Numbered from the stretch's first letter, positions 1 through 64,000 are shown. The stretch is 64,000 bases of DNA from Candidatus Atabeyarchaeum deiterrae (GCA_037310415.1 CP147780.1:2048001-2112000); one strand, 5' to 3'. Numbers and translations: made by a program. The notes: a model not told the origin generated them from the sequence alone.

Positions 1-2
1 AA

Positions 3-95
3 GGCAAGTTGAGGGTGAAGGTTGATATTGTGTCAGAGGGGGCGGTGAGGAGCGAGCTGAGAGAGCAGATAATGAACGAGGTCGTGCCAGTTTGA
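3..95 (+). CDS. C-terminal fragment of minimal nucleotidyltransferase (MNT antitoxin), truncated by window edge
   Basis: Frame from 3 reads GKLRVKVDIVSEGAVRSELREQIMNEVVPV*, typical of an MNT C-terminus; its stop overlaps the TTG start of the DUF86 gene (TTGA, 92-95). Confidence 0.8.
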   Translation, partial: GKLRVKVDIVSEGAVRSELREQIMNEVVPV

Positions 96-457
96 ACAGA
101 GACTATAGACTGTTTATTAGGGACATGGTATCAGCTATGGAATCCATTGAGGCTTTTGTTGGTGCATCGAGCCTCAGTGATTTTAAGCAGGACGACAAGA
201 CGGCGAGTGCAGTGGTTAGGAAGTTTGAGATTATTGGAGAAGCAACGAAACAAATACCGGAATCCTTGAGAAGAAGGCATCCCGAAATCCCATGGAAAAG
301 TATGGCTGGCATGAGAGACAGACTTGTTCACGCCTATTTCGGCATAGACTACAAACTTGTTTGGGAAGCCATCAAGCGGCAGATTCCCGACTTGAAACCC
401 AAGTTGAAGGCGCTGCTAACCGAACTTGAGGAAGAGCCGCACAGGTTCACAAGGTAG
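92..457 (+). CDS. DUF86/HepT-like HEPN ribonuclease toxin
   Basis: AVVRKFEIIGEA and IPWKSMAGMRDRLVHAYFG (R-X4-H HEPN motif); coupled to upstream MNT. Confidence 0.92.
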   Translation: MNRDYRLFIRDMVSAMESIEAFVGASSLSDFKQDDKTASAVVRKFEIIGEATKQIPESLRRRHPEIPWKSMAGMRDRLVHAYFGIDYKLVWEAIKRQIPDLKPKLKALLTELEEEPHRFTR

Positions 458-553
458 TGCTTACCTGGTTTCGGTCGACTCAAAACTTATATCATAGGGC
501 AGACTCCCATATCTACGCATAATTCGATCACGCGTCGATGTGAGGTTCTTGAA

Positions 554-1684
554 ATGCTGAAAAAGGATGCTGAAGATGTTTATCGAAAGTTGCGTAAGCA
601 CTTGGACGAGTTTCCAATTGGTTTTCCTTCCACTGAGTCAGGTGTGGAAATGCGCCTTTTGAAGTACTTCTTTACTCCGGAGGAAGCGGAGTTAGCGATG
701 CACCTTACGATTCTTCCGCAAACGCTTGAACAGATCCACAAGTCGTTGGAAAAGACGGGCGTTCCCATCGATAAGCTGGAGCACACGTTAGCTCAGATGG
801 CTAGAAAGGGAAGCATATACTTCGTAAAGGGTAAGGGGAACAACTACTATCTGAATGCGCAGCTTGCAATTGGGATGTATGAACATCAAGTAAACAAGCT
901 CACCAAGGAATTCCTGGAGGACATGCACCAGTACTTTGATGAGTCATTTGGAAAGGAACTAACACGGCCTGGTAGCTCGCAGATGCGTATTATCCCTGTG
1001 GACAAGAGTGTCACTCCAGAGTACAAAGTTGAAACCTTCGAGAATTTGAAGCAGATCATTGAAGATTTCAACGGGCCGATTAGTGTTGCTAACTGCATAT
1101 GCCGTCAAGGGAATGACCTCCTCGGGCAGCCGTGTAAACAGACTCACCTCCGCGAATCCTGCCTTCAATTCGGCTCTGCCGCACGTATGTACGTGGAGGA
1201 GAAACGCGGCCGCTTCATAACAAAAGATGAGACACTTGAAATCTTGAGGAAAGCCCAGGAAGACGGTCTGGTGCTAGAAATGATGAATACACTCAAGCCG
1301 GCGGCTATCTGCACATGTTGCGGAGACTGCTGTGGATACCTGGCGAATGTCAAGAAGCTTGCTCGTCCTGCTGAATTCCTCCCGTCAAACTACTATGCGA
1401 AGGTTGATGCCGAGTCGTGTTCCGCATGTGAAACTTGCGTGAATGTATGCCCAATGGGTGCTCGAACTGTTAGGGATAATGTGTCGGAGGTCGATCTGGG
1501 GCGATGCATCGGTTGCGGAGTATGCGTTCCAGTGTGCACGGCTGGCGCCACTAAGCTGGTCAAGAAGGAAAAGATCACTTCTCCACCTGCGGACTCTACT
1601 GCGATGTATATGCAGATCTTGAAGAACAAAACGCAGATGAAGAGGACGGAGAAAAAGAGCATTCAACTTCACGCTCCAACGTAA
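554..1684 (+). CDS. 4Fe-4S dicluster-domain iron-sulfur protein
   Basis: CICR and ICTCCGDCCG clusters plus two C-terminal ferredoxin motifs (CSACETCVNVCP, CIGCGVCVPVC). Confidence 0.85.
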   Translation: MLKKDAEDVYRKLRKHLDEFPIGFPSTESGVEMRLLKYFFTPEEAELAMHLTILPQTLEQIHKSLEKTGVPIDKLEHTLAQMARKGSIYFVKGKGNNYYLNAQLAIGMYEHQVNKLTKEFLEDMHQYFDESFGKELTRPGSSQMRIIPVDKSVTPEYKVETFENLKQIIEDFNGPISVANCICRQGNDLLGQPCKQTHLRESCLQFGSAARMYVEEKRGRFITKDETLEILRKAQEDGLVLEMMNTLKPAAICTCCGDCCGYLANVKKLARPAEFLPSNYYAKVDAESCSACETCVNVCPMGARTVRDNVSEVDLGRCIGCGVCVPVCTAGATKLVKKEKITSPPADSTAMYMQILKNKTQMKRTEKKSIQLHAPT

Positions 1685-1722
1685 TGCATGCAGAGGTCGG
1701 ATCATGGGGGTCCTAGTGAGTC

Positions 1723-2376
1723 ATGATCGATGGTAAAACTGTCACTTACACGCTGGCGCAGGGTATTAGTGACCAAGCCAAGACCTACGGCCCTGTTTTC
1801 TCCAGACTCGTCGCGAAGGAGTCAGTCAAGCTGTTGGGTAAACTGCTGAGTCAATCTCCCCCCGATATTGACACGCTTGATGGAGCAGCCTCGTATATAA
1901 TGAGCAACCTAAACAGGTGCCCGCGTGGTTATGCTTGTCTCGCCTACGGCGTGGGGAAAGCAATCAGCACCCTCGAGGGCAGTGTGGGAGGTGGCGCCAA
2001 GATGTTTACGAAGTCTTTCCTCATGGCGGCGATGAAAAAATCAGGACTTGCAAAGGCTTCTGGAAGCACGTCGACTATAGACGCCGTGATTGCTTATCGC
2101 AAGCTGTCGCTGGCAATCAGACTCGCCGAAGAAGGATCCGGGACGTTCTCAGGCAGCGAGCATGAAGCCAATATTAAGGTGACTGACTGTGACTATGCAA
2201 ATGCTTGCATCGAAACAATCCGCGAAGGAACTTCCAGGGCAATAGGCGGGAACGTCTGCGTATGGGGTGTGTCATATGGGGTTTATGCTGAGATAGCAAC
2301 AAGCATGCAGCACGACTACAAGATGATCAAGACTGAACCTCCCAACTGTGAATTAGTTGTTTTCCGTCAAGAATGA
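1723..2376 (+). CDS. Hypothetical protein with V4R-like Cys-containing C-terminal domain; paralog of 10317..10982
   Basis: Shares YGPV..RLVA..SVK, CDY..xC, GGxxC and PPxCE motifs with 10317..10982. Confidence 0.6.
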   Translation: MIDGKTVTYTLAQGISDQAKTYGPVFSRLVAKESVKLLGKLLSQSPPDIDTLDGAASYIMSNLNRCPRGYACLAYGVGKAISTLEGSVGGGAKMFTKSFLMAAMKKSGLAKASGSTSTIDAVIAYRKLSLAIRLAEEGSGTFSGSEHEANIKVTDCDYANACIETIREGTSRAIGGNVCVWGVSYGVYAEIATSMQHDYKMIKTEPPNCELVVFRQE

Positions 2377-2560
2377 TCGTAGTAGACATTTTTCAGCGCT
2401 TGTAGACGGGCGCGTTCTTTCGCGGGAGCCGTTATTTCTCTTGTTCATGTGTGAATTCTCTTGCCGCAGTGTGGGCAGTACGTGGCATATTCGTGATCAC
2501 TGCCTTCACCTCCACAAAAGAAGATATCGGCGTTACTATGAGAATCTGATAGGTTATGAC

Positions 2561-2650
2561 TGACATACTTCCACCGCTAAAGCCTGTGGGGTTCTGGGGT
2601 CCGACAGGAAGTTCGCAATGGTCGGGACCTGTCACAGGCCCAGAACCATG
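2561..2650 (-). mobile_element. IS200/IS605-type right-end relic, possibly an orphan TnpB omega(re)RNA scaffold
   Basis: Minus strand ends AGAACCCCACAGGCTTTAGCGGTGGAAGTATGTCA (subterminal hairpin then TCA end); nested hairpins GGTTCTGGG 2590-2598 / CCCAGAACC 2639-2647; no transposase nearby. Confidence 0.6.
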
Positions 2651-2724
2651 CACAGTTAAGTGCTCGGGAACGGTGAAGTGTAAATGCTATTCTTAGATTT
2701 TGGAAATGGGAGTGACATCGGCTT

Positions 2725-3441
2725 TTGAGAAAGAATTTAGCTTTCGCCCTAGCGATGATGACAACCCTCTTGGTCTTCTCTGCTATGCTGACGTCTTCTA
2801 CAGCTGCAGACTACACTAAGGTAGGTGTAAAGGCAGGAGACACATTGGACTACTCAGTCTCAGCAAACATAGGAGTCCCGTTAACTGGGACAGCGCACGT
2901 TGCAGTCGTTGGCGTAGTGGGAACTAATGTTACAATGACCGTGGTCTTCACAATGACAAACGGAACGCAGGAGAGTCTCGGGACAATATGGGGAAATGTT
3001 AGCAACGGATATAGCGGTATCGGAATACCCATGTTTGTGTTCATGATCTGTCCGAACTTGGCCGCAGGCGATGCGGCTGTCATTGATAGTGAGGGATCCT
3101 CCTTTTTGGTGATCAACGGGACTACTACGATGGTCGCTGCGGGTGCATCTAGACAGGTGAACTACATATTGGAGAGTTTTGATATGCGTACTGCTCCACC
3201 TGCTGGAGGTCAACTAGCACCAATTCCTCCACAAGTTTATGTTGGGATGTATTGGGACAAACTCACTGGCGTAACTGCACAATGCATCACTAATCTGGGT
3301 GGAGATTGGATGAACTTCACCTTGACGTCTACATCGTTGTGGCTTCCTGACATTGTTCCCATTGTTTTGATTGGAGCAGCTGTGGGCGGAGTCGTCATCG
3401 CGGGTATAGCAGTCTATTTGCTGAAATTCAGGAAGAAGTAG
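2725..3441 (+). CDS. Secreted, C-terminally membrane-anchored surface protein (ADYxxVGVxxGD family, copy 1)
   Basis: Signal peptide, ADYTKVGVKAGD, WDKLTG, TLTST, C-terminal TM with basic tail, several N-x-S/T sequons. Confidence 0.8.
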   Translation: MRKNLAFALAMMTTLLVFSAMLTSSTAADYTKVGVKAGDTLDYSVSANIGVPLTGTAHVAVVGVVGTNVTMTVVFTMTNGTQESLGTIWGNVSNGYSGIGIPMFVFMICPNLAAGDAAVIDSEGSSFLVINGTTTMVAAGASRQVNYILESFDMRTAPPAGGQLAPIPPQVYVGMYWDKLTGVTAQCITNLGGDWMNFTLTSTSLWLPDIVPIVLIGAAVGGVVIAGIAVYLLKFRKK

Positions 3442-3473
3442 AGATCGGATGCGACAAGATGGCAAATTCTACT

Positions 3474-3497
3474 ATTTCTTCACCTTTTTCTTTTTTC
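3474..3497 (+). terminator. Putative oligo-T archaeal terminator
   Basis: T-rich tract (tttcttcacctttttctttttt) about 30 nt after the stop of 2725..3441. Confidence 0.45.
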
Positions 3498-3808
3498 ATG
3501 GCATTGCGCTCTGGATACAGAAGGATGGATTCCGGTGTCCTCGTACATGCCGGCAGGAGATTCAGGAGGCTAGCGAGTTCCTAGTCATGTGGGTGTAATT
3601 TCCCGATTTTGGCGTTCATCATTTCTCAACACGTATAAGAGGGTATCGGGGGTTTTTCAACGATGATGCGAGTCTCGCGGGGAGAACTCACCAAGGCGCA
3701 CAAACGGGCACGCGTGCGCTCAGAGTAAGATTTAACCAACCAGTCGTCAGGTTTACTACGAGAGGCATCAATCTCTTGAAACGACGATGAAATTGGTGAT
3801 ATGCCCTG

Positions 3809-4456
3809 ATGAAGAAGAATCTGGCTTTTGGACTTGTAGTCCTAACATTGTTCCTTTTGTTGTCCGTTACATTTCCTTCGACAAAGGCTGCAAGCTACAC
3901 TCAACTCGGTGTGCACGCAGGAGACACAGCAGACTACACAGTTAGATTAGGTGGCTTTTTCCCCAATACCGCGGTGAACGCCGCCCGCGTCACCTTCTGG
4001 AGTGTAAGTGGAAGTTATATTTCAGGCACGTTTACTATTTACGGCCCCAACCACGGCGAATCCTCGACGTACACGATATCCGGTGACGCTTCTAGTGGAA
4101 CGAACCACATCTACTGGTATGCCATCGCGATAAACCTTACGAAAGACGACCCGATCTACAGCGGAGCAACCATGAAGATAGATGAGACAATTACACTCGC
4201 AATTGCCGGAGAGAGCAGGATTGTGAACCACTTCGTAGGCGCTTTCGACGGGGTATACTACGACCTCTACTGGGACAAAGAAACCGGACTAATGGTAAAA
4301 TCTTACATATGCTTTCCGGACTTCGTGGAGAATCTTACGCTGACGTCCACAACAGTCTTCTCTTTTGGCTATTATCCCGTAAAACTCGTTCTGGTAGGAG
4401 GCGCAGTCGCAGTAGCGGTTCTCGCGGTTATTATCGCCTTGCGAAAACGCAAGTAG
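3809..4456 (+). CDS. Surface protein of the same family (copy 2)
   Basis: Signal peptide, ASYTQLGVHAGD, WDKETG, TLTST, C-terminal TM + RKRK. Confidence 0.8.
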   Translation: MKKNLAFGLVVLTLFLLLSVTFPSTKAASYTQLGVHAGDTADYTVRLGGFFPNTAVNAARVTFWSVSGSYISGTFTIYGPNHGESSTYTISGDASSGTNHIYWYAIAINLTKDDPIYSGATMKIDETITLAIAGESRIVNHFVGAFDGVYYDLYWDKETGLMVKSYICFPDFVENLTLTSTTVFSFGYYPVKLVLVGGAVAVAVLAVIIALRKRK

Positions 4457-4667
4457 TGAGACGGAAGACATGCGGCGAGGCAGATGAGTCGTCGCAGGAA
4501 GCTGCACTTTTCAGCCAGTATGACGATAGACCAGAACTGTACAGATTCAATTTCGAGATCGAGCAAGAAACGAGCCTCAATAGCCGACCGCCACCCCCGA
4601 ACTGACAGAGATGCAACTCTTCTCCTAGTTTGCGCGTGAGATGAAGACCGACAAGTCGCGGTTGCTC

Positions 4668-5078
4668 TCAGCCCTCTTTGAGCTTCTTATCGACGAGCTT
4701 CACGATCTTGTCGGCCCATGTGAAAGCTTCTTCAGCCTCTTCCGCATCATCGTAGTAATGAGACGGGATCTCACCGGGTAGTCCGTTCGGGTATCGTGTC
4801 GGGATGTAGTAATCGTCCAGCCTCTTCGCGCCTTTGAGGCCTCTGAACTCGGGGTCAAGAGAAGTCGCAAGTTTCAGTAGTACGGCGACAGAGTGCGTGA
4901 ATAATGGCTCCTCCTCTTTCAAGTAGAAGAATGCTTTCAGAGCTTTTTCAGCGCTTTGCTGACAAAGGTACAGAGAGAGATAGAAGCGCCTCGCCTTCAT
5001 TAGACTGGTAGCATCTTTGAGTTCTTCCTCGGCTTGGGTTAACCACCTTAACGCTTCGCCTTTAGGATCCTTTCTCAA
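4668..5078 (-). CDS. HEPN domain protein
   Basis: QQSAEKALKA, THSV, YIPTRYP; likely TTG start at 5078 after GGAGGGTGG; overlaps the end of the MNT gene. Confidence 0.9.
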   Translation of the reverse strand: MRKDPKGEALRWLTQAEEELKDATSLMKARRFYLSLYLCQQSAEKALKAFFYLKEEEPLFTHSVAVLLKLATSLDPEFRGLKGAKRLDDYYIPTRYPNGLPGEIPSHYYDDAEEAEEAFTWADKIVKLVDKKLKEG

Positions 5079-5445
5079 ATACCACCCTCCCTGTTTCAAG
5101 CGCGTGTCTGATGAAGGTACTCACAGGTATGGCTTTCTCAAGCTCTTCCTTAGTGTACGCAAGAATGTCACAATCAACATCTCTCTCTGCTTCCCGGTAG
5201 ATTCTGCTCATCCAGTCTTTCCCACTCTTGCTCGATGGCATGACTGCAATAACATCAAGGTCGCTGTCGCTTCTAATGTTCTTGCGAGCGTACGAGCCAA
5301 ATACAATGATCTTGCTGGCTCCCATCCCTATCAGAAGTCTCTTCACTTTCTCGAGTTGCTCCTCCAGCGCCCTTTTCCGCGTCTTCTTCCGAGCGCGAAT
5401 CTCCCGCAAGGTCAATCGCATTTCAATCCCTCGTCGAACAGTCAC
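5062..5445 (-). CDS. Minimal nucleotidyltransferase (MNT)
   Basis: VFGSYAR...SDSDLD motif; alternative ATG at 5421. Confidence 0.9.
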   Translation of the reverse strand: MTVRRGIEMRLTLREIRARKKTRKRALEEQLEKVKRLLIGMGASKIIVFGSYARKNIRSDSDLDVIAVMPSSKSGKDWMSRIYREAERDVDCDILAYTKEELEKAIPVSTFIRHALETGRVVFEKGS

Positions 5446-6096
5446 CTCTCAAACTTATCAACTTTTGCTAAGCCTTCCGGTAATGTGTGTGGATTCAGAT
5501 TGGCATGAAAGCTGGATGCAGATGGCAATGTGTACGTTTGAATTGCTGCAATCCTACGAATAGTCCAGACTGGGTTTCAAGAGGAATTGGTTAGAAATCC
5601 GAAATTGAAGATTGTACTAAGTGATAGTTGTTCTACCATGCTTTGTACGAGGTACATGAACCATGTTTGACCAGATCGAGACACGGGAGGTGGATAGATG
5701 CCGCGACCAAGTATGACTAGACAGGTAGCCAGAAGAACGGCGCGAAGAACTGGAAGAAGAATGGAAGCTTCCGAGCGTCATGCTGGCAAAGGAAAGCAGA
5801 AATAAGAGCGAGACGGATGAAGACCTGCTCCAAGGATATTGGACCTGCAGTTCAATCTGGCATCCTCCTCTTCTTTTTCTTGAGAGCTGCGAGTGGTTCG
5901 TCTTTGACACAGTCTCTAATTCCTTAATGCCATCACAATGAGCAACACAGTTATGGCTGCCGTCTTTGAATCCACAGTGATTGTCTCTCAGCTAATCGCT
6001 CACGATGTCTCCCACGTTCTGCGTAATCAAGTGAAAGCTTGCCGTCATTTCAAGGGGAATATGCTCCATCATGCGTACTTAGCCAACAGGTTCAAT

Positions 6097-7128
6097 CTAG
6101 AGGCTCGCGCCACAGTTTGAACAGAACTCTGAGTTCGGGAATTTTATGGCAGCGCCGCAGTACGGGCAAAATTGGTTTGCACCAGGTTTCTTGGGATGGG
6201 TCTCTTCAAGTCGCTTTTCTTGGTCAACATATCGATATGGAACTTCCTTCTCCGCTCCTACGTCTCCAACGACCCTGATGTCTTCACTTGCGGCCACATC
6301 AGACCCCCAGGCAATGTCCAGACCTACTCTCAAAGAGCATTTTAGGTTTGAGAGAGACGACTCATAGGTCAGTGGCGACTGTTGCGGTATTTGAATGCTG
6401 AACTGGCTTCCGCCTTCAGACACCTTCCCCTCTATTGGGACCGCAGATTCCAATTTCATCACTTCGGCTCTCTCTGCATGACCTCGGGCTACTGCATATT
6501 CGACGTATGCCAGACACACGTCGATTTTTCTCAGGGTTTTTCCTCCGGGATTTCTGAAATTGCACTTGCCGCTGATGACTTCTCCCCTTCTGTATTCGCC
6601 TCTTTCCAAGACGAATGTGACACCTGGGCTCTCTGAACTGCCCCAAGTGGTTGATGAGATATTGGTCGGAGAGGATCGGAAATCTCGTTGGCCAGTTGAG
6701 ATGACTGGGAGTTCTAGTGTCTCTCCTATGTCAATACCGAGGGGAACATCAATCTTCGCTGTGATCGCATACCAAATTCTAGCATGTTTGCCTCTGTATG
6801 TTGGTGGTAGTTGCTGTGGTAGCGCGAATCTGAAGGGAATCTTGTAGTCTCCAGGTTGGACTTTCCCTTTCTCCCCTAGCGGTAGGGGTAGTGGAAACTC
6901 CTGATGTACGAACTCACGATCCTCGACGGCAGTCTGTCTTTGTTGATGTGAATGCCCTCCCGAATACGAGGATGTCTCGTAGCTGACCTCGGTTCTTTCC
7001 TTCCCTGTCAGATATATGCCAGCACTTCTCTCGGAAACTGGTTTGTCAAGGTAGATACGAGCAACGCCCTTGACATCTTCCCCAGGAAGATAGAGGCCTT
7101 TTTCGAGTTCTATCGCCACCTTACCCAT
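6097..7128 (-). CDS. Arrestin-fold (arrestin N + C / Spo0M / Vps26-like) protein with C-terminal zinc ribbon
   Basis: YLPGEDVKG, GKERT, PGDYKIPFRFALPQQLPPTY.G...IWY, second lobe YRRGEVISG...PLTYES; CPYC...CSNC tail; probable start ATG 7128. Confidence 0.8.
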   Translation of the reverse strand: MGKVAIELEKGLYLPGEDVKGVARIYLDKPVSERSAGIYLTGKERTEVSYETSSYSGGHSHQQRQTAVEDREFVHQEFPLPLPLGEKGKVQPGDYKIPFRFALPQQLPPTYRGKHARIWYAITAKIDVPLGIDIGETLELPVISTGQRDFRSSPTNISSTTWGSSESPGVTFVLERGEYRRGEVISGKCNFRNPGGKTLRKIDVCLAYVEYAVARGHAERAEVMKLESAVPIEGKVSEGGSQFSIQIPQQSPLTYESSLSNLKCSLRVGLDIAWGSDVAASEDIRVVGDVGAEKEVPYRYVDQEKRLEETHPKKPGANQFCPYCGAAIKFPNSEFCSNCGASL

Positions 7129-7454
7129 AGAAACACCACACGATGAAGACGCATCACTTCTTCTTTTATGTACTCGGAAGGCTTGAAGTATTAAATCCTT
7201 CCATCTCTGCTTTGTCCAAGGTTCCATGGATTCCTCAGACTTAACGAAATGACTGGAGCAGCTCAGAAACATTGGATTGTGTGCCATCTTTGGAAGTTGT
7301 GAAGAGAGGCAGTCTTACTCTTCTCCACCTGTCGATTGCGTCGGCTTTTTCGCAGATGAAGGTCCATTCTGGGGTTAGAAGGGAGACAGTATTAAATAGG
7401 CAACTTGTTTCATTCATATTCAACGGTAACGGAATTGGATTTGGGGGGGATTCA

Positions 7455-8141
7455 GTGAGAAAAACCTTAGTGTACTCTTTAGCAGCGATTTCACTTCTTC
7501 TTATCGCCATGATTGCAGTTGTTCCATCGTCTGCAGCAGACTACACGAAAGTTGGAGTTAAGGCAGGAGACACCGCACACTACACACTTGAGGTAACTAA
7601 CTTTACTGCAGGCATGACTATGAGTGTCTACGTGAAAAATGTCACGGGAGTCATGGTGGGTGTCAACTTGACCATACTCAATCCAGACAGCTCGCTGAAT
7701 GACACGGAAATGATGCTAGGCAACATCACAGACGGAAGCGGCTTCCTTTTTCCATTCTATCCTCTCGTCGCGTCTAACCTGAAGCAAGGCGACCTGATAT
7801 ACGACCATCCAGGTAATCCAGCAATCAACGAGACCATACCAGTGAACATCGCAGGATACAGCCGCACAGTCAATTTTGTCAACTTGACCTCAGACCCAGC
7901 CAATTACATGCGCATTTGGTGGGATCAACCCACTGGGCTTGTTGTTCAAATCAGGATGCTTCTTTCTGACATGGGGATGGGGTCGATCAACGCCACGTTA
8001 ACTTCTACAACAGCATTCACTACTAGCGGCGGAGCCCCGCCATACGACATAACCACAATGGTCATAGTCATTGCCCTAGTAATCATAGTCGTTGCTGGCG
8101 CTGCAGCAGGAGTTCATAGACGGGGAAAGAGTACGATCTGA
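7455..8141 (+). CDS. Surface protein of the same family (copy 3)
   Basis: GTG start at 7455 gives a signal peptide; ADYTKVGVKAGD, WDQPTG, TLTST, C-terminal TM. Confidence 0.8.
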   Translation: MRKTLVYSLAAISLLLIAMIAVVPSSAADYTKVGVKAGDTAHYTLEVTNFTAGMTMSVYVKNVTGVMVGVNLTILNPDSSLNDTEMMLGNITDGSGFLFPFYPLVASNLKQGDLIYDHPGNPAINETIPVNIAGYSRTVNFVNLTSDPANYMRIWWDQPTGLVVQIRMLLSDMGMGSINATLTSTTAFTTSGGAPPYDITTMVIVIALVIIVVAGAAAGVHRRGKSTI

Positions 8142-8354
8142 CGAGACGCTTAAGTCACTAGCAGAGAATGTATTGGAACCAACCTCTTTCCCTCTTTTCT
8201 TGATGCTTTCCCATTGTTCCTAGTTGGTCTTCCAAGGTCAGGGTGTCAAGCGGAACAGCTTACCACGTCTCATATCATCTGTGAAATCAAGAAAAAGGGT
8301 CGCACCATGAGTTCTCGTCGGAGATAGCTAGGCTCGAGATACGACGACACTGCG

Positions 8355-9119
8355 TTATTTTGCAGTCATTTTTCTGAGGAAGTTGAGTGCCTCTCGATAT
8401 TCCAGTTTGGCGTTTATGGCTCTATCCATTACCTGGCCAACGTTCTCTCTTATCGCGGAACCATGGGAAGGCGCTATGATTTCGATCTTCTCTCTCCTAA
8501 GTGGCGAGAGGTATTTCTTGATATTTTCCTCCCTGTACCCAAGACCCTCATGAAGAATCATAATGTCGTGGACGAGTCTGTCAGTTGGTGTCCCTGGTCT
8601 TTGTGAGGAGTTTCCATTGCCTAATTGTCCAAAGTAGTCACCTGAGAAAAGGATCCCATCCGGCTTCAATAAGAAGATGACGGTTCCAGTCGTCTCGATC
8701 GGCGCGTATATTACTTCGATCCGTCGGTCGCCGATTGGGATTGTTTCCCCACCGTTTACGGAGATTACTCCCTTGACCACGCCCATGAAACCGAGTTGAA
8801 CTCTGAGAAAACTGTGCGCGACAACACTTGCATTGTATGCTTCAGATACATATTCTGGGAGTCCACCGAAATGGTCAAGATGCTCATGTGTAACGAAAAT
8901 ATGGGATACTGTCTCGAGAGGGACCATATCACTTACCGCATGCAGGAATCCATTTGCAAGGTAAGGCGTTCCCGTCTCGACCAGCACTGGAACTTTGCCC
9001 ATTATGAGAAATGAGGACACTGAGATTCCGTTTTCCGGCATATACTCAGTAAGCGCGAATATATTATCCTTGATCTCGCGGATTTCAACCATGTGTGGTC
9101 TTGCCTCAAGCATAATCAA
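8355..9119 (-). CDS. Metallo-beta-lactamase fold protein, FprA/flavodiiron N-domain-like, without a flavodoxin domain
   Basis: THEHLDH, LFSGDYFG, IAPSHG motifs. Confidence 0.8.
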   Translation of the reverse strand: MIMLEARPHMVEIREIKDNIFALTEYMPENGISVSSFLIMGKVPVLVETGTPYLANGFLHAVSDMVPLETVSHIFVTHEHLDHFGGLPEYVSEAYNASVVAHSFLRVQLGFMGVVKGVISVNGGETIPIGDRRIEVIYAPIETTGTVIFLLKPDGILFSGDYFGQLGNGNSSQRPGTPTDRLVHDIMILHEGLGYREENIKKYLSPLRREKIEIIAPSHGSAIRENVGQVMDRAINAKLEYREALNFLRKMTAK

Positions 9120-9522
9120 TATGCGAGTAGTTGCTGTTCACATCTTCTATATCTCGTTCGAGATCGTCCAAGTCGCTCTTTATCTTATCTATCAACTGTG
9201 GAGAGCTGCCGACTATTGACGTCGTGCTGAGTTTCTGCTCAATCGTCTTCAAGTATTTCTTGGCGAGTTGTTTGGCCACTGCAGTGTTGACTCTAGAAAC
9301 GGTTGCTAGCATCAATCTCTGACCAACCGCTAGTGAGATCTGGTTTCTGCCAGTGACGACCTGCTCTATTGATTCATTTAGAACATTCAGTGTAAAGGAT
9401 CGGATCGCGCTCAAGGCTGAGACCGCCAGTTCCGATGCAGTCGTGGGCGGCACTCCGTAGAACTTGTCGTGAATCAAGATCCCGTCTTTCGTGCCGAGTA
9501 TGTAGCCATAGATCATTGGCAT
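9106..9522 (-). CDS. Longin-like domain protein
   Basis: YILGTKDGILIHDKF...LAVSALSAIRSFTLNVL.ESIEQV pattern resembling Asgard longins; probable ATG at 9522. Confidence 0.6.
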   Translation of the reverse strand: MPMIYGYILGTKDGILIHDKFYGVPPTTASELAVSALSAIRSFTLNVLNESIEQVVTGRNQISLAVGQRLMLATVSRVNTAVAKQLAKKYLKTIEQKLSTTSIVGSSPQLIDKIKSDLDDLERDIEDVNSNYSHIDYA

Positions 9523-9675
9523 CTCAAAATGCTCCTCTTGAGAAACGAACATGCATTTCCCGATTCTGAAGAAAGAACCGTCCCCACCTGAGATATATCT
9601 TTTTCTTCCATTCGTTCTGGTAACTGAAGAAGGCAACTACGTATATCGTATTCTCAGGGCTTCGCGGAGATCCGA

Positions 9676-10089
9676 CTACCAGATTGCTTCCCGCATCTTC
9701 TGATCTGATTCCTTGAAGTAGGAATCATAAACCACATCCAGTGCAGGGGAAATCTGTGACAAGGCGTCCCAGTTTGAAGAATGCCTCTCAGCCGAGAAGT
9801 TGCTGAAGAACATCACTTGGAGCTCTTCAAGTTCCCTCCTTACTTCAGTCGCCTTCGCATTCAGATCTGTGCGAACGATGAAGAGCAACCCATGCGAAGA
9901 AAGAACAAAGTATTTTGATCGACCAATACCGACAGATTCCAAGCTACCCGACATCACCTTGCTCGCAAACGAGTTCATAGCAGTCATGAAACCAGGAAGG
10001 AGATCCTGGCTAACTGTGCCGTTAGTGGACCTAGCGTAGATGCATGTGCCAGCTTCAGTGGCAATATAGAAGTGTGTGACTGCCGGCAT
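9676..10089 (-). CDS. Longin-like domain protein
   Basis: FYIATEAGTCIYARS...QDLLPGFMTAMNSFA...LESVGIG...LLFIVRTD; probable ATG at 10089. Confidence 0.7.
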   Translation of the reverse strand: MPAVTHFYIATEAGTCIYARSTNGTVSQDLLPGFMTAMNSFASKVMSGSLESVGIGRSKYFVLSSHGLLFIVRTDLNAKATEVRRELEELQVMFFSNFSAERHSSNWDALSQISPALDVVYDSYFKESDQKMREAIW

Positions 10090-10316
10090 AGGTGACCGCC
10101 TTTCCGAATCGTATGACCTCAATACAGTATACTTACCTCAGGAGATTTGTAATATAGCTTTCGAACAGGGTGCGATAATCGCAACACGTTGCCGATAATT
10201 TATTAGAGTGCTCGGCATGATATATCTCACAGATTAAGAGGGGCCTCTCTCCTCAAAGAGCGCATTGATGGTACCCGGTTCACCATAAATGGTTATTCAG
10301 ATCGGCTGGAAGGTGG

Positions 10317-10982
10317 ATGTCTTTGATAGACTGGCAATCTATTGTGTCGCTTGAAATCATAGCTGTGAAGGAGCAGGCGAAAGTATATGGACCAGTGATT
10401 CCAAGACTTGTCGCCGCTTCATCGGTAAAATTCGTAGCCGAGAAACTGAATGAGGAGGCCCCCACAGTAGATACCCTGGAGCAGGCTGTAAACTACATAA
10501 AGAAGAATCAGAGTCGATACCCCAAAGCATTCACTGCCTTAGGCTACGGAGTAATAAAGGCTGTAAGCACCCTAGAGGGAAAGTCAGGAGCAGGAACCAG
10601 ATTGTTCAAGTCCATCATGAAGACAGTTATGGAGAGCATGGGGCTAAAGAAGGTGCTGGGCTCCGTCGCTGGAACCGCAGACGCAGCGAGGAAGAACACA
10701 AAGTTCAACGAAGACATGAACGTTATACAGAAAGGCATCACAGAAATCTCCGGAGACTACAACAACGCTTTCGAGCAAATCAGAGGCTGCGACTATACCG
10801 ATGTATGCACGAAACTCCTTCAGGAAAGAATAACTAGAGCAGCTGTCGGTGGGTCGGAATGCACCTATGCACTCTCAGATGCTGCTGCGGCGGCAATCCT
10901 TACAGGAGTCGAACACGAGTACGAACTCACCAGCTTCAAGCCCCCTATTTGCGAGTACAGAGTTTTCCAGCTCGAAGGCTAG
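10317..10982 (+). CDS. Hypothetical protein with V4R-like C-terminal domain; paralog of 1723..2376
   Basis: YGPVIPRLVA, GCDYTDVC, GGSEC, PPICEY. Confidence 0.6.
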   Translation: MSLIDWQSIVSLEIIAVKEQAKVYGPVIPRLVAASSVKFVAEKLNEEAPTVDTLEQAVNYIKKNQSRYPKAFTALGYGVIKAVSTLEGKSGAGTRLFKSIMKTVMESMGLKKVLGSVAGTADAARKNTKFNEDMNVIQKGITEISGDYNNAFEQIRGCDYTDVCTKLLQERITRAAVGGSECTYALSDAAAAAILTGVEHEYELTSFKPPICEYRVFQLEG

Positions 10983-11160
10983 GACCGAAACTGATCCGGA
11001 AGGTTCACAACCTCTCACGAAGGGGATGAAAGCGCGGCTGATCAGAAAGATCTCCATTTCCACGAAGGTAAAATGCAATCATTAATCAATGCGCGACTAC
11101 TATAAATAGCGAATATGCAATTACTGAGAAAATGTCAAGTCGGAAAATGGGGAAATTAAT

Positions 11161-11640
11161 TTGTCTCTGTCGAGCAAGTTGAGTCGTCTTCGCGTTACCG
11201 ACGCTAAGTTCGTGATCGGAGGCAAGAAGGGCGGCGGCAAGATGGTTGAGATTCGCATTGAGGGTTCGAGGATCATGCCCGCTCAACTCATTCAAGTGGT
11301 TGAGCATGAACCTTGGGTTGGCTCTTGGTGGAAAACGCGTCACACAAAGAGAATACTGCTTGATGATGATGCCGCCATACAAGAAAGGTACACTCTTAGT
11401 CTAGCCATACATGAGACAGTTGAGAAATGGATATACGAGACATTCTTCAAAGGCATTCCAATCAGCAAGACATATTCGACTTGCCACCGGATAGCGCAAA
11501 ACATAGAACGGAACTTCCATCAACGGAAATGGGGAAAAGAATCCTGGAAGGAGTATTCGGAGCTCGTCGACAAGGTGTATCGTAAAGAGAGCAGATACGC
11601 CGAAACTAACCTTGAGCAGGGCAAACTCCCAGAAAAGTGA
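11161..11640 (+). CDS. Hypothetical protein with possible metal-binding HExxE...H motif
   Basis: LAIHETVEK...CHRIAQNIE. Confidence 0.5.
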   Translation: MSLSSKLSRLRVTDAKFVIGGKKGGGKMVEIRIEGSRIMPAQLIQVVEHEPWVGSWWKTRHTKRILLDDDAAIQERYTLSLAIHETVEKWIYETFFKGIPISKTYSTCHRIAQNIERNFHQRKWGKESWKEYSELVDKVYRKESRYAETNLEQGKLPEK

Positions 11641-11821
11641 GCGCTCTGAACCATTCGCGTCCGATTCTTGAGAAGAAATCGTCGGCTAGTGCTTTGTCGG
11701 CTTCGTGCTCAATCCAACTCCTCTTTCAGACTTGCTTCTTAAGCGGTTCCCCTGATTGCCGATCGATTCGCCAGCAGAGGCAAAATAGGAAAAATGAGAG
11801 AAGAACAGGTTCATGATCTGT

Positions 11822-12487
11822 CTAGTGTCGGAACTTCGGGAAGAATCCTCCAGTTCTTGCCTCGTACTCTGTATAGACCTTGCCGAATCTCTTTTCTAGC
11901 ATCACCTCTTCAGCCTTTGCTTGGCTTCGTAGTGCGAACCAAGAGATAACGCCGAAGACATAGATCCAGACGCCAGTTGCCAGGAAGCCGAAGATAGTAT
12001 CCATCGAAAGCCTCAAGTACGCTGGGTGGCGGATGAACTTGTATGGACCTCCAGTGGCCAGGACGTACTTCGACTTCATAGCTTTATAACAAGGGGTAAA
12101 GTTGACATTGTAGAATTGGACAGCTGAATGCAACCCTTCTAGGAACCAGATACCGAAAATGCCGATCCAATTCAACCAGACAGGCAAGTCTAGAACGAGT
12201 GGCGCCATATAGATCCACAGATCAATTGTCGGCTCGACAAAAGACACCATGTAGATAATGAGTAATGCGAATATGGAGAGTTCATATATGAGGCCACCGA
12301 CTACGCCTAAGTACCAGCTCCATCGCGTGCCAGGAGTCCTCGACTCGCCCTTCATGAAATGAGTCTCTGCGACAATGGATCCCGGCGGCAACCTCTTGGC
12401 ATTCTTCCTTCTCGCCCACGCGATGAATATTCCTACAGGAAGCGCAGCCCCCAGGATCGCCAGAACGAATTCCAATCGACCTATCAC
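11822..12487 (-). CDS. ICMT/PEMT-family membrane methyltransferase
   Basis: TGGPYKFIRHPAY and EEVMLEKRFG..Y..Y motifs; multiple TMs. Confidence 0.85.
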   Translation of the reverse strand: MIGRLEFVLAILGAALPVGIFIAWARRKNAKRLPPGSIVAETHFMKGESRTPGTRWSWYLGVVGGLIYELSIFALLIIYMVSFVEPTIDLWIYMAPLVLDLPVWLNWIGIFGIWFLEGLHSAVQFYNVNFTPCYKAMKSKYVLATGGPYKFIRHPAYLRLSMDTIFGFLATGVWIYVFGVISWFALRSQAKAEEVMLEKRFGKVYTEYEARTGGFFPKFRH

Positions 12488-12945
12488 TTTCTTGCCCTCC
12501 TACTAGTCTTCGCAGAAGGATCAACCCTGACGATACCAACCTCGCGGCCACGCATTGGAGCTACTGGGGGCGATACTTAACCTAATTTCTCAACGAATGC
12601 AGAACCTCTCCTATAGATTAGTCTTCACATTGGCAACCGACCTTATAGGCTGTGATCCGCATTGCAGAGTGCCCTCAGTCATTGAAGGGTTTCGACTTTG
12701 GAAAAGAGTCTGCGACCGCGTCCGACTGCTCTCCCTATCGGCTCTAGCCAAAAACCCCTTGCACCAAATCATCTAATGTGCATCCTCCCTTGAACTTGAA
12801 GGAGAGCTCTTCGTCGAACCTAAGCACTTCTGTCATACCAATGACTTGGGGGATAGGTTATTTCAACATTTCCACGATAAAAGACCTAACCCGCAGACAA
12901 GGAAAATCATAGAGTCAGACCCCAAGGCTCCCCGTGGTTCAAGGT

Positions 12946-13554
12946 CTACTGTAATCGTTCCCTAGTATAGGAGGCGACGATCCCAGCCAACCTAACAGCA
13001 ACTGGCGCAACAATGAGCAATGTAATCAAAGATACACTGAAGAACGGTAAGAAGTTGTAGAGGATCGCTGATAGAAAGTTCTCACCAACAATCAGAAGCA
13101 GACCAGCGAGATAGAATACAATCATCACCAGAAAGCCCGCCATGGTGAAAAGGATGAGCTTGCCGAGTGTCCTCCCTCTCGAGAATCCTTCTCCCTGATT
13201 GTAGTGTGGGATGCCTACTATCAAACCCAACAGGCCGTAGGAGAGGTTTATCAAACCGAGAGCTATGATTTGTTGAGTGTACAGAAGGTCAGCTATGAGC
13301 GTTCCGAATAGCCCCACCACGAAACCAGCGAACGGTCCGAAGAACGCAGCGACAAGGGGAATAACCAAGAGCGCCAAGCTGATCTGCACTGTTATCAATC
13401 CTAAGGCTTTGTACTCAGGCAACTCCACCGCGTATAGAAGCATGTAGCTGAATACCCCGACTATGATGGTTAGACAGGTTCGGTTGGCTGAGTCCTCTGT
13501 ATCAAGCCGCAGGAAACTTAGGATGCGTCCTCCTCTACTCATTTCTTTGGGCAT
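12946..13554 (-). CDS. ECF transporter S-component-like membrane protein
   Basis: AAFFGPFAGFVVGLFGTLIADLL motif; 5-6 TMs. Confidence 0.7.
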   Translation of the reverse strand: MPKEMSRGGRILSFLRLDTEDSANRTCLTIIVGVFSYMLLYAVELPEYKALGLITVQISLALLVIPLVAAFFGPFAGFVVGLFGTLIADLLYTQQIIALGLINLSYGLLGLIVGIPHYNQGEGFSRGRTLGKLILFTMAGFLVMIVFYLAGLLLIVGENFLSAILYNFLPFFSVSLITLLIVAPVAVRLAGIVASYTRERLQ

Positions 13555-13568
13555 GTTTCGGATTCCTC

Positions 13569-15185
13569 CTAAGCAATTACGAACGAATAGGTACCTGGCG
13601 AAAGGGTCAATAGGAGTTGACTGCCATTCTGGCTCCAGTTCGTGTAAGCGCCCTGAGCGGTGTAGACACCTTGAACGCCTGGAAAGTTGTCGAATGTCAG
13701 AACTTCCGTATTGTGGGTCTCAACTGTTAGAATTAACGCACCTCTTGCCTGGTCGTAATATGCTTGGTAGATGAACAACCCGTCAGTTGTGGATTGGTTT
13801 GAGATATACGGTGCATTCGTGAAGAAGGCGTTCGGTCGCGGGTTCATGAGACTCGTGAGATTAGAGTAGGCGTGAGACCATGCCCATGCGAAGTTTATGA
13901 CCGGATAGGCAATAGAGCTGAGGCTACCCAGTGAACTCGTATCGAACGAATACTTGTAGCCATTCCACCTGCCTTCGAAGGGACCGTAGAACCAGTTCTC
14001 CAGCTTCCTGAACAACGCCGCGTCACCCATCTCACTGGCACAGAAGTAGGCAAATACGTTGCCCACGAAGTCCAACACTCCAAATTCATTAGGAGCATGA
14101 TATGAGTCCACAACATAGGCGGTATCCCCAGTGCTGTAATGCACAAAGTCGTTCTTGAAATTTCCATAAAGGGTGCTGGCAAGCGTTGTGTATCCCATTG
14201 CATTGTAGAGCATCGTTATCCACGCGGAGCCATAGGCGGATACCTTTGGATAGGGCGTATTGCTAGTTCTTGAAACCCCAGGGAAGGTTGGCGGCAAATT
14301 AGCAGGGCTTCTATGAATCCCTACCGGTTCTGCTACGTAGTATCCATCTATTGGGACTCCGCTTGGGTCGATCATGTTTGTTTGCCACCAAGCGATGCCA
14401 GGTAAGCTTGACTGTTGATATGTTGTGCTGTGGAGCTTGTCATATAGCCGCATCGCGTAGAACGGAATACTGTTGCATTGGACGAAGACAATATATGGTT
14501 CGCATGGAATGAGTCCAGTTTCCCATCTGCCCAGTCCATTTGAGGGTGTTCCGTTCCATGTGGTGGTTGCTGTGAGGGATGAGTTCCAGTCATTCATGTA
14601 GAATGAGATCTCGTTATTGTAGCGATTGTCGCGGAAAAGGCTGTAGTACAGGAGTTCCATGAGTGCATAGTGACCTGTCCACATTATGTTTGTCGGACCT
14701 CTGTAACCATTTCCAAGGCTCGCGTAATGTGGGTCCGTGAAATTCTCCTCGATCCATTCGATTTGCTCCATCTCTGAGCTGTTCATCATAGCGATTAGCT
14801 TGTGGAATATGTCCGTGTAATAGTTGGTTCGATAACCTGGCGTGGAATCGGCGATCTTCGCCATCCCATATGTGGTGAAAGCTAGGAAATACTGAGTTAG
14901 GATCTCTGGCAGCATGCTCAGATCATTGACACTAGCATTTGACAGATCAGTGACCTTGTAATAATCGCGAAACAGGTTCACTAGCCCAATGACGCGGCGA
15001 TCGAGCACGGGATATGCGCTTAAAACAAAAACCCCTTTCGACGGGACATTTATCGAGCCCAGTTGGGGATTAGGATACTGAGTAGGGGCGAGCAGGAACG
15101 TGGAGCCGCCGACTACTATAGTCATTATTAGAAACGCTGTGAATAGCTTGTTCTTCCAAACCAGACCGCCGACACGTTTAGCCAA
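13569..15185 (-). CDS. Linalool dehydratase/isomerase (LinD)-like protein, N-terminally anchored or secreted
   Basis: NIMWTGH, IPCEPYIVFVQCN, LYDKLH and SAYGSAW match LinD motifs; N-terminal hydrophobic helix. Confidence 0.8.
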   Translation of the reverse strand: MAKRVGGLVWKNKLFTAFLIMTIVVGGSTFLLAPTQYPNPQLGSINVPSKGVFVLSAYPVLDRRVIGLVNLFRDYYKVTDLSNASVNDLSMLPEILTQYFLAFTTYGMAKIADSTPGYRTNYYTDIFHKLIAMMNSSEMEQIEWIEENFTDPHYASLGNGYRGPTNIMWTGHYALMELLYYSLFRDNRYNNEISFYMNDWNSSLTATTTWNGTPSNGLGRWETGLIPCEPYIVFVQCNSIPFYAMRLYDKLHSTTYQQSSLPGIAWWQTNMIDPSGVPIDGYYVAEPVGIHRSPANLPPTFPGVSRTSNTPYPKVSAYGSAWITMLYNAMGYTTLASTLYGNFKNDFVHYSTGDTAYVVDSYHAPNEFGVLDFVGNVFAYFCASEMGDAALFRKLENWFYGPFEGRWNGYKYSFDTSSLGSLSSIAYPVINFAWAWSHAYSNLTSLMNPRPNAFFTNAPYISNQSTTDGLFIYQAYYDQARGALILTVETHNTEVLTFDNFPGVQGVYTAQGAYTNWSQNGSQLLLTLSPGTYSFVIA

Positions 15186-15536
15186 TAGACCTCACCAAAC
15201 AGTCCTAATAGTCTCATTCAACTTGCTTTTGTAGTTAGCGGTCGCATCGGAAGAACCCTGGCGGATAAATAGCATCAACTTCATTTGGCGTCGAACAGGA
15301 AAACGGAAAGTGCAGGATAGGTTATCCATGAAAAGCCGACTCTCATGTGTCCATGCCGTGAACTGGAAATTCCAGTGCGTCCTGCATCTGAGCATTATAG
15401 ACCCTTCAGCTTGAAATTCATTCAAGTGCATCTGGGCGGATTCCCGAAGATGGCAAGGATTATATATGCGATCGACATCGCCTCTTTCAAAGCATGAAAC
15501 ACCATGAGATTCTGCATGCTAGAAAAAGGGGATCAC

Positions 15537-16148
15537 ATGTCAAAGAAAAAATGGGCATTGGTTGGCTTCACTATAGGCTTGATCGCTTTCTCAGGAGTCT
15601 TCTCATGGTTCATGTTCTTCAGACACCCTTGGGTTTCGCCTCTAGGTGTGAACCCTGCCATTGGTCTGCCGCTCTACGATTACTCCTACAACAACAAAAT
15701 CGCGGGATTCGGACAAATCACGCCAACCTACTATCATAACGGCTTTGATTTCGCGGTGAACGCAAGTACCACGTTCGTTGCTGCTCACGAGGCTTACGTT
15801 GACGGAATCAGAACTTGGTACAATGACAAGGGGGGGCACTGGCAGACGAATGTTGAACTATGGATTAATCCGCAGTGGACGATCGAGATGGCTTTTGAGT
15901 CCTGGGCCCTGAACGAGACGTACGCGAATCTTCAGGCAGGCCAGATCTTGGTGAGTGTGGGGGAGCACGTTATGACCAATCAGAGTATTGGGATCTTGCA
16001 GCACTTTGGAGACGGTTCCCATGTTCATTTCGGCGTAGGAACGTGGGGTAACTACATCTGCCCTTATGACGCGTTCACAGCCTCTGCTAGGGCGACCTTT
16101 GTGACTCAGTTTTACAAGGTCAACACGACAACCGACTGGCGCATGTAG
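15537..16148 (+). CDS. M23-family metallopeptidase-like exported protein
   Basis: HNGFD (HxxxD) and HVHF (HxH) zinc motifs; N-terminal TM; probable ATG at 15537. Confidence 0.7.
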   Translation: MSKKKWALVGFTIGLIAFSGVFSWFMFFRHPWVSPLGVNPAIGLPLYDYSYNNKIAGFGQITPTYYHNGFDFAVNASTTFVAAHEAYVDGIRTWYNDKGGHWQTNVELWINPQWTIEMAFESWALNETYANLQAGQILVSVGEHVMTNQSIGILQHFGDGSHVHFGVGTWGNYICPYDAFTASARATFVTQFYKVNTTTDWRM

Positions 16149-16201
16149 AATAGAAGTCGTGCCCCGAGTGACAAGAGTTATGTCTTTCACAATCGATTGG
16201 C

Positions 16202-17650
16202 GTGTCACCACACTATATGCCTTTCATTAGACTGGTTTCAAGGTTGATTAAGTTGAAAAGGAAATTGGAGTTAAAGAGAGCGCTTGGAGCCGGGCTGTCG
16301 ACTGTTTTCGCGGTTGGACTCGTTCTAGGAGCCGGCATTTACAGCGTTATAGCTCAGGCAGTGGGAGGAGCAGGAGGACTCACATGGCTTCCCTTCGCAG
16401 TTCTACCTGCGATTGTGTATTTGTTTATTGGGTTGACTTACGCTGAGTTTGCCTCAATGTACCCTTCGGCAGGATCAGCATACGTGTACGCTAGAGAGGG
16501 GCTCTCAGCAGTTAACAAACGCGCCGGTAGCTTAGTTTCATTCATACTGCTGTTCTCTGGACTCTTTGTGGCTATCCCTCTCGCAGCAGCCGTCGTTGCA
16601 CTTGTGTTCGGGCAGTACCTGAACGAGTTTCTGACTACGCTGGGATTGGGTTTCTCGCCGATATTTTTGGGTGGGGTTCTGACGATCAATCCGCCTGTGC
16701 TTTTTGCCATCATATTGGTGGTCATTCTTACACTGATTAATTGGCTCGGCATAAAGGAGACTGCAGTAGCGATGGTTGTTGGCACGGTAATAGAAATTGC
16801 AGGGCTGATTCTCATCGCGTTTCTCGGTTTCGCGTCAGGCGCTGTGAGCCCAAATTACCTTTCGGCGAGCGGAGCACCAAAGTCTGGATTGATGGGGCTG
16901 ATTACGGCATTCGCCATTGGGTACTTCATGTACAGTGGGCTTGAGCTAACGCCAAGCCTAGCTGAGGAGGCAAAGGAACCTCAGAAGACGGTTCCAAGGG
17001 CGATACTCATTGCCCTTGCCCTAGTGGCAGCGATCTATATGCTGGTCGCTCTGGGCATTGTGCGGCTTCTTCCACTCCCAGTTTTGTCAGGTTCATCTGC
17101 GGCTTTTGTTGATGCGTCTGCAGTCGCACTGGGTCTCTTTACTGCAACCTTGCTCTTCGCTTTTTTTGCGCTCTTTGCGTCGCTGAACACCGTTCTGGCA
17201 GAGCTTGTAACCTCATCAAGACTAATGTACGGAATAGCAAAACAGGGTGCTTTACCTTCAACGCTCGGTAAGATCAGTGAAAGCCGAAGGACACCAACAA
17301 GAGCCATCATCCTGACTGGGACACTTGCCGCGCTCTTCTGCCTGTTCGAGGAAATACAGTTGGTGGTTGAGGGCGCAGTTGTAACGATATGTTGGATAGA
17401 CTTCATAGTGGCCGTCTCTCTCATCGCCTCTAGGAGGCGAGAGCCAAAGCTGAAGAGACCCTTCAAGGTGCCACTCTCGGTGAGACGAGTCCCAATCCCG
17501 ACGCTCATTGCAGCAGTCGTCGTTTTCTTCTTGCCGATACTGCTGCTTCTGGATAACTGGATCACTTGGATACCACTTCTCGTTTCACTTCCTGTCTCTA
17601 TCATTTTCTATGTGGCACTGAATCGGCGAAGGAAAAGAGGTTACCGCTGA
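16202..17650 (+). CDS. APC-family amino acid permease
   Basis: GAGIY, YAEFASMYPSAGSAYVY, EEAKEPQKTVPRA; about 12 TMs; start may lie slightly downstream. Confidence 0.92.
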   Translation: MSPHYMPFIRLVSRLIKLKRKLELKRALGAGLSTVFAVGLVLGAGIYSVIAQAVGGAGGLTWLPFAVLPAIVYLFIGLTYAEFASMYPSAGSAYVYAREGLSAVNKRAGSLVSFILLFSGLFVAIPLAAAVVALVFGQYLNEFLTTLGLGFSPIFLGGVLTINPPVLFAIILVVILTLINWLGIKETAVAMVVGTVIEIAGLILIAFLGFASGAVSPNYLSASGAPKSGLMGLITAFAIGYFMYSGLELTPSLAEEAKEPQKTVPRAILIALALVAAIYMLVALGIVRLLPLPVLSGSSAAFVDASAVALGLFTATLLFAFFALFASLNTVLAELVTSSRLMYGIAKQGALPSTLGKISESRRTPTRAIILTGTLAALFCLFEEIQLVVEGAVVTICWIDFIVAVSLIASRRREPKLKRPFKVPLSVRRVPIPTLIAAVVVFFLPILLLLDNWITWIPLLVSLPVSIIFYVALNRRRKRGYR

Positions 17651-18010
17651 GGACGGCCTTTCCAGTTTTCTTTTGTCTCGACTTGACTCTGAGATTCGTC
17701 CCTGAATCCAAAACCGTATGTTACCTTGGCAAGAAGCACTGACCGCTGATCATAAGCAATAGACTTGGGAGGCCAGGGAAACCGGAGAAACTGACAATTC
17801 CAGTCGACAAACCAAGAACCTGCACAACTTTGTCTGACGCGGACAGGTTCTGGTCGATTTATGGGCGTTTTCTGCGAGAATGATTGCGATAATCACAAGA
17901 CCTTATTCTCAAAGAGCAATAACCTAAAAACATACTCGACACTATGTTCTAGTCAACGGGGTGTACTCTTCAATCAACAGGATCGGAATTGGACCTCGGG
18001 GGGTAGCAGG

Positions 18011-18682
18011 ATGCAGAAAGAGACACTAGATAAGATACTCTTTGAAGGAGTAGTTGTGGGCCGATTCGACCTAATACTTGGTCCCACTGCTTCGGCAATG
18101 CATCCAGCTGGGTTCTTGACACAAGAAGCCGCGAGAAACGTTGCCGAGGACACAATGTTACTCCTGTCAACTGGCAAACGGGATACCATTTACTCAGTTA
18201 TGTCCTTTGTTGGGATTCAGAAACTTGGTGTTGTGGGAGTCCACCTAAGCCCCGTTGAAAGCGCAATTGGAGTAATAACGGTGTTTAGCGAGAACGCCAG
18301 AGGCGTTATCTGGGAAGCCTATCCCTTACTTCGAAGTCTGATAGCGAAGGATATACAGAATGCTAGGCGTCAGCCAACTGATGTGGCTCTCAGAGTATTT
18401 CGAGAGACAAAAAGAATATGTGAGTGCTCACCTGAGGAAAGAGATCTCTCGAGGCTGATTGAAGCGGTGGAGAATGACATTGAGAAAACCTACTTCGCAT
18501 TCTATTCTCTGAGACACGCTAGTCGTTTAGATAAACCGGACATGATAACACCCGATCGAAGGGTGAGAATTGACAAGCTTGTTGCCATACTTCGGGAATC
18601 TAGAGGCGTTCTGAAAGAGAAAATGCAACTGCTAAAAGAAGAGTCAGATAGCCAGACTGGACCAGTCAATTCTGATGAATAA
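18011..18682 (+). CDS. uDENN/longin-like N-terminal domain protein
   Basis: GVVVGRFDLILGPT...HP resembles the FDxxxGP uDENN/NPR2-type signature; probable ATG at 18011. Confidence 0.55.
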   Translation: MQKETLDKILFEGVVVGRFDLILGPTASAMHPAGFLTQEAARNVAEDTMLLLSTGKRDTIYSVMSFVGIQKLGVVGVHLSPVESAIGVITVFSENARGVIWEAYPLLRSLIAKDIQNARRQPTDVALRVFRETKRICECSPEERDLSRLIEAVENDIEKTYFAFYSLRHASRLDKPDMITPDRRVRIDKLVAILRESRGVLKEKMQLLKEESDSQTGPVNSDE

Positions 18683-18699
18683 TTGGAAGGTAGCAGCAA

Positions 18700-19401
18700 T
18701 TGTCGGGATGCGCGCCAAACTCAGTTGAATCGGATCACGTTAAAGGGGTATTTGTCTCCAGATTCGACGTAGCATACGGCCCGAAACCAGTTGCAAGATA
18801 TCCACCTGACTTCATCGCAGAAGACCAGTCAAATAGACTAGCCATACATTCCATGGTGCAACTCAATGCATCCAAGGGAAAGCAGGTAATTGTGATGCTC
18901 ACGATTGACGATTTAGAGGCCATAGGGATTGGAACCCTTGGAAAGTTGCCTTCGCTTGCCTTCTACTCTCTAATCATCTTGCTTGGGCTGAACGCACCAG
19001 AGGATGCTTCAGACAAATTGAAGGATGTCTTATCCGTCCTCGTCAGGTCTAACGAGAAGATTCTAAGAGATGGCAGAACCGATGACCTACTCGCTAAAGA
19101 AGTCTATGAGGATTGCTGCAGGCTCTTCGGGCAGGACAATGAACAGAAATCAGCTCATCAAACAGCCTATCCGCCTGAAGTGAGCAATATGGTTGAGAAG
19201 ATGGTTGAAGCCGTGTCATCAGTAGTCAACGAGGATCTATTGGTTTTAGCTTCGACAGACATGCATCTAGTCTGGAACCTGAAGGAATTGGTTGGCAGCC
19301 TGGATCGACTCAGTGTTAACCTCAACTTAACTAATCCTACCATCAGACTGCGTAGTCTGCCACCTGCGTTCAAGAACCTGAAAAGTCCAGAAGAAAAGTG
19401 A
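18700..19401 (+). CDS. uDENN/longin-like N-terminal domain protein
   Basis: GVFVSRFDVAYGPKPVARYPPD; similar to the N-domain of the upstream gene. Confidence 0.6.
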   Translation: MSGCAPNSVESDHVKGVFVSRFDVAYGPKPVARYPPDFIAEDQSNRLAIHSMVQLNASKGKQVIVMLTIDDLEAIGIGTLGKLPSLAFYSLIILLGLNAPEDASDKLKDVLSVLVRSNEKILRDGRTDDLLAKEVYEDCCRLFGQDNEQKSAHQTAYPPEVSNMVEKMVEAVSSVVNEDLLVLASTDMHLVWNLKELVGSLDRLSVNLNLTNPTIRLRSLPPAFKNLKSPEEK

Positions 19402-19517
19402 GGATGATTTATATAAGAATGGTGAATTAAACATGTTAGGTCCAAGTGGAGGGTCGGAGCCGAACAGATCATGCCGTATCGGTCCCCATCAGCAGGGCTA
19501 TATGAGACGCTCAAAAG

Positions 19518-20333
19518 ATGTCAGAAAGCGGATCCTTGATGTCTTATGGGAAGGTGTCTAATATGAGCACGTCACGAATCGATCTAGTCCATACTGGGAT
19601 AGGACAGCTCGACGAACTCTTGGGGGGTGGTTTCCCCAAAGGAAGATGCGTTCTAGTAACAGGAGGATGCGGTACCGGAAAGAGTACTGTCGGCATCCAA
19701 TTCTTGGTGGAAGGAGCCATCAAGTATGGCGAGAGCGGTATCCTTGTCACCACGGAACAATCGCCGTCCGCAGTCAGATCCGACATGAAGAGTTTCGGCT
19801 GGGATCTGGAAAGCCTTGAGAGGGAACATAAACTTGCGATAGTCGATGTTGCTACCCCGAAATCTAAAGTCTTATACGCTGGTAAAGATGAAGTCACTCG
19901 CCTTATCAACCTGAATACTCTGCTTCTTGCGCTGTCTGAAGTCTCAAAGTCCATCAATGCCCAAAGAGTAGTTGTCGATTCCCTCCCTGGTCTGGAACTC
20001 ATTATCCAAGAGCCTGCTGCAATAAGACATGCTATCCACAGACTAATCGCAACACTGAAGGAGCTTGGCGTTACTTCAATGCTGATCTCAGAAGGTTCAG
20101 GGCATGGGCAGATAAGTCGATACGATGTAGAGGAGTTCATATGCGACGGTGTGATCTTCGTCGAACAGATAAGAGAAAAAGGAAAGTTTGAGCGAGGACT
20201 TACAATCGTCAAGATGAGAGGAGTCAGCCACGAATCCAAAACATGTCCAATGATGATAACGGGACAAGGGATAAGCGTCGTCCCGACAAAAGTAGCATCG
20301 ATGTCGTCAGCATTGGACCACCAATTCAAGTAG
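19518..20333 (+). CDS. Single-domain KaiC/RAD55-like ATPase
   Basis: TGIGQLDELLGGGFP, GGCGTGKS, VVVDS, VEEFICDGV, VKMRG. Confidence 0.92.
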   Translation: MSESGSLMSYGKVSNMSTSRIDLVHTGIGQLDELLGGGFPKGRCVLVTGGCGTGKSTVGIQFLVEGAIKYGESGILVTTEQSPSAVRSDMKSFGWDLESLEREHKLAIVDVATPKSKVLYAGKDEVTRLINLNTLLLALSEVSKSINAQRVVVDSLPGLELIIQEPAAIRHAIHRLIATLKELGVTSMLISEGSGHGQISRYDVEEFICDGVIFVEQIREKGKFERGLTIVKMRGVSHESKTCPMMITGQGISVVPTKVASMSSALDHQFK

Positions 20334-20362
20334 TCGCCAATGATCTCAGTACGCCTATTGAA

Positions 20363-20707
20363 TCACAGTTCAGCGACTTCAAATTCGCAGTGTTCGTCAC
20401 CTTTTGCGATGCAGGCAACTTCCTTGAGCACGATATCCGACCCCAGCAGCATTCTTAGAGCCGCCGACGCAGCGCCAGCAACGAACGCGTCAACTGGCTT
20501 CCCGTATGCTCTCAATTCGACTGCAACAGGGGAGTCATAATAATTGAGATGGATGTCTCTCTTTTTGATGTTGAATCTCGGCAATTCGAAGCGTCCTATG
20601 CCCCATAAGTTGATGTAATCGAGTGCTCTCGATAATGCGGCATCCGAAGGTTCAGTATCCACGCTAATTTGTTGTAGCAGCGTTTGCATCACGGCGTTCC
20701 GTGGCAA
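20363..20707 (-). CDS. V4R domain protein, N-terminally short (possibly frameshifted)
   Basis: WGIGRFE, DSPVA, KPVDAFVAG, EVACIAKGDEHCEF. Confidence 0.75.
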   Translation of the reverse strand: MPRNAVMQTLLQQISVDTEPSDAALSRALDYINLWGIGRFELPRFNIKKRDIHLNYYDSPVAVELRAYGKPVDAFVAGAASAALRMLLGSDIVLKEVACIAKGDEHCEFEVAEL

Positions 20708-20843
20708 TCATGATGATACCGATTGAAAGCGCAGTTGGGACCATTCGACACTGCCGCGTGTTTGACTGTGACGGGACTTCTCTTCTTGTTCTCCACCTTG
20801 TGTGTCTTCTTCGCTTGTGCCTTTTTGGTCTAGTGGAGTCCTT

Positions 20844-21944
20844 TCACATCAAATGGTGGTATGAACCGTTCAGATTATTCACATTCCCTTGCCACCCAGC
20901 GAGCAGGAATCTCACAATGGAGTGTCGATGCTTCGCACTATCTTTCATTTTTCTGAACCAGTATGCAATTAACACAATGAATACTGAAAGGGCGACGTAG
21001 ATCAGGAGAAACGTCTGCAGATCCACCTGCCCCCAGACGAGGTTAATAATGTATTCAATCAGGGCAAGGTGAAGAATATAGATGAGAAGAGAGAACTCAC
21101 CTAGTACTCGGAGTGGTCGATACCCCGAGAATGAAGGTCTACGATCAACTATTGAGAAAAAGATGATGATTACGCCAATTGCTGTTATAGCGTACCCAGT
21201 CGTTGGAGGGTAAAAGAGCTCGCTGTAGCCTGCGCGAGTTAAGAGGCTACCTGGGTAGAGCCACCAAAGAATTGCGCCGATCGACAGAACTGCTACTCCA
21301 ACGAGAAATATCAAATTGCTCCCAAGGGAATGCATTGCATGAGAGTCTCTTTGCTGGCTCCACCTCAACTCGCCGAGATTTACACCTAAGAGAGAGAATG
21401 CCAGCCAAGGAAATACAGGGAACCAGCCGTCGACCAGCCAATGGTTGAATATGCCTGTTTCGTCAACAACGACGACGGTCTGCTGACCTAGTAGGTTGAT
21501 CTCAGTTGGATACGCCGTGTAGCCGAGAACCGTCTGAAGAATCGGCGTCAAGGCGAAAATCAGTATGATGGCGATCCACCTGATTGAACTGTTTAACCGA
21601 AGGAAAAGATATGAAATGGGAAGGGATATTCCGATTAGGTACAATACGTCGAAGGTTGTGAAGGGATAGATATTCCAAATCAGGATGTCAATCAGTGCTC
21701 CAACCGCGACGAGCATTCCCCCTCTAACCATGAAGTATCGCAATCCGTGAGCCCTTGCTCGCGAAGTGAGCACCACCATCATGCCAGATATGAGAGTAAA
21801 TAATGGTGCAGCGAAGGAACCATAAACGCGGAGCAAGAACGGATGAGGTTCAACTAAGACAGAGGCAGCTAGGTTCGGAGCGATCATAGTAAGGACGGCA
21901 ATTCCTCGCAGAATGTCAACGGAAATATCTCGATTACTGACTAT
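20844..21944 (-). CDS. DUF1624/HGSNAT-like membrane acyltransferase family protein
   Basis: In-frame RDISVDILRGIAVLTM lies upstream of the called ATG (21887); FDVLYLIG, WFPVFPWL, SLLIYILH; start uncertain. Confidence 0.75.
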   Translation of the reverse strand: MVSNRDISVDILRGIAVLTMIAPNLAASVLVEPHPFLLRVYGSFAAPLFTLISGMMVVLTSRARAHGLRYFMVRGGMLVAVGALIDILIWNIYPFTTFDVLYLIGISLPISYLFLRLNSSIRWIAIILIFALTPILQTVLGYTAYPTEINLLGQQTVVVVDETGIFNHWLVDGWFPVFPWLAFSLLGVNLGELRWSQQRDSHAMHSLGSNLIFLVGVAVLSIGAILWWLYPGSLLTRAGYSELFYPPTTGYAITAIGVIIIFFSIVDRRPSFSGYRPLRVLGEFSLLIYILHLALIEYIINLVWGQVDLQTFLLIYVALSVFIVLIAYWFRKMKDSAKHRHSIVRFLLAGWQGNVNNLNGSYHHLM

Positions 21945-22410
21945 AGAGTTCTCATCTCCTTATGAGGCAGCGTTGCACTCGAACTAACGCTAGAGGAGGA
22001 ATAGTACAAAGATTCACGGGACCAGTTGTTCACGCTCAACGGTCAACTTCATTCCTTAAGCGGGTCGGTTGGCTCTTGACTGGGAAACCACAGTTAGGAA
22101 ATTTGTCCATTTGCTCACTCACCGTACGGTTCTTCTTGCCTTCCGATCCCGTCAAATGTCGTGAACAGCACCAACTGCTGACGTGACTCTTCCGTTTATT
22201 TAAGTGCTACTAGCCATCCATGATTTTGTGAGGCATTTTCGCGATCCGAAACGGCTCGATTGGGCGCACTAGTGATGGTCTTCTTATGCCCCCATTCTAC
22301 CCTTATAATGCGTGCTGCATCTGCGTGACTCTCCGCAAAGTTAAATATCAAACTCAATAAGTACAGCTAAAGGTCATTTTCACGCTCAATCCACGAGGCC
22401 ATGAACATAG

Positions 22411-23058
22411 ATGAAACCCAGGCTTGTACGCGCACTAGCAGTTCTGACAATATTGCTAGTTCTTTCCGCTACAGTTGCCTCCGCGCTGGCTGCCGATTAT
22501 AGTCAAGTTGGCGTAAGGGAGGGTGACAGCGCAGACTACTCGACAAGCTCGACGGTCTACCCGTACAACCTAACCACGAAGTACCACATATACTTCTACA
22601 GTGTAGCCGGAACCTATGTGACAATCAACGGCTTTTACCTCTTCCCTAATGGCACAGTTCAGGGAACCGAGTTAGTTGCTGGCGATGTGTCCGTCGGACA
22701 GAATCTGATTTACCTGAACGCAATCTGTTCCAACCTGGTAGCTGGCGACCCCATCTATAGTAACGCAACATGGCAGATCAATGAAACAATCACCATGAAC
22801 ATACTTGGAAAACCCAGACTGGTCAACCATGCCAACTTTCTCTTCGTCGGCGCTCCCTACAACGTCTACTGGGACAAAGCCACGGGACTGATGGTTGCGC
22901 AGCAGGCGCATCTCACTCCCACGAGTTGGATCAACTACACTCTGACTTCCACAACGGTCTTTACTGACGTCACAATTCTTGTCTACATTACCATTGGGAG
23001 CTTCGTTGCCATATTTGTCGTCGCAGTTGTCGCGCTCAGCAGACGGAGGAAAAGGTAA
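22411..23058 (+). CDS. Surface protein of the ADYxxVGVxxGD family (copy 4)
   Basis: Signal peptide, ADYSQVGVREGD, WDKATG, TLTST, C-terminal TM + RRRKR. Confidence 0.8.
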   Translation: MKPRLVRALAVLTILLVLSATVASALAADYSQVGVREGDSADYSTSSTVYPYNLTTKYHIYFYSVAGTYVTINGFYLFPNGTVQGTELVAGDVSVGQNLIYLNAICSNLVAGDPIYSNATWQINETITMNILGKPRLVNHANFLFVGAPYNVYWDKATGLMVAQQAHLTPTSWINYTLTSTTVFTDVTILVYITIGSFVAIFVVAVVALSRRRKR

Positions 23059-23240
23059 ACTCAAAAGGGTTGGCTCAACTGCTTTCGCTTCCACTCTCCT
23101 TCCTGAACCTAATGTCGCAAAGATTACTTGGCATTCGTCCGTCTGGGCTCCTGAATGAAGATTTATTAGGCATATCGCACGATATGTTAGCAACACATAA
23201 TGTCTGCTGAAACTGAGTAAATGAAGCGAGGAAGACATGT

Positions 23241-24257
23241 ATGGTTAGGGTTCGTGATTGGCTTAGAGTGTTCAGAACCAGCACTTCGCCTTTGACAGTA
23301 GTGTGCGTTGAAGTGTTCTACTTGATTGCTGGAGGACCGTTCCTGTCACTTTTCAATCTGCTGTTAATTCTCTGGGCGATCTTGCTTCACTTCATGGCCT
23401 ATGGACATAATGCACTCATGGATACCGCCCGTGGACTTGACCAAGAGAATCCTCATATGAAGAAACAACCTCTCACTTCAGGCTCGATCGGGTTGAACAA
23501 CGCCCACAACGTTATCAACTGGCTAATGCTCATAGCTATCCTAGTGGGACTACTCATTGTTCTCGCCTCACCAGGACAACAAGTGCTTGCATTGACTTTC
23601 CTCATCGTCTACGTGGTCAGTGGACACGCCTACAATGATGGACTCGACAAGGCTACAGTTCTCAGCTTCATTCCTGCCACATTAAGCTTCACTTCCCTTT
23701 GTGCAGCAAGCTACTTCCTGTACGCAACAAGCGCCTCGCAACTGTTCATTCTCGCATTGGTCTATATCATCCTAACGCAGTTGTTCATGATAGGCTGGGA
23801 AGGTTACCTCAAAGATGTGACTTTCGGAAAGGAACCTAACCTCCTCAGATCGCTTGGTGTCAAAGTGGAGAAGAGCAGATTCAACATAAACATGAAGGGA
23901 AGAATCTTCGGTTACGGGCTTAGGATCGCCGCAATCGTCGTGATGTTCATAATTGGGTCTACCGTGTTAGTCCTGACCGTCAACGCTGTAAGCCAGCTTA
24001 TCGCTTTCACGTCAATTGCAGTCTTTGCCATAGTCGCCGTGTTTTCTATGCTGCTGATTGAGGGCAGAGATTACAGTTATGATCGTGACCTGATCTACAT
24101 CGTGGTTGAGGATTTTGCAAGCATAGCTTTATTGCCATTGGTGCTGGTGCAACAGATTGGAGCGATTCCAGTGATAAGCATAATCAGCTTCGCCATTATA
24201 TGGTTCATCATATTCAACGAGATCTCGTGGTCCTCACTTATCAAGACCGCATTTTAG
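23241..24257 (+). CDS. UbiA-superfamily prenyltransferase-like membrane protein
   Basis: HNALMDTARGLD..P...PL.SG, YND, YLKD motifs; multiple TMs. Confidence 0.75.
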   Translation: MVRVRDWLRVFRTSTSPLTVVCVEVFYLIAGGPFLSLFNLLLILWAILLHFMAYGHNALMDTARGLDQENPHMKKQPLTSGSIGLNNAHNVINWLMLIAILVGLLIVLASPGQQVLALTFLIVYVVSGHAYNDGLDKATVLSFIPATLSFTSLCAASYFLYATSASQLFILALVYIILTQLFMIGWEGYLKDVTFGKEPNLLRSLGVKVEKSRFNINMKGRIFGYGLRIAAIVVMFIIGSTVLVLTVNAVSQLIAFTSIAVFAIVAVFSMLLIEGRDYSYDRDLIYIVVEDFASIALLPLVLVQQIGAIPVISIISFAIIWFIIFNEISWSSLIKTAF

Positions 24258-24421
24258 AACCAACAGTTCCCCTTTTTTCTATTTTCCTCATGAAACATGC
24301 AAGTTAGTTGTAGCGAGTGCTGTAATCTCGCATTTGGAAATGTAGTAGGTAACGTCCTGCTGGGATCATCAAAAAAAGGAGTAAAGGGCAGTGATGTTCC
24401 CTGAGTGAGGATCTTCACGCC

Positions 24422-25036
24422 TTACTTCAGAATTGCGTCAAGTCTTTTTCCGACTTCAGCCCAGTTAACGATGTTCCAGAATGCTTCAAGATACTTTGCT
24501 CGATCATTCTTGTAGTCTATGTAGTATGCGTGTTCAAACACATCGACAACCATTATGATCCTGAATGTGGGGACAACGTTGACATTGTGTTTCTCAATCT
24601 GCATGATAAATGGTCTCTTGCTTTCCCTGCAATATGCTACTGCTGCCCACCCAGAACCTTCAACGCTCGCTGCGGCTTGAGTGAACTCCTTCTTGAACCT
24701 GTCGAAGCTCCCAAATTCCTTCGTTAGGGTTTCCGCAAGAACTCCTGCTGGCTTGCCACTCTTTGCTGCAGGTGCCAGATTCTCCCAGAAGAGAGAGTGC
24801 ATTCTATGCCCTGCGGCGTTCCAGGATAAATCCTTGAGAGTGGCCTTCATGTCTAGATCGACATTCTCTTTTCGCGCCTTGTCCAATTTCTCAAATCCCG
24901 CATTTGCTCCATTAACGTATGCTTGGTGGTGTTTCTGATGGTGTATCGTCAACTGCGTTTCTGACATGTGAGGCTCTAAGTCTTTGTATCCGTACGGTAG
25001 TTTCGGCAAAACATACAACTTCGCTTTTTCTGCCAA
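24422..25036 (-). CDS. sod: Fe/Mn superoxide dismutase
   Basis: [33 protein letters not shown]. Confidence 0.97.
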
Positions 25037-25321
25037 AATTCCTTCAACCTCCTATTCGCACGCTAGTGCCTCTTGGCACAGCTTTTTTCACTTAGCCTTC
25101 TTCTAAGATTTTCCCTCTCTTCCTCATCAGATAACAAGAGAGTAGCAGTTCCGCTTTATTTGACTTTCTAGCTCAGGATTCTTAATTCTTTCCTAATATC
25201 GTCTGTTACTCTCATTCCATGTGACAAAAAGATTGTCCCACAATTGCATGTGGGACTTTGCTAGACATGTTGACCTTAAACGTTCAGACATGGTCCCCAT
25301 GACATTCTCTGCTTCTGAGTA

Positions 25322-25771
25322 CTATATTTCCTCGAGCAAAGTCGTGAAGGTATCATGGTGGTCTTCTTCTTGCTGCATTATTTCTCTGAATAGCCTGTTG
25401 GTTGTCTCGTCGCCCTCTTTTCGTGCCTTCTCAATGATTGTCCTGTAGAGTTTGATGGCACTTTCCTCGTCCTTGACATCTCTCTCAATCATTTCCTTAA
25501 GATTCTCTCCGACGAAAATAGGGTCTGGTTTCGTCGTCGGTTTTCCTCCGAGGTAAAAGAGTCTCTCGGCTATCATTTCCGCGTGCTTCATCTCTTGCTT
25601 TGCTATGTCTGACAGCTCATCTTTCACGGCGAATCCTTTTACCCCGCTCCATTGAACATGTTGCCACATGTACTGGATTGAGACTTGGACTTCAGCGGCT
25701 ATTCCCTTGTTCAGTAGATCCAATAGTTCTTTCGAAGCTTTTACTACACTTGCACTGTCTGGTGTACTCAA
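25322..25771 (-). CDS. Bacterioferritin/ferritin-like diiron protein
   Basis: E...QY, EMKHAE..AERL..LGG.P, E..AI..Y, QEEDH ferroxidase pattern; TTG at 25771 after AGGAGG. Confidence 0.88.
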   Translation of the reverse strand: MSTPDSASVVKASKELLDLLNKGIAAEVQVSIQYMWQHVQWSGVKGFAVKDELSDIAKQEMKHAEMIAERLFYLGGKPTTKPDPIFVGENLKEMIERDVKDEESAIKLYRTIIEKARKEGDETTNRLFREIMQQEEDHHDTFTTLLEEI

Positions 25772-26059
25772 GTCTTTTGCCCTCCTATGATTTGTATACG
25801 GGCTTGACTCCGCTATACTAATTGCACTGCCATATTTATATCTTAGGTGTTTCAGCATTCATCAGTTCTTCTTAAACCACTACCTGTCAACTAATTATCG
25901 GCGGATCTTCTGCTGTAACCCTTTTAGGTTTGAAAAGATAGTTAGATGGTTTGTGACGGGAACTCCAGTCAGACGATCGGTCAAGTTCTTCATAGCAGAA
26001 CGTATACTAACACATTGTCTATTCTGGGCAGTCTATCATAGTCATGTCAAGGGTGAATT

Positions 26060-27421
26060 GTGGCCATGGACTTCATCCCGGTTGCTTCAATCGCTATTTT
26101 CTTGGCAACCTTGTTCCTCATGATAAAACGTCCAAAAGGCATCAATATAGGCGTGGCCGCCGGGATTGGGGCCATAGCTTCACTTCTACTTGGCACAGTG
26201 ACATTGGGCGACACGATTGTGGCTTTCGGTAGCATATGGGACGCTGCATTAGCTTTTGTTGGCATAGTAACATTGTCTGTCACGCTGGATACCATGGGGT
26301 TTTTCAATTGGGCAGCTTTAAGAATTGCGAAGTTGGCTCGTGGGAATGGAGTTAAGCTTTACCTTTACATTGCTTTGCTCACCGCGGCCGTTAGCATACT
26401 TTTCGCCAATGACAGTGCAGTCCTGATATTGACACCCATCGTCATGGAGGTAGTCCGCCAGCTGAAAATGACTAGGAGCAGCAGGCTTGCCTACCTTTTT
26501 GGTGCTGGTCTTATTGCTGACACCGCGGCAATGCCACTTATCACAAGTAACCCAGTTAACATAGTAAGCGCCGACTTCTTCGGTTATACCTTCATAGACC
26601 ATCTTGTCTTCATGGGACTGATAACGATTGTCGTCGTCGCTCTAAGCATCTTTGTGATATACCTCTTCTTCAGAAAGAAGATACCAAAGACTTACTCAAC
26701 GGAATTGGTAGATGTTCTAGTTAGACACGGTCACAAACCAATGTGGCTCAAGACTAGCATAGTTACACTTGTTGCTATAGATGTGGGCTATGTCGTAGCT
26801 TCGTTCAATAGGATACCGGTCTCCTTTGTAATCTGCGCTGGTGCCCTTTTCCTTTTTGTGCTGTACGCTGCAACCTATAGGAGGGAAGCAGTGTACAAGG
26901 AGGAGAGGATGGGTTCGCTATACGTTCTAAGAAAGGTCAACTGGGACATCCTGTTCTTCATGATCGCGATTTTTCTTGTTGTTCAGGGGTTGAGACATGC
27001 TGGTGCAATTGACTTCTTTGCAGCTCTATTTGTCAGTAGCCTGTCTTTGCCTTCTGTGTTCTCAATACTTGCTCCTAGTCTCATTGTGACCGTTAGCGCA
27101 AGTGTAATGAACAATTGGCCGATGACAATGCTTGGCCTCCTTTCAATAAGGCAGGCAATGACCTCTTACGGTTTGAGCCCACAATCGAGCACGAGTTTGG
27201 TATTCGCAAACATAATAGGGAATAATCTTGGACCCCACTTCTTCCCCCTTGGATCCTTGGCGATTCTGATGTGGTTTGGCACCATGAAAAGAAAGGGTAT
27301 GACGATAGGGCTAAAGGACTACCTTAGGGTCGGCTCCATACTCTCCATCCTGCAGGTTGTGGCTGCTTCTCTCATCTTGTGGCTTGAGCAAGCTTATCTC
27401 GGCCTGACTCTTTCCATTTGA
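26060..27421 (+). CDS. arsB: ArsB-family arsenite/anion efflux permease
   Basis: FANDSAVLILTP, ADTAAMPLITSNPVN, MNNWP, GNNLGP..PLGSLA.LMW. Confidence 0.85.
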   Translation: MAMDFIPVASIAIFLATLFLMIKRPKGINIGVAAGIGAIASLLLGTVTLGDTIVAFGSIWDAALAFVGIVTLSVTLDTMGFFNWAALRIAKLARGNGVKLYLYIALLTAAVSILFANDSAVLILTPIVMEVVRQLKMTRSSRLAYLFGAGLIADTAAMPLITSNPVNIVSADFFGYTFIDHLVFMGLITIVVVALSIFVIYLFFRKKIPKTYSTELVDVLVRHGHKPMWLKTSIVTLVAIDVGYVVASFNRIPVSFVICAGALFLFVLYAATYRREAVYKEERMGSLYVLRKVNWDILFFMIAIFLVVQGLRHAGAIDFFAALFVSSLSLPSVFSILAPSLIVTVSASVMNNWPMTMLGLLSIRQAMTSYGLSPQSSTSLVFANIIGNNLGPHFFPLGSLAILMWFGTMKRKGMTIGLKDYLRVGSILSILQVVAASLILWLEQAYLGLTLSI

Positions 27422-27503
27422 GCGTAGTTCCGCAGTCCAGTCAGAACTCTATTTCAGGATAGAAAATAAGATGGGAACAAACATCGACAAAGATGAAAGC
27501 TCG

Positions 27504-28616
27504 TCACATTTTTCGTTCGGGCAAGAAGTTGGACAAGCTTTCTTGCGCTTCTTTTCTCTTGCCCAGCGCGGACAGTCTCACCCCGACTCTTCTGATCTGC
27601 TTTTCCCCCTCTTTCAGAAACCTCATAAGAAGATCCTTTACTGTATCCTTGACGACTTGCAGTTGGTTCGTGGGGCTCTCAAAGGTTCTTGAGCGGCTGT
27701 GAGCGATTAGATCCACCATGATCAAAACAATGCCAACCGACTTGAATGTCAGTCCGCGCTCCGACAACCTTGCATGTACTTCTTCACATAGTTGGTTCGC
27801 TTTTTCGAGAATAGTGTTCAGATCATGGGTGTCTTCACTTAGAGTAGAGATCCGGCTTATCGATTCCAATTCTCCCCTTTCCTGAACAGGAGACTCGTCT
27901 ATTCCAAGTGCTGCGTTGCGGTAATATGATCCGAGGTTCTTGCCGAATACTTGGACGAGCGTTTGGACATCATACTTCGCTAGGTCGCTGATCGTTTTGA
28001 TGCCCATGCTTTCCAGTTTCCTATTTGTTTTGCTTCCGATCCCGATGATGCGGTCAACTGGCATGGGAGACAAGAAAATCTCCACGTTACGAGGTTCGAC
28101 TGACGTTAAGCCATCAGGTTTATCAACATCAGAGGCAATCTTCGCTATCAGCTTGTTCGGGCCAATTCCAACAGAACAGGTTATTCCTTCCTGCGCTTTC
28201 ACATCCTCTTTGATCATTCGCGCAAGCTGCCTCGCATCCTCGAAGCTTCCCTTGCTTCGCCGGCTCACCTCCAAGTACGCCTCGTCTATTCCAACTTGCT
28301 CGAAGCTGTCAGCGTAACTTCTGAGAATGTTCATTGTTCTCCCAGAAACTTCCTCGTAGTAGTTGCGATCTACGGGCAGAAACACTGCGTTAGGAACATT
28401 CGTCAATCTTCTCTTTGCAAATGCTATGGGGATCCCCGACTTGACACCGTATTCTCTCGCCACGTAGTTCGCTGTTGCCACAGCACCACTATCTTCACTT
28501 CGCCCTGAATATACGCAAACGACAACCGGCTTGTCTTTGATGGAAGGGTTCCTTATCTCCTCAGCTTGGGCGTAAAAGTAGTCCAAGTCCACCAGCATCA
28601 CGATTCTGTCCGTCAA
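27504..28616 (-). CDS. dinB: DNA polymerase IV (Y family, DinB/Dbh)
   Basis: VDLDYFYAQ, ATANYVAREYGV, GIDEAYL, SVGIGPNKLIAKIASD..KPDG. Confidence 0.96.
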   Translation of the reverse strand: MTDRIVMLVDLDYFYAQAEEIRNPSIKDKPVVVCVYSGRSEDSGAVATANYVAREYGVKSGIPIAFAKRRLTNVPNAVFLPVDRNYYEEVSGRTMNILRSYADSFEQVGIDEAYLEVSRRSKGSFEDARQLARMIKEDVKAQEGITCSVGIGPNKLIAKIASDVDKPDGLTSVEPRNVEIFLSPMPVDRIIGIGSKTNRKLESMGIKTISDLAKYDVQTLVQVFGKNLGSYYRNAALGIDESPVQERGELESISRISTLSEDTHDLNTILEKANQLCEEVHARLSERGLTFKSVGIVLIMVDLIAHSRSRTFESPTNQLQVVKDTVKDLLMRFLKEGEKQIRRVGVRLSALGKRKEAQESLSNFLPERKM

Positions 28617-28671
28617 GAGGAGTTACCTGACCCATAGGACGGCGTTCCGGAACATAGCGATAGTACCACTC

Positions 28672-29754
28672 TCAGATTTCAACTGCGGAGAATGTGAGGA
28701 GTTCAATGAGTCTTTCGAGGTCTCGGCGATGACACATCTCGACAGGGGAGTGCATATACCTAATCGGGATCGTGATCGGAACCATCGGAACACCTTTCTC
28801 GTGGAATGCTAGTCCGTCAGTCATTCCGCCAGTTGGCCCAGCTCCCAAAGGGATCTCATGCTTCTTAGCTATTTTCCTAACCCGTTCAACTAGCTTCGGG
28901 TTGGCAGTAGTGCCATTATCGACGATTCGAAGCACAGGTCCTTCCCCAAGTCTCGCTGGGGCCAAGTAGAACTGCGTCATTGGAGCGTCTCCGCAAGGAT
29001 ATGAATCGACTACAATTACCTTGTCAGCCCGTATCGTGCTGGCAATAGCCCTTGCTCCTGTCAGTCCTGTCTCTTCTTGAACACTCCATACGAATGTCAA
29101 TTTTCTTTCTAATCCGGTGCGGTACAGTTTTCGCAGAACCTCAAGCAACGCCAAGCATCCGAACCGATCGTCGATGCTTCTGCAGCAGAAGTAGTCACCG
29201 TTTATTATCTTGAACTCTTTCTTGAGCGTAACTTGGTCGAGCATTCCTACCCCTAGTTTAAGAGTTTCTTCCCTCGATCTGGTTCCGAGATCCAGGGAGA
29301 GTTCGTGCCATTGGGGAACCCTCCTTGTTGATTCAGGATCGATTGTCAGGTGTGGAGGTGGTAGTCCTATCACTCCCTCGATAACCTTATCTTTGGTGTG
29401 CACCTGGAGTGTTTTCCCTGGCAGGTATCTGTCATCGAAGGATCCGACTTTCCTGAGTTTGACGTATCCGTTTTCCTCGATGTTGGAAACTAAGTAGCCT
29501 AGTTCATCCATATGTGCAATCAGTATGATACTTTCGTTGCCCAGGCCGATTGACGCTATCAGGTTTCCTACTGCGTCGACTCTCGAATCGACTTCTTCTG
29601 GAATGAGTTCTTGGATCTTTCCTCTGACTCCTGCTTCAAAACCTGATACACCGATAGCCTCAACCAGTGATTTCAGTGTTTTCTCCAGATGATTGTCTGG
29701 AGATGCGTTTTCACGTTCGTCGCCACTACCATCTTCATAGGAGCGATTTACCAT
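28672..29754 (-). CDS. M42-family (TET-type) aminopeptidase
   Basis: GVSGFE, AHMDE, IDDRFG, VQEETG, GGMTD, RYMHSPVE. Confidence 0.93.
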   Translation of the reverse strand: MVNRSYEDGSGDERENASPDNHLEKTLKSLVEAIGVSGFEAGVRGKIQELIPEEVDSRVDAVGNLIASIGLGNESIILIAHMDELGYLVSNIEENGYVKLRKVGSFDDRYLPGKTLQVHTKDKVIEGVIGLPPPHLTIDPESTRRVPQWHELSLDLGTRSREETLKLGVGMLDQVTLKKEFKIINGDYFCCRSIDDRFGCLALLEVLRKLYRTGLERKLTFVWSVQEETGLTGARAIASTIRADKVIVVDSYPCGDAPMTQFYLAPARLGEGPVLRIVDNGTTANPKLVERVRKIAKKHEIPLGAGPTGGMTDGLAFHEKGVPMVPITIPIRYMHSPVEMCHRRDLERLIELLTFSAVEI

Positions 29755-29900
29755 GTTCAACCCTCGACCAAGTAAGCTGAATGCTGACGATGTATTTGAA
29801 ACACAACACATATAACGTTGATGTTTGGATTCAACATATATTTGGCTCCAACCAGCATACTGAAAGGATCGTGTAGGCGCTCTGGGGGTCCAATATTAGG

Positions 29901-30239
29901 TTGCCTAAATGTCCCATATGCAATAAGCAGTTTGAATGGCAAGGTAGACACCCATACATGGAGCACATCAAAATCGAGCACCATGAGCTCTGGTTGAAGT
30001 CAAGACGACTCAGAAGATTGGCAACTTCGAGCTTGATCATCTCCCTAATCTTGACAATTCTTCTATCCACAGTATTCTATTACCCCGATGCGGTTGGCTA
30101 TAGTGTGATGGGTCTTGCAACGCTTTTCCTCGCGTTCTCAGCGGCGCTTACGCTGAGAGACAGAAGCCTGCCCAAGAAATTCAGGAAAGATCTGAAGCGG
30201 AAGAGCAAAGACATAAGAACAACTCAATCAAAGAAATGA
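29901..30239 (+). CDS. Small membrane protein with N-terminal C2H2-type zinc finger
   Basis: CPICNKQF...HIKIEH followed by two TMs and a basic tail. Confidence 0.6.
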   Translation: MPKCPICNKQFEWQGRHPYMEHIKIEHHELWLKSRRLRRLATSSLIISLILTILLSTVFYYPDAVGYSVMGLATLFLAFSAALTLRDRSLPKKFRKDLKRKSKDIRTTQSKK

Positions 30240-31040
30240 TTATCGCCTATAGGTCCACTCTTCAGACTCGTATTTGGCTTTCAGTTCTTTGGCTTTGCCT
30301 TGCTCAAAACAGGTTAGCTCACTCTGTTTGAGTTTGATTTTCAGCGACTTCCTGAAACCTTCAAGCAGAGCTCTCTGAATAAGTTCCATATTCCTCACTG
30401 TTTCAACCTTCCTTAGGTCATCTTCACCAAGTTCACGTCTCAATGTTGTCACCTTGGCATGAACGAGGTGTTTGGGCAGTTTGAGGACCTCAGCCATGAG
30501 ATTCAGGTCGCAATCCAAAAGTAGCGTACCATGCTGAAGTATTACACCTTTCTTCCTAGCTTGGGCGTTTCCGCTGATCTTCTTTCCAGCTATTACCATG
30601 TTTGGACATAGTCCTGGATGCCCAGCCTCAAAACATGCCTGTAATCCAAAACCACTTGGGACGCTGATGAGCGCATTGCACAGCTTCTTGTATACCTCAA
30701 TTGGATCATTTGGTAGCGCCGGATCGCGTTGAGTGACGACGACGCTGTAGGTGACTTCGTTCTGTGAGTGATAGACGGCTCCACCTCCGCTTATTCTTCG
30801 AACAATATCTATTCCATAACGTTTGCAGGCTTCGATATTGACGACTTCTTCGATCCTCTGGAAATACCCGACGGACACAGCTGACGGTTTCCATTGATAC
30901 AAACGTACAGTGTTCGGTATCAGACCCTTAGCACGGGCTATGAGAATTGCCTCATCTGTGGCCATGTTGCTTGCTCCGGTGCAGGTTGCCATCTCCAAGA
31001 ATCTCCAGTCGTCATCGGTGGGCAACAAGTCAACCCCCAT
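30240..31040 (-). CDS. lplA: Lipoate-protein ligase A / LipM family
   Basis: NMATDEA, RRISGGGAVYH, KKISGNAQ, LQHGTLL. Confidence 0.9.
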   Translation of the reverse strand: MGVDLLPTDDDWRFLEMATCTGASNMATDEAILIARAKGLIPNTVRLYQWKPSAVSVGYFQRIEEVVNIEACKRYGIDIVRRISGGGAVYHSQNEVTYSVVVTQRDPALPNDPIEVYKKLCNALISVPSGFGLQACFEAGHPGLCPNMVIAGKKISGNAQARKKGVILQHGTLLLDCDLNLMAEVLKLPKHLVHAKVTTLRRELGEDDLRKVETVRNMELIQRALLEGFRKSLKIKLKQSELTCFEQGKAKELKAKYESEEWTYRR

Positions 31041-31273
31041 CGTAAACACGGACCTTTTCGAATCTTCGAGAATGCATCTGCCTCGGAGGACAATGAAGAT
31101 CAGGGACAGGAAGATCATCAACCGAGAAATGCAGTTAAAAGTTCTGCTTCCCGTGCTGAGATTAGGGCCACAACGAAAGCTCCCAACATGAAAGAAGTTT
31201 ATTAGGACGAAGTCGCCTCAATGTTAATCGCCCTACAGTCATATTTGTCTCGCGAGTAGGTGAAAAAGGAACC

Positions 31274-31699
31274 TTGAGCGAGCTCAGTTTGCTGGAAAGG
31301 TTGGATGAAGAGGATCTAAACCTCATCATCATGTCAAAGAGAGGTCTCCTCTACTCAAGTAGAGATCGTGGCATCAATCCTCTGATCGACGCAATCGATT
31401 CACTTGGAATCAGAAAACTCCAAGACAGCACCGTCGTTGATAGGATAATAGGCAAGGCATCAGCACTACTCATCTGCCATTTCAATGCCAAGAACGCGCT
31501 TGCCAAGTTGATGAGTGCCAAAGGGGCCGATGTATTGAAAGAGAAAGGAATCGGCTACTATGCTGAGGCATCAACACGTGACATAAAGGACAAGACTAAG
31601 ACGGACATCTGTCCTTTCGAGAAAATCGTTTTGCAGGTTAACAGTCCGTCGGAAGCATACAAACTGCTCAAAGAAGCGGGCTCGAACAGATTGAAATAG
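31274..31699 (+). CDS. DUF1893 (TM1506-like) protein
   Basis: RGINPL, DRIIGKASA, CPFEK. Confidence 0.85.
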   Translation: MSELSLLERLDEEDLNLIIMSKRGLLYSSRDRGINPLIDAIDSLGIRKLQDSTVVDRIIGKASALLICHFNAKNALAKLMSAKGADVLKEKGIGYYAEASTRDIKDKTKTDICPFEKIVLQVNSPSEAYKLLKEAGSNRLK

Positions 31700-31761
31700 C
31701 ATAGAAAACTTGGTTTTCCACAGGACATAGAGTAAGAATAAGTGGGGTGTGGCATAGCAGT

Positions 31762-32466
31762 TTAGATGCTGCGCACAGGATCTGTCGCAGCTACCTGCTG
31801 GGTCGATTTCTCGTTGCCCAGTTCGTCGAGTTTCTTATTTACCAGACCCACGACGTCTTCAAATGTCTTGAATGTACCGCAAGCTATCTTGTTTGATCTG
31901 CAGAAATCGAGCAGGTAGCTCTTTGCTATTATATAGTCGGCCTGCTTTGCAGCGCACATGTCGCTGTAACCATCGCCAACATAGATAACGTAGTAGCCTT
32001 TCTTCTTGAGCTTCTTCAGGTGTTGTGTCTTGCAGTTGCCACATTTTTCGCACTCAGAATTACCGTAGGGGAAGTTGATTCTTACCCTTCTGTCTTCAAA
32101 AATAGCTTTGTTACAGAACACCTTCATACCATCTAACCCAACCTTGCTCAAGATCAGGTTAACATAAAAGTCCAATCCGTCACTGACCACGTATACAGGC
32201 ACATTTCGTTTGCTGCATGTTTCGATGAAACGATCAAATGAGGGGCTGATGCACACATAATTGGATACGAAGTCCTCGATCTCCTTCCTTTCTCCTCGCA
32301 CCGTACTGAATTCGCCGACCAACGCGTTCTTGCAGCTGATTTCGCCTCTTCTGAACCGGTTCTCGAGGTCCCACCACATCGTGCTACCGAATCTGTCGAA
32401 TATGAGTTGAGCCACGTCGTCGTCGGTTACCGTGCCATCGAAATCGCACATGATAGCTGCGTTCAT
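31762..32466 (-). CDS. MtnX-like HAD-IB phosphatase
   Basis: CDFDGTVT, VVSDG, CGNCK, YVGDGYSD. Confidence 0.9.
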   Translation of the reverse strand: MNAAIMCDFDGTVTDDDVAQLIFDRFGSTMWWDLENRFRRGEISCKNALVGEFSTVRGERKEIEDFVSNYVCISPSFDRFIETCSKRNVPVYVVSDGLDFYVNLILSKVGLDGMKVFCNKAIFEDRRVRINFPYGNSECEKCGNCKTQHLKKLKKKGYYVIYVGDGYSDMCAAKQADYIIAKSYLLDFCRSNKIACGTFKTFEDVVGLVNKKLDELGNEKSTQQVAATDPVRSI

Positions 32467-32602
32467 GGTTAGGGAAGTATACGGGATTCACGTATAAGTG
32501 TTAGGTAAAGAAAACCGCGCCCCCTGTCCATGCTAGTTAAAAGGGGGATGCGGACCGTAATATGTGTCCCATGCATGAACCAAGATGCGACAAGCTTACA
32601 GT

Positions 32603-33322
32603 TCAATTAAGAGGGGATCCGCACTCAGGACAGTAAACTGCACCAGGTGGGTAGACGGCACCGCAACTGGGACATCGACGTTGTGCCAGTGATTTGGATT
32701 TCTTGGAGGGGATTCCCATCACAGAGATAACGAGTTTCTTTCCACTCACGCGATCGACTCGCACCTTTTCCCCTTTCTCGATGAGAGAGCCGTTAGATGA
32801 CCTTGCCCACCAGATTGTGTCGCCCACTTTCACTCGCCCTGCATTGTCCTCATCAATACGTTCCACCACTACCCCCTCTGACCCAATGTCCTCCTCTGGC
32901 CCCGAGGCAGGGGTTCTGAATATGACGTTCTTCAGCGCGAATTGGTAGAGTATCACGAGTAAGAACAATGTTGCAGCCAAGGCAACCATTATGCCCGCCA
33001 CACCAAAAGCTGCAAACAAGGCGACTGCAAGGACAGCGTAGCCAGGTATGAATTTCTTAGCAGCTTTAATCATCGCTCCGTGTGTGAGCAGCGTAAGCAA
33101 ACCAATGGAAAGGACAAATGCTATGATGAAGAGCATGGCGCTTGTGAAGGCTTGTGTGCTTCCGTATTGTTCAAGGGTTGAGGCTGGCAGAACCTCCATT
33201 AAACTATGGAAGCCCACGGTGGAAGAGTATAGAAGCATACCGAAGAGCATCATGATTACAAGCACAACTACAGCTCCTAATATGAAGCCCTTGAGAAGTG
33301 ACCTGTTTTCTTTGTCAGCCAT
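32603..33322 (-). CDS. NfeD-like membrane protein with C-terminal zinc ribbon
   Basis: TMs then GSEGVV...GRVKVGDTIWWARS...IEKGEKVRV OB-fold; CPSC...CPEC. Confidence 0.82.
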   Translation of the reverse strand: MADKENRSLLKGFILGAVVVLVIMMLFGMLLYSSTVGFHSLMEVLPASTLEQYGSTQAFTSAMLFIIAFVLSIGLLTLLTHGAMIKAAKKFIPGYAVLAVALFAAFGVAGIMVALAATLFLLVILYQFALKNVIFRTPASGPEEDIGSEGVVVERIDEDNAGRVKVGDTIWWARSSNGSLIEKGEKVRVDRVSGKKLVISVMGIPSKKSKSLAQRRCPSCGAVYPPGAVYCPECGSPLN

Positions 33323-33591
33323 TGCAATCTAACTCCAAACGGGGTGCTTTCAGCAAGTGTAACCGCTTTCCCCTCAAGTAACCTACTAGTAGCTGCAAAT
33401 AGATATAAGTTTTTCTCGAACGAAACTAACAGTGAAACCAATGTTTCCCTGTCCTTTGAATACAGGCGTGAGAGACGACCTATCTAGGAATCGATGAATT
33501 CACCAAACGGGGCGTTGACGTTAAATATGTGAACCATCGTAATACATATCTACCTGAGGTGCAGTAATTAAGGAAAGCTAAAAGAGAACTG

Positions 33592-33843
33592 GTGGGTGAA
33601 ATAACTAGTATGAGACCTTGGTTCAGGCACATAATCCTTCTCACCGCGACGTTACTAGTCTACTACGCAGTGACTTTCGTTGTCATCTATCTCACAGTCA
33701 CTACCCCTAGCGTGGCAGCGTCACTCATCGCCAATGGCCAGAGCCTTGAAGCTACAATGGGTCAATTGATTATGGCTCTGTTTCCGATCCCATTCTTTCT
33801 CTGGTTGATTGGAGTAGTACTGAGCAAGTGGATTGCCTTCTGA
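33592..33843 (+). CDS. Small hypothetical membrane protein
   Basis: Two hydrophobic helices; fills an intergenic gap. Confidence 0.55.
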   Translation: MGEITSMRPWFRHIILLTATLLVYYAVTFVVIYLTVTTPSVAASLIANGQSLEATMGQLIMALFPIPFFLWLIGVVLSKWIAF

Positions 33844-33948
33844 CAGAGGGAGGCACGCTAGTCTATTTCTCTTTTTCAACTGCCATAGGTTGGGTCATCT
33901 CTGTACGGTGCCCGTTTCGGGACCGGCTGAGTCCTGAGTTCCTTCAGG

Positions 33949-34743
33949 TCACCCTTTTCCTGGCACTACCTTGTATTTGACATGCTTTGTCCACAACAAT
34001 AGAGCGAAGATCAACAATGTTGGCAACGCAAGTCCCAAAAGAGTAAACATCTCAATAAAGACAAGTGGTATCAGCGGGTGAGGCAATTTCATACCCCTCT
34101 TCTTGGCATCGTAGTATACCACCGCCACGACAAGAGCACCGAATGCGATCCATGTAATTACCACGGCAAGATAACCATAGAGGATTGCGGCAGTCTCGAA
34201 CACTGATGCCACTGCCAAAAGCATGTTGCAGCCAACGAAAGTTAAGACCAATATCTCAAGCTCCCGCCTGAACAGCAATCGGAAACCCACAGCGATGAGC
34301 ATAAGGAATACCATGGTTCCTTCAACCGCCGCCAGACTGTACGCGAAGAACTCCAACCACGTATGAGGAAACTGATTGAGAAGCGACCAAATCGCATCAG
34401 GCGGACTTATGCCCTCAACCAGACATATCGCGGAAAGACCCAATCCTGATGAAAAGCCTGATAGCATCAAGAAGAAGGTTCCAAGAAACGGGATTACTTC
34501 CAACAAAATTATCTGCATGTTGTGAAAGAAGATCGCCACAGGTGTAATGGGGATACTTGCAAGTTCATTGTATAACTCCTGAGCAACCGGTAGGGGTATC
34601 GGAGTCAGACCACCAATAGCAACAAGAACAGTGAACAGTATGAGATTCCCGAGAAGCAACGTAACACGAATTGCATGTCGGTAAACAACAATAGTTCTTA
34701 TCATGACAGCCCTTCCTCTTCTTCCTGACTGCGCCATTATCAA
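33949..34743 (-). CDS. SpoIIM-like (stage II sporulation protein M family) membrane protein
   Basis: IFFHN...IPFLG, PHTWLEFFAY, LLAVASVFE. Confidence 0.75.
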   Translation of the reverse strand: MIMAQSGRRGRAVMIRTIVVYRHAIRVTLLLGNLILFTVLVAIGGLTPIPLPVAQELYNELASIPITPVAIFFHNMQIILLEVIPFLGTFFLMLSGFSSGLGLSAICLVEGISPPDAIWSLLNQFPHTWLEFFAYSLAAVEGTMVFLMLIAVGFRLLFRRELEILVLTFVGCNMLLAVASVFETAAILYGYLAVVITWIAFGALVVAVVYYDAKKRGMKLPHPLIPLVFIEMFTLLGLALPTLLIFALLLWTKHVKYKVVPGKG

Positions 34744-34960
34744 ATAGTTACGGATCTACTAATTATCCATTCCTATGATCCGAAGTCGACGTGTGTTCCA
34801 ACCGTCTACCATAATGTTTCTTGCCAACAACAAGCCAATTGAGGGTATCGCAATTCTTGAAAGACTAGCGTATTGACTTATCTCCGAGTTTTAAATATGC
34901 GTTCTTGCTATCAAGGATCACACCAGAATTCCGGGCCCAAAACGGGGGAATCATCTAGAT

Positions 34961-35707
34961 TTGTCAGATATATCGAACTTGACATCGTCTCTGAACAAAA
35001 TGAAACTCGTGATGAAGGATCTGCTCGCAATAGTCGACAAGGAATCAAATGGCGTATCACTTGGCGTTGACGCGATCTCAAACCTTGCCAAGCACTTTGA
35101 AGGAAGTGTCAAGGACAAGAGCAGAGCCGAGGAAGAGAAGCAGAAGAAGATAGCTCAAGTGGAAGGTGAAGTGGGAGAACTAGACAGGAAGAGAAACCAG
35201 CTGGAAGCCAACCTCGCACAATCTAACTCCAGCATCGACCAACAGAACTCAAAACTCTCAGACGTCAAACGAACACAAAACTCAACCAAGGAGGAACTTG
35301 CAGATGCCTCTGAAGAGCTGAGCAACCTTGAGAAGTCGACAACCGAGAAGAAACGCACAGCGGACAAGTTGACAAGTGATCTCCAGTCAATGAAGAAGAG
35401 ACATGAATCTGACATCCAGTCACTAAGGAAATCCTCTGAAGATGCTTCATCCAAATTGGCGCAAAAAGAAGCCCATCACAAAGCCCTACGCCTGCTAATT
35501 GGCGAGAAGGCAGTGTCCTTCCCCGAACTAAAAACCATACGAGCACTTCATGATCAACCCAACACAAACCTTGACCACCTCCAAAGAATAACTGAGTCAA
35601 GACGAAACGAAGTCGAGGACACTATCAGAGCATTAGCAAAAAGAGGAGTCGTGCAGTACGATTCGAAGTCAGGAGACGTAAGAGTTCTCAGAGATATGGA
35701 AGTATGA
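34961..35707 (+). CDS. Coiled-coil protein with C-terminal winged helix (A)
   Basis: Long heptad region; PELKTIRAL...LDHLQRIT...TIRALAKRGVVQYD. Confidence 0.7.
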   Translation: MSDISNLTSSLNKMKLVMKDLLAIVDKESNGVSLGVDAISNLAKHFEGSVKDKSRAEEEKQKKIAQVEGEVGELDRKRNQLEANLAQSNSSIDQQNSKLSDVKRTQNSTKEELADASEELSNLEKSTTEKKRTADKLTSDLQSMKKRHESDIQSLRKSSEDASSKLAQKEAHHKALRLLIGEKAVSFPELKTIRALHDQPNTNLDHLQRITESRRNEVEDTIRALAKRGVVQYDSKSGDVRVLRDMEV

Positions 35708-35736
35708 TCAAAACTTGATTCGGAGGCCACACTCAA

Positions 35737-36486
35737 ATGTCTGAAGTTGATAGATTGAAGGACTTAATCAATAAGAATGAAACCAGAATAATGGACTTGG
35801 GCAAATCAATTGAAGAGACTCTCAACTCATATTCAGAGGAATCCAAGAAAACATTAATCGTCGCCGAAAGAGTCAACGAGAAGCTGGAGGAAGCTGACAA
35901 AAGAATAAGCGGGTATGACGCTCAGATAACAAGCCTCGAAGGGAAGAGACAGGGACTAAAATCAGAGACAGGCTTCTTGGAACAGAAGATCAAGGAAGCC
36001 GAGAAGAGAATCTCATCAATAAACTCTGATATAAACTCCACGAACAAAGACATACTTAGGATACAAGACAGCATTAAGCAGTACCAAATCAAGATTGACG
36101 CTGCCAGAACCGAACTTGAGAAATACGAAAAAGAAATAGATGAGCTTGAAAAAGGCATTGAGGATACCAGACAATCAAACGAGAAGGAATTCAATGAGAG
36201 GAACGCAGCGTACACAAATGCTCTGAAGAAAACCAAGGAACTCTCGGAGAAGGAGCCTATTATGGATTTCCTATTAACAGAAGCGTCCTCAGAGCCGCCA
36301 GAGATCCCAATAGTTGCAAAGTTGATCACAGAAGCAGGATCCGCAAACATCGACGATCTCAAGAAAACTACGAAAGTTCCTCCGGCAATAGCGCTGAGAA
36401 CAATAAGCGCTCTTGAACAGAAGGGAATTGTTGAGAAGCCCGACGAAAAGCAAGTTAAACTGAAGAAGGCGTTGCCCGACCAGTGA
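35737..36486 (+). CDS. Coiled-coil protein with C-terminal winged helix (B)
   Basis: Long heptad region; PEIPIVAKL...IDDLKKTT...TISALEQKGIVE. Confidence 0.7.
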   Translation: MSEVDRLKDLINKNETRIMDLGKSIEETLNSYSEESKKTLIVAERVNEKLEEADKRISGYDAQITSLEGKRQGLKSETGFLEQKIKEAEKRISSINSDINSTNKDILRIQDSIKQYQIKIDAARTELEKYEKEIDELEKGIEDTRQSNEKEFNERNAAYTNALKKTKELSEKEPIMDFLLTEASSEPPEIPIVAKLITEAGSANIDDLKKTTKVPPAIALRTISALEQKGIVEKPDEKQVKLKKALPDQ

Positions 36487-36527
36487 TTGGAAGCAGACGC
36501 AGAACTGTTTTCATCCATCCCTCCTTT

Positions 36528-37259
36528 TTATATTTTTGCCAATTCAGCGACTGGTGCCCCAACTTTTTCGAGATCCAAGTACGCCGCCAGTTTGAAATGA
36601 ATCGACCCAGGATTCACGACAAGTGTCTCACCGAGCCTAGCTATTCCTCTAGCTTCATGTATGTGACCACAACAGATTGCCGCCGGTTTCCACTTCAATA
36701 CTGTTCGTCTGATTCCTTGGCTGCCAGCATTTGATCTGCTAAGGACAGAGAAATCGCATGCCCCGAAAGGCGGATCGTGAGTCACGAGAACGATCCTTTT
36801 CGGTTCCGCATGCAACCCATCTATTGCCTTCGTAATCAAGCTGTCCAAGAACTGTTCAGCTTCATTGTCACGATCAATGGGTTGTCCCTCTATGTTCCAA
36901 CTTCCGTAGAAGGCAGGGTGAAAACCAGACATGCCAATGAAGGTGAAGTCCCCGAACTTGAGAAATCTGCCGTGAAGACAGGTGACCCTGCTAGTTGAGG
37001 ATTTCCCATTACCAATGGCGTCACCATATTTCATCAGGAGAGGAGGGTCATGATTTCCAGTCACATAAAACACGTCTTGAAAGCCTTTTCTAACCTCTTC
37101 AATGATAGCAACACCTTTATCAAAGGAGCCAAACTCCGAAAGGTCTCCACAGAGCACAGCAGCATCGACATCTGACCCGCCGAACTCAACGTTACAACTT
37201 CCCAAGGCTTTCGCCGAGCCTAGGTTTCCATGGAAATCAGATGCTACAAGAATCCTCAA
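36528..37259 (-). CDS. Calcineurin-like metallophosphoesterase (Icc-like)
   Basis: SDFHG, GDL, GNHD, THDPP, GHIHE, NPGS. Confidence 0.92.
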   Translation of the reverse strand: MRILVASDFHGNLGSAKALGSCNVEFGGSDVDAAVLCGDLSEFGSFDKGVAIIEEVRKGFQDVFYVTGNHDPPLLMKYGDAIGNGKSSTSRVTCLHGRFLKFGDFTFIGMSGFHPAFYGSWNIEGQPIDRDNEAEQFLDSLITKAIDGLHAEPKRIVLVTHDPPFGACDFSVLSRSNAGSQGIRRTVLKWKPAAICCGHIHEARGIARLGETLVVNPGSIHFKLAAYLDLEKVGAPVAELAKI

Positions 37260-37273
37260 GTCTGAAACACCAC

Positions 37274-37668
37274 GTAAACTACCACCTATTGAGATAGGTG
37301 GCTTTCCTTAGGGGTCGATTCAAGGTGCACTGCACCGAAACCGAGTCCCTCATCGGAACGCAACAGTCCGTTTACAGAGACTGGTCTGTTGGTAAGCTGG
37401 AAGAAGGCACTCTGGTTGAGAGTGTGCTCGTTCTCGTTCCCATTCCGCACCAACAGAGATTTTACAGCGATGGCTGAGCTCGCTTTTCTATCGCTGAATC
37501 TGGTCAGAGTTTCCACTTTACGCTTTGTAGCACCTGTTTGTACTAGTATTGCGCGTTGCATGCTCTCAGCCTACATTTATGTTATTTGCCGACCTTAAGA
37601 ACTCAACGGAAGTGGTTCCGCAATTCCTCCACTCTTTGAAAAAGGGCGGTCTCCTTGCAGTGGTTTCT
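37274..37668 (-). mobile_element. Non-autonomous IS200/IS605 (IS1341-like) element with internally deleted tnpB
   Basis: Right end GAAAGCCACCTATCTCAATAGGTGGTAGTTTAC (perfect 8-bp stem 37282-37301); left-end hairpin GCAAGGAGACCGCCCTTTTTCAAAGAGTGGAGGAATTGC; left boundary approximate. Confidence 0.72.
37286..37561 (-). pseudogene. tnpB: Internally deleted tnpB remnant
   Basis: TnpB-like N-terminus MQRAILVQTGATKRK joined directly to a C-terminal RuvC-III-like DRKASSAIA segment; ORF ends in the right-end hairpin. Confidence 0.55.
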
Positions 37669-37683
37669 GTGAGATTACAAGAT

Positions 37684-38202
37684 TCATTCCTGTAGATGTC
37701 TGGTGAGTCTCTCTAATGTCCTTGTAAACCTTGATGGGTCGTCCACGTTGAAGAAGACTCTCCTAAGTCTCTTGGTATCACGCTCAATCATCACGAAAGG
37801 CGAGCTTGTTTTGAAGCAGTACACCAACTTTCCTCTCCCAGGAGAGACACCAGAGTTTGATGTGTGCCAGCCTGACGGATTCTGGACAGAGAAACTCCGA
37901 ACAATAGAAAGAGGTATCGAACTTCTCACTGGACCGAAACGAACAAACACTCTCCAATTGCTGAGCATCACCTTTCTCGAGTAGAGAAATGAGAGGATGA
38001 GTCCCAAAACCGCACCTTCCACGACAAAGACGGAAGTCAAAACGATCCAAGGAAGTCCGAGATAAACCAAGACCAAACCTATAACGAGATTGTCCATAAT
38101 CATCAAAACCAACAACGCTTCAAACAAAGCACTATCTATCTCAGGTTTCTCTTCGTATAGGACATGCTCGGTCGCCTTGCGGTCGCGTTGGTCTCCGATC
38201 AT
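37684..38202 (-). CDS. Membrane protein with probable bacterial PH-like domain
   Basis: Two TMs followed by VFVRFGPVRSSIPLSIV...VFFNVDDPSRF. Confidence 0.6.
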   Translation of the reverse strand: MIGDQRDRKATEHVLYEEKPEIDSALFEALLVLMIMDNLVIGLVLVYLGLPWIVLTSVFVVEGAVLGLILSFLYSRKVMLSNWRVFVRFGPVRSSIPLSIVRSFSVQNPSGWHTSNSGVSPGRGKLVYCFKTSSPFVMIERDTKRLRRVFFNVDDPSRFTRTLERLTRHLQE

Positions 38203-38321
38203 GATTCGACCCTCCTTCGACTATTTACACGACAGATATATAACCAAACAGTTCCTAATAACCTACACAGTGTTTTCTTTTTTTGCTTTTTTGTGCTGAG
38301 AGAGTGAAGAGAGGGTGAAGG

Positions 38322-38669
38322 GTGACGAGTAACAAGTCTCTTCAAGCTATAGCTGACATGATCAGTAAGTGCACAACCATGTATTTTGCTGAAACACTTG
38401 AAGAAATGGAAGCGCCAATTAGAAAGCGACTCGAAGACTACATGCTTCTCAGATTTCGCCAGATTTTTGCTCTAGCAGGAGGAGTCGGATACCCATGCGA
38501 AGATCTTGAAAAGTTGCTTAGGGTACAGAAGAAAAGCGACCCCGAAAGACTAGAGAAGCTCGTTGAGGGAGTCATACGTGAACTAAAGGCGTACATTGAT
38601 GCAGAGGAGAGAGAAAAGGAACGAAAGAGGAAAGGAATGAAGCCCCTAATAGAAGAATATGTCACATAG
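38322..38669 (+). CDS. Hypothetical helical protein
   Basis: Clean ORF with SD-like GAGGGTGA upstream; no recognisable motif. Confidence 0.6.
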   Translation: MTSNKSLQAIADMISKCTTMYFAETLEEMEAPIRKRLEDYMLLRFRQIFALAGGVGYPCEDLEKLLRVQKKSDPERLEKLVEGVIRELKAYIDAEEREKERKRKGMKPLIEEYVT

Positions 38670-38905
38670 AGAATGTTCTGTGCCAATCTCTGCAGTTTGT
38701 CAGCAACCTCCTGTCATAAGTCAATGACCCTTGGGCTGATTCACCCTGTTCTGGCCGAGCCCAGCTATTTCGCAATAGATTCCCACCGCTTCACGCTATC
38801 AAAATTGCGAAGAGAACCTGCTGAAATCGTGAGGAACTTAAACGCAGATCAAATTGTTATTCACAAGCGGAGTTGCATAACGGAGTAGTGGTGTCTATCA
38901 CTGAA

Positions 38906-39694
38906 TCAACCAAGAGGCTTCTGTTGTTTGGATCTCGTGAGCAGCCGCGTCAATGAAGGCGGGGACAGATTCGCTTTTTCCAGCATGTCTCGATTGGAAA
39001 GTATCTCTTCCACTGGTCCTTCTGAAGTAATTCTGCCCTCGCTCATTATGACGCACCTATCTGCAATCAGCGGGAGGATATTCACATCGTGAGTAGCGAC
39101 AATGATAGTCTTTCCGCTAATGTTGAGACGACCAAGCAGTTCTATCGTGGAAGCAACGCCTTTGGGGTCGAGGTTGGCAGTAGGTTCGTCTAGGACAAGT
39201 ATCTCGGGATCCATTGATAGTACGGTAGCGATTGCGGCTCTCCTTTTCTGACCTAGGCTGAGATGGTGAGGAGCCTTCTTCTCAAGCCCGCTCAGACCAA
39301 CGGTCTTGATGGCTGCGTTGACTCTTCGAACTATGCTGTTCCTGGACATACCAAGGTTCAGCGGTCCAAATGCGATTTCGTCCCACAGTGTTGACAGGAA
39401 AAGCTGGTCATCAGGATTCTGGAAGACCATGCCCACTTTGGACCGAATGAATTTCAAGTTGCTCCTCTCGGAGGTGACTCTGCCCATGATGCTCACGCTT
39501 CCGCTCGGCGGAACTAGGAGCCCATTTAGATGTAGGAAGAGCGTCGACTTTCCAGCCCCGTTGGCGCCGAGGAGCGCAACACTCTCACCTCTCAAGACCT
39601 TTAAGCTGACTCCGCGAAGCGCCTGGGTTCCATCAGGATACGAGTAGTAGAGGTCCTTGACCTCGACGATTGGTTGATCAACTGTTGTCTCCAA
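38906..39694 (-). CDS. cbiO: ECF Ni/Co transporter ATPase (CbiO/NikO)
   Basis: GANGAGKST, FQNPDDQLF, LSLGQKRR, LDEPT. Confidence 0.93.
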   Translation of the reverse strand: METTVDQPIVEVKDLYYSYPDGTQALRGVSLKVLRGESVALLGANGAGKSTLFLHLNGLLVPPSGSVSIMGRVTSERSNLKFIRSKVGMVFQNPDDQLFLSTLWDEIAFGPLNLGMSRNSIVRRVNAAIKTVGLSGLEKKAPHHLSLGQKRRAAIATVLSMDPEILVLDEPTANLDPKGVASTIELLGRLNISGKTIIVATHDVNILPLIADRCVIMSEGRITSEGPVEEILSNRDMLEKANLSPPSLTRLLTRSKQQKPLG

Positions 39695-39703
39695 GACCGC
39701 GAA

Positions 39704-40591
39704 TCACCATCCAGTTAACGCTCGAATATGACCGCGCAGCATAGGCACAACTCCCGGAAAAATCATGCCCATGTCGGTCAGAAGTATGATTACTAGGACG
39801 GAGATTAAGGCAAAACCTCCAACCACGCCAGGCAACCTCAGCTTGAGGTCGTTGAAAGTTCTGAAGCTTCCATCGAAACCTCTTGCTAACATGGCATCAT
39901 AAACGCGCTCGCCCCGCTCATAAGATCTACCAATGGATGTGGAAATCACGCCACCGACGAGCTTCGCGCTCCGCAAAGTACCAAGTTTCCCGAACGTCCG
40001 CGCCTCCCTGGCCCTCAACATTCTAAGAAGCTCGTCAATAGTGAGAAAAATGTACCTGTAAGTCATAGACAACATCATCGTGAAAGCTCTTGGAATCTTG
40101 AACTTCTCCAGACCGCGAATTAACCTCGTGAAATCTGTGGTCAAGAGCAAAAGAATGGTCGCAGCAACGCAGAGCCAAACGCGAAACACAAAATGAAAAG
40201 CCACTGCAACCCCCTCTCTCGTAATGAGGAAACGGTATGTCTCCAATTGAAGGGAGAATACCGGGGTACCTGGCGTTATGAATAGCAGGGGCAACGCTAT
40301 GATGCCTGCGAAAAAAGGAACAAAGAATGTAGCCCTCCCCAAATAGCTACGTGCTGGTAACCTAGAGAAAAGTCCAAGAACTATAATGATAAAGAAAAGA
40401 AAAAGCATAGAAACAATGCTCTTGACCATGACCGCCGTAAAGATCAAAAGCACCGTGCTAACTAGCTTGATGCGAGGATCCCATTTGTGCACGGGAGAAG
40501 ATAAGCTAGAGTACTTCTCGACATCCATTACGTCCCTGAGGGACTTGAGCAAACCTCTACCGCCAAGCAAGATGTTTGAACCATCCGCCAC
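39704..40591 (-). CDS. cbiQ: ECF Ni/Co transporter T component (CbiQ/NikQ)
   Basis: SPVHKWDPRIKL, YRYIF, AREAR, AMLARGF. Confidence 0.92.
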   Translation of the reverse strand: MADGSNILLGGRGLLKSLRDVMDVEKYSSLSSPVHKWDPRIKLVSTVLLIFTAVMVKSIVSMLFLFFIIIVLGLFSRLPARSYLGRATFFVPFFAGIIALPLLFITPGTPVFSLQLETYRFLITREGVAVAFHFVFRVWLCVAATILLLLTTDFTRLIRGLEKFKIPRAFTMMLSMTYRYIFLTIDELLRMLRAREARTFGKLGTLRSAKLVGGVISTSIGRSYERGERVYDAMLARGFDGSFRTFNDLKLRLPGVVGGFALISVLVIILLTDMGMIFPGVVPMLRGHIRALTGW

Positions 40592-40657
40592 AGTCTTGTT
40601 TCAGTTTTCTACTATCCCGCAAAAAGGGGGAAACGGTTAGGGCTTCGTCATGTTAAA

Positions 40658-40999
40658 TCATTTCTTCTGCCCTTTGACACTAACGCGGAATCTCTGAAGA
40701 GAAGCAATCTTTGACACGAGGTACATGAATGCAAATACCAGTACTATCCCCATGACTCCAGCAACGAATGTGCTGATCCATGGATTCGCGATAAGAGCCA
40801 CGCTGTATTCTGGGAAAAGACCTTCCCAAAGGGGGATACTTTCAACACCCAGTGATTCTGCTGTCTTATCCAACCCATCGGGGTTTGTTGAGCCAAGCGG
40901 TATAAAGAGGAATAGGAGCAGAGCGATTATTCCAATCGAGAGAGCGATCTGTCTATAGAGCTTTCTCCTCTCAGCAGAGATATTCGCGGACTTGCTCAA
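40658..40999 (-). CDS. nikN: NikN/PDGLE-domain membrane protein
   Basis: STNPDGLD...PEYSV; two TMs. Confidence 0.82.
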   Translation of the reverse strand: MSKSANISAERRKLYRQIALSIGIIALLLFLFIPLGSTNPDGLDKTAESLGVESIPLWEGLFPEYSVALIANPWISTFVAGVMGIVLVFAFMYLVSKIASLQRFRVSVKGQKK

Positions 41000-41006
41000 T
41001 TATCTA

Positions 41007-41669
41007 TCACCCCTTCTTTTCCGCAGCGACGTTCGTCATAGCAGGCAAAACGCTGGGCTGGGCCCTCATGAGAGCAGCCAAGATCAGCACAGTGATTATT
41101 CCTTCACCCAGCCCAATAATCACGTGCCAGACTACCATGACTGGAACCGTGACACCAATCCCGTACGGAAATATGCTTGAGAATCCTATCTCGAGTCCGC
41201 AAACGAAGGCGCCCAAGACAATGCTGACCCACGATGCTACAAAAGCCGACGCTAAGGTGACTCCTGTCCCACGATGCAACCTTGTTATTGCCTTGTAGAT
41301 TAGGTATCCCGAGAATGCAGCTACAATACCCATGTTGAGGACGTTAGCACCTAAGGCAGTTATTCCCCCGTCGCCGAACATAAATCCTTGGATCAGCAGA
41401 ATAGTGGTTATCGACACAATGGCAGCGTAGGGGCCGAAGAGGATTGAGATCAGTGTCGCACCGACCAAGTGTCCACTTGTCCCTCCAAGAATAGGAAAGT
41501 TGACCATCTGAGCCGCGAAGACACCCGCAGTAACGAGAGCCAGCAGAGGAACCTGCTTCTCCCCCAAGGCACCTTTGAATTTGACAGAGGCAACTATCCA
41601 GAAGATTATTGTTATAGCAAACGTGATGGCGATCATTCGTATGTCGAGGAACCCATCAGGGATATGCAT
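41007..41669 (-). CDS. cbiM: ECF Ni/Co S component (CbiM/NikM)
   Basis: Mature N-terminus MHIPDGFL at ATG 41669; GGTSGHLVG, GDGGITALGAN. Confidence 0.94.
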   Translation of the reverse strand: MHIPDGFLDIRMIAITFAITIIFWIVASVKFKGALGEKQVPLLALVTAGVFAAQMVNFPILGGTSGHLVGATLISILFGPYAAIVSITTILLIQGFMFGDGGITALGANVLNMGIVAAFSGYLIYKAITRLHRGTGVTLASAFVASWVSIVLGAFVCGLEIGFSSIFPYGIGVTVPVMVVWHVIIGLGEGIITVLILAALMRAQPSVLPAMTNVAAEKKG

Positions 41670-41726
41670 GCACGCGATCTCTCCCGCTGGTTGCAATCAG
41701 ATACCTACTCACTATGTGAGAATTGG

Positions 41727-41756
41727 AGTAATAAAAACCTTTGTATAAGTATTACT
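41727..41756. promoter_or_regulatory. Putative NikR operator
   Basis: Perfect inverted repeat AGTAATA-N16-TATTACT between divergent nikM and nikR; same 16-bp spacing as the E. coli NikR box GTATGA-N16-TCATAC. Confidence 0.78.
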
Positions 41757-41859
41757 AACAACATAAATATATGCAAAATAGTATTACTCCGCACTAGTAA
41801 ATGCAAGGCACATTGAACGCTTTCATAGAACCAGGTATCATTCTACGATCGGAGATGAG

Positions 41860-42324
41860 TTGAGAGCAATGGCAAACATACGAAAGTTAGCAAAAAGTGT
41901 AGAAACTGAGGAAGGCGTGGTTAGAGTGAGCATGAGCTTACCTAACGATTTGCTGGAAGATTTTGATGAAACTGCAAAGAAGAAAGGGTACTTCAAAAGG
42001 TCTGAGGCCATCAGAGATGCTTTGAGAAACTTCATCTTGGAGAGCAAATGGGCCACAGATGAGAACTCTATCTTAGCTGGAACTATATCAATGGTCTACG
42101 ACCATGAAGTAAGATCTCTAGTAGACAAATTGATTGACCTTCAGCATGACTCCGGAGTACTCATTAAGGCCTCGTTACACCTTCACCTTGACGAGCACAA
42201 CTGCATGGAAATACTTGCTTTGGAAGGTAAGGCAAAGGAATTGAAGAGGCTATCAGAAAGTATGATAAGTAAGAAAGGAGTCAAGACATTGAAACTCACG
42301 ATACTTCACGCGAGAACCACTTAG
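41860..42324 (+). CDS. nikR: Nickel-responsive regulator NikR
   Basis: RHH domain (RVSMSLP...RSEAIRDA) and YDHE...QH...HLHLDEHNCME. Confidence 0.95.
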   Translation: MRAMANIRKLAKSVETEEGVVRVSMSLPNDLLEDFDETAKKKGYFKRSEAIRDALRNFILESKWATDENSILAGTISMVYDHEVRSLVDKLIDLQHDSGVLIKASLHLHLDEHNCMEILALEGKAKELKRLSESMISKKGVKTLKLTILHARTT

Positions 42325-42503
42325 CACGTGATCTCTTGGGCGTACTGCCTTACGTAGCGTTTATCTACTTATTCGCAGCTATTTTCCTAGAAACGTGAAT
42401 GGGGAATGGTTCTTCCTTACGGTGACCAGTCGCGGCTGGCAATACGTATAGTCCTAGAAGGCATCCAGTCTGCCAATAGTCGTACTCAGGGTGTGTAATT
42501 GCT

Positions 42504-45500
42504 GTGAAAGCTACAAATAACGAGGGCTCAGCGAAGAAAGTGATCAGATCCGGACATTACTTTTTGTTCGACTTGGATGACCGAGTCATCCACTCTAGAT
42601 TAAGTGAAGCAAATGGAGTGAAGATAAAGAGTCAGAGTTTTCCAGCAGCTAGGCTTAGTTCACTCGTTTTTGGCGCTATGATCTCCGACAGGCGGGTGTA
42701 CAATCCGAACGACACGATTAGAATTCTCGTGGCGTCTCCTGGCGGTGCAGGGAGAGGCGCTCACTTGGATATTCTTTATGGCGGAAAGCGCGAGGTGCTG
42801 AGCGACAACTTTGTGCTTGACGATTACGGTGTCCACCTGTGCGAGTTGAAGGGAATAGAAGAAACAGGTGAATACACAGCGACTGTTACCACCTCTGCCA
42901 CTGTCGGGAGTGGCAAGAACACGCAGGTGGAGACGAAATCATTCAACTGTGACTTCACTATTGCCCAGCATACCCTTAGTCCCCTACTAGTTCAGATCAA
43001 GAAGCAGGTTATCAGCGGAGATACGTTGGACGCTGAGCTTCTTGCTACCGTGCTGAACCAACCGTACACCGGCTCTATGAGAGTTGGATTGTATTGTGAT
43101 TACTGTAAGCAAGTCGTAAACGAGATGTCCGCCGAGACCAAAAAAGGCTCCTTCAGTCTCAAAATAGGTTTGAGTGGGCATACGGGTCCATTCAGACTCG
43201 AATTCTCCACTCCAGACGGAAACACAGCTTCCGTGTCACTTCAATCTACAAGGGTTGAGGAGCGCCAAGAGATCCAAGTTGGCAACCTCGGAGAAATCGT
43301 GAATGTCGCTCTTATCCCAATACCTGACGGAACGAATGTTCGGGGAATCAACTGGGCGCCTCGAGGTACGTCAACAGCTCCCGTGATCGTCAAGAGCGCA
43401 GAGTCCGACAGAATTGATGTGCATGTTGCAAGGAATCTCGACTACGTCTATGTTCACTCAGTTAACCCGTTCACGAAGGAGGCGAAGCAGTGGTTCAAAG
43501 GTCCCGTCAAAGAAGGTGAAGAGTATTCTTTCAAGAATAGCGCGCCATACCAGATCGTCTTGGTTGGATGCATAATCAATGCTAAGGAGCAAGCCTTGTT
43601 CGAAGGCAGAACCATAGTCTTCTGCCCGGAGGAGCTTGAAGTCAAAGTCAGTGCTCCCTCGAAAGTTGAGCCAAGCGAAGAAGTAACGATCACCCTAGAG
43701 ACAAACAAGAAGGCACAGTGCCTCCTCATGGTGTTCGATGAGAGACTCGATACCGAGAACATCACTGGCAAACTTGGAAAAGACATCTACAATCAAATCA
43801 AAACGCTTGGAAGCATCGAGGAACTGATGATGCAATTTGAGCCAAAAAGAGAGGAAGTATTAGAGGCGAGGGAGATGACCCGTCCTTCTGGAACGGGCAG
43901 TCGTCCCTACTCCGCTCAGCCATCAGCGGTCCCGCCCATGGTCAAGATGGCTGCAAGAGCCATGGCTGCTCCACTGCCTTCGGCGCTTATGAAGTCAGGA
44001 ACAGCCCGCTCCTACGCCGCTGCAGACATTGGAACCGTTGCCGCAATGATAACTGCTGAAATGCCAGCATATATGGCTGCTGCGCCCAGGAGGGCATGGT
44101 TCCCCAAGATACTTGCTTGCAAGCTGATAGAAGTTGAGGGAGTTCACGAAGAACGCGTTAGACTCGGTGATACCATAACGAAGTGGAAGGTTCAAGTGTA
44201 CGCCTTTGCTGACCTCGACTACATATCGAACTCAATTGACATCGAAGCTGATAGGAGTGTAGTGGTTGATGTCGACGTCCCTTCGATGATAGATGAAGGG
44301 GATGAGTACTATGGTAAAGCAGTTTACCATGTTGCTGAGGGGAAAGCAAAATTGCGGGTAAAGCTTCCTGACGGGAGCTTCTATGAAGGAGAAGTCGAGG
44401 GAGATGGATTTCGGGAATTCAAGCTCCCAGGACCAGGCACTGTTGAAGCCGAGTTGACTTCTCCCAAGGGAAGCGACTCGATAGTGAAGAGCGTAGACCC
44501 ACAAGTAAGTGAGAAGGTAACGGTTTCAGCTCTAAGCCTCTTGGAGAAAGGTGAGGAGCTACCAATCGATGTCGATAGAAAAGTCTTCATTTACACAAAT
44601 GTGAAATCACTACTCTCCTATTCAGTGAGGTCACTTATCCAATACCCATTTGGGTGCGCTGAGCAGACGAGCGCAAAGCTCTGTGGACTTGCAGTGGCAT
44701 GGGAATTCGGAGAAAACACAAATGAAATAGCACAGATGATCGACGCTGGACTCTCAAGGATGACCAAGTTCATACAACAGGATGGACTCTACTCACTTTG
44801 GGAGGGCGCCAAAGAAGGAACCCCTGAAGTCACAAAGAAAGTCCTGAAGAACCTGTCACCCCTAATAAGACTCGGGCGATTCAAAGAAAAGACAACACCT
44901 CTCATAGAGAAACCCGTGCAGGAACTTGAAAAGAGGAAAGTCGCAGACAACACGCTACTCTCTCTCAGCGAGAAGTTCATGGCACCCATGACGACCGTTG
45001 AGGACGCAGCCAACATAGCCATCTACAGCGGAGGAAAACGCAAGGAAGCGTTGAAGTTCATAGAATCGAAGGCGGTCGAAGGGTCAGGGGGCACAGAGGT
45101 CCACTGGGAACCCGCTCAGGCAACATGGGGTGGAGTTCTCGAATCAACAGCTACATGCCTTCGCGCTCTTCACGCATCGGCTGACGACAAACATCAAACC
45201 CTCTTCAGGAAGGGCTTCAAGTTTGTGGGAAAGAGGATTGTTGGGGGAAGACTGCACTCGACAGCGGATACAAGAGCATTGATCGAACTCTTCGGTGCAA
45301 TGAAAGATATGGATACCAAACCGAAGTTCTATTATCAAACATACATGAAGAGCGATCCAAGCACGCCAGTGACCAAGACGGAGAAGGACTTCGAATCAGG
45401 TGACTCCAATGGGATCATTGCTGTCGACGACGAAGCCGAAAGCGACATGTCAGCAAAGGGAAGAAGGCTCATAGCACACAGCATGCTTTTCGCTAGAGTC

Positions 45501-45851
45501 GACGGCATTGAAGTCATAGATTACAAGAAGACCAAGTCCAACTTCAACTTCGACATGAAACTTGAGAAAATGTCGCTGAAGCTTGGCGAACGCATAAAAC
45601 TCACATTGACCCCAAAGGACCAGTCAATATGCCCAGTATCCAAGGTATTTCTGCCGGCTAACGTGGCCTTCTTGGAAGGAGGAGTAAACGTCCAGACGAT
45701 ATCGAAACCTATAACTGAAGGAAGCATCGTCCTAGACCTCATAGGAACGGCACGCGGAAAATGCAGACTTTACGCCGTGCTTTACGACATGTACGACTCA
45801 AACATGGTCGGGGTCGCAATCCCGGCACGAGTGGACGTCACGTCCCCTTAA
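42504..45851 (+). CDS. Alpha-2-macroglobulin-like thioester protein 1
   Basis: SDRRVYNPNDT (MG2-like), bait-like low-complexity region, RRAWFP...LGDTITKW, YPFGCAEQTS thioester (44652-44666), STADT. Confidence 0.88.
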   Translation: MKATNNEGSAKKVIRSGHYFLFDLDDRVIHSRLSEANGVKIKSQSFPAARLSSLVFGAMISDRRVYNPNDTIRILVASPGGAGRGAHLDILYGGKREVLSDNFVLDDYGVHLCELKGIEETGEYTATVTTSATVGSGKNTQVETKSFNCDFTIAQHTLSPLLVQIKKQVISGDTLDAELLATVLNQPYTGSMRVGLYCDYCKQVVNEMSAETKKGSFSLKIGLSGHTGPFRLEFSTPDGNTASVSLQSTRVEERQEIQVGNLGEIVNVALIPIPDGTNVRGINWAPRGTSTAPVIVKSAESDRIDVHVARNLDYVYVHSVNPFTKEAKQWFKGPVKEGEEYSFKNSAPYQIVLVGCIINAKEQALFEGRTIVFCPEELEVKVSAPSKVEPSEEVTITLETNKKAQCLLMVFDERLDTENITGKLGKDIYNQIKTLGSIEELMMQFEPKREEVLEAREMTRPSGTGSRPYSAQPSAVPPMVKMAARAMAAPLPSALMKSGTARSYAAADIGTVAAMITAEMPAYMAAAPRRAWFPKILACKLIEVEGVHEERVRLGDTITKWKVQVYAFADLDYISNSIDIEADRSVVVDVDVPSMIDEGDEYYGKAVYHVAEGKAKLRVKLPDGSFYEGEVEGDGFREFKLPGPGTVEAELTSPKGSDSIVKSVDPQVSEKVTVSALSLLEKGEELPIDVDRKVFIYTNVKSLLSYSVRSLIQYPFGCAEQTSAKLCGLAVAWEFGENTNEIAQMIDAGLSRMTKFIQQDGLYSLWEGAKEGTPEVTKKVLKNLSPLIRLGRFKEKTTPLIEKPVQELEKRKVADNTLLSLSEKFMAPMTTVEDAANIAIYSGGKRKEALKFIESKAVEGSGGTEVHWEPAQATWGGVLESTATCLRALHASADDKHQTLFRKGFKFVGKRIVGGRLHSTADTRALIELFGAMKDMDTKPKFYYQTYMKSDPSTPVTKTEKDFESGDSNGIIAVDDEAESDMSAKGRRLIAHSMLFARVDGIEVIDYKKTKSNFNFDMKLEKMSLKLGERIKLTLTPKDQSICPVSKVFLPANVAFLEGGVNVQTISKPITEGSIVLDLIGTARGKCRLYAVLYDMYDSNMVGVAIPARVDVTSP

Positions 45852-46068
45852 CCTTGCTGGGATGCACCGATTCAGCCTCTCACCGTCACCGGAGTCAGTC
45901 GTGTGGAACCTTCATACTTTCCTGCTATTCGAATCGTTCTTTCCTCTGATTAATCGCGTCTTGCGAACCAAACGCAATTAGTGTTATGGCAACGAAACAG
46001 AGACACACTTTGTCAGTGATACTCTACTTAAGTATGCTCGCGCGTGGTATTAAACAAGGTCACTCTGT

Positions 46069-49000
46069 TTGATTAGTAGCGTGTTAAGGACGTGGGCAGT
46101 TTTGGAAGATCGGAGTGGGGGAGACAAACCAGTAAAGGGTATCAGAGCTGCACATTATTTCCTGTTTGATCTGCAAGATGTAAACATTTATCCCAGATTC
46201 AGCGAATCAAAAGAAGAAATAAAAGTCAAAGGTCAGAGTTACCCGACAGCGAAGATAGAATCGCTTCTATATGGTGCCTTGATCTCCGACAAGCGCGCCT
46301 ATGTTCCCGGAGATACCGTGAGACTTCTAGTTGCTTCTCCCGGCGGCGCCGGAGTACATGCTAGCCTAGAGGTTACCTTTGAAGGTCAACGAACAATACT
46401 AGCTGACGAATTCATACTCGACGACTATGGCGTATACCTATACGAGCTGAAAGGTCTCGAAGAGTCAGGCACGTATACTGCCACAATCGTAACTAACGTG
46501 ACCCCTCCTCACAAGGACGTCCAAGCAGATAGAAAAGTCTTCAGTTGTGACTTTGCTGTAACCCGGCGCACACTGAATCCTCTATCGGTTCAACTCAAGA
46601 GGCTGACTATCAGCGGAGACTCGCTAGATGCTGTAATTGTGGTTACGGTTCTCAACCAGCCGTATACTGGCTCCATCCGAATCAGGTTCTATTGCGATTA
46701 TTGCAGACAGATAATAAACGAAATGTCCGCGGAAGCCAGGAAGGGCTTATTCTACCTTAAGATCGGCCTGAGAACGCACACTGGACCATTCCGACTTGAA
46801 TTCACTACGGCTGATGGAAATACTGCTTCCTTGACACTGCAATCCATTGGCGCTGAGCAGCAACGAGAGATCCAAGTTGGTAATCTCGGCGAAGTCGTAA
46901 ATGTCGCCCCCACGCCGATGCCAGATGGTAGAAATTTGAGAGGTATTTACAGGGCGAGCCGTGGCGTGTCGGCTACCCCGATAATTGTCAAAGGAGGAGT
47001 CTCAGACAAAGTTCGATTGCAGGCTACTAGCGCCCTTGATTACGCCTGTATGTACGCCTTCAATCCATTAACGAAGAAAGTCAAGCAATGGTCTAAGAAG
47101 CGTGTCAAAGAGGATGATGAGTTCCTTTTCGACAACAGTGCGCCTTACGAAATCATTCTGGTCGGATGCATAATCAATGCCAAGGAAGAAACAGTGTTTG
47201 AAGGTAGAACTGTTGTCTTCTACCCAGAGGAACTTGAGGTCAAACTCAGCACACCGCCAAAAGCGCAGCCTAATGAGGAAGTGAGAGTTGCCTTAGAGAC
47301 GAGTAAGACAGCTCAGTGTCTCCTCATGGTTTATGACGTAAGGCTTGATACTGAAAATCTGACCAGCAAACTTGGAAATGATCTCTACACTCAAATAGCC
47401 ACGCTTGAAGCCATCGAGGAACCCGGAACTCGATACCAGCAAAGAAGAGAAGAAGCCCAATTCGGTAAGGATGCAACAGACTTACCCTCAGGCGTTCATG
47501 TCGCCCACCCAGTTGGCTCGCTTGGGGTCCAACCCGAGCCGAAGACTGCTGGGAGAGTGATGTCTGCTCTGCCACCCACGCCTGTTATGAGACTTCGAGC
47601 TGACATGTCTGAAGCGTCGGCTGCAAGAGCGCTTGCATCTATTGTCGCTTCTGAAATACCAGTTCAACTGGTTACTGCACCGAGACGAGCATTGTTTCCA
47701 GAAATCCTCGCATGCAAGCTAATTGAGGTCGATCGAGTTCACGAAGAACTCGTCAAGCTCGGCGATACCATAGGGAAGTGGAAAGTACAGGTGTACGCTT
47801 TTGCTGACCTCGACTACATTTCAAAGTCTTCTGAAATTACCGCTGACAAAACGGTGGCAATTGACATTGACATCCCCACCATGATAGAAGAAGGCGATGA
47901 GTACTATGGAAAAGCAATCTACCACGCAGCGGAAGGAAAAGCGAGACTACTTGTCAAGTTGCCTGATGGAACTACCTATGAGGATGAGGTTGAGGGTGAC
48001 GGTATCAGGGAATTCAGGTTATCCAGACCAGGCAAAGTTGAGGCTCAGCTGACTTCACCTAGTGGCGTCGACTCAATAATGAAGAGCATGGACTCCCAGT
48101 TGAGTGAAAAAGTGACAGTCTCAACGCTGACCTCGCTCGAGAAGGGCGACGAGCTATGCATTGAAGCTGGCAAGAAGTTATCTATCTACAATTCCATGAG
48201 ACCGTTGATCTCGGAATTGGCTAAGGCATTATGCCAGTATCCGTTCGAGTGTTCAGAGCAGACCAGCGCAAAGCTCTGTGGACTTGCAGTAGCATGGGAA
48301 TCCGGCGAAAGGACCAAAGAAGCAGCACAGATGATCGACGCTGGACTCGCAAGAATGGCGAAGTTTCTGCATCCAGATGCGCTCTACTCTCTTTGGGAGA
48401 ACGCTAAACTAGGAACCGCTGAAGTCACAGCAAAAGTGCTGAGGAATCTAGCACCGATTAGGAGAATAGACAGATTCGAGGAAAAGGTGAACCCGCTCAT
48501 AGTGAAATCTTTACAAGAGTTGCTTAGGAGAGACGTCCTGGATAACTCGCTACTCTCACTCAGCGAGAGATTCATGGCTCCGATATCAACCGTTGAGGAC
48601 GCGGCGAATATCGCTACATACAGAGAAATAAGGGGTGGAATGCGAAGAGGGGCCCTCGAATTCATCGAGTCCAAGGCAATCGGGGAACTTAGTGGAGACG
48701 AAGTCTACTGGGAGCCCTCAAGAGCATCTTGGGGTGGAGTTCTTGAAGCGACGGCTACTTGCTTGCGCGCACTTTATGAATCAAGCGATGAAAATCGTCG
48801 CTTTCTTTTCAAGAAAGGCTTCAAATTCGTGACAAAGAGACTTGCAAACAGTAGACTTCATTCGACAGCGGACACTAGAGCACTAATCGAGCTTTTCGCT
48901 GCAATGAAAGACGTCGGTGCGCGACCAAGGTTTTCCTATCAGACCTACGTCAAGGCCAATCCAGCTTCTCCAGTCATAAAGACAGAGAGAGATCTCACAA

Positions 49001-49455
49001 TAGGCAAGTCGGATGTTTTCATTCCAATCGATGACGAAGTCCACACTGACATATCCTCGCCGGGCAGAAAACTCACCGCACGTAGCCAACTTTTTGTGAG
49101 AATCGATGGCACCGAAACGGTAGACTATAAGAAGGTCAGGTCAACTTTTGACTTCGATGCCAAGCTCGACAGGATGATTCTGAAACTCGGACAGCGAGTA
49201 AAACTGACAGTGACACCGAGACACGAGTCAAGATGCCCAGTTGTTAGAGTCTTCCTCGCGCCTAACCTAATCTCTCTAGAGGGCGAAGTGAACATGCAAA
49301 CAATATCAAAACCCATGGTAGAAGGAAGCATCGAGCTTGATTTGCTGGCGGCAAGTCGTGGAAGATCTAGACTCTATGTAATGCTATATGACATGTACGA
49401 GCCGAACATGATTGGTATCACTATTCCGATCGGGATAACGGTGACGCTGCCATGA
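46069..49455 (+). CDS. Alpha-2-macroglobulin-like thioester protein 2 (tandem paralog)
   Basis: Colinear with copy 1; SDKRAYVPGDT, RRALFPE...LGDTIGKW, YPFECSEQTS (48247-48261), STADT. Confidence 0.88.
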   Translation: MISSVLRTWAVLEDRSGGDKPVKGIRAAHYFLFDLQDVNIYPRFSESKEEIKVKGQSYPTAKIESLLYGALISDKRAYVPGDTVRLLVASPGGAGVHASLEVTFEGQRTILADEFILDDYGVYLYELKGLEESGTYTATIVTNVTPPHKDVQADRKVFSCDFAVTRRTLNPLSVQLKRLTISGDSLDAVIVVTVLNQPYTGSIRIRFYCDYCRQIINEMSAEARKGLFYLKIGLRTHTGPFRLEFTTADGNTASLTLQSIGAEQQREIQVGNLGEVVNVAPTPMPDGRNLRGIYRASRGVSATPIIVKGGVSDKVRLQATSALDYACMYAFNPLTKKVKQWSKKRVKEDDEFLFDNSAPYEIILVGCIINAKEETVFEGRTVVFYPEELEVKLSTPPKAQPNEEVRVALETSKTAQCLLMVYDVRLDTENLTSKLGNDLYTQIATLEAIEEPGTRYQQRREEAQFGKDATDLPSGVHVAHPVGSLGVQPEPKTAGRVMSALPPTPVMRLRADMSEASAARALASIVASEIPVQLVTAPRRALFPEILACKLIEVDRVHEELVKLGDTIGKWKVQVYAFADLDYISKSSEITADKTVAIDIDIPTMIEEGDEYYGKAIYHAAEGKARLLVKLPDGTTYEDEVEGDGIREFRLSRPGKVEAQLTSPSGVDSIMKSMDSQLSEKVTVSTLTSLEKGDELCIEAGKKLSIYNSMRPLISELAKALCQYPFECSEQTSAKLCGLAVAWESGERTKEAAQMIDAGLARMAKFLHPDALYSLWENAKLGTAEVTAKVLRNLAPIRRIDRFEEKVNPLIVKSLQELLRRDVLDNSLLSLSERFMAPISTVEDAANIATYREIRGGMRRGALEFIESKAIGELSGDEVYWEPSRASWGGVLEATATCLRALYESSDENRRFLFKKGFKFVTKRLANSRLHSTADTRALIELFAAMKDVGARPRFSYQTYVKANPASPVIKTERDLTIGKSDVFIPIDDEVHTDISSPGRKLTARSQLFVRIDGTETVDYKKVRSTFDFDAKLDRMILKLGQRVKLTVTPRHESRCPVVRVFLAPNLISLEGEVNMQTISKPMVEGSIELDLLAASRGRSRLYVMLYDMYEPNMIGITIPIGITVTLP

Positions 49456-49487
49456 ATCCCAGAGGCAAAACCTTACCAAGTTATGTA

Positions 49488-49850
49488 TCATGGCAAAGCT
49501 AGGTCAACAGTCTTAGTCTGTGTTCTCCCGGCAACTAGTATGGTGTAGTTTCTCTGCGGTAATATGAGCCATTTGACTGACAATACATATTGTCCATTGT
49601 AAGCATGTGCGAAGGTTATCTGCCCACCCACTGTTATACCTGATCTCTCTACAATCCGACCTGTTGCATCATAGAGCGTCACTTGGGCTTCACCATAAGG
49701 GTATCGAGATATGCTATATGAGTTGTATGTGACATTCAGCGTGAAGTCTGTGTAGAGTAAAACGTCCACCATAATTCCCGCGAAAACCCCAAAGACCATA
49801 ACTGAAACGAATGCGATGGCGAGAAGCTTCCTTGCCCTAACTTTCAACAT
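49488..49850 (-). CDS. Small membrane-anchored beta-sandwich (carboxypeptidase-regulatory-like) protein
   Basis: N-terminal TM; AQVTLYD...GIT..GQITF...GQYVLSV. Confidence 0.6.
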   Translation of the reverse strand: MLKVRARKLLAIAFVSVMVFGVFAGIMVDVLLYTDFTLNVTYNSYSISRYPYGEAQVTLYDATGRIVERSGITVGGQITFAHAYNGQYVLSVKWLILPQRNYTILVAGRTQTKTVDLALP

Positions 49851-49892
49851 TTCCCTCTCCCATACTTAACAAACATGAGGTGAAAGGTGATG

Positions 49893-52763
49893 CTAGAACT
49901 CTGTTCTCGCTATTATTTCGTCTTGGACAAGCCTGTCGAGATCCGTAAACAACGCACTGTAACCTGCAACTCGGACCACTAGGTCGCGGTGTTCTTCTGG
50001 GTGTTTCTGTGCTTCGAGTAGGTCTTCGCGGCTTACAAAGTTGCTTTGCATGTGCATGCCGCCCAGCTTAAAGTATGATTTGATTAGCGACTTCAAGTTC
50101 TCTATTCCTTCATCGCCTCGAAATGTGGTTGGATTGAACTTCAGAGCTAAGACGGCGCCATTCGACACGAGTTCATAGTTTAGTTTCGCTGCTGATTTTA
50201 GGAGGGCGGTTGGTCCAAATGCTGCGGTTCCAGGCTCAGGTGTGACTCCACACGATAATGCTTTGGTAGCTTTCCTGCCGTTCGGAAGGGCTCCGACCAG
50301 TAGACCAAATGTCACATGCATTGTTACTGAGTACAGGCCGGGCTGATACCATCCGCCTCTTGGGTTCTTGAATTTCTCGACTTCTTTGCAGTAGATCTCT
50401 CCGACCCGACGAGCATAGCTATCTGCCAAGTCGTTATCTGTCCCATACTTTGGAGCTTGGTTGACTAGCATTTGCCGGAGCGGTTCGTAGCCTACAAAGT
50501 TCTTGCTGAGTGCCTTAACAAGGTCACCCATTGATACCCTTCCTTCTCTGAAGACGAGTCGGTCGATTGCAGTCAATGCATCAGCGACCGTGGCAACCCC
50601 AACTCCCTGTGGTCCGGTGAAATTGTATACAGCTCCCCCTTGTGTGAGGTCTTTGCCTCTGGTCAGACAATCATCTGTTAGTGATGAAGCGAATGGAGTG
50701 GGCTTTATTTCTTCGTGCACTCTCGCGAGAACATCCAAGCCTTCTATCATTCTACTGACAAGGTATGCGACTTGCTTCTCGTAGGCTCGTGTCACGTCTT
50801 CCATTGACGTGAATGTGTTTGGGTCTCCAGTTTGAAGCCCGATCTGCCCTACCATGACTCTCCCTTTACCATCGTTTAAGGCGAGCTCGAGGCAGAGACC
50901 CAAGTTGAGCAGCGCAGCGTCAGAGGAAGTGAAGCTCTTTCCTGGAACAGCCGGTTCAACGCATCCGATGATCCCGTAGTTGCGGGCTTCTTTCAGTGGT
51001 ATCCCTTTCCGAGTCATTGACTTGATGACCAAGTCATCGTTAAATACGTGGGGCAGCGTTCCCATTTCGAGAGCTGCACTGCAGACTTCAGTAAGGAGTT
51101 TCTCTGGGGTTGATCTGTGGATTCTTATCCCGAAGTTTGGTTGAGGAGTTTTCACGCTTCTCGCAGCGTTTAGAATCACATATGACAGGTTATTGGTAGC
51201 GTCGTTTCCGTTCTCATCTATTCCACCTATTACAGCATTTGCGAAGGCAGTCAACCCGGCGAAAGCTATGCTGGCATCGGTGTCAAATAGCGGTATTACG
51301 CTGGACAGCTTGAGAAAGAAGCATTCAAGCAGTTCTTGAGCTTTGTCACTGCTTATTCTTCCTGCGTTCAGATCTGCTTGGTAGTACGGGCTCAGATATT
51401 GATCCATTCTCCCGAGAGAGATAGCAGACTCGTAGCTCTCCATTTGGCATGCAAGATGAGTAAAGAACATGGCTTGCAGGCACTCCTGGAATGTCTCCGA
51501 GGGATTCTCAGGAACTTTGGCGCATATCCTTGCAATCTCCTTGAGTTCTGCGCGTCGTTCCGGGTTTTTCTCTGCATCGGCCATTTGCCCAGCAAGTTCG
51601 CTGTGTCTGTTTGCGAAATGTATAACACTCTGGCACGCTATCTCTGTAGCGTCACAGAATTCGATTTTGTGCTGCATCTCAACGCTTCTAGGTTTACCTT
51701 CATCAAGTGCCTCCTGTCGCAGTTTCTTGGCCTCGTTGACTATCTGCTTGAGTCCAAGTTTCAGCACACGCTCATGGTTTATCAGCATGTGCCCAATTCC
51801 CGCTATCTCTGTTAAGATGAATACTCCAAGCCTATCGAATAAGTCGGCAACTTCTTTTGGCAAGTATTTTCTTGTCAGATCGACAATTGTTTTGCCCCGC
51901 CAGTAAGGAAATACCTTCTCTTGCAGTTCCCGCTTCTCATCTTCGGTTATGGTGAACGGATTCGTGCTTCTTTGTCCTATTCTGTTGAGTTCTCCTTCTA
52001 TCCGTGGTCCGAGTGCTGTCTCTGGGTAGACCCCTGCCGCAAGAGGCTTACTTGTGATATTGCCAACTATGAACTCGTCAGGATAGATGTTGACGGTGAG
52101 ATTGTCCAGAGTAAGCTTCAACGCTTTTGCCTGCCGGATGACGGCTGGCTCTCCCTCAGTTGATTTGTGAGATTCAGTGTAATATCTTGCTCTCTCGACA
52201 CATATCTCCCTCCGCTGTGTCAGGAAACGTTTCTTGAGGCGATTCACTCGCGACTCTGCGGAATCGGGCTCAGGGGACGGCTTAGGCGCACCTTCGTGAA
52301 CGCCTCCTTTTGTGGGCGTCTCACTAACGATGCCCAACTCTTTGCAGTACTCGATATACGTTCTTATGGTTTGGGGAAGTGTTCGTGTCATCTTTGTAAC
52401 GACGCTTCTGTCGCCATCAGTTCTCACGGAATCGGATCCGAATGCCTGAAAAGTGCTTAGTCTGCCTGAATACAGTTCATGAAACGTATTGGCACTTAGG
52501 GTCAAAGTCACGTCGGGTGTTTCCTTGGCTTTGCCTTGAAACACTCTCACGCGCTTTCCAGTTTTGGTATCGATAATGATGAAGACCTCTGGATATTCGA
52601 GATGAATTTGAATAATGGCATTTAAGTCCAACAATGCGTTGGCGACTTCTGGATTTCTATTGGCTCTTCTGTAGAATTCCACCAAGAACTCTTCAGCTTG
52701 TCTTGGATTCTTTAAGTAAGGGAATTCATCCTTTTCGATTGCTGTTCTTGCAGTTGAAGACAT
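49893..52763 (-). CDS. Glycyl radical enzyme (PFL2/dehydratase-like) with N-terminal SCP2-like domain
   Basis: ERARYYT, SLGRMDQY, IIGCVEP (single Cys), VRVAGYS; N-terminal PDVTLTLSANTFHELYSGRLSTFQAF...TDGD; probable ATG at 52763. Confidence 0.9.
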   Translation of the reverse strand: MSSTARTAIEKDEFPYLKNPRQAEEFLVEFYRRANRNPEVANALLDLNAIIQIHLEYPEVFIIIDTKTGKRVRVFQGKAKETPDVTLTLSANTFHELYSGRLSTFQAFGSDSVRTDGDRSVVTKMTRTLPQTIRTYIEYCKELGIVSETPTKGGVHEGAPKPSPEPDSAESRVNRLKKRFLTQRREICVERARYYTESHKSTEGEPAVIRQAKALKLTLDNLTVNIYPDEFIVGNITSKPLAAGVYPETALGPRIEGELNRIGQRSTNPFTITEDEKRELQEKVFPYWRGKTIVDLTRKYLPKEVADLFDRLGVFILTEIAGIGHMLINHERVLKLGLKQIVNEAKKLRQEALDEGKPRSVEMQHKIEFCDATEIACQSVIHFANRHSELAGQMADAEKNPERRAELKEIARICAKVPENPSETFQECLQAMFFTHLACQMESYESAISLGRMDQYLSPYYQADLNAGRISSDKAQELLECFFLKLSSVIPLFDTDASIAFAGLTAFANAVIGGIDENGNDATNNLSYVILNAARSVKTPQPNFGIRIHRSTPEKLLTEVCSAALEMGTLPHVFNDDLVIKSMTRKGIPLKEARNYGIIGCVEPAVPGKSFTSSDAALLNLGLCLELALNDGKGRVMVGQIGLQTGDPNTFTSMEDVTRAYEKQVAYLVSRMIEGLDVLARVHEEIKPTPFASSLTDDCLTRGKDLTQGGAVYNFTGPQGVGVATVADALTAIDRLVFREGRVSMGDLVKALSKNFVGYEPLRQMLVNQAPKYGTDNDLADSYARRVGEIYCKEVEKFKNPRGGWYQPGLYSVTMHVTFGLLVGALPNGRKATKALSCGVTPEPGTAAFGPTALLKSAAKLNYELVSNGAVLALKFNPTTFRGDEGIENLKSLIKSYFKLGGMHMQSNFVSREDLLEAQKHPEEHRDLVVRVAGYSALFTDLDRLVQDEIIARTEF

Positions 52764-53078
52764 GTGTGGTCTCCTCTCCTGCCGCCCCGCTTCTGACGGG
52801 TGATTCACCGTGAGGGTTAATGAGATATCGGTTCTGCTTGACCGAGTTACTAATAGGTCAGTCTATCCAATATAATATAGTTATTCAATTGCATCACGGG
52901 GGACAACAACTGAACCTAGACGAGAGAAACCGAGCGTGTTCGATAGATGATGCGCACTTAACTTTGGTGTAGCGATTTCACGATGTGTGTCAAGGTTGCA
53001 AAGAAAGATTTACAATGGGGAAGATACATAGAGATCGTGTTTGAAGACAGTTGCAGTTGAGAAGGATGAAAGAGTCGA

Positions 53079-53804
53079 GTGAGTCGAAACATGGAATCGA
53101 GACCCAAGGACGGAGAAACGGCTTCTGAATGGCTTAAAAGAGCTAATCAACTTGCAGAACTGGGCAAATTCGAGCAAGCATTGAAGGACTATGATAAAGC
53201 AATCAGACTAGACCCGAAATGTGTCGAAGCATGGGATAGAAGAGGCGTCGCCCTTTACGAACTCAGCAGATTTGATGAAGCATTCCAAAGCTACGATGAA
53301 GCCATCAAGTTGAACCCAAGATTTGTCGAAGCACTCAATGACAAAGGTCTTGCCCTGTACGGTATCGGATTGTTCGAAGAGGCCTTGGAGTGCTACGATG
53401 AAGCCATTAGAGTAGACCCGAGGAACAGTCAAACCTGGAACAGGAGAGGAGTCGCGCTCCACAGTCTCGGCAGGATTCAGGAAGCATTGAGATGCTACGA
53501 GCGAGTCAATAAAATGAACCCGGAGCTGGTCGACGCGTGGTACAACGAAGGTTTTGCTCTCAATGATATTCGCAAGTTTAGTGAAGCCGTCAAGTGCTTC
53601 AATGAAGTGCTCAAGACCAAACCAGAGCATATTTACGCACTCATTGACCGGGGATTCGCTCTGTACAATCTTGGTCGGTTCGAAGAAGCGCTTGAAAGCT
53701 ATGACAAGGTATTGAGAATTGATACTTCTCTTGGTCAGGCAAGAGAGGGCAAGAAGCTAGCTGAAGAACAGCTGAGAGAAAGAGGAGCCAATGGTCATTC
53801 CTGA
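53079..53804 (+). CDS. Tetratricopeptide repeat protein
   Basis: About six 34-aa repeats W..RG.AL..LG.FEEA...YD.AI..DP. Confidence 0.95.
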   Translation: MSRNMESRPKDGETASEWLKRANQLAELGKFEQALKDYDKAIRLDPKCVEAWDRRGVALYELSRFDEAFQSYDEAIKLNPRFVEALNDKGLALYGIGLFEEALECYDEAIRVDPRNSQTWNRRGVALHSLGRIQEALRCYERVNKMNPELVDAWYNEGFALNDIRKFSEAVKCFNEVLKTKPEHIYALIDRGFALYNLGRFEEALESYDKVLRIDTSLGQAREGKKLAEEQLRERGANGHS

Positions 53805-53834
53805 GGGCACGGTGTCGGCGCGCCGCATTCAAGC

Positions 53835-54995
53835 TTAGAAATCGATTGATTTGTTCCTGAGCATACAGTCGAATATCTTTGTGAAGTCTTCATTTGTTGC
53901 GTTTCTTGGGCTTGTAAAAGAGGTCGGATCCTCTGAAGAGAATTTCACCAAATTGGGAATCAACTTTTCGAATTTGGCATCTGCGATGCCTAGACCCCTG
54001 ATTGTTGTTGGGAGTTGTATCTTGGTGAGCAATTCCCTGATCATGGCTGAGAGCCTCTTAGCCGGATCCTCAGGTGCGGCTCCCTTGATGTCAAGCATTC
54101 TTAGAATCTGAGAGTATCTTTCTTTGGATGTTTCAGCACAGAACTCTATCGCGTAAGGAAGCGCAAATCCCACCGCCGCTCCATGAGGAAGATGCAGTAG
54201 GGCACCTATGCTGTGTCCCATGGCGTGAGCGATTCCGAGACCCGAGTTGTTCATAGCAATTCCTGCGAAGGTTGCCGCGTAGTGCATCTTCTCCATCGCC
54301 GTCTCATCACCTGTCTTGAAGGATTTCTCAAGGTATTCGAATACGGTTTGGATAGCCTTCATCGCGTGCGCGTCACTGAAGTCAGTGTGCATCTGGGTGA
54401 TGTATGATTCAATGCCGTGAGCGAGAACGTCAATCCCAGTGGTTGCTCTGAGCTTCGGTGGCATTCTATAAGCTAGCGTTGGATCCAAGATAGCAACATC
54501 TGGAACCAATTCGTAACAGGCTAGCGACATTTTGTTGCCGCTCTCCGAGTCGGTGATGACGCATCCTAGACTTGCCTCCGATCCTGTTCCTGATGTTGTT
54601 GGGATGGCTATTAGCTTCGCTTTGGTTCTGAGATTGTATGTCTCTAAGGGGCTCATATTGCACAGCTTCACGTCGGGTCGCTCATAGTTGAAGAATGTTC
54701 CTTTTGCGACGTCTATCGAGGAGCCTCCACCGAGCCCAATGATCAGGTCTGGTTCGAATTCTGTTGCTAGCTGGACACAGCGCGCCACGGTTGTGTCCTT
54801 CGGGTCGGGCTCAACTTCGTCGAAAACCGCAACCTTGGTGCCGCCATCCTTCAGACGCTTCTGGACTTCGTCGACTACCCCCAAATTCTTGAGCGTCTTA
54901 TCAGTGACGAGTAAGACGCGTTCCGCTTTGATTTCTGCTATCCTATCTATGGCGCCCGTGCCGAAATAGATTAGAGGACACTTGAACAATTTCAA
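53835..54995 (-). CDS. Iron-containing alcohol dehydrogenase
   Basis: GGGSSIDVAK, PTTSGTGSE, D.LAHGIE, GLGIAHAMGH, HG. Confidence 0.95.
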   Translation of the reverse strand: MKLFKCPLIYFGTGAIDRIAEIKAERVLLVTDKTLKNLGVVDEVQKRLKDGGTKVAVFDEVEPDPKDTTVARCVQLATEFEPDLIIGLGGGSSIDVAKGTFFNYERPDVKLCNMSPLETYNLRTKAKLIAIPTTSGTGSEASLGCVITDSESGNKMSLACYELVPDVAILDPTLAYRMPPKLRATTGIDVLAHGIESYITQMHTDFSDAHAMKAIQTVFEYLEKSFKTGDETAMEKMHYAATFAGIAMNNSGLGIAHAMGHSIGALLHLPHGAAVGFALPYAIEFCAETSKERYSQILRMLDIKGAAPEDPAKRLSAMIRELLTKIQLPTTIRGLGIADAKFEKLIPNLVKFSSEDPTSFTSPRNATNEDFTKIFDCMLRNKSIDF

Positions 54996-55169
54996 GACCT
55001 CGCAATTGCTGCTAGTGATAGTATATGAATACGATTTGACAAGGCAACAATATACTAATTGTGCCTAGCATGACACATAAGTATTTAAGGAATATCGAAT
55101 CAGACTCTTAGAAAAAGGAGATCAGTATTTCCTTCAAAGGAGGGAAAGAGTCTGAGAAAGTTCGATCTG

Positions 55170-55352
55170 TTGCTTTTCCTGTGGGGCGCTATTACGTCTT
55201 TGTTGGTGTTTGTAGCATATTTCCTGTATGGCATGGCTGGCACGCCCGGGATAGCCGATGTTGCAGGTCGCATCATGTTTGCTTATGTGATCCTCGGAGC
55301 GGTGGTCGTAGGAGCCTTTGTGGCCAGCATCTACATTGCAGCGAAATCTTAG
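55170..55352 (+). CDS. Small two-TM membrane protein
   Basis: Two hydrophobic helices between the ADH paralogs. Confidence 0.5.
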   Translation: MLFLWGAITSLLVFVAYFLYGMAGTPGIADVAGRIMFAYVILGAVVVGAFVASIYIAAKS

Positions 55353-55391
55353 GTCTGAGACAAGAGTGCTCCCAAGAGTCGGCTTCTCTTT

Positions 55392-56546
55392 TTAGAAGTC
55401 AATAGGCTTGTCTTTCGTCATGTACTCCAGTATCGTTGTGAACTCTTTTGTCGTGGGTACTCTGGGACTTGTGAATGTGCACAAGTCTCCTGCAGCGAAC
55501 CCCGCCATGGTCGGGATCTTGCTTCTGAATTCGTCTTGATCGATTTCAAGATCCTTTATTGAGGTGGGTTCCTTGATCTCCGTCATTAGGCCCTTCACCG
55601 CAGTGAGTAGTTTCTGAGCTGAGCTCTCTTGCGTGGCGCCCTCTACTCCGATAGCCCTGAGGAGTTCCAAGTACTTGTCCTTGGCCGTCTTGGTGCAGTA
55701 CTCTATCGTGTAAGGCAGCGCCCATCCAACTGCTTGTCCATGTGGTAGGTGAAATGCTGAGCCTACCGCATGACCAAGGCTGTGAGCAATGCCAAGACCG
55801 GAGTAGCTCATCGCCGATCCAGCGAGACTCGCGGCGTAGTGCATCTCTTCCATTGCTATCTCGTTGCCAGTCTTATACGATTGCCCAAGATAGCGGAAGA
55901 CTGTCTGAATAGCCTTGATGGCTGACGCACTTGTGAATTGGTTGCTCATTTTGGTAAGGAGGCTCTCTACTGCGTGAACAAGGGCATCAAGACCCGTGTC
56001 TGCCCTGAGTTTCGGCGGCATTTTGAAGGCCAACTGTGGATCCAGAATAGCAACGTCTGGAACCAATTCAAATGATGTAAGAGTTAGCTTCCTCCCCGAC
56101 TTGGAATCTGTGACAGCGAGTCCGATGCTCACCTCAGAACCTGTTCCTGATGTAGTCGGTATCGCCACAAGCCTTGCCTTCTTCCTCAAGCCATAATTTA
56201 CTAGAGGGCTGACAGTAGCAAGCTTAACATCAGGTCGTTCGTACAATAGAAAGGCGCCTTTCGCAACGTCTATTGGAGATCCTCCGCCCAGCCCCATGAA
56301 CAAATCTGGCTTGAACGCCGCTGCGATCTCAGCACAGCTGGAAACGGTTGAGTCTTTCGGTTCAGGTTCAACCTCGTCGAAGGTCTTTATCTCTGAGAAC
56401 TTTCCTTTTAGGTGCTTCTCTAATTCACTCAGAAACCCCAGCGCCCTGATCTTCTTATCCGTGACTATCAGAGCCCGTTCTCCTTTGAGATTGGCGATTC
56501 TTCCGATCGCGCCTTTGCCAAAGTATATCAAGGGACTCTTAAACAA
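55392..56546 (-). CDS. Iron-containing alcohol dehydrogenase (paralog)
   Basis: GGGSPIDVAK, PTTSGTGSE, DALVHAVE, GLGIAHSLGH. Confidence 0.95.
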   Translation of the reverse strand: MFKSPLIYFGKGAIGRIANLKGERALIVTDKKIRALGFLSELEKHLKGKFSEIKTFDEVEPEPKDSTVSSCAEIAAAFKPDLFMGLGGGSPIDVAKGAFLLYERPDVKLATVSPLVNYGLRKKARLVAIPTTSGTGSEVSIGLAVTDSKSGRKLTLTSFELVPDVAILDPQLAFKMPPKLRADTGLDALVHAVESLLTKMSNQFTSASAIKAIQTVFRYLGQSYKTGNEIAMEEMHYAASLAGSAMSYSGLGIAHSLGHAVGSAFHLPHGQAVGWALPYTIEYCTKTAKDKYLELLRAIGVEGATQESSAQKLLTAVKGLMTEIKEPTSIKDLEIDQDEFRSKIPTMAGFAAGDLCTFTSPRVPTTKEFTTILEYMTKDKPIDF

Positions 56547-56765
56547 TTGCGAAACCTCCGATCTGCGGTCTTCTTTGCGACGACTAGTCTACTCACTGCA
56601 TGATTGGCCAGCATTCACGGTAACGCCCAGTATGCAGGCACTCAAGATATAAATCCTGATGGCTCTCGGACAAAAAGAAGGGAGAAGATGAACAACACCA
56701 TGACTGTTCTATTGTCACTGAACGTAGCGCACAGCTGGTTATCTCCAACCTCGTCTTCGACAAAA

Positions 56766-57179
56766 CTACCATGGGAAACCTTTTGCCATCACCGTGAGCG
56801 TGTAAGTCATCATCGCTGTTCCACTAACTTGAACTGTGTGAGCTCCGAATGCAGAGAACCACGAAGAGTAACCAGTCGTGTTAGTTGACGGAACACTAAA
56901 AGTGGTTGAATCGAAGACAATGCTGCCGGCATTGTCCCTGACTATAATGCGGTAGAGACCTGTCCCACTGCATGTAAAGACAATTTGGGCTGACGACTTT
57001 GGAAATAGAATTGAGAACGGATAGGTATGGCTGGCAACACCGCTCAGAGTGCCTGACTCGTTAAGCACCGCTGAAGGATACGCCAAGACAAGGTAACCCA
57101 TTATAGAAGCGACCATGACCACGAGGATTGCCGCCACTATCTTTGTTTTTCCACTCGCTCTTCCCATTCCTTCTCTCAC
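56766..57179 (-). CDS. Membrane-anchored exported beta-rich hypothetical protein
   Basis: N-terminal TM followed by a Ser/Thr-rich beta domain. Confidence 0.6.
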   Translation of the reverse strand: MREGMGRASGKTKIVAAILVVMVASIMGYLVLAYPSAVLNESGTLSGVASHTYPFSILFPKSSAQIVFTCSGTGLYRIIVRDNAGSIVFDSTTFSVPSTNTTGYSSWFSAFGAHTVQVSGTAMMTYTLTVMAKGFPW

Positions 57180-57751
57180 CCCCCTTCATTTGCGGACGCT
57201 AATAGTCACCTCTATTGGGACGAGGTAATTAAAGGGTTCTGTTACGACAGTTATTTATGTTCAATCTTTCCTCCAATCAATTGCTGTATTGAATTCATTC
57301 CTCCGATTGCAGTCCCTACCAATGTTACAGAGTGCTATCTCAATCAATAGTTCTATCGTCATTTCGAAGAAGAGAGAAACACTAATCTGAAAGGAGCATA
57401 ACTCGACAGACTAGTCACTATGTCATCTACCGTTGATCATTAACCTAAAATACTTGAATGTGTAGATAGATTGCTCGAGGTTAAGGGCGAGTACTACTAC
57501 AATCTTTGACCCAAGGGAGCAAACTGATCATTTCGTCCACGCCAGTTACATGTTAGTAAGATGCCTTGCCCGCTGATGAGGCTTGCGAGGTTTGAGTAAT
57601 CGCTACGAAAAAGATAAGAGAGCAATCAGACGCAGTCACACCCACATGATCGTCAACATGTGCGATGCTTTCATTGCGAAAGATGAACTCGATGCATGTC
57701 ATCCGGACTCTCGAAGGTCCGGCAACACTCAGGCAGGACGGGTAGTAGTCT

Positions 57752-58657
57752 ATGGGGAAGGTAAGTATCACTGATCATTTGTTCTTGATAACAGCTAGAG
57801 ATCCGAAGAGGTTTCCGTATTCCAATTCTCTCCTCATAGACGACGAAGTGAAAGGTCTGGTGGACACTGGTCTTGACTCAGCTCAACTCAAGAAGCTGGC
57901 AAATGAAAACAAGATTGATATTCTTATTAATTCGCATTATCACATTGACCATGTTAGAGGAAACTGGATGTTTCCAAACGCGTCGCTCTATGCGCCAACA
58001 CAAGATGCGTTGGCGATCAGTTCATATGATAAGTTCCTTGAGATGACTGGGTTCAACAAGAACAAAAAGCTCGTCAAGTTCTTCGAGAAGAACAGGCCCG
58101 AACTTTTTGGCGTGAGAGAAAAGATCAGGATCAAGGTAAGGTTCAAGGACAATTACGAATTTGACTTCGGCGAGACCAACCTGAGGGTTATCCATTCTCC
58201 CGGACACACCCCCGGTCACTCTTGTTTCTATGAACCCCGAAGCAAGATACTGTACTCTACCGATGTGGACTTGACGTCGTTTGGACCATGGTACGGTAAC
58301 GCTTCATCAGACATAGAAGACTTCATAAATTCAATTGAACGCCTTCACCATCTCAGACCCAGAGTCGTCATGACGAGTCACAGTGGACCATTCGAAGGCC
58401 AGGACAGGATAGATCTCCTATTCGATAAATATATCGACGTAATCTATAAGCGGGACGAGAAAATACTTGATCTGTTGAAAAAGGAGCGAACGCTCGACGA
58501 CCTCGTAGGTAGAGGGATAATATATCCTAAACCTAAGCAACCAATGGAAATGTTCCACTTCTTCGAAGAGGTGATGTTGCAGAAACATCTTGACCGACTC
58601 GTGGAAATGGGTGATGTATCTCGAGTAGACAAGGACAAGTACAAAGCTGAGCCCTAA
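57752..58657 (+). CDS. Metallo-beta-lactamase fold hydrolase with C-terminal winged helix
   Basis: SHYHIDH, PGHTPGH, TD, TSH; KHLDRLVEMG. Confidence 0.9.
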   Translation: MGKVSITDHLFLITARDPKRFPYSNSLLIDDEVKGLVDTGLDSAQLKKLANENKIDILINSHYHIDHVRGNWMFPNASLYAPTQDALAISSYDKFLEMTGFNKNKKLVKFFEKNRPELFGVREKIRIKVRFKDNYEFDFGETNLRVIHSPGHTPGHSCFYEPRSKILYSTDVDLTSFGPWYGNASSDIEDFINSIERLHHLRPRVVMTSHSGPFEGQDRIDLLFDKYIDVIYKRDEKILDLLKKERTLDDLVGRGIIYPKPKQPMEMFHFFEEVMLQKHLDRLVEMGDVSRVDKDKYKAEP

Positions 58658-58757
58658 AGAACGTCTTTTATGATCACTTAACGTTGACTAAGCTCTTTTC
58701 GCAACCTGCAACATCATTCTAAAAGTAGTTTCTAACATAGATCATGGAGGGCCGAAA

Positions 58758-59513
58758 TTGCTGATCGATGTTCATTGCCACATAGATGACAAATCCTTCG
58801 ACAATGACAGGGAAGAGGTCCTAGGAAGAGCTAGCAACGTGGTAGTTCTTAACGCGGGGGTCGATCCATCCAGCAACAGGAAAACCCTCGAGATCACGGA
58901 CAAGTACAGAAACGTGAAAGCATGCCTAGGTCTTCACCCTGAATTCATAGCGAACTTTTCGGAGTATGTCATAGGAAAAGAAATAACTTGGATCAGTAGC
59001 CAAGCGAAGCGGATTGTGGCTATCTCGGAAATCGGATTGGACTATTACTGGGTCAAGGATGAGGAGCAACGGGAGAAACAGAGAATTCTTTTCAGAAGGA
59101 TGCTGGCGCTTGCTGATGATCTGGGTCTTCCGGTCATCGTTCATTCGCGGGACGCTCCAAAGGATACGTTGAGTATTCTACGAGAGTTTCCGCGACTGAA
59201 AGTAGTTCTTCATGGTTTCAGCGAGCCAGACAACATGGGATACTTTGTTTCAGTGGCGCCAAACATATGTCGAAACAAGATGAAGCAGAGGCAGGTCGCG
59301 GTTTTGCCTATGGAGGTTCTGCTTACAGAGACAGATTCGCCGCTGTTGGGGATAGATCCAAAAGAGAGGAATGAACCGAGGAATGTGTTACAGGTCGTCA
59401 AGAAGATATCTGAATTGAGAGACATGAGCGCAGAAGCTGCCATAGCAGCAATCTCGCGTAACGCCAAAAACCTCTTCCCATCTTGGTGGGATTACAATGA
59501 TGACCCGCGCTAA
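58758..59513 (+). CDS. tatD: TatD-family deoxyribonuclease
   Basis: DVHCH, GLHP, SEIGLDY, VHSR, LHGF, ETDSP. Confidence 0.94.
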   Translation: MLIDVHCHIDDKSFDNDREEVLGRASNVVVLNAGVDPSSNRKTLEITDKYRNVKACLGLHPEFIANFSEYVIGKEITWISSQAKRIVAISEIGLDYYWVKDEEQREKQRILFRRMLALADDLGLPVIVHSRDAPKDTLSILREFPRLKVVLHGFSEPDNMGYFVSVAPNICRNKMKQRQVAVLPMEVLLTETDSPLLGIDPKERNEPRNVLQVVKKISELRDMSAEAAIAAISRNAKNLFPSWWDYNDDPR

Positions 59514-59572
59514 ACTGCGAAGCCACCGAAGCTCCCGATAGAAGGCAAGAGACGTTCTCACTCAGTCCATTT

Positions 59573-60094
59573 CTATTCTCTCAGAAGTCCTTCTATTACG
59601 CTTGTCGAAACTTGATAGGCTGATTCATCAAGGACAGAAATAGGATAGATCTTGATGTCCTTGAATGTCTCTTCCAGTTCTTCGACTGTCAAGACGTGTT
59701 TATCCCACTTTGTTACCAGAACATAGACCTCAGCATCAGGAGAGTTTCTTCTCAGGTTTTCATGGTACTTGCGGAAAAGCTTGGAGGCACCCTCCAGATT
59801 CTCCTTAGATGATGAATCTACCATGAAAAGGAAAACTGATACCTTTCCGAAAAGAGTCGGTATCCACTGGTCCGTCGAATAGGTGTCTACGAAGCTTGTC
59901 TGCCCGCCACAGTCAAATGCGGAGACCATCACACCCTCTGAACCCTTAAACTCATAAAGGGATATGCCAACGCCGAAAGTTGGTCTGTATTCTTCAATTT
60001 CACTGAATTCCTTTTTCTCGAAGACATGCTTGATGAAGGTCGTCTTTCCTGACGATGGTAGTCCCATTATGAGTATCTTCAGTATTTTTGGCAT
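59573..60094 (-). CDS. Small GTPase, Rag/Gtr-like G domain
   Basis: G1 GLPSSGKTT, G2 PT, G3 DCGGQ, FMVDS, G4 TKWD; no C-terminal roadblock domain. Confidence 0.85.
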   Translation of the reverse strand: MPKILKILIMGLPSSGKTTFIKHVFEKKEFSEIEEYRPTFGVGISLYEFKGSEGVMVSAFDCGGQTSFVDTYSTDQWIPTLFGKVSVFLFMVDSSSKENLEGASKLFRKYHENLRRNSPDAEVYVLVTKWDKHVLTVEELEETFKDIKIYPISVLDESAYQVSTSVIEGLLRE

Positions 60095-60290
60095 TCTTTC
60101 GTTAACACCTAGCTATTGCTATTCTGATTCATGCGACCCATCAAGCTGCGAGCGTCAACTCCAAGATCCTTCTCGACGCAAGACGAACTCCCAATACAAC
60201 TATGCCGCGCAATTCCATATAACCGTATTCTGTTGAAAGACTTCTTTGGTGTGATTCACAAGTAGACCAGACACGTGACAAGAGCATTAC

Positions 60291-64000: not shown

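Follow-up and report, generated by a model that had tools for sequence, protein, structure and literature searches.

Tandem compact, leaderless proteins of the alpha-2-macroglobulin superfamily in Candidatus Atabeyarchaeum deiterrae, candidate intracellular protease traps

To our knowledge, all characterised members of the alpha-2-macroglobulin (A2M)/TEP family work outside the cytoplasm. ECAM (YfhM), a type I bacterial member, is an exported lipoprotein of ~1650 aa with extra N-terminal MG domains, and is usually paired with pbpC. The eukaryotic proteins, such as A2M, A2ML1, CD109, Anopheles TEP1 and C3/C4/C5, are secreted or GPI-anchored and comprise eight MG domains. Here we describe two tandem genes from the Asgard archaeon Candidatus Atabeyarchaeum deiterrae, located in a window of 64,000 nucleotides (GCA_037310415.1 CP147780.1:2048001-2112000). 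Their products share with ECAM (5a42, 4ziq, 4rtd) and Salmonella SaA2M (4u48) an MG array of monomer size, a bait-bearing MG domain, a CUB-TED module, a C-terminal MG domain and the YP(F/Y)GCxEQT motif. The best whole-molecule superpositions are with eukaryotic A2M, A2ML1, CD109 and TEP1, with which CxEQ and STxDT are also shared, at a sequence identity to eukaryotic thioester proteins of 12–14%. The pair differs from ECAM in its archaeal host, in its size (1115 and 1128 aa instead of ~1650), in aligning only from ECAM residue 385 and in having no lipobox; the genes surrounding it, here and in related loci, include no pbpC or other penicillin-binding protein gene. Unlike the eukaryotic proteins, the two products have neither a signal peptide nor eight MG domains, and nothing seen in them points to an anaphylatoxin or C345C domain.

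Gene A (P0001; 42504..45851, GTG start, 1115 aa) and gene B (P0002; 46069..49455, TTG start, 1128 aa) both lie on the + strand, as do all features given below; an alternative TTG start at 46102 would make the N-terminus of the gene B product equal in length to that of gene A. Over 1112 colinear positions the proteins share 59% identity. A first, sequence-only reading had described two colinear paralogs of about 1120 aa at 42504-49455, in exact agreement with the two co-directional ORFs, and all the motifs that it quoted were found in both translated copies: D(R/K)xxYxPxD (residues 62–70 of gene A), YCDYC (197–201), R..FP...GDTI..W (530–561) and STADT (919–923). Gene A matches Pfam A2M_BRD (25.4 bits, cut-off 22.7), A2M (23.2 bits, cut-off 21) and TED_complement, and when the genome was scanned, genes A and B both scored above cut-off. 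A profile built from 46 family sequences matches human A2M with an E value of 5e-22 and E. coli YfhM with 6e-21. Together with the Foldseek results below, this places homology of the pair to the A2M superfamily far above chance. The motifs, the profile matches and the structural model concur that these are genuine compact, thioester-motif proteins of the A2M/TEP fold.

The AF2 model of the gene A protein (pLDDT 84.8, pTM 0.79) was matched by Foldseek to A2ML1, A2M, CD109, TEP1 and ECAM with E values from 1e-37 to 1e-33 and a probability of 1.00, the best (~1e-37) being that of A2ML1 and that of ECAM 1e-33. VIA superposed the model on TEP1r with a Z score of 22.2 (rmsd 6.8 Å, 813 residues), gave whole-molecule Z scores of 21.7 for A2ML1 and 21.5 for A2M, and remained at 21–22 across 690–820 residues for TEP1, A2ML1, A2M and CD109. 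The model is much closer to native forms (query TM 0.45–0.60; 0.59 for native CD109) than to activated ones (0.30–0.33). The check by structure prediction that the first reading had called for thus turned out in its favour: the model contains the thioester alpha/alpha toroid, and native TEP1, A2M, A2ML1, CD109 and ECAM superpose on it. By model, Foldseek and VIA alike, the protein has an MG array in the overall A2M/TEP arrangement. From the N-terminus, each of the two products is read as three MG domains, the MG domain with the bait (a disordered loop of ~90–120 residues), an MG7-like domain, a CUB-like domain that holds the TED as an insert, and an MG8-like domain at the C-terminus. In the gene A model the bait-bearing domain has no more than three MG domains ahead of it. 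These N-terminal MG-type beta-sandwiches (aa 58–153, 161–246 and 294–373; 42675..43622) were delimited from the secondary structure of the model and from profile and structural alignments; a short beta segment (aa 247–292) separates the second from the third. In the profile alignment, aa 62–198 correspond to residues 98–246 of human A2M. Since the structural alignments start at about residue 76–125 of TEP1, A2M, A2ML1 and CD109, in the latter three beyond MG1, the pair lacks MG1 and one further MG domain. At the other end the alignments with TEP1, A2M, CD109 and ECAM reach the C-terminal domain of each, and the model shows an MG8/receptor-binding-domain-like beta-sandwich (aa 1016–1113; 45549..45842).

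The TED of gene A (aa 700–937; 44601..45314) is modelled as an alpha/alpha toroid with a pLDDT of ~90 and sits inside the CUB-like domain (aa 669–697 and 942–1006). With VIA, aa 699–938 superpose on the TED of C5 with a Z score of 17.9 (rmsd 3.6 Å, 230 residues), and the gene A TED superposes on C4Adg with a Z score of 17.0 (rmsd 3.5 Å). The thioester motif reads C718-A-E-Q721 in gene A (GCAEQ; 44655..44666, from the alignment) and C728-S-E-Q731 in gene B (ECSEQ; 48250..48261, from the translation), in the contexts YPFGCAEQT and YPFECSEQT, respectively. Without exception, the 46 family members in the alignment have its Cys, Glu and Gln, and the gene A motif aligns with GCGEQ of A2M and GCLEQ of YfhM. 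Downstream in the TED, STADT aligns with STQDT of human A2M.

Between these conserved parts lies a flexible, bait-like insert. In gene A it occupies aa 413–535 (43740..44108), as judged from disorder in the model, divergence and composition, and in gene B aa 447–536 (47407..47676), as judged from block identity and composition. The gene A insert is placed within the MG domain formed by aa 380–412 and 536–582, ahead of the MG7-like domain, and its disordered core (aa 439–529; 43818-44090) falls between the Pfam A2M_BRD and A2M matches; apart from residues 1–11, this is the only stretch of the model with a pLDDT below 50. Identity between the two copies drops to 24% in the bait, as compared with 45–77% in all other blocks, and dN/dS rises to 0.375 there against ~0.09 overall; among orthologs, bait identity is 30–44%. 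Purifying selection acts on both copies. In gene A and its orthologs the bait is rich in Ala, Met and Pro, with 8–11% Met as compared with ~2% elsewhere; that of gene B has diverged from it and lost this Met-richness. Genes A and B are sisters in the tree (SH-aLRT 99), and the branch leading to gene B (0.52) is four times longer than that leading to gene A (0.13). A single copy is present in the closed Atabeyarchaeia-1 genome and in three other Atabeyarchaeia-like contigs, and among the loci seen, only the present one carries a tandem pair; comparison of these sequences indicates a recent duplication confined to this lineage.

The sequence-only reading had also stated that neither N-terminus carries a hydrophobic signal or a lipobox, and hydropathy and motif scans bear this out. 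Neither protein contains a hydrophobic segment (the highest 19-residue Kyte-Doolittle mean is 1.2–1.3), and the first 70 residues of each are free of RR (Tat) and lipobox motifs. None of the possible upstream starts leaves room for a signal peptide: the frames, of 1123 and 1133 open codons, offer only 8 open codons upstream of gene A and 5 upstream of gene B, so that a missed signal peptide would be impossible without a frameshift. Orthologs with an ATG start begin at the same position and are equally hydrophilic, and none of eight orthologs has a signal, Tat motif, lipobox or membrane helix. With the thioester site kept and the export signal absent, the proteins probably act inside the cell. 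The wider family points in the same direction, because distant members, bacterial relatives ~20–30% identical to the pair, have MerR HTH, Ser/Thr kinase, FHA, zinc ribbon, ankyrin or GIY-YIG domains fused to their N-termini. The pair itself has no fusions. The cytoplasmic location that had been proposed is accordingly still the best reading of the sequences. It may vary within the family, since N-terminal membrane helices occur in a few relatives (P0028, perhaps P0020); a hydrophobic N-terminus is found in only 3 of the ~160 family proteins listed.

This family of leaderless, compact proteins comprises at least 370 representative clusters at E<=1e-3, 67 of them at E<=1e-30, from bacteria and archaea. 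The pair displays its traits: a length of ~1050–1130 aa, a leaderless N-terminal G-x-x-F-h-F strand, YP(F/Y)GCAEQTS and a C-terminal DMYD. Orthologs 63–68% identical occur in Atabeyarchaeia-like contigs, and relatives 29–36% identical in Methanosarcinales, Thermoprotei, Planctomycetota, Vulcanimicrobiota and other Asgard genomes; orthologs and relatives alike are ~1050–1130 aa long and leaderless, with GCAEQ. Many bacterial relatives have either a TGA codon at the position of the thioester Cys or the N-terminal fusions; genes A and B have neither. The Atabeyarchaeia-1 ortholog bears the NCBI name 'alpha-2-macroglobulin family protein', and a literature search found no paper describing a leaderless compact A2M-like family. 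That the pair should bear on the origin of eukaryotic thioester immunity, as first suggested, is not supported by this distribution. Any match at all is found in only 10 of 400 Asgard genomes, and the compact form in about six; the Asgard compact sequences fall into three distinct clades, interspersed with Methanosarcinales, Thermoprotei and other sequences, and the family profile is about as distant from human A2M as it is from E. coli ECAM.

We favour, with about as much doubt as confidence, the view that the pair functions as intracellular, bait-triggered covalent protease traps, the two copies being tuned to different targets. The proteins would stay in the cytoplasm and fold around a buried Cys-Gln thioester, as do native A2M, TEP1 and ECAM. 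Cleavage of the bait loop by a protease would then cause a rearrangement that exposes the thioester, which would acylate a nearby lysine of the protease, leaving it tethered and blocked, as in monomeric ECAM. Candidate targets would be viral proteases, proteases of injected toxins or proteases of the cell itself. Thioester formation, cytoplasmic location, the bait-cleavage trigger and the protease targets are what we infer here from sequence and model. The trapping mechanism, already put forward in the first reading, is plausible because the bait is disordered and fast-evolving and the model adopts the native, pre-cleavage arrangement. Given the roughly fourfold faster evolution of copy B and its rewritten bait, the two genes would most likely cover two different protease specificities. 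On the other hand, gene A and its orthologs retain an Ala/Met/Pro-rich bait with a KMAA core; this bait is not fully hypervariable, and this may point to a single constant partner, possibly a cellular one, instead of an arms race. Also against a role in defence, the gene neighbourhood in the window is not a defence island, and the loci of the family showed no recurring partner gene. It is tempting, if doubtful, to go further and regard the pair as Asgard members of a widespread, undescribed prokaryotic layer of intracellular thioester immunity, in which A2M-like proteins would covalently capture or tag the proteases of viruses or of injected toxins, baits would diversify by duplication and some bacteria would use a selenocysteine warhead.

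Alternatively, the proteins may be intracellular sensors or taggers, in which bait cleavage or some other trigger exposes the thioester and either its covalent deposition on a viral or foreign target or the conformational change serves as the signal, comparable to C3/TEP1-like opsonisation inside the cell. The fusions of relatives to Ser/Thr kinase, FHA, MerR HTH and GIY-YIG nuclease-like domains would suit such a role, as would the kinase-FHA gene that adjoins some relatives (L003, L004), and the model resembles TEP1, CD109 and C5 as much as it does the A2Ms. We nonetheless consider this rather unlikely for the pair, which has no effector or signalling domain and no conserved neighbour for a readout. 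PADLOC and PHROG gave no matches, and no relatives were found on viral contigs. It is also conceivable that the proteins leave the cell without an N-terminal signal, through vesicles, lysis or another archaeal pathway, and act as classical extracellular traps. The extracytoplasmic location of the characterised A2M/TEP proteins and the membrane helices of a few family members would agree with this, and Asgard archaea shed vesicles. Such leaderless export seems improbable, given the uniform lack of export features in the pair and the eight orthologs and given that DNA-binding and phospho-signalling fusions across the family make sense only in the cytoplasm.

The genes around the pair raise the question of whether the thioester scaffold has been recruited away from proteases, for example to metal handling or redox chemistry. 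A nikR gene (ribbon-helix-helix and NikR_C by Pfam; 41860..42324) lies 180 nt upstream of gene A on the same strand, and the order nikR, A2M-like gene, glycyl-radical enzyme (on the opposite strand) recurs in four related loci. The window also contains cbiMNQO nickel/cobalt transporter genes and alcohol dehydrogenases, and cbiM is present in two related loci. In the second MG domain of gene A, a CxxC (Cys198, Cys201) followed by HTGPF (His226) is invariant in the alignment of the close subfamily (43095..43181) and represents a possible metal site; it is missing in some selenocysteine-codon relatives, such as P0035. The Met-rich loop seen in gene A and its orthologs, and the TGA at the thioester Cys position in other lineages, a pattern typical of redox-active cysteines, could be read in the same way. 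Even so, recruitment of this kind is very unlikely: the nikR synteny is limited to close relatives and gone in the next-nearest homologs, copy B keeps all but the Met-rich loop, and conservation of CxEQ, STxDT and the entire native-state architecture matches that of true thioester proteins.

That A and B are obligate heterodimer partners, as the first reading had raised, would fit two adjacent, co-directional genes under purifying selection, yet it is most improbable in view of the lineage-specific duplication and the single-copy relatives, and the 217-nt spacer between the genes contains a TATA-like box, which suggests that gene B has a promoter of its own. Metatranscriptome data weigh slightly on the same side, with three short wetland contigs matching gene A only, at 0–2 mismatches each. 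Strandless and possibly derived from DNA carry-over, these contigs are a weak sign that gene A is expressed.

Two co-directional open reading frames on the forward strand, gene A (42504–45851, GTG start, 1115 aa) and gene B (46069–49455, TTG start, 1128 aa), are separated by a spacer of 217 nt and encode proteins that are colinear from end to end and 59% identical. All of the motifs that had been picked out by eye were recovered in both, including the thioester motifs GCAEQ (Cys718) and ECSEQ (Cys728), and a scan of the whole source genome, which is closed at 2.76 Mb, found no other gene with an A2M domain. Pfam gave weak yet colinear matches to A2M_BRD, A2M, TED_complement and MG2, while NCBIfam, PADLOC and PHROGs scans yielded nothing useful. 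A profile built from 46 family members matched human A2M (5e-22), E. coli YfhM/ECAM (6e-21), Salmonella A2M (8e-18) and TEP1 (9e-16), and the family's GC(A/S)EQ lined up with the thioester motif, its STADT with the STQDT of A2M. The C, E and Q of CxEQ were invariant in all 46 aligned members. The position of C3 His1104 sets nucleophile preference; its equivalent was not located in a single-sequence search with the thioester domain (TED) against PDB sequences, which is a weak test.

The AlphaFold2 model computed on the 46-sequence alignment had a mean pLDDT of 84.8 and a pTM of 0.79, and replaces an earlier one from 11 sequences that was poor (pLDDT 68, pTM 0.44) and misleading in its domain mapping. 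Foldseek related the model to A2ML1, A2M, CD109, TEP1, C5 and ECAM with E values of 1e-37 to 1e-33. With VIA-align, it superposed on TEP1r with a Z score of 22.2 (rmsd 6.8 Å over 813 residues) and on native A2M with a Z score of 21.5, and its thioester domain alone (residues 699–938) matched the TED of C5 with a Z score of 17.9 and an rmsd of 3.6 Å. The modelled structure thus contains the expected thioester alpha/alpha domain, and the assignment of an A2M/TEP fold with its warhead motif is, as judged from sequence and prediction, right.

The label 'compact' also proved correct, given the fewer macroglobulin (MG) domains and the late start of the alignments. In the model, three MG domains (aa 58–153, 161–246 and 294–373) precede the MG domain that bears the bait (aa 380–412 and 536–582), whereas eukaryotic TEPs have five in this position and ECAM more than five; an MG7-like domain, a CUB-TED-CUB unit and an MG8-like domain follow. 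Alignments begin at about residue 76–125 of TEP1, A2M, A2ML1 and CD109, and at residue 385 of ECAM. Two motifs of the second MG domain, HTGPF (43179–43193) and a CxxC that sits at the turn of a beta-hairpin (43095–43106), do not vary within the close subfamily yet are absent from some relatives; they may form a site for zinc or another metal.

To our knowledge, every thioester protein studied so far acts outside the cytoplasm, be it A2M, C3/C4, insect TEPs, CD109 or bacterial ECAM. A signal peptide hidden upstream of the starts can be rejected because the frames, open over 1123 and 1133 codons, close 8 and 5 codons upstream of these starts. Neither protein has a 19-residue window with a mean Kyte-Doolittle value above 1.3, and no Tat or lipobox motif was found in either. 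Orthologs starting with ATG are alike at the N-terminus, which is short, Lys-rich and hydrophilic and leads into a conserved G-x-x-F-h-F strand. The reported lack of an export signal is therefore borne out. An exhaustive HMMER search gathered 370 representative clusters at E ≤ 1e-3 and 67 at E ≤ 1e-30, and nearly all of the family members listed are likewise devoid of a hydrophobic N-terminus. N-terminal fusions to MerR HTH, Ser/Thr kinase, FHA, zinc-ribbon, ankyrin or GIY-YIG-like domains occur in distant members, whose motif is xCCEQ, and argue for a cytoplasmic location of the family as a whole. The cytoplasmic reading is well supported at the level of the family and, by homology, likely for the two window proteins.

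Literature searches turned up no account of an A2M family that is leaderless or cytoplasmic, nor of a selenocysteine A2M, and neither macroglobulin nor thioester is mentioned in the two Atabeyarchaeia genome papers; in NCBI, the Atabeyarchaeia-1 ortholog is called simply 'alpha-2-macroglobulin family protein'. Through such a large and conserved leaderless branch, which keeps its warhead intact, covalent capture by thioester would reach into the cell. The branch occurs in Asgard archaea, in other archaea and in many bacteria, and some members are fused to kinases, FHA or DNA-binding domains.

In 21 of the 150 best family representatives, the protein ends in YP(F/Y/H)G, exactly before the position of the cysteine. 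At two unrelated loci (L003:8284-8286 and L006:4329-4331), TGA follows as the next codon, after which the frame stays open through AEQTSS to the normal C-terminus; an in-frame TGA at the thioester codon (YPFG-TGA-AEQTSS) also occurs in L004, L005 and L007. These relatives are bacterial, and many of them have an N-terminal zinc ribbon. Gene callers split such genes in two. Insertion of selenocysteine at the TGA is plausible but unproven, since in two of the relatives the predicted folding of the 62 nt after it does not surpass that of shuffled sequence (z 0.0 and 0.6). The fusion proteins of the leaderless xCCEQ subfamily (P0082, P0101, P0041, P0110, P0151 and P0105) carry MerR HTH, Ser/Thr kinase, FHA, ankyrin or GIY-YIG/T5orf172 domains, and in L003 and L004 a kinase–FHA gene adjoins the TGA-type gene. 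A scan of viral contigs returned no relative, and a pattern scan of genome contigs returned two loci only and is therefore unfit for a taxonomic census. A glutamine synthetase gene (L022:135-1454; L024, about 60–1400 on the minus strand, an approximate position converted from a reverse-strand ORF start; L026:6130-7467) directly adjoins the A2M-like gene in an Asgard genome, convergent and 38 nt apart, and in Vulcanimicrobiota-type loci, where the two genes are divergent; this neighbourhood may be due to chance.

The two paralogs differ most in the bait. Residues 439–529 of gene A (43818–44090; aa 447–536 in gene B) form the sole long disordered stretch of the model, pLDDT falling below 50 only there and at residues 1–11. 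Over this loop, A and B are only 24% identical, as compared with 45–77% in every other block; among orthologs the loop is 30–44% identical. The loop of gene A and its orthologs is rich in Ala, Met and Pro (Met 8–11% versus about 2% elsewhere), and gene A shares with all Atabeyarchaeia orthologs a semi-conserved P-x-x-K-M-A-A core; neither the Met-richness nor the KMAA core survives in copy B. The Met-rich loop could possibly provide a fixed cleavage site, bind metal or sense oxidation. The proposal of a covalent protease trap stands as the best-supported inference for both genes, given the disordered, divergent bait and a model far nearer to native, uncleaved structures (Foldseek query TM 0.45–0.60) than to activated ones (0.30–0.33).

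A quick maximum-likelihood tree with 44 members of the family places genes A and B as sisters (SH-aLRT 99) in a clade of Atabeyarchaeia that is itself fully supported, the branch of gene B being four times longer than that of gene A; one copy each is found in the closed genome of Atabeyarchaeia-1 and in three further related contigs. The pair thus results from a lineage-specific tandem duplication, and its bait has been rewritten. The sequence-only reading had also offered the two proteins as partners in a heterodimer, which is not supported by a duplication confined to one lineage whose relatives are single-copy; two specificities fit the pair better than an obligate heterodimer. The dN/dS ratio between the copies is about 0.09 overall, where dS is saturated, and 0.375 in the bait. 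The pair therefore amounts to a natural experiment, with the same scaffold, a rewritten bait and purifying selection on both copies, so that the question of specificity is directly testable with recombinant proteins. A 405-aa gene beside the ortholog at locus L010, considered as a remnant of copy B, turned out to encode a TPR protein. Over about 180 nt from the thioester codons (44655–44834 versus 48250–48429), the paralogs are 82–88% identical, against 65% overall, a raised value that still falls short of near-identity, and mostly have synonymous codons in common. Gene conversion over a short tract long ago, or constraint on the nucleotide sequence itself, could account for this.

A bearing on the origin of eukaryotic thioester immunity, also suggested at the outset, is not supported. 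Among 400 genomes of the phylum, only 10 gave any match at E ≤ 1e-5: about six, from three families, encode the compact GCAEQ form, and three others encode long, classical-type proteins of about 2000 residues. In the same tree, the Asgard sequences form three clades, among which Methanosarcinales, Thermoprotei and unnamed sequences are interspersed, with a Vulcanimicrobiota clade and a Planctomycetota sequence nearby. The Atabeyarchaeia proteins are 34–36% identical to their best non-Asgard relatives, including a Methanosarcinales protein, versus only 29–30% to other Asgard homologs, and human A2M and ECAM are equally distant from the family profile. These observations argue for a patchy prokaryotic family that probably spread through gene transfer and shows no particular tie to eukaryotic TEPs. 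On present evidence, the pair is uninformative on the origin of eukaryotic complement-like immunity.

The locus belongs to the chromosomal core rather than to a defence island or mobile element, and its GC content is unremarkable. Upstream of gene A lie cbiMNQO and nikR; downstream, on the opposite strand, are genes for a small membrane protein, an SCP2-fused glycyl-radical enzyme and iron-dependent alcohol dehydrogenases. The order nikR, A2M-like gene, glycyl-radical enzyme is kept in Atabeyarchaeia-like loci and gone in the next-nearest homologs, which have no neighbour in common. The nearest named relative of the proteins is from Atabeyarchaeia-1, an Asgard archaeon from wetland soil (PMC11291895). 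Three short contigs of a wetland metatranscriptome map to gene A with 0–2 mismatches, which is weak evidence of expression; no RNA contig fell on gene B, and three other RNA runs gave nothing on the locus, which does not indicate silence. A search for an operator-like repeat common to the promoter region of nikR and the sequence preceding gene A found weak repeats only. Within the nikR–gene A spacer (42342–42475), imperfect 13-nt direct repeats occur in two pairs, each at 67-nt spacing, which look like a degenerate 67-nt tandem duplication. The glycyl-radical enzyme (49893–52808, minus strand; PFL-like and Gly_radical) bears an N-terminal SCP2 sterol-carrier-type domain, a fusion conserved in Atabeyarchaeia-like loci. 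Elsewhere in the window, two tandem coiled-coil genes with C-terminal winged-helix-like tails occupy 34961–36486, and a small Ras/Arf-like GTPase gene (59573–60094, minus strand) stands, as judged by eye, beside a KaiC/RecA-like ATPase gene (60291–61097, minus strand).
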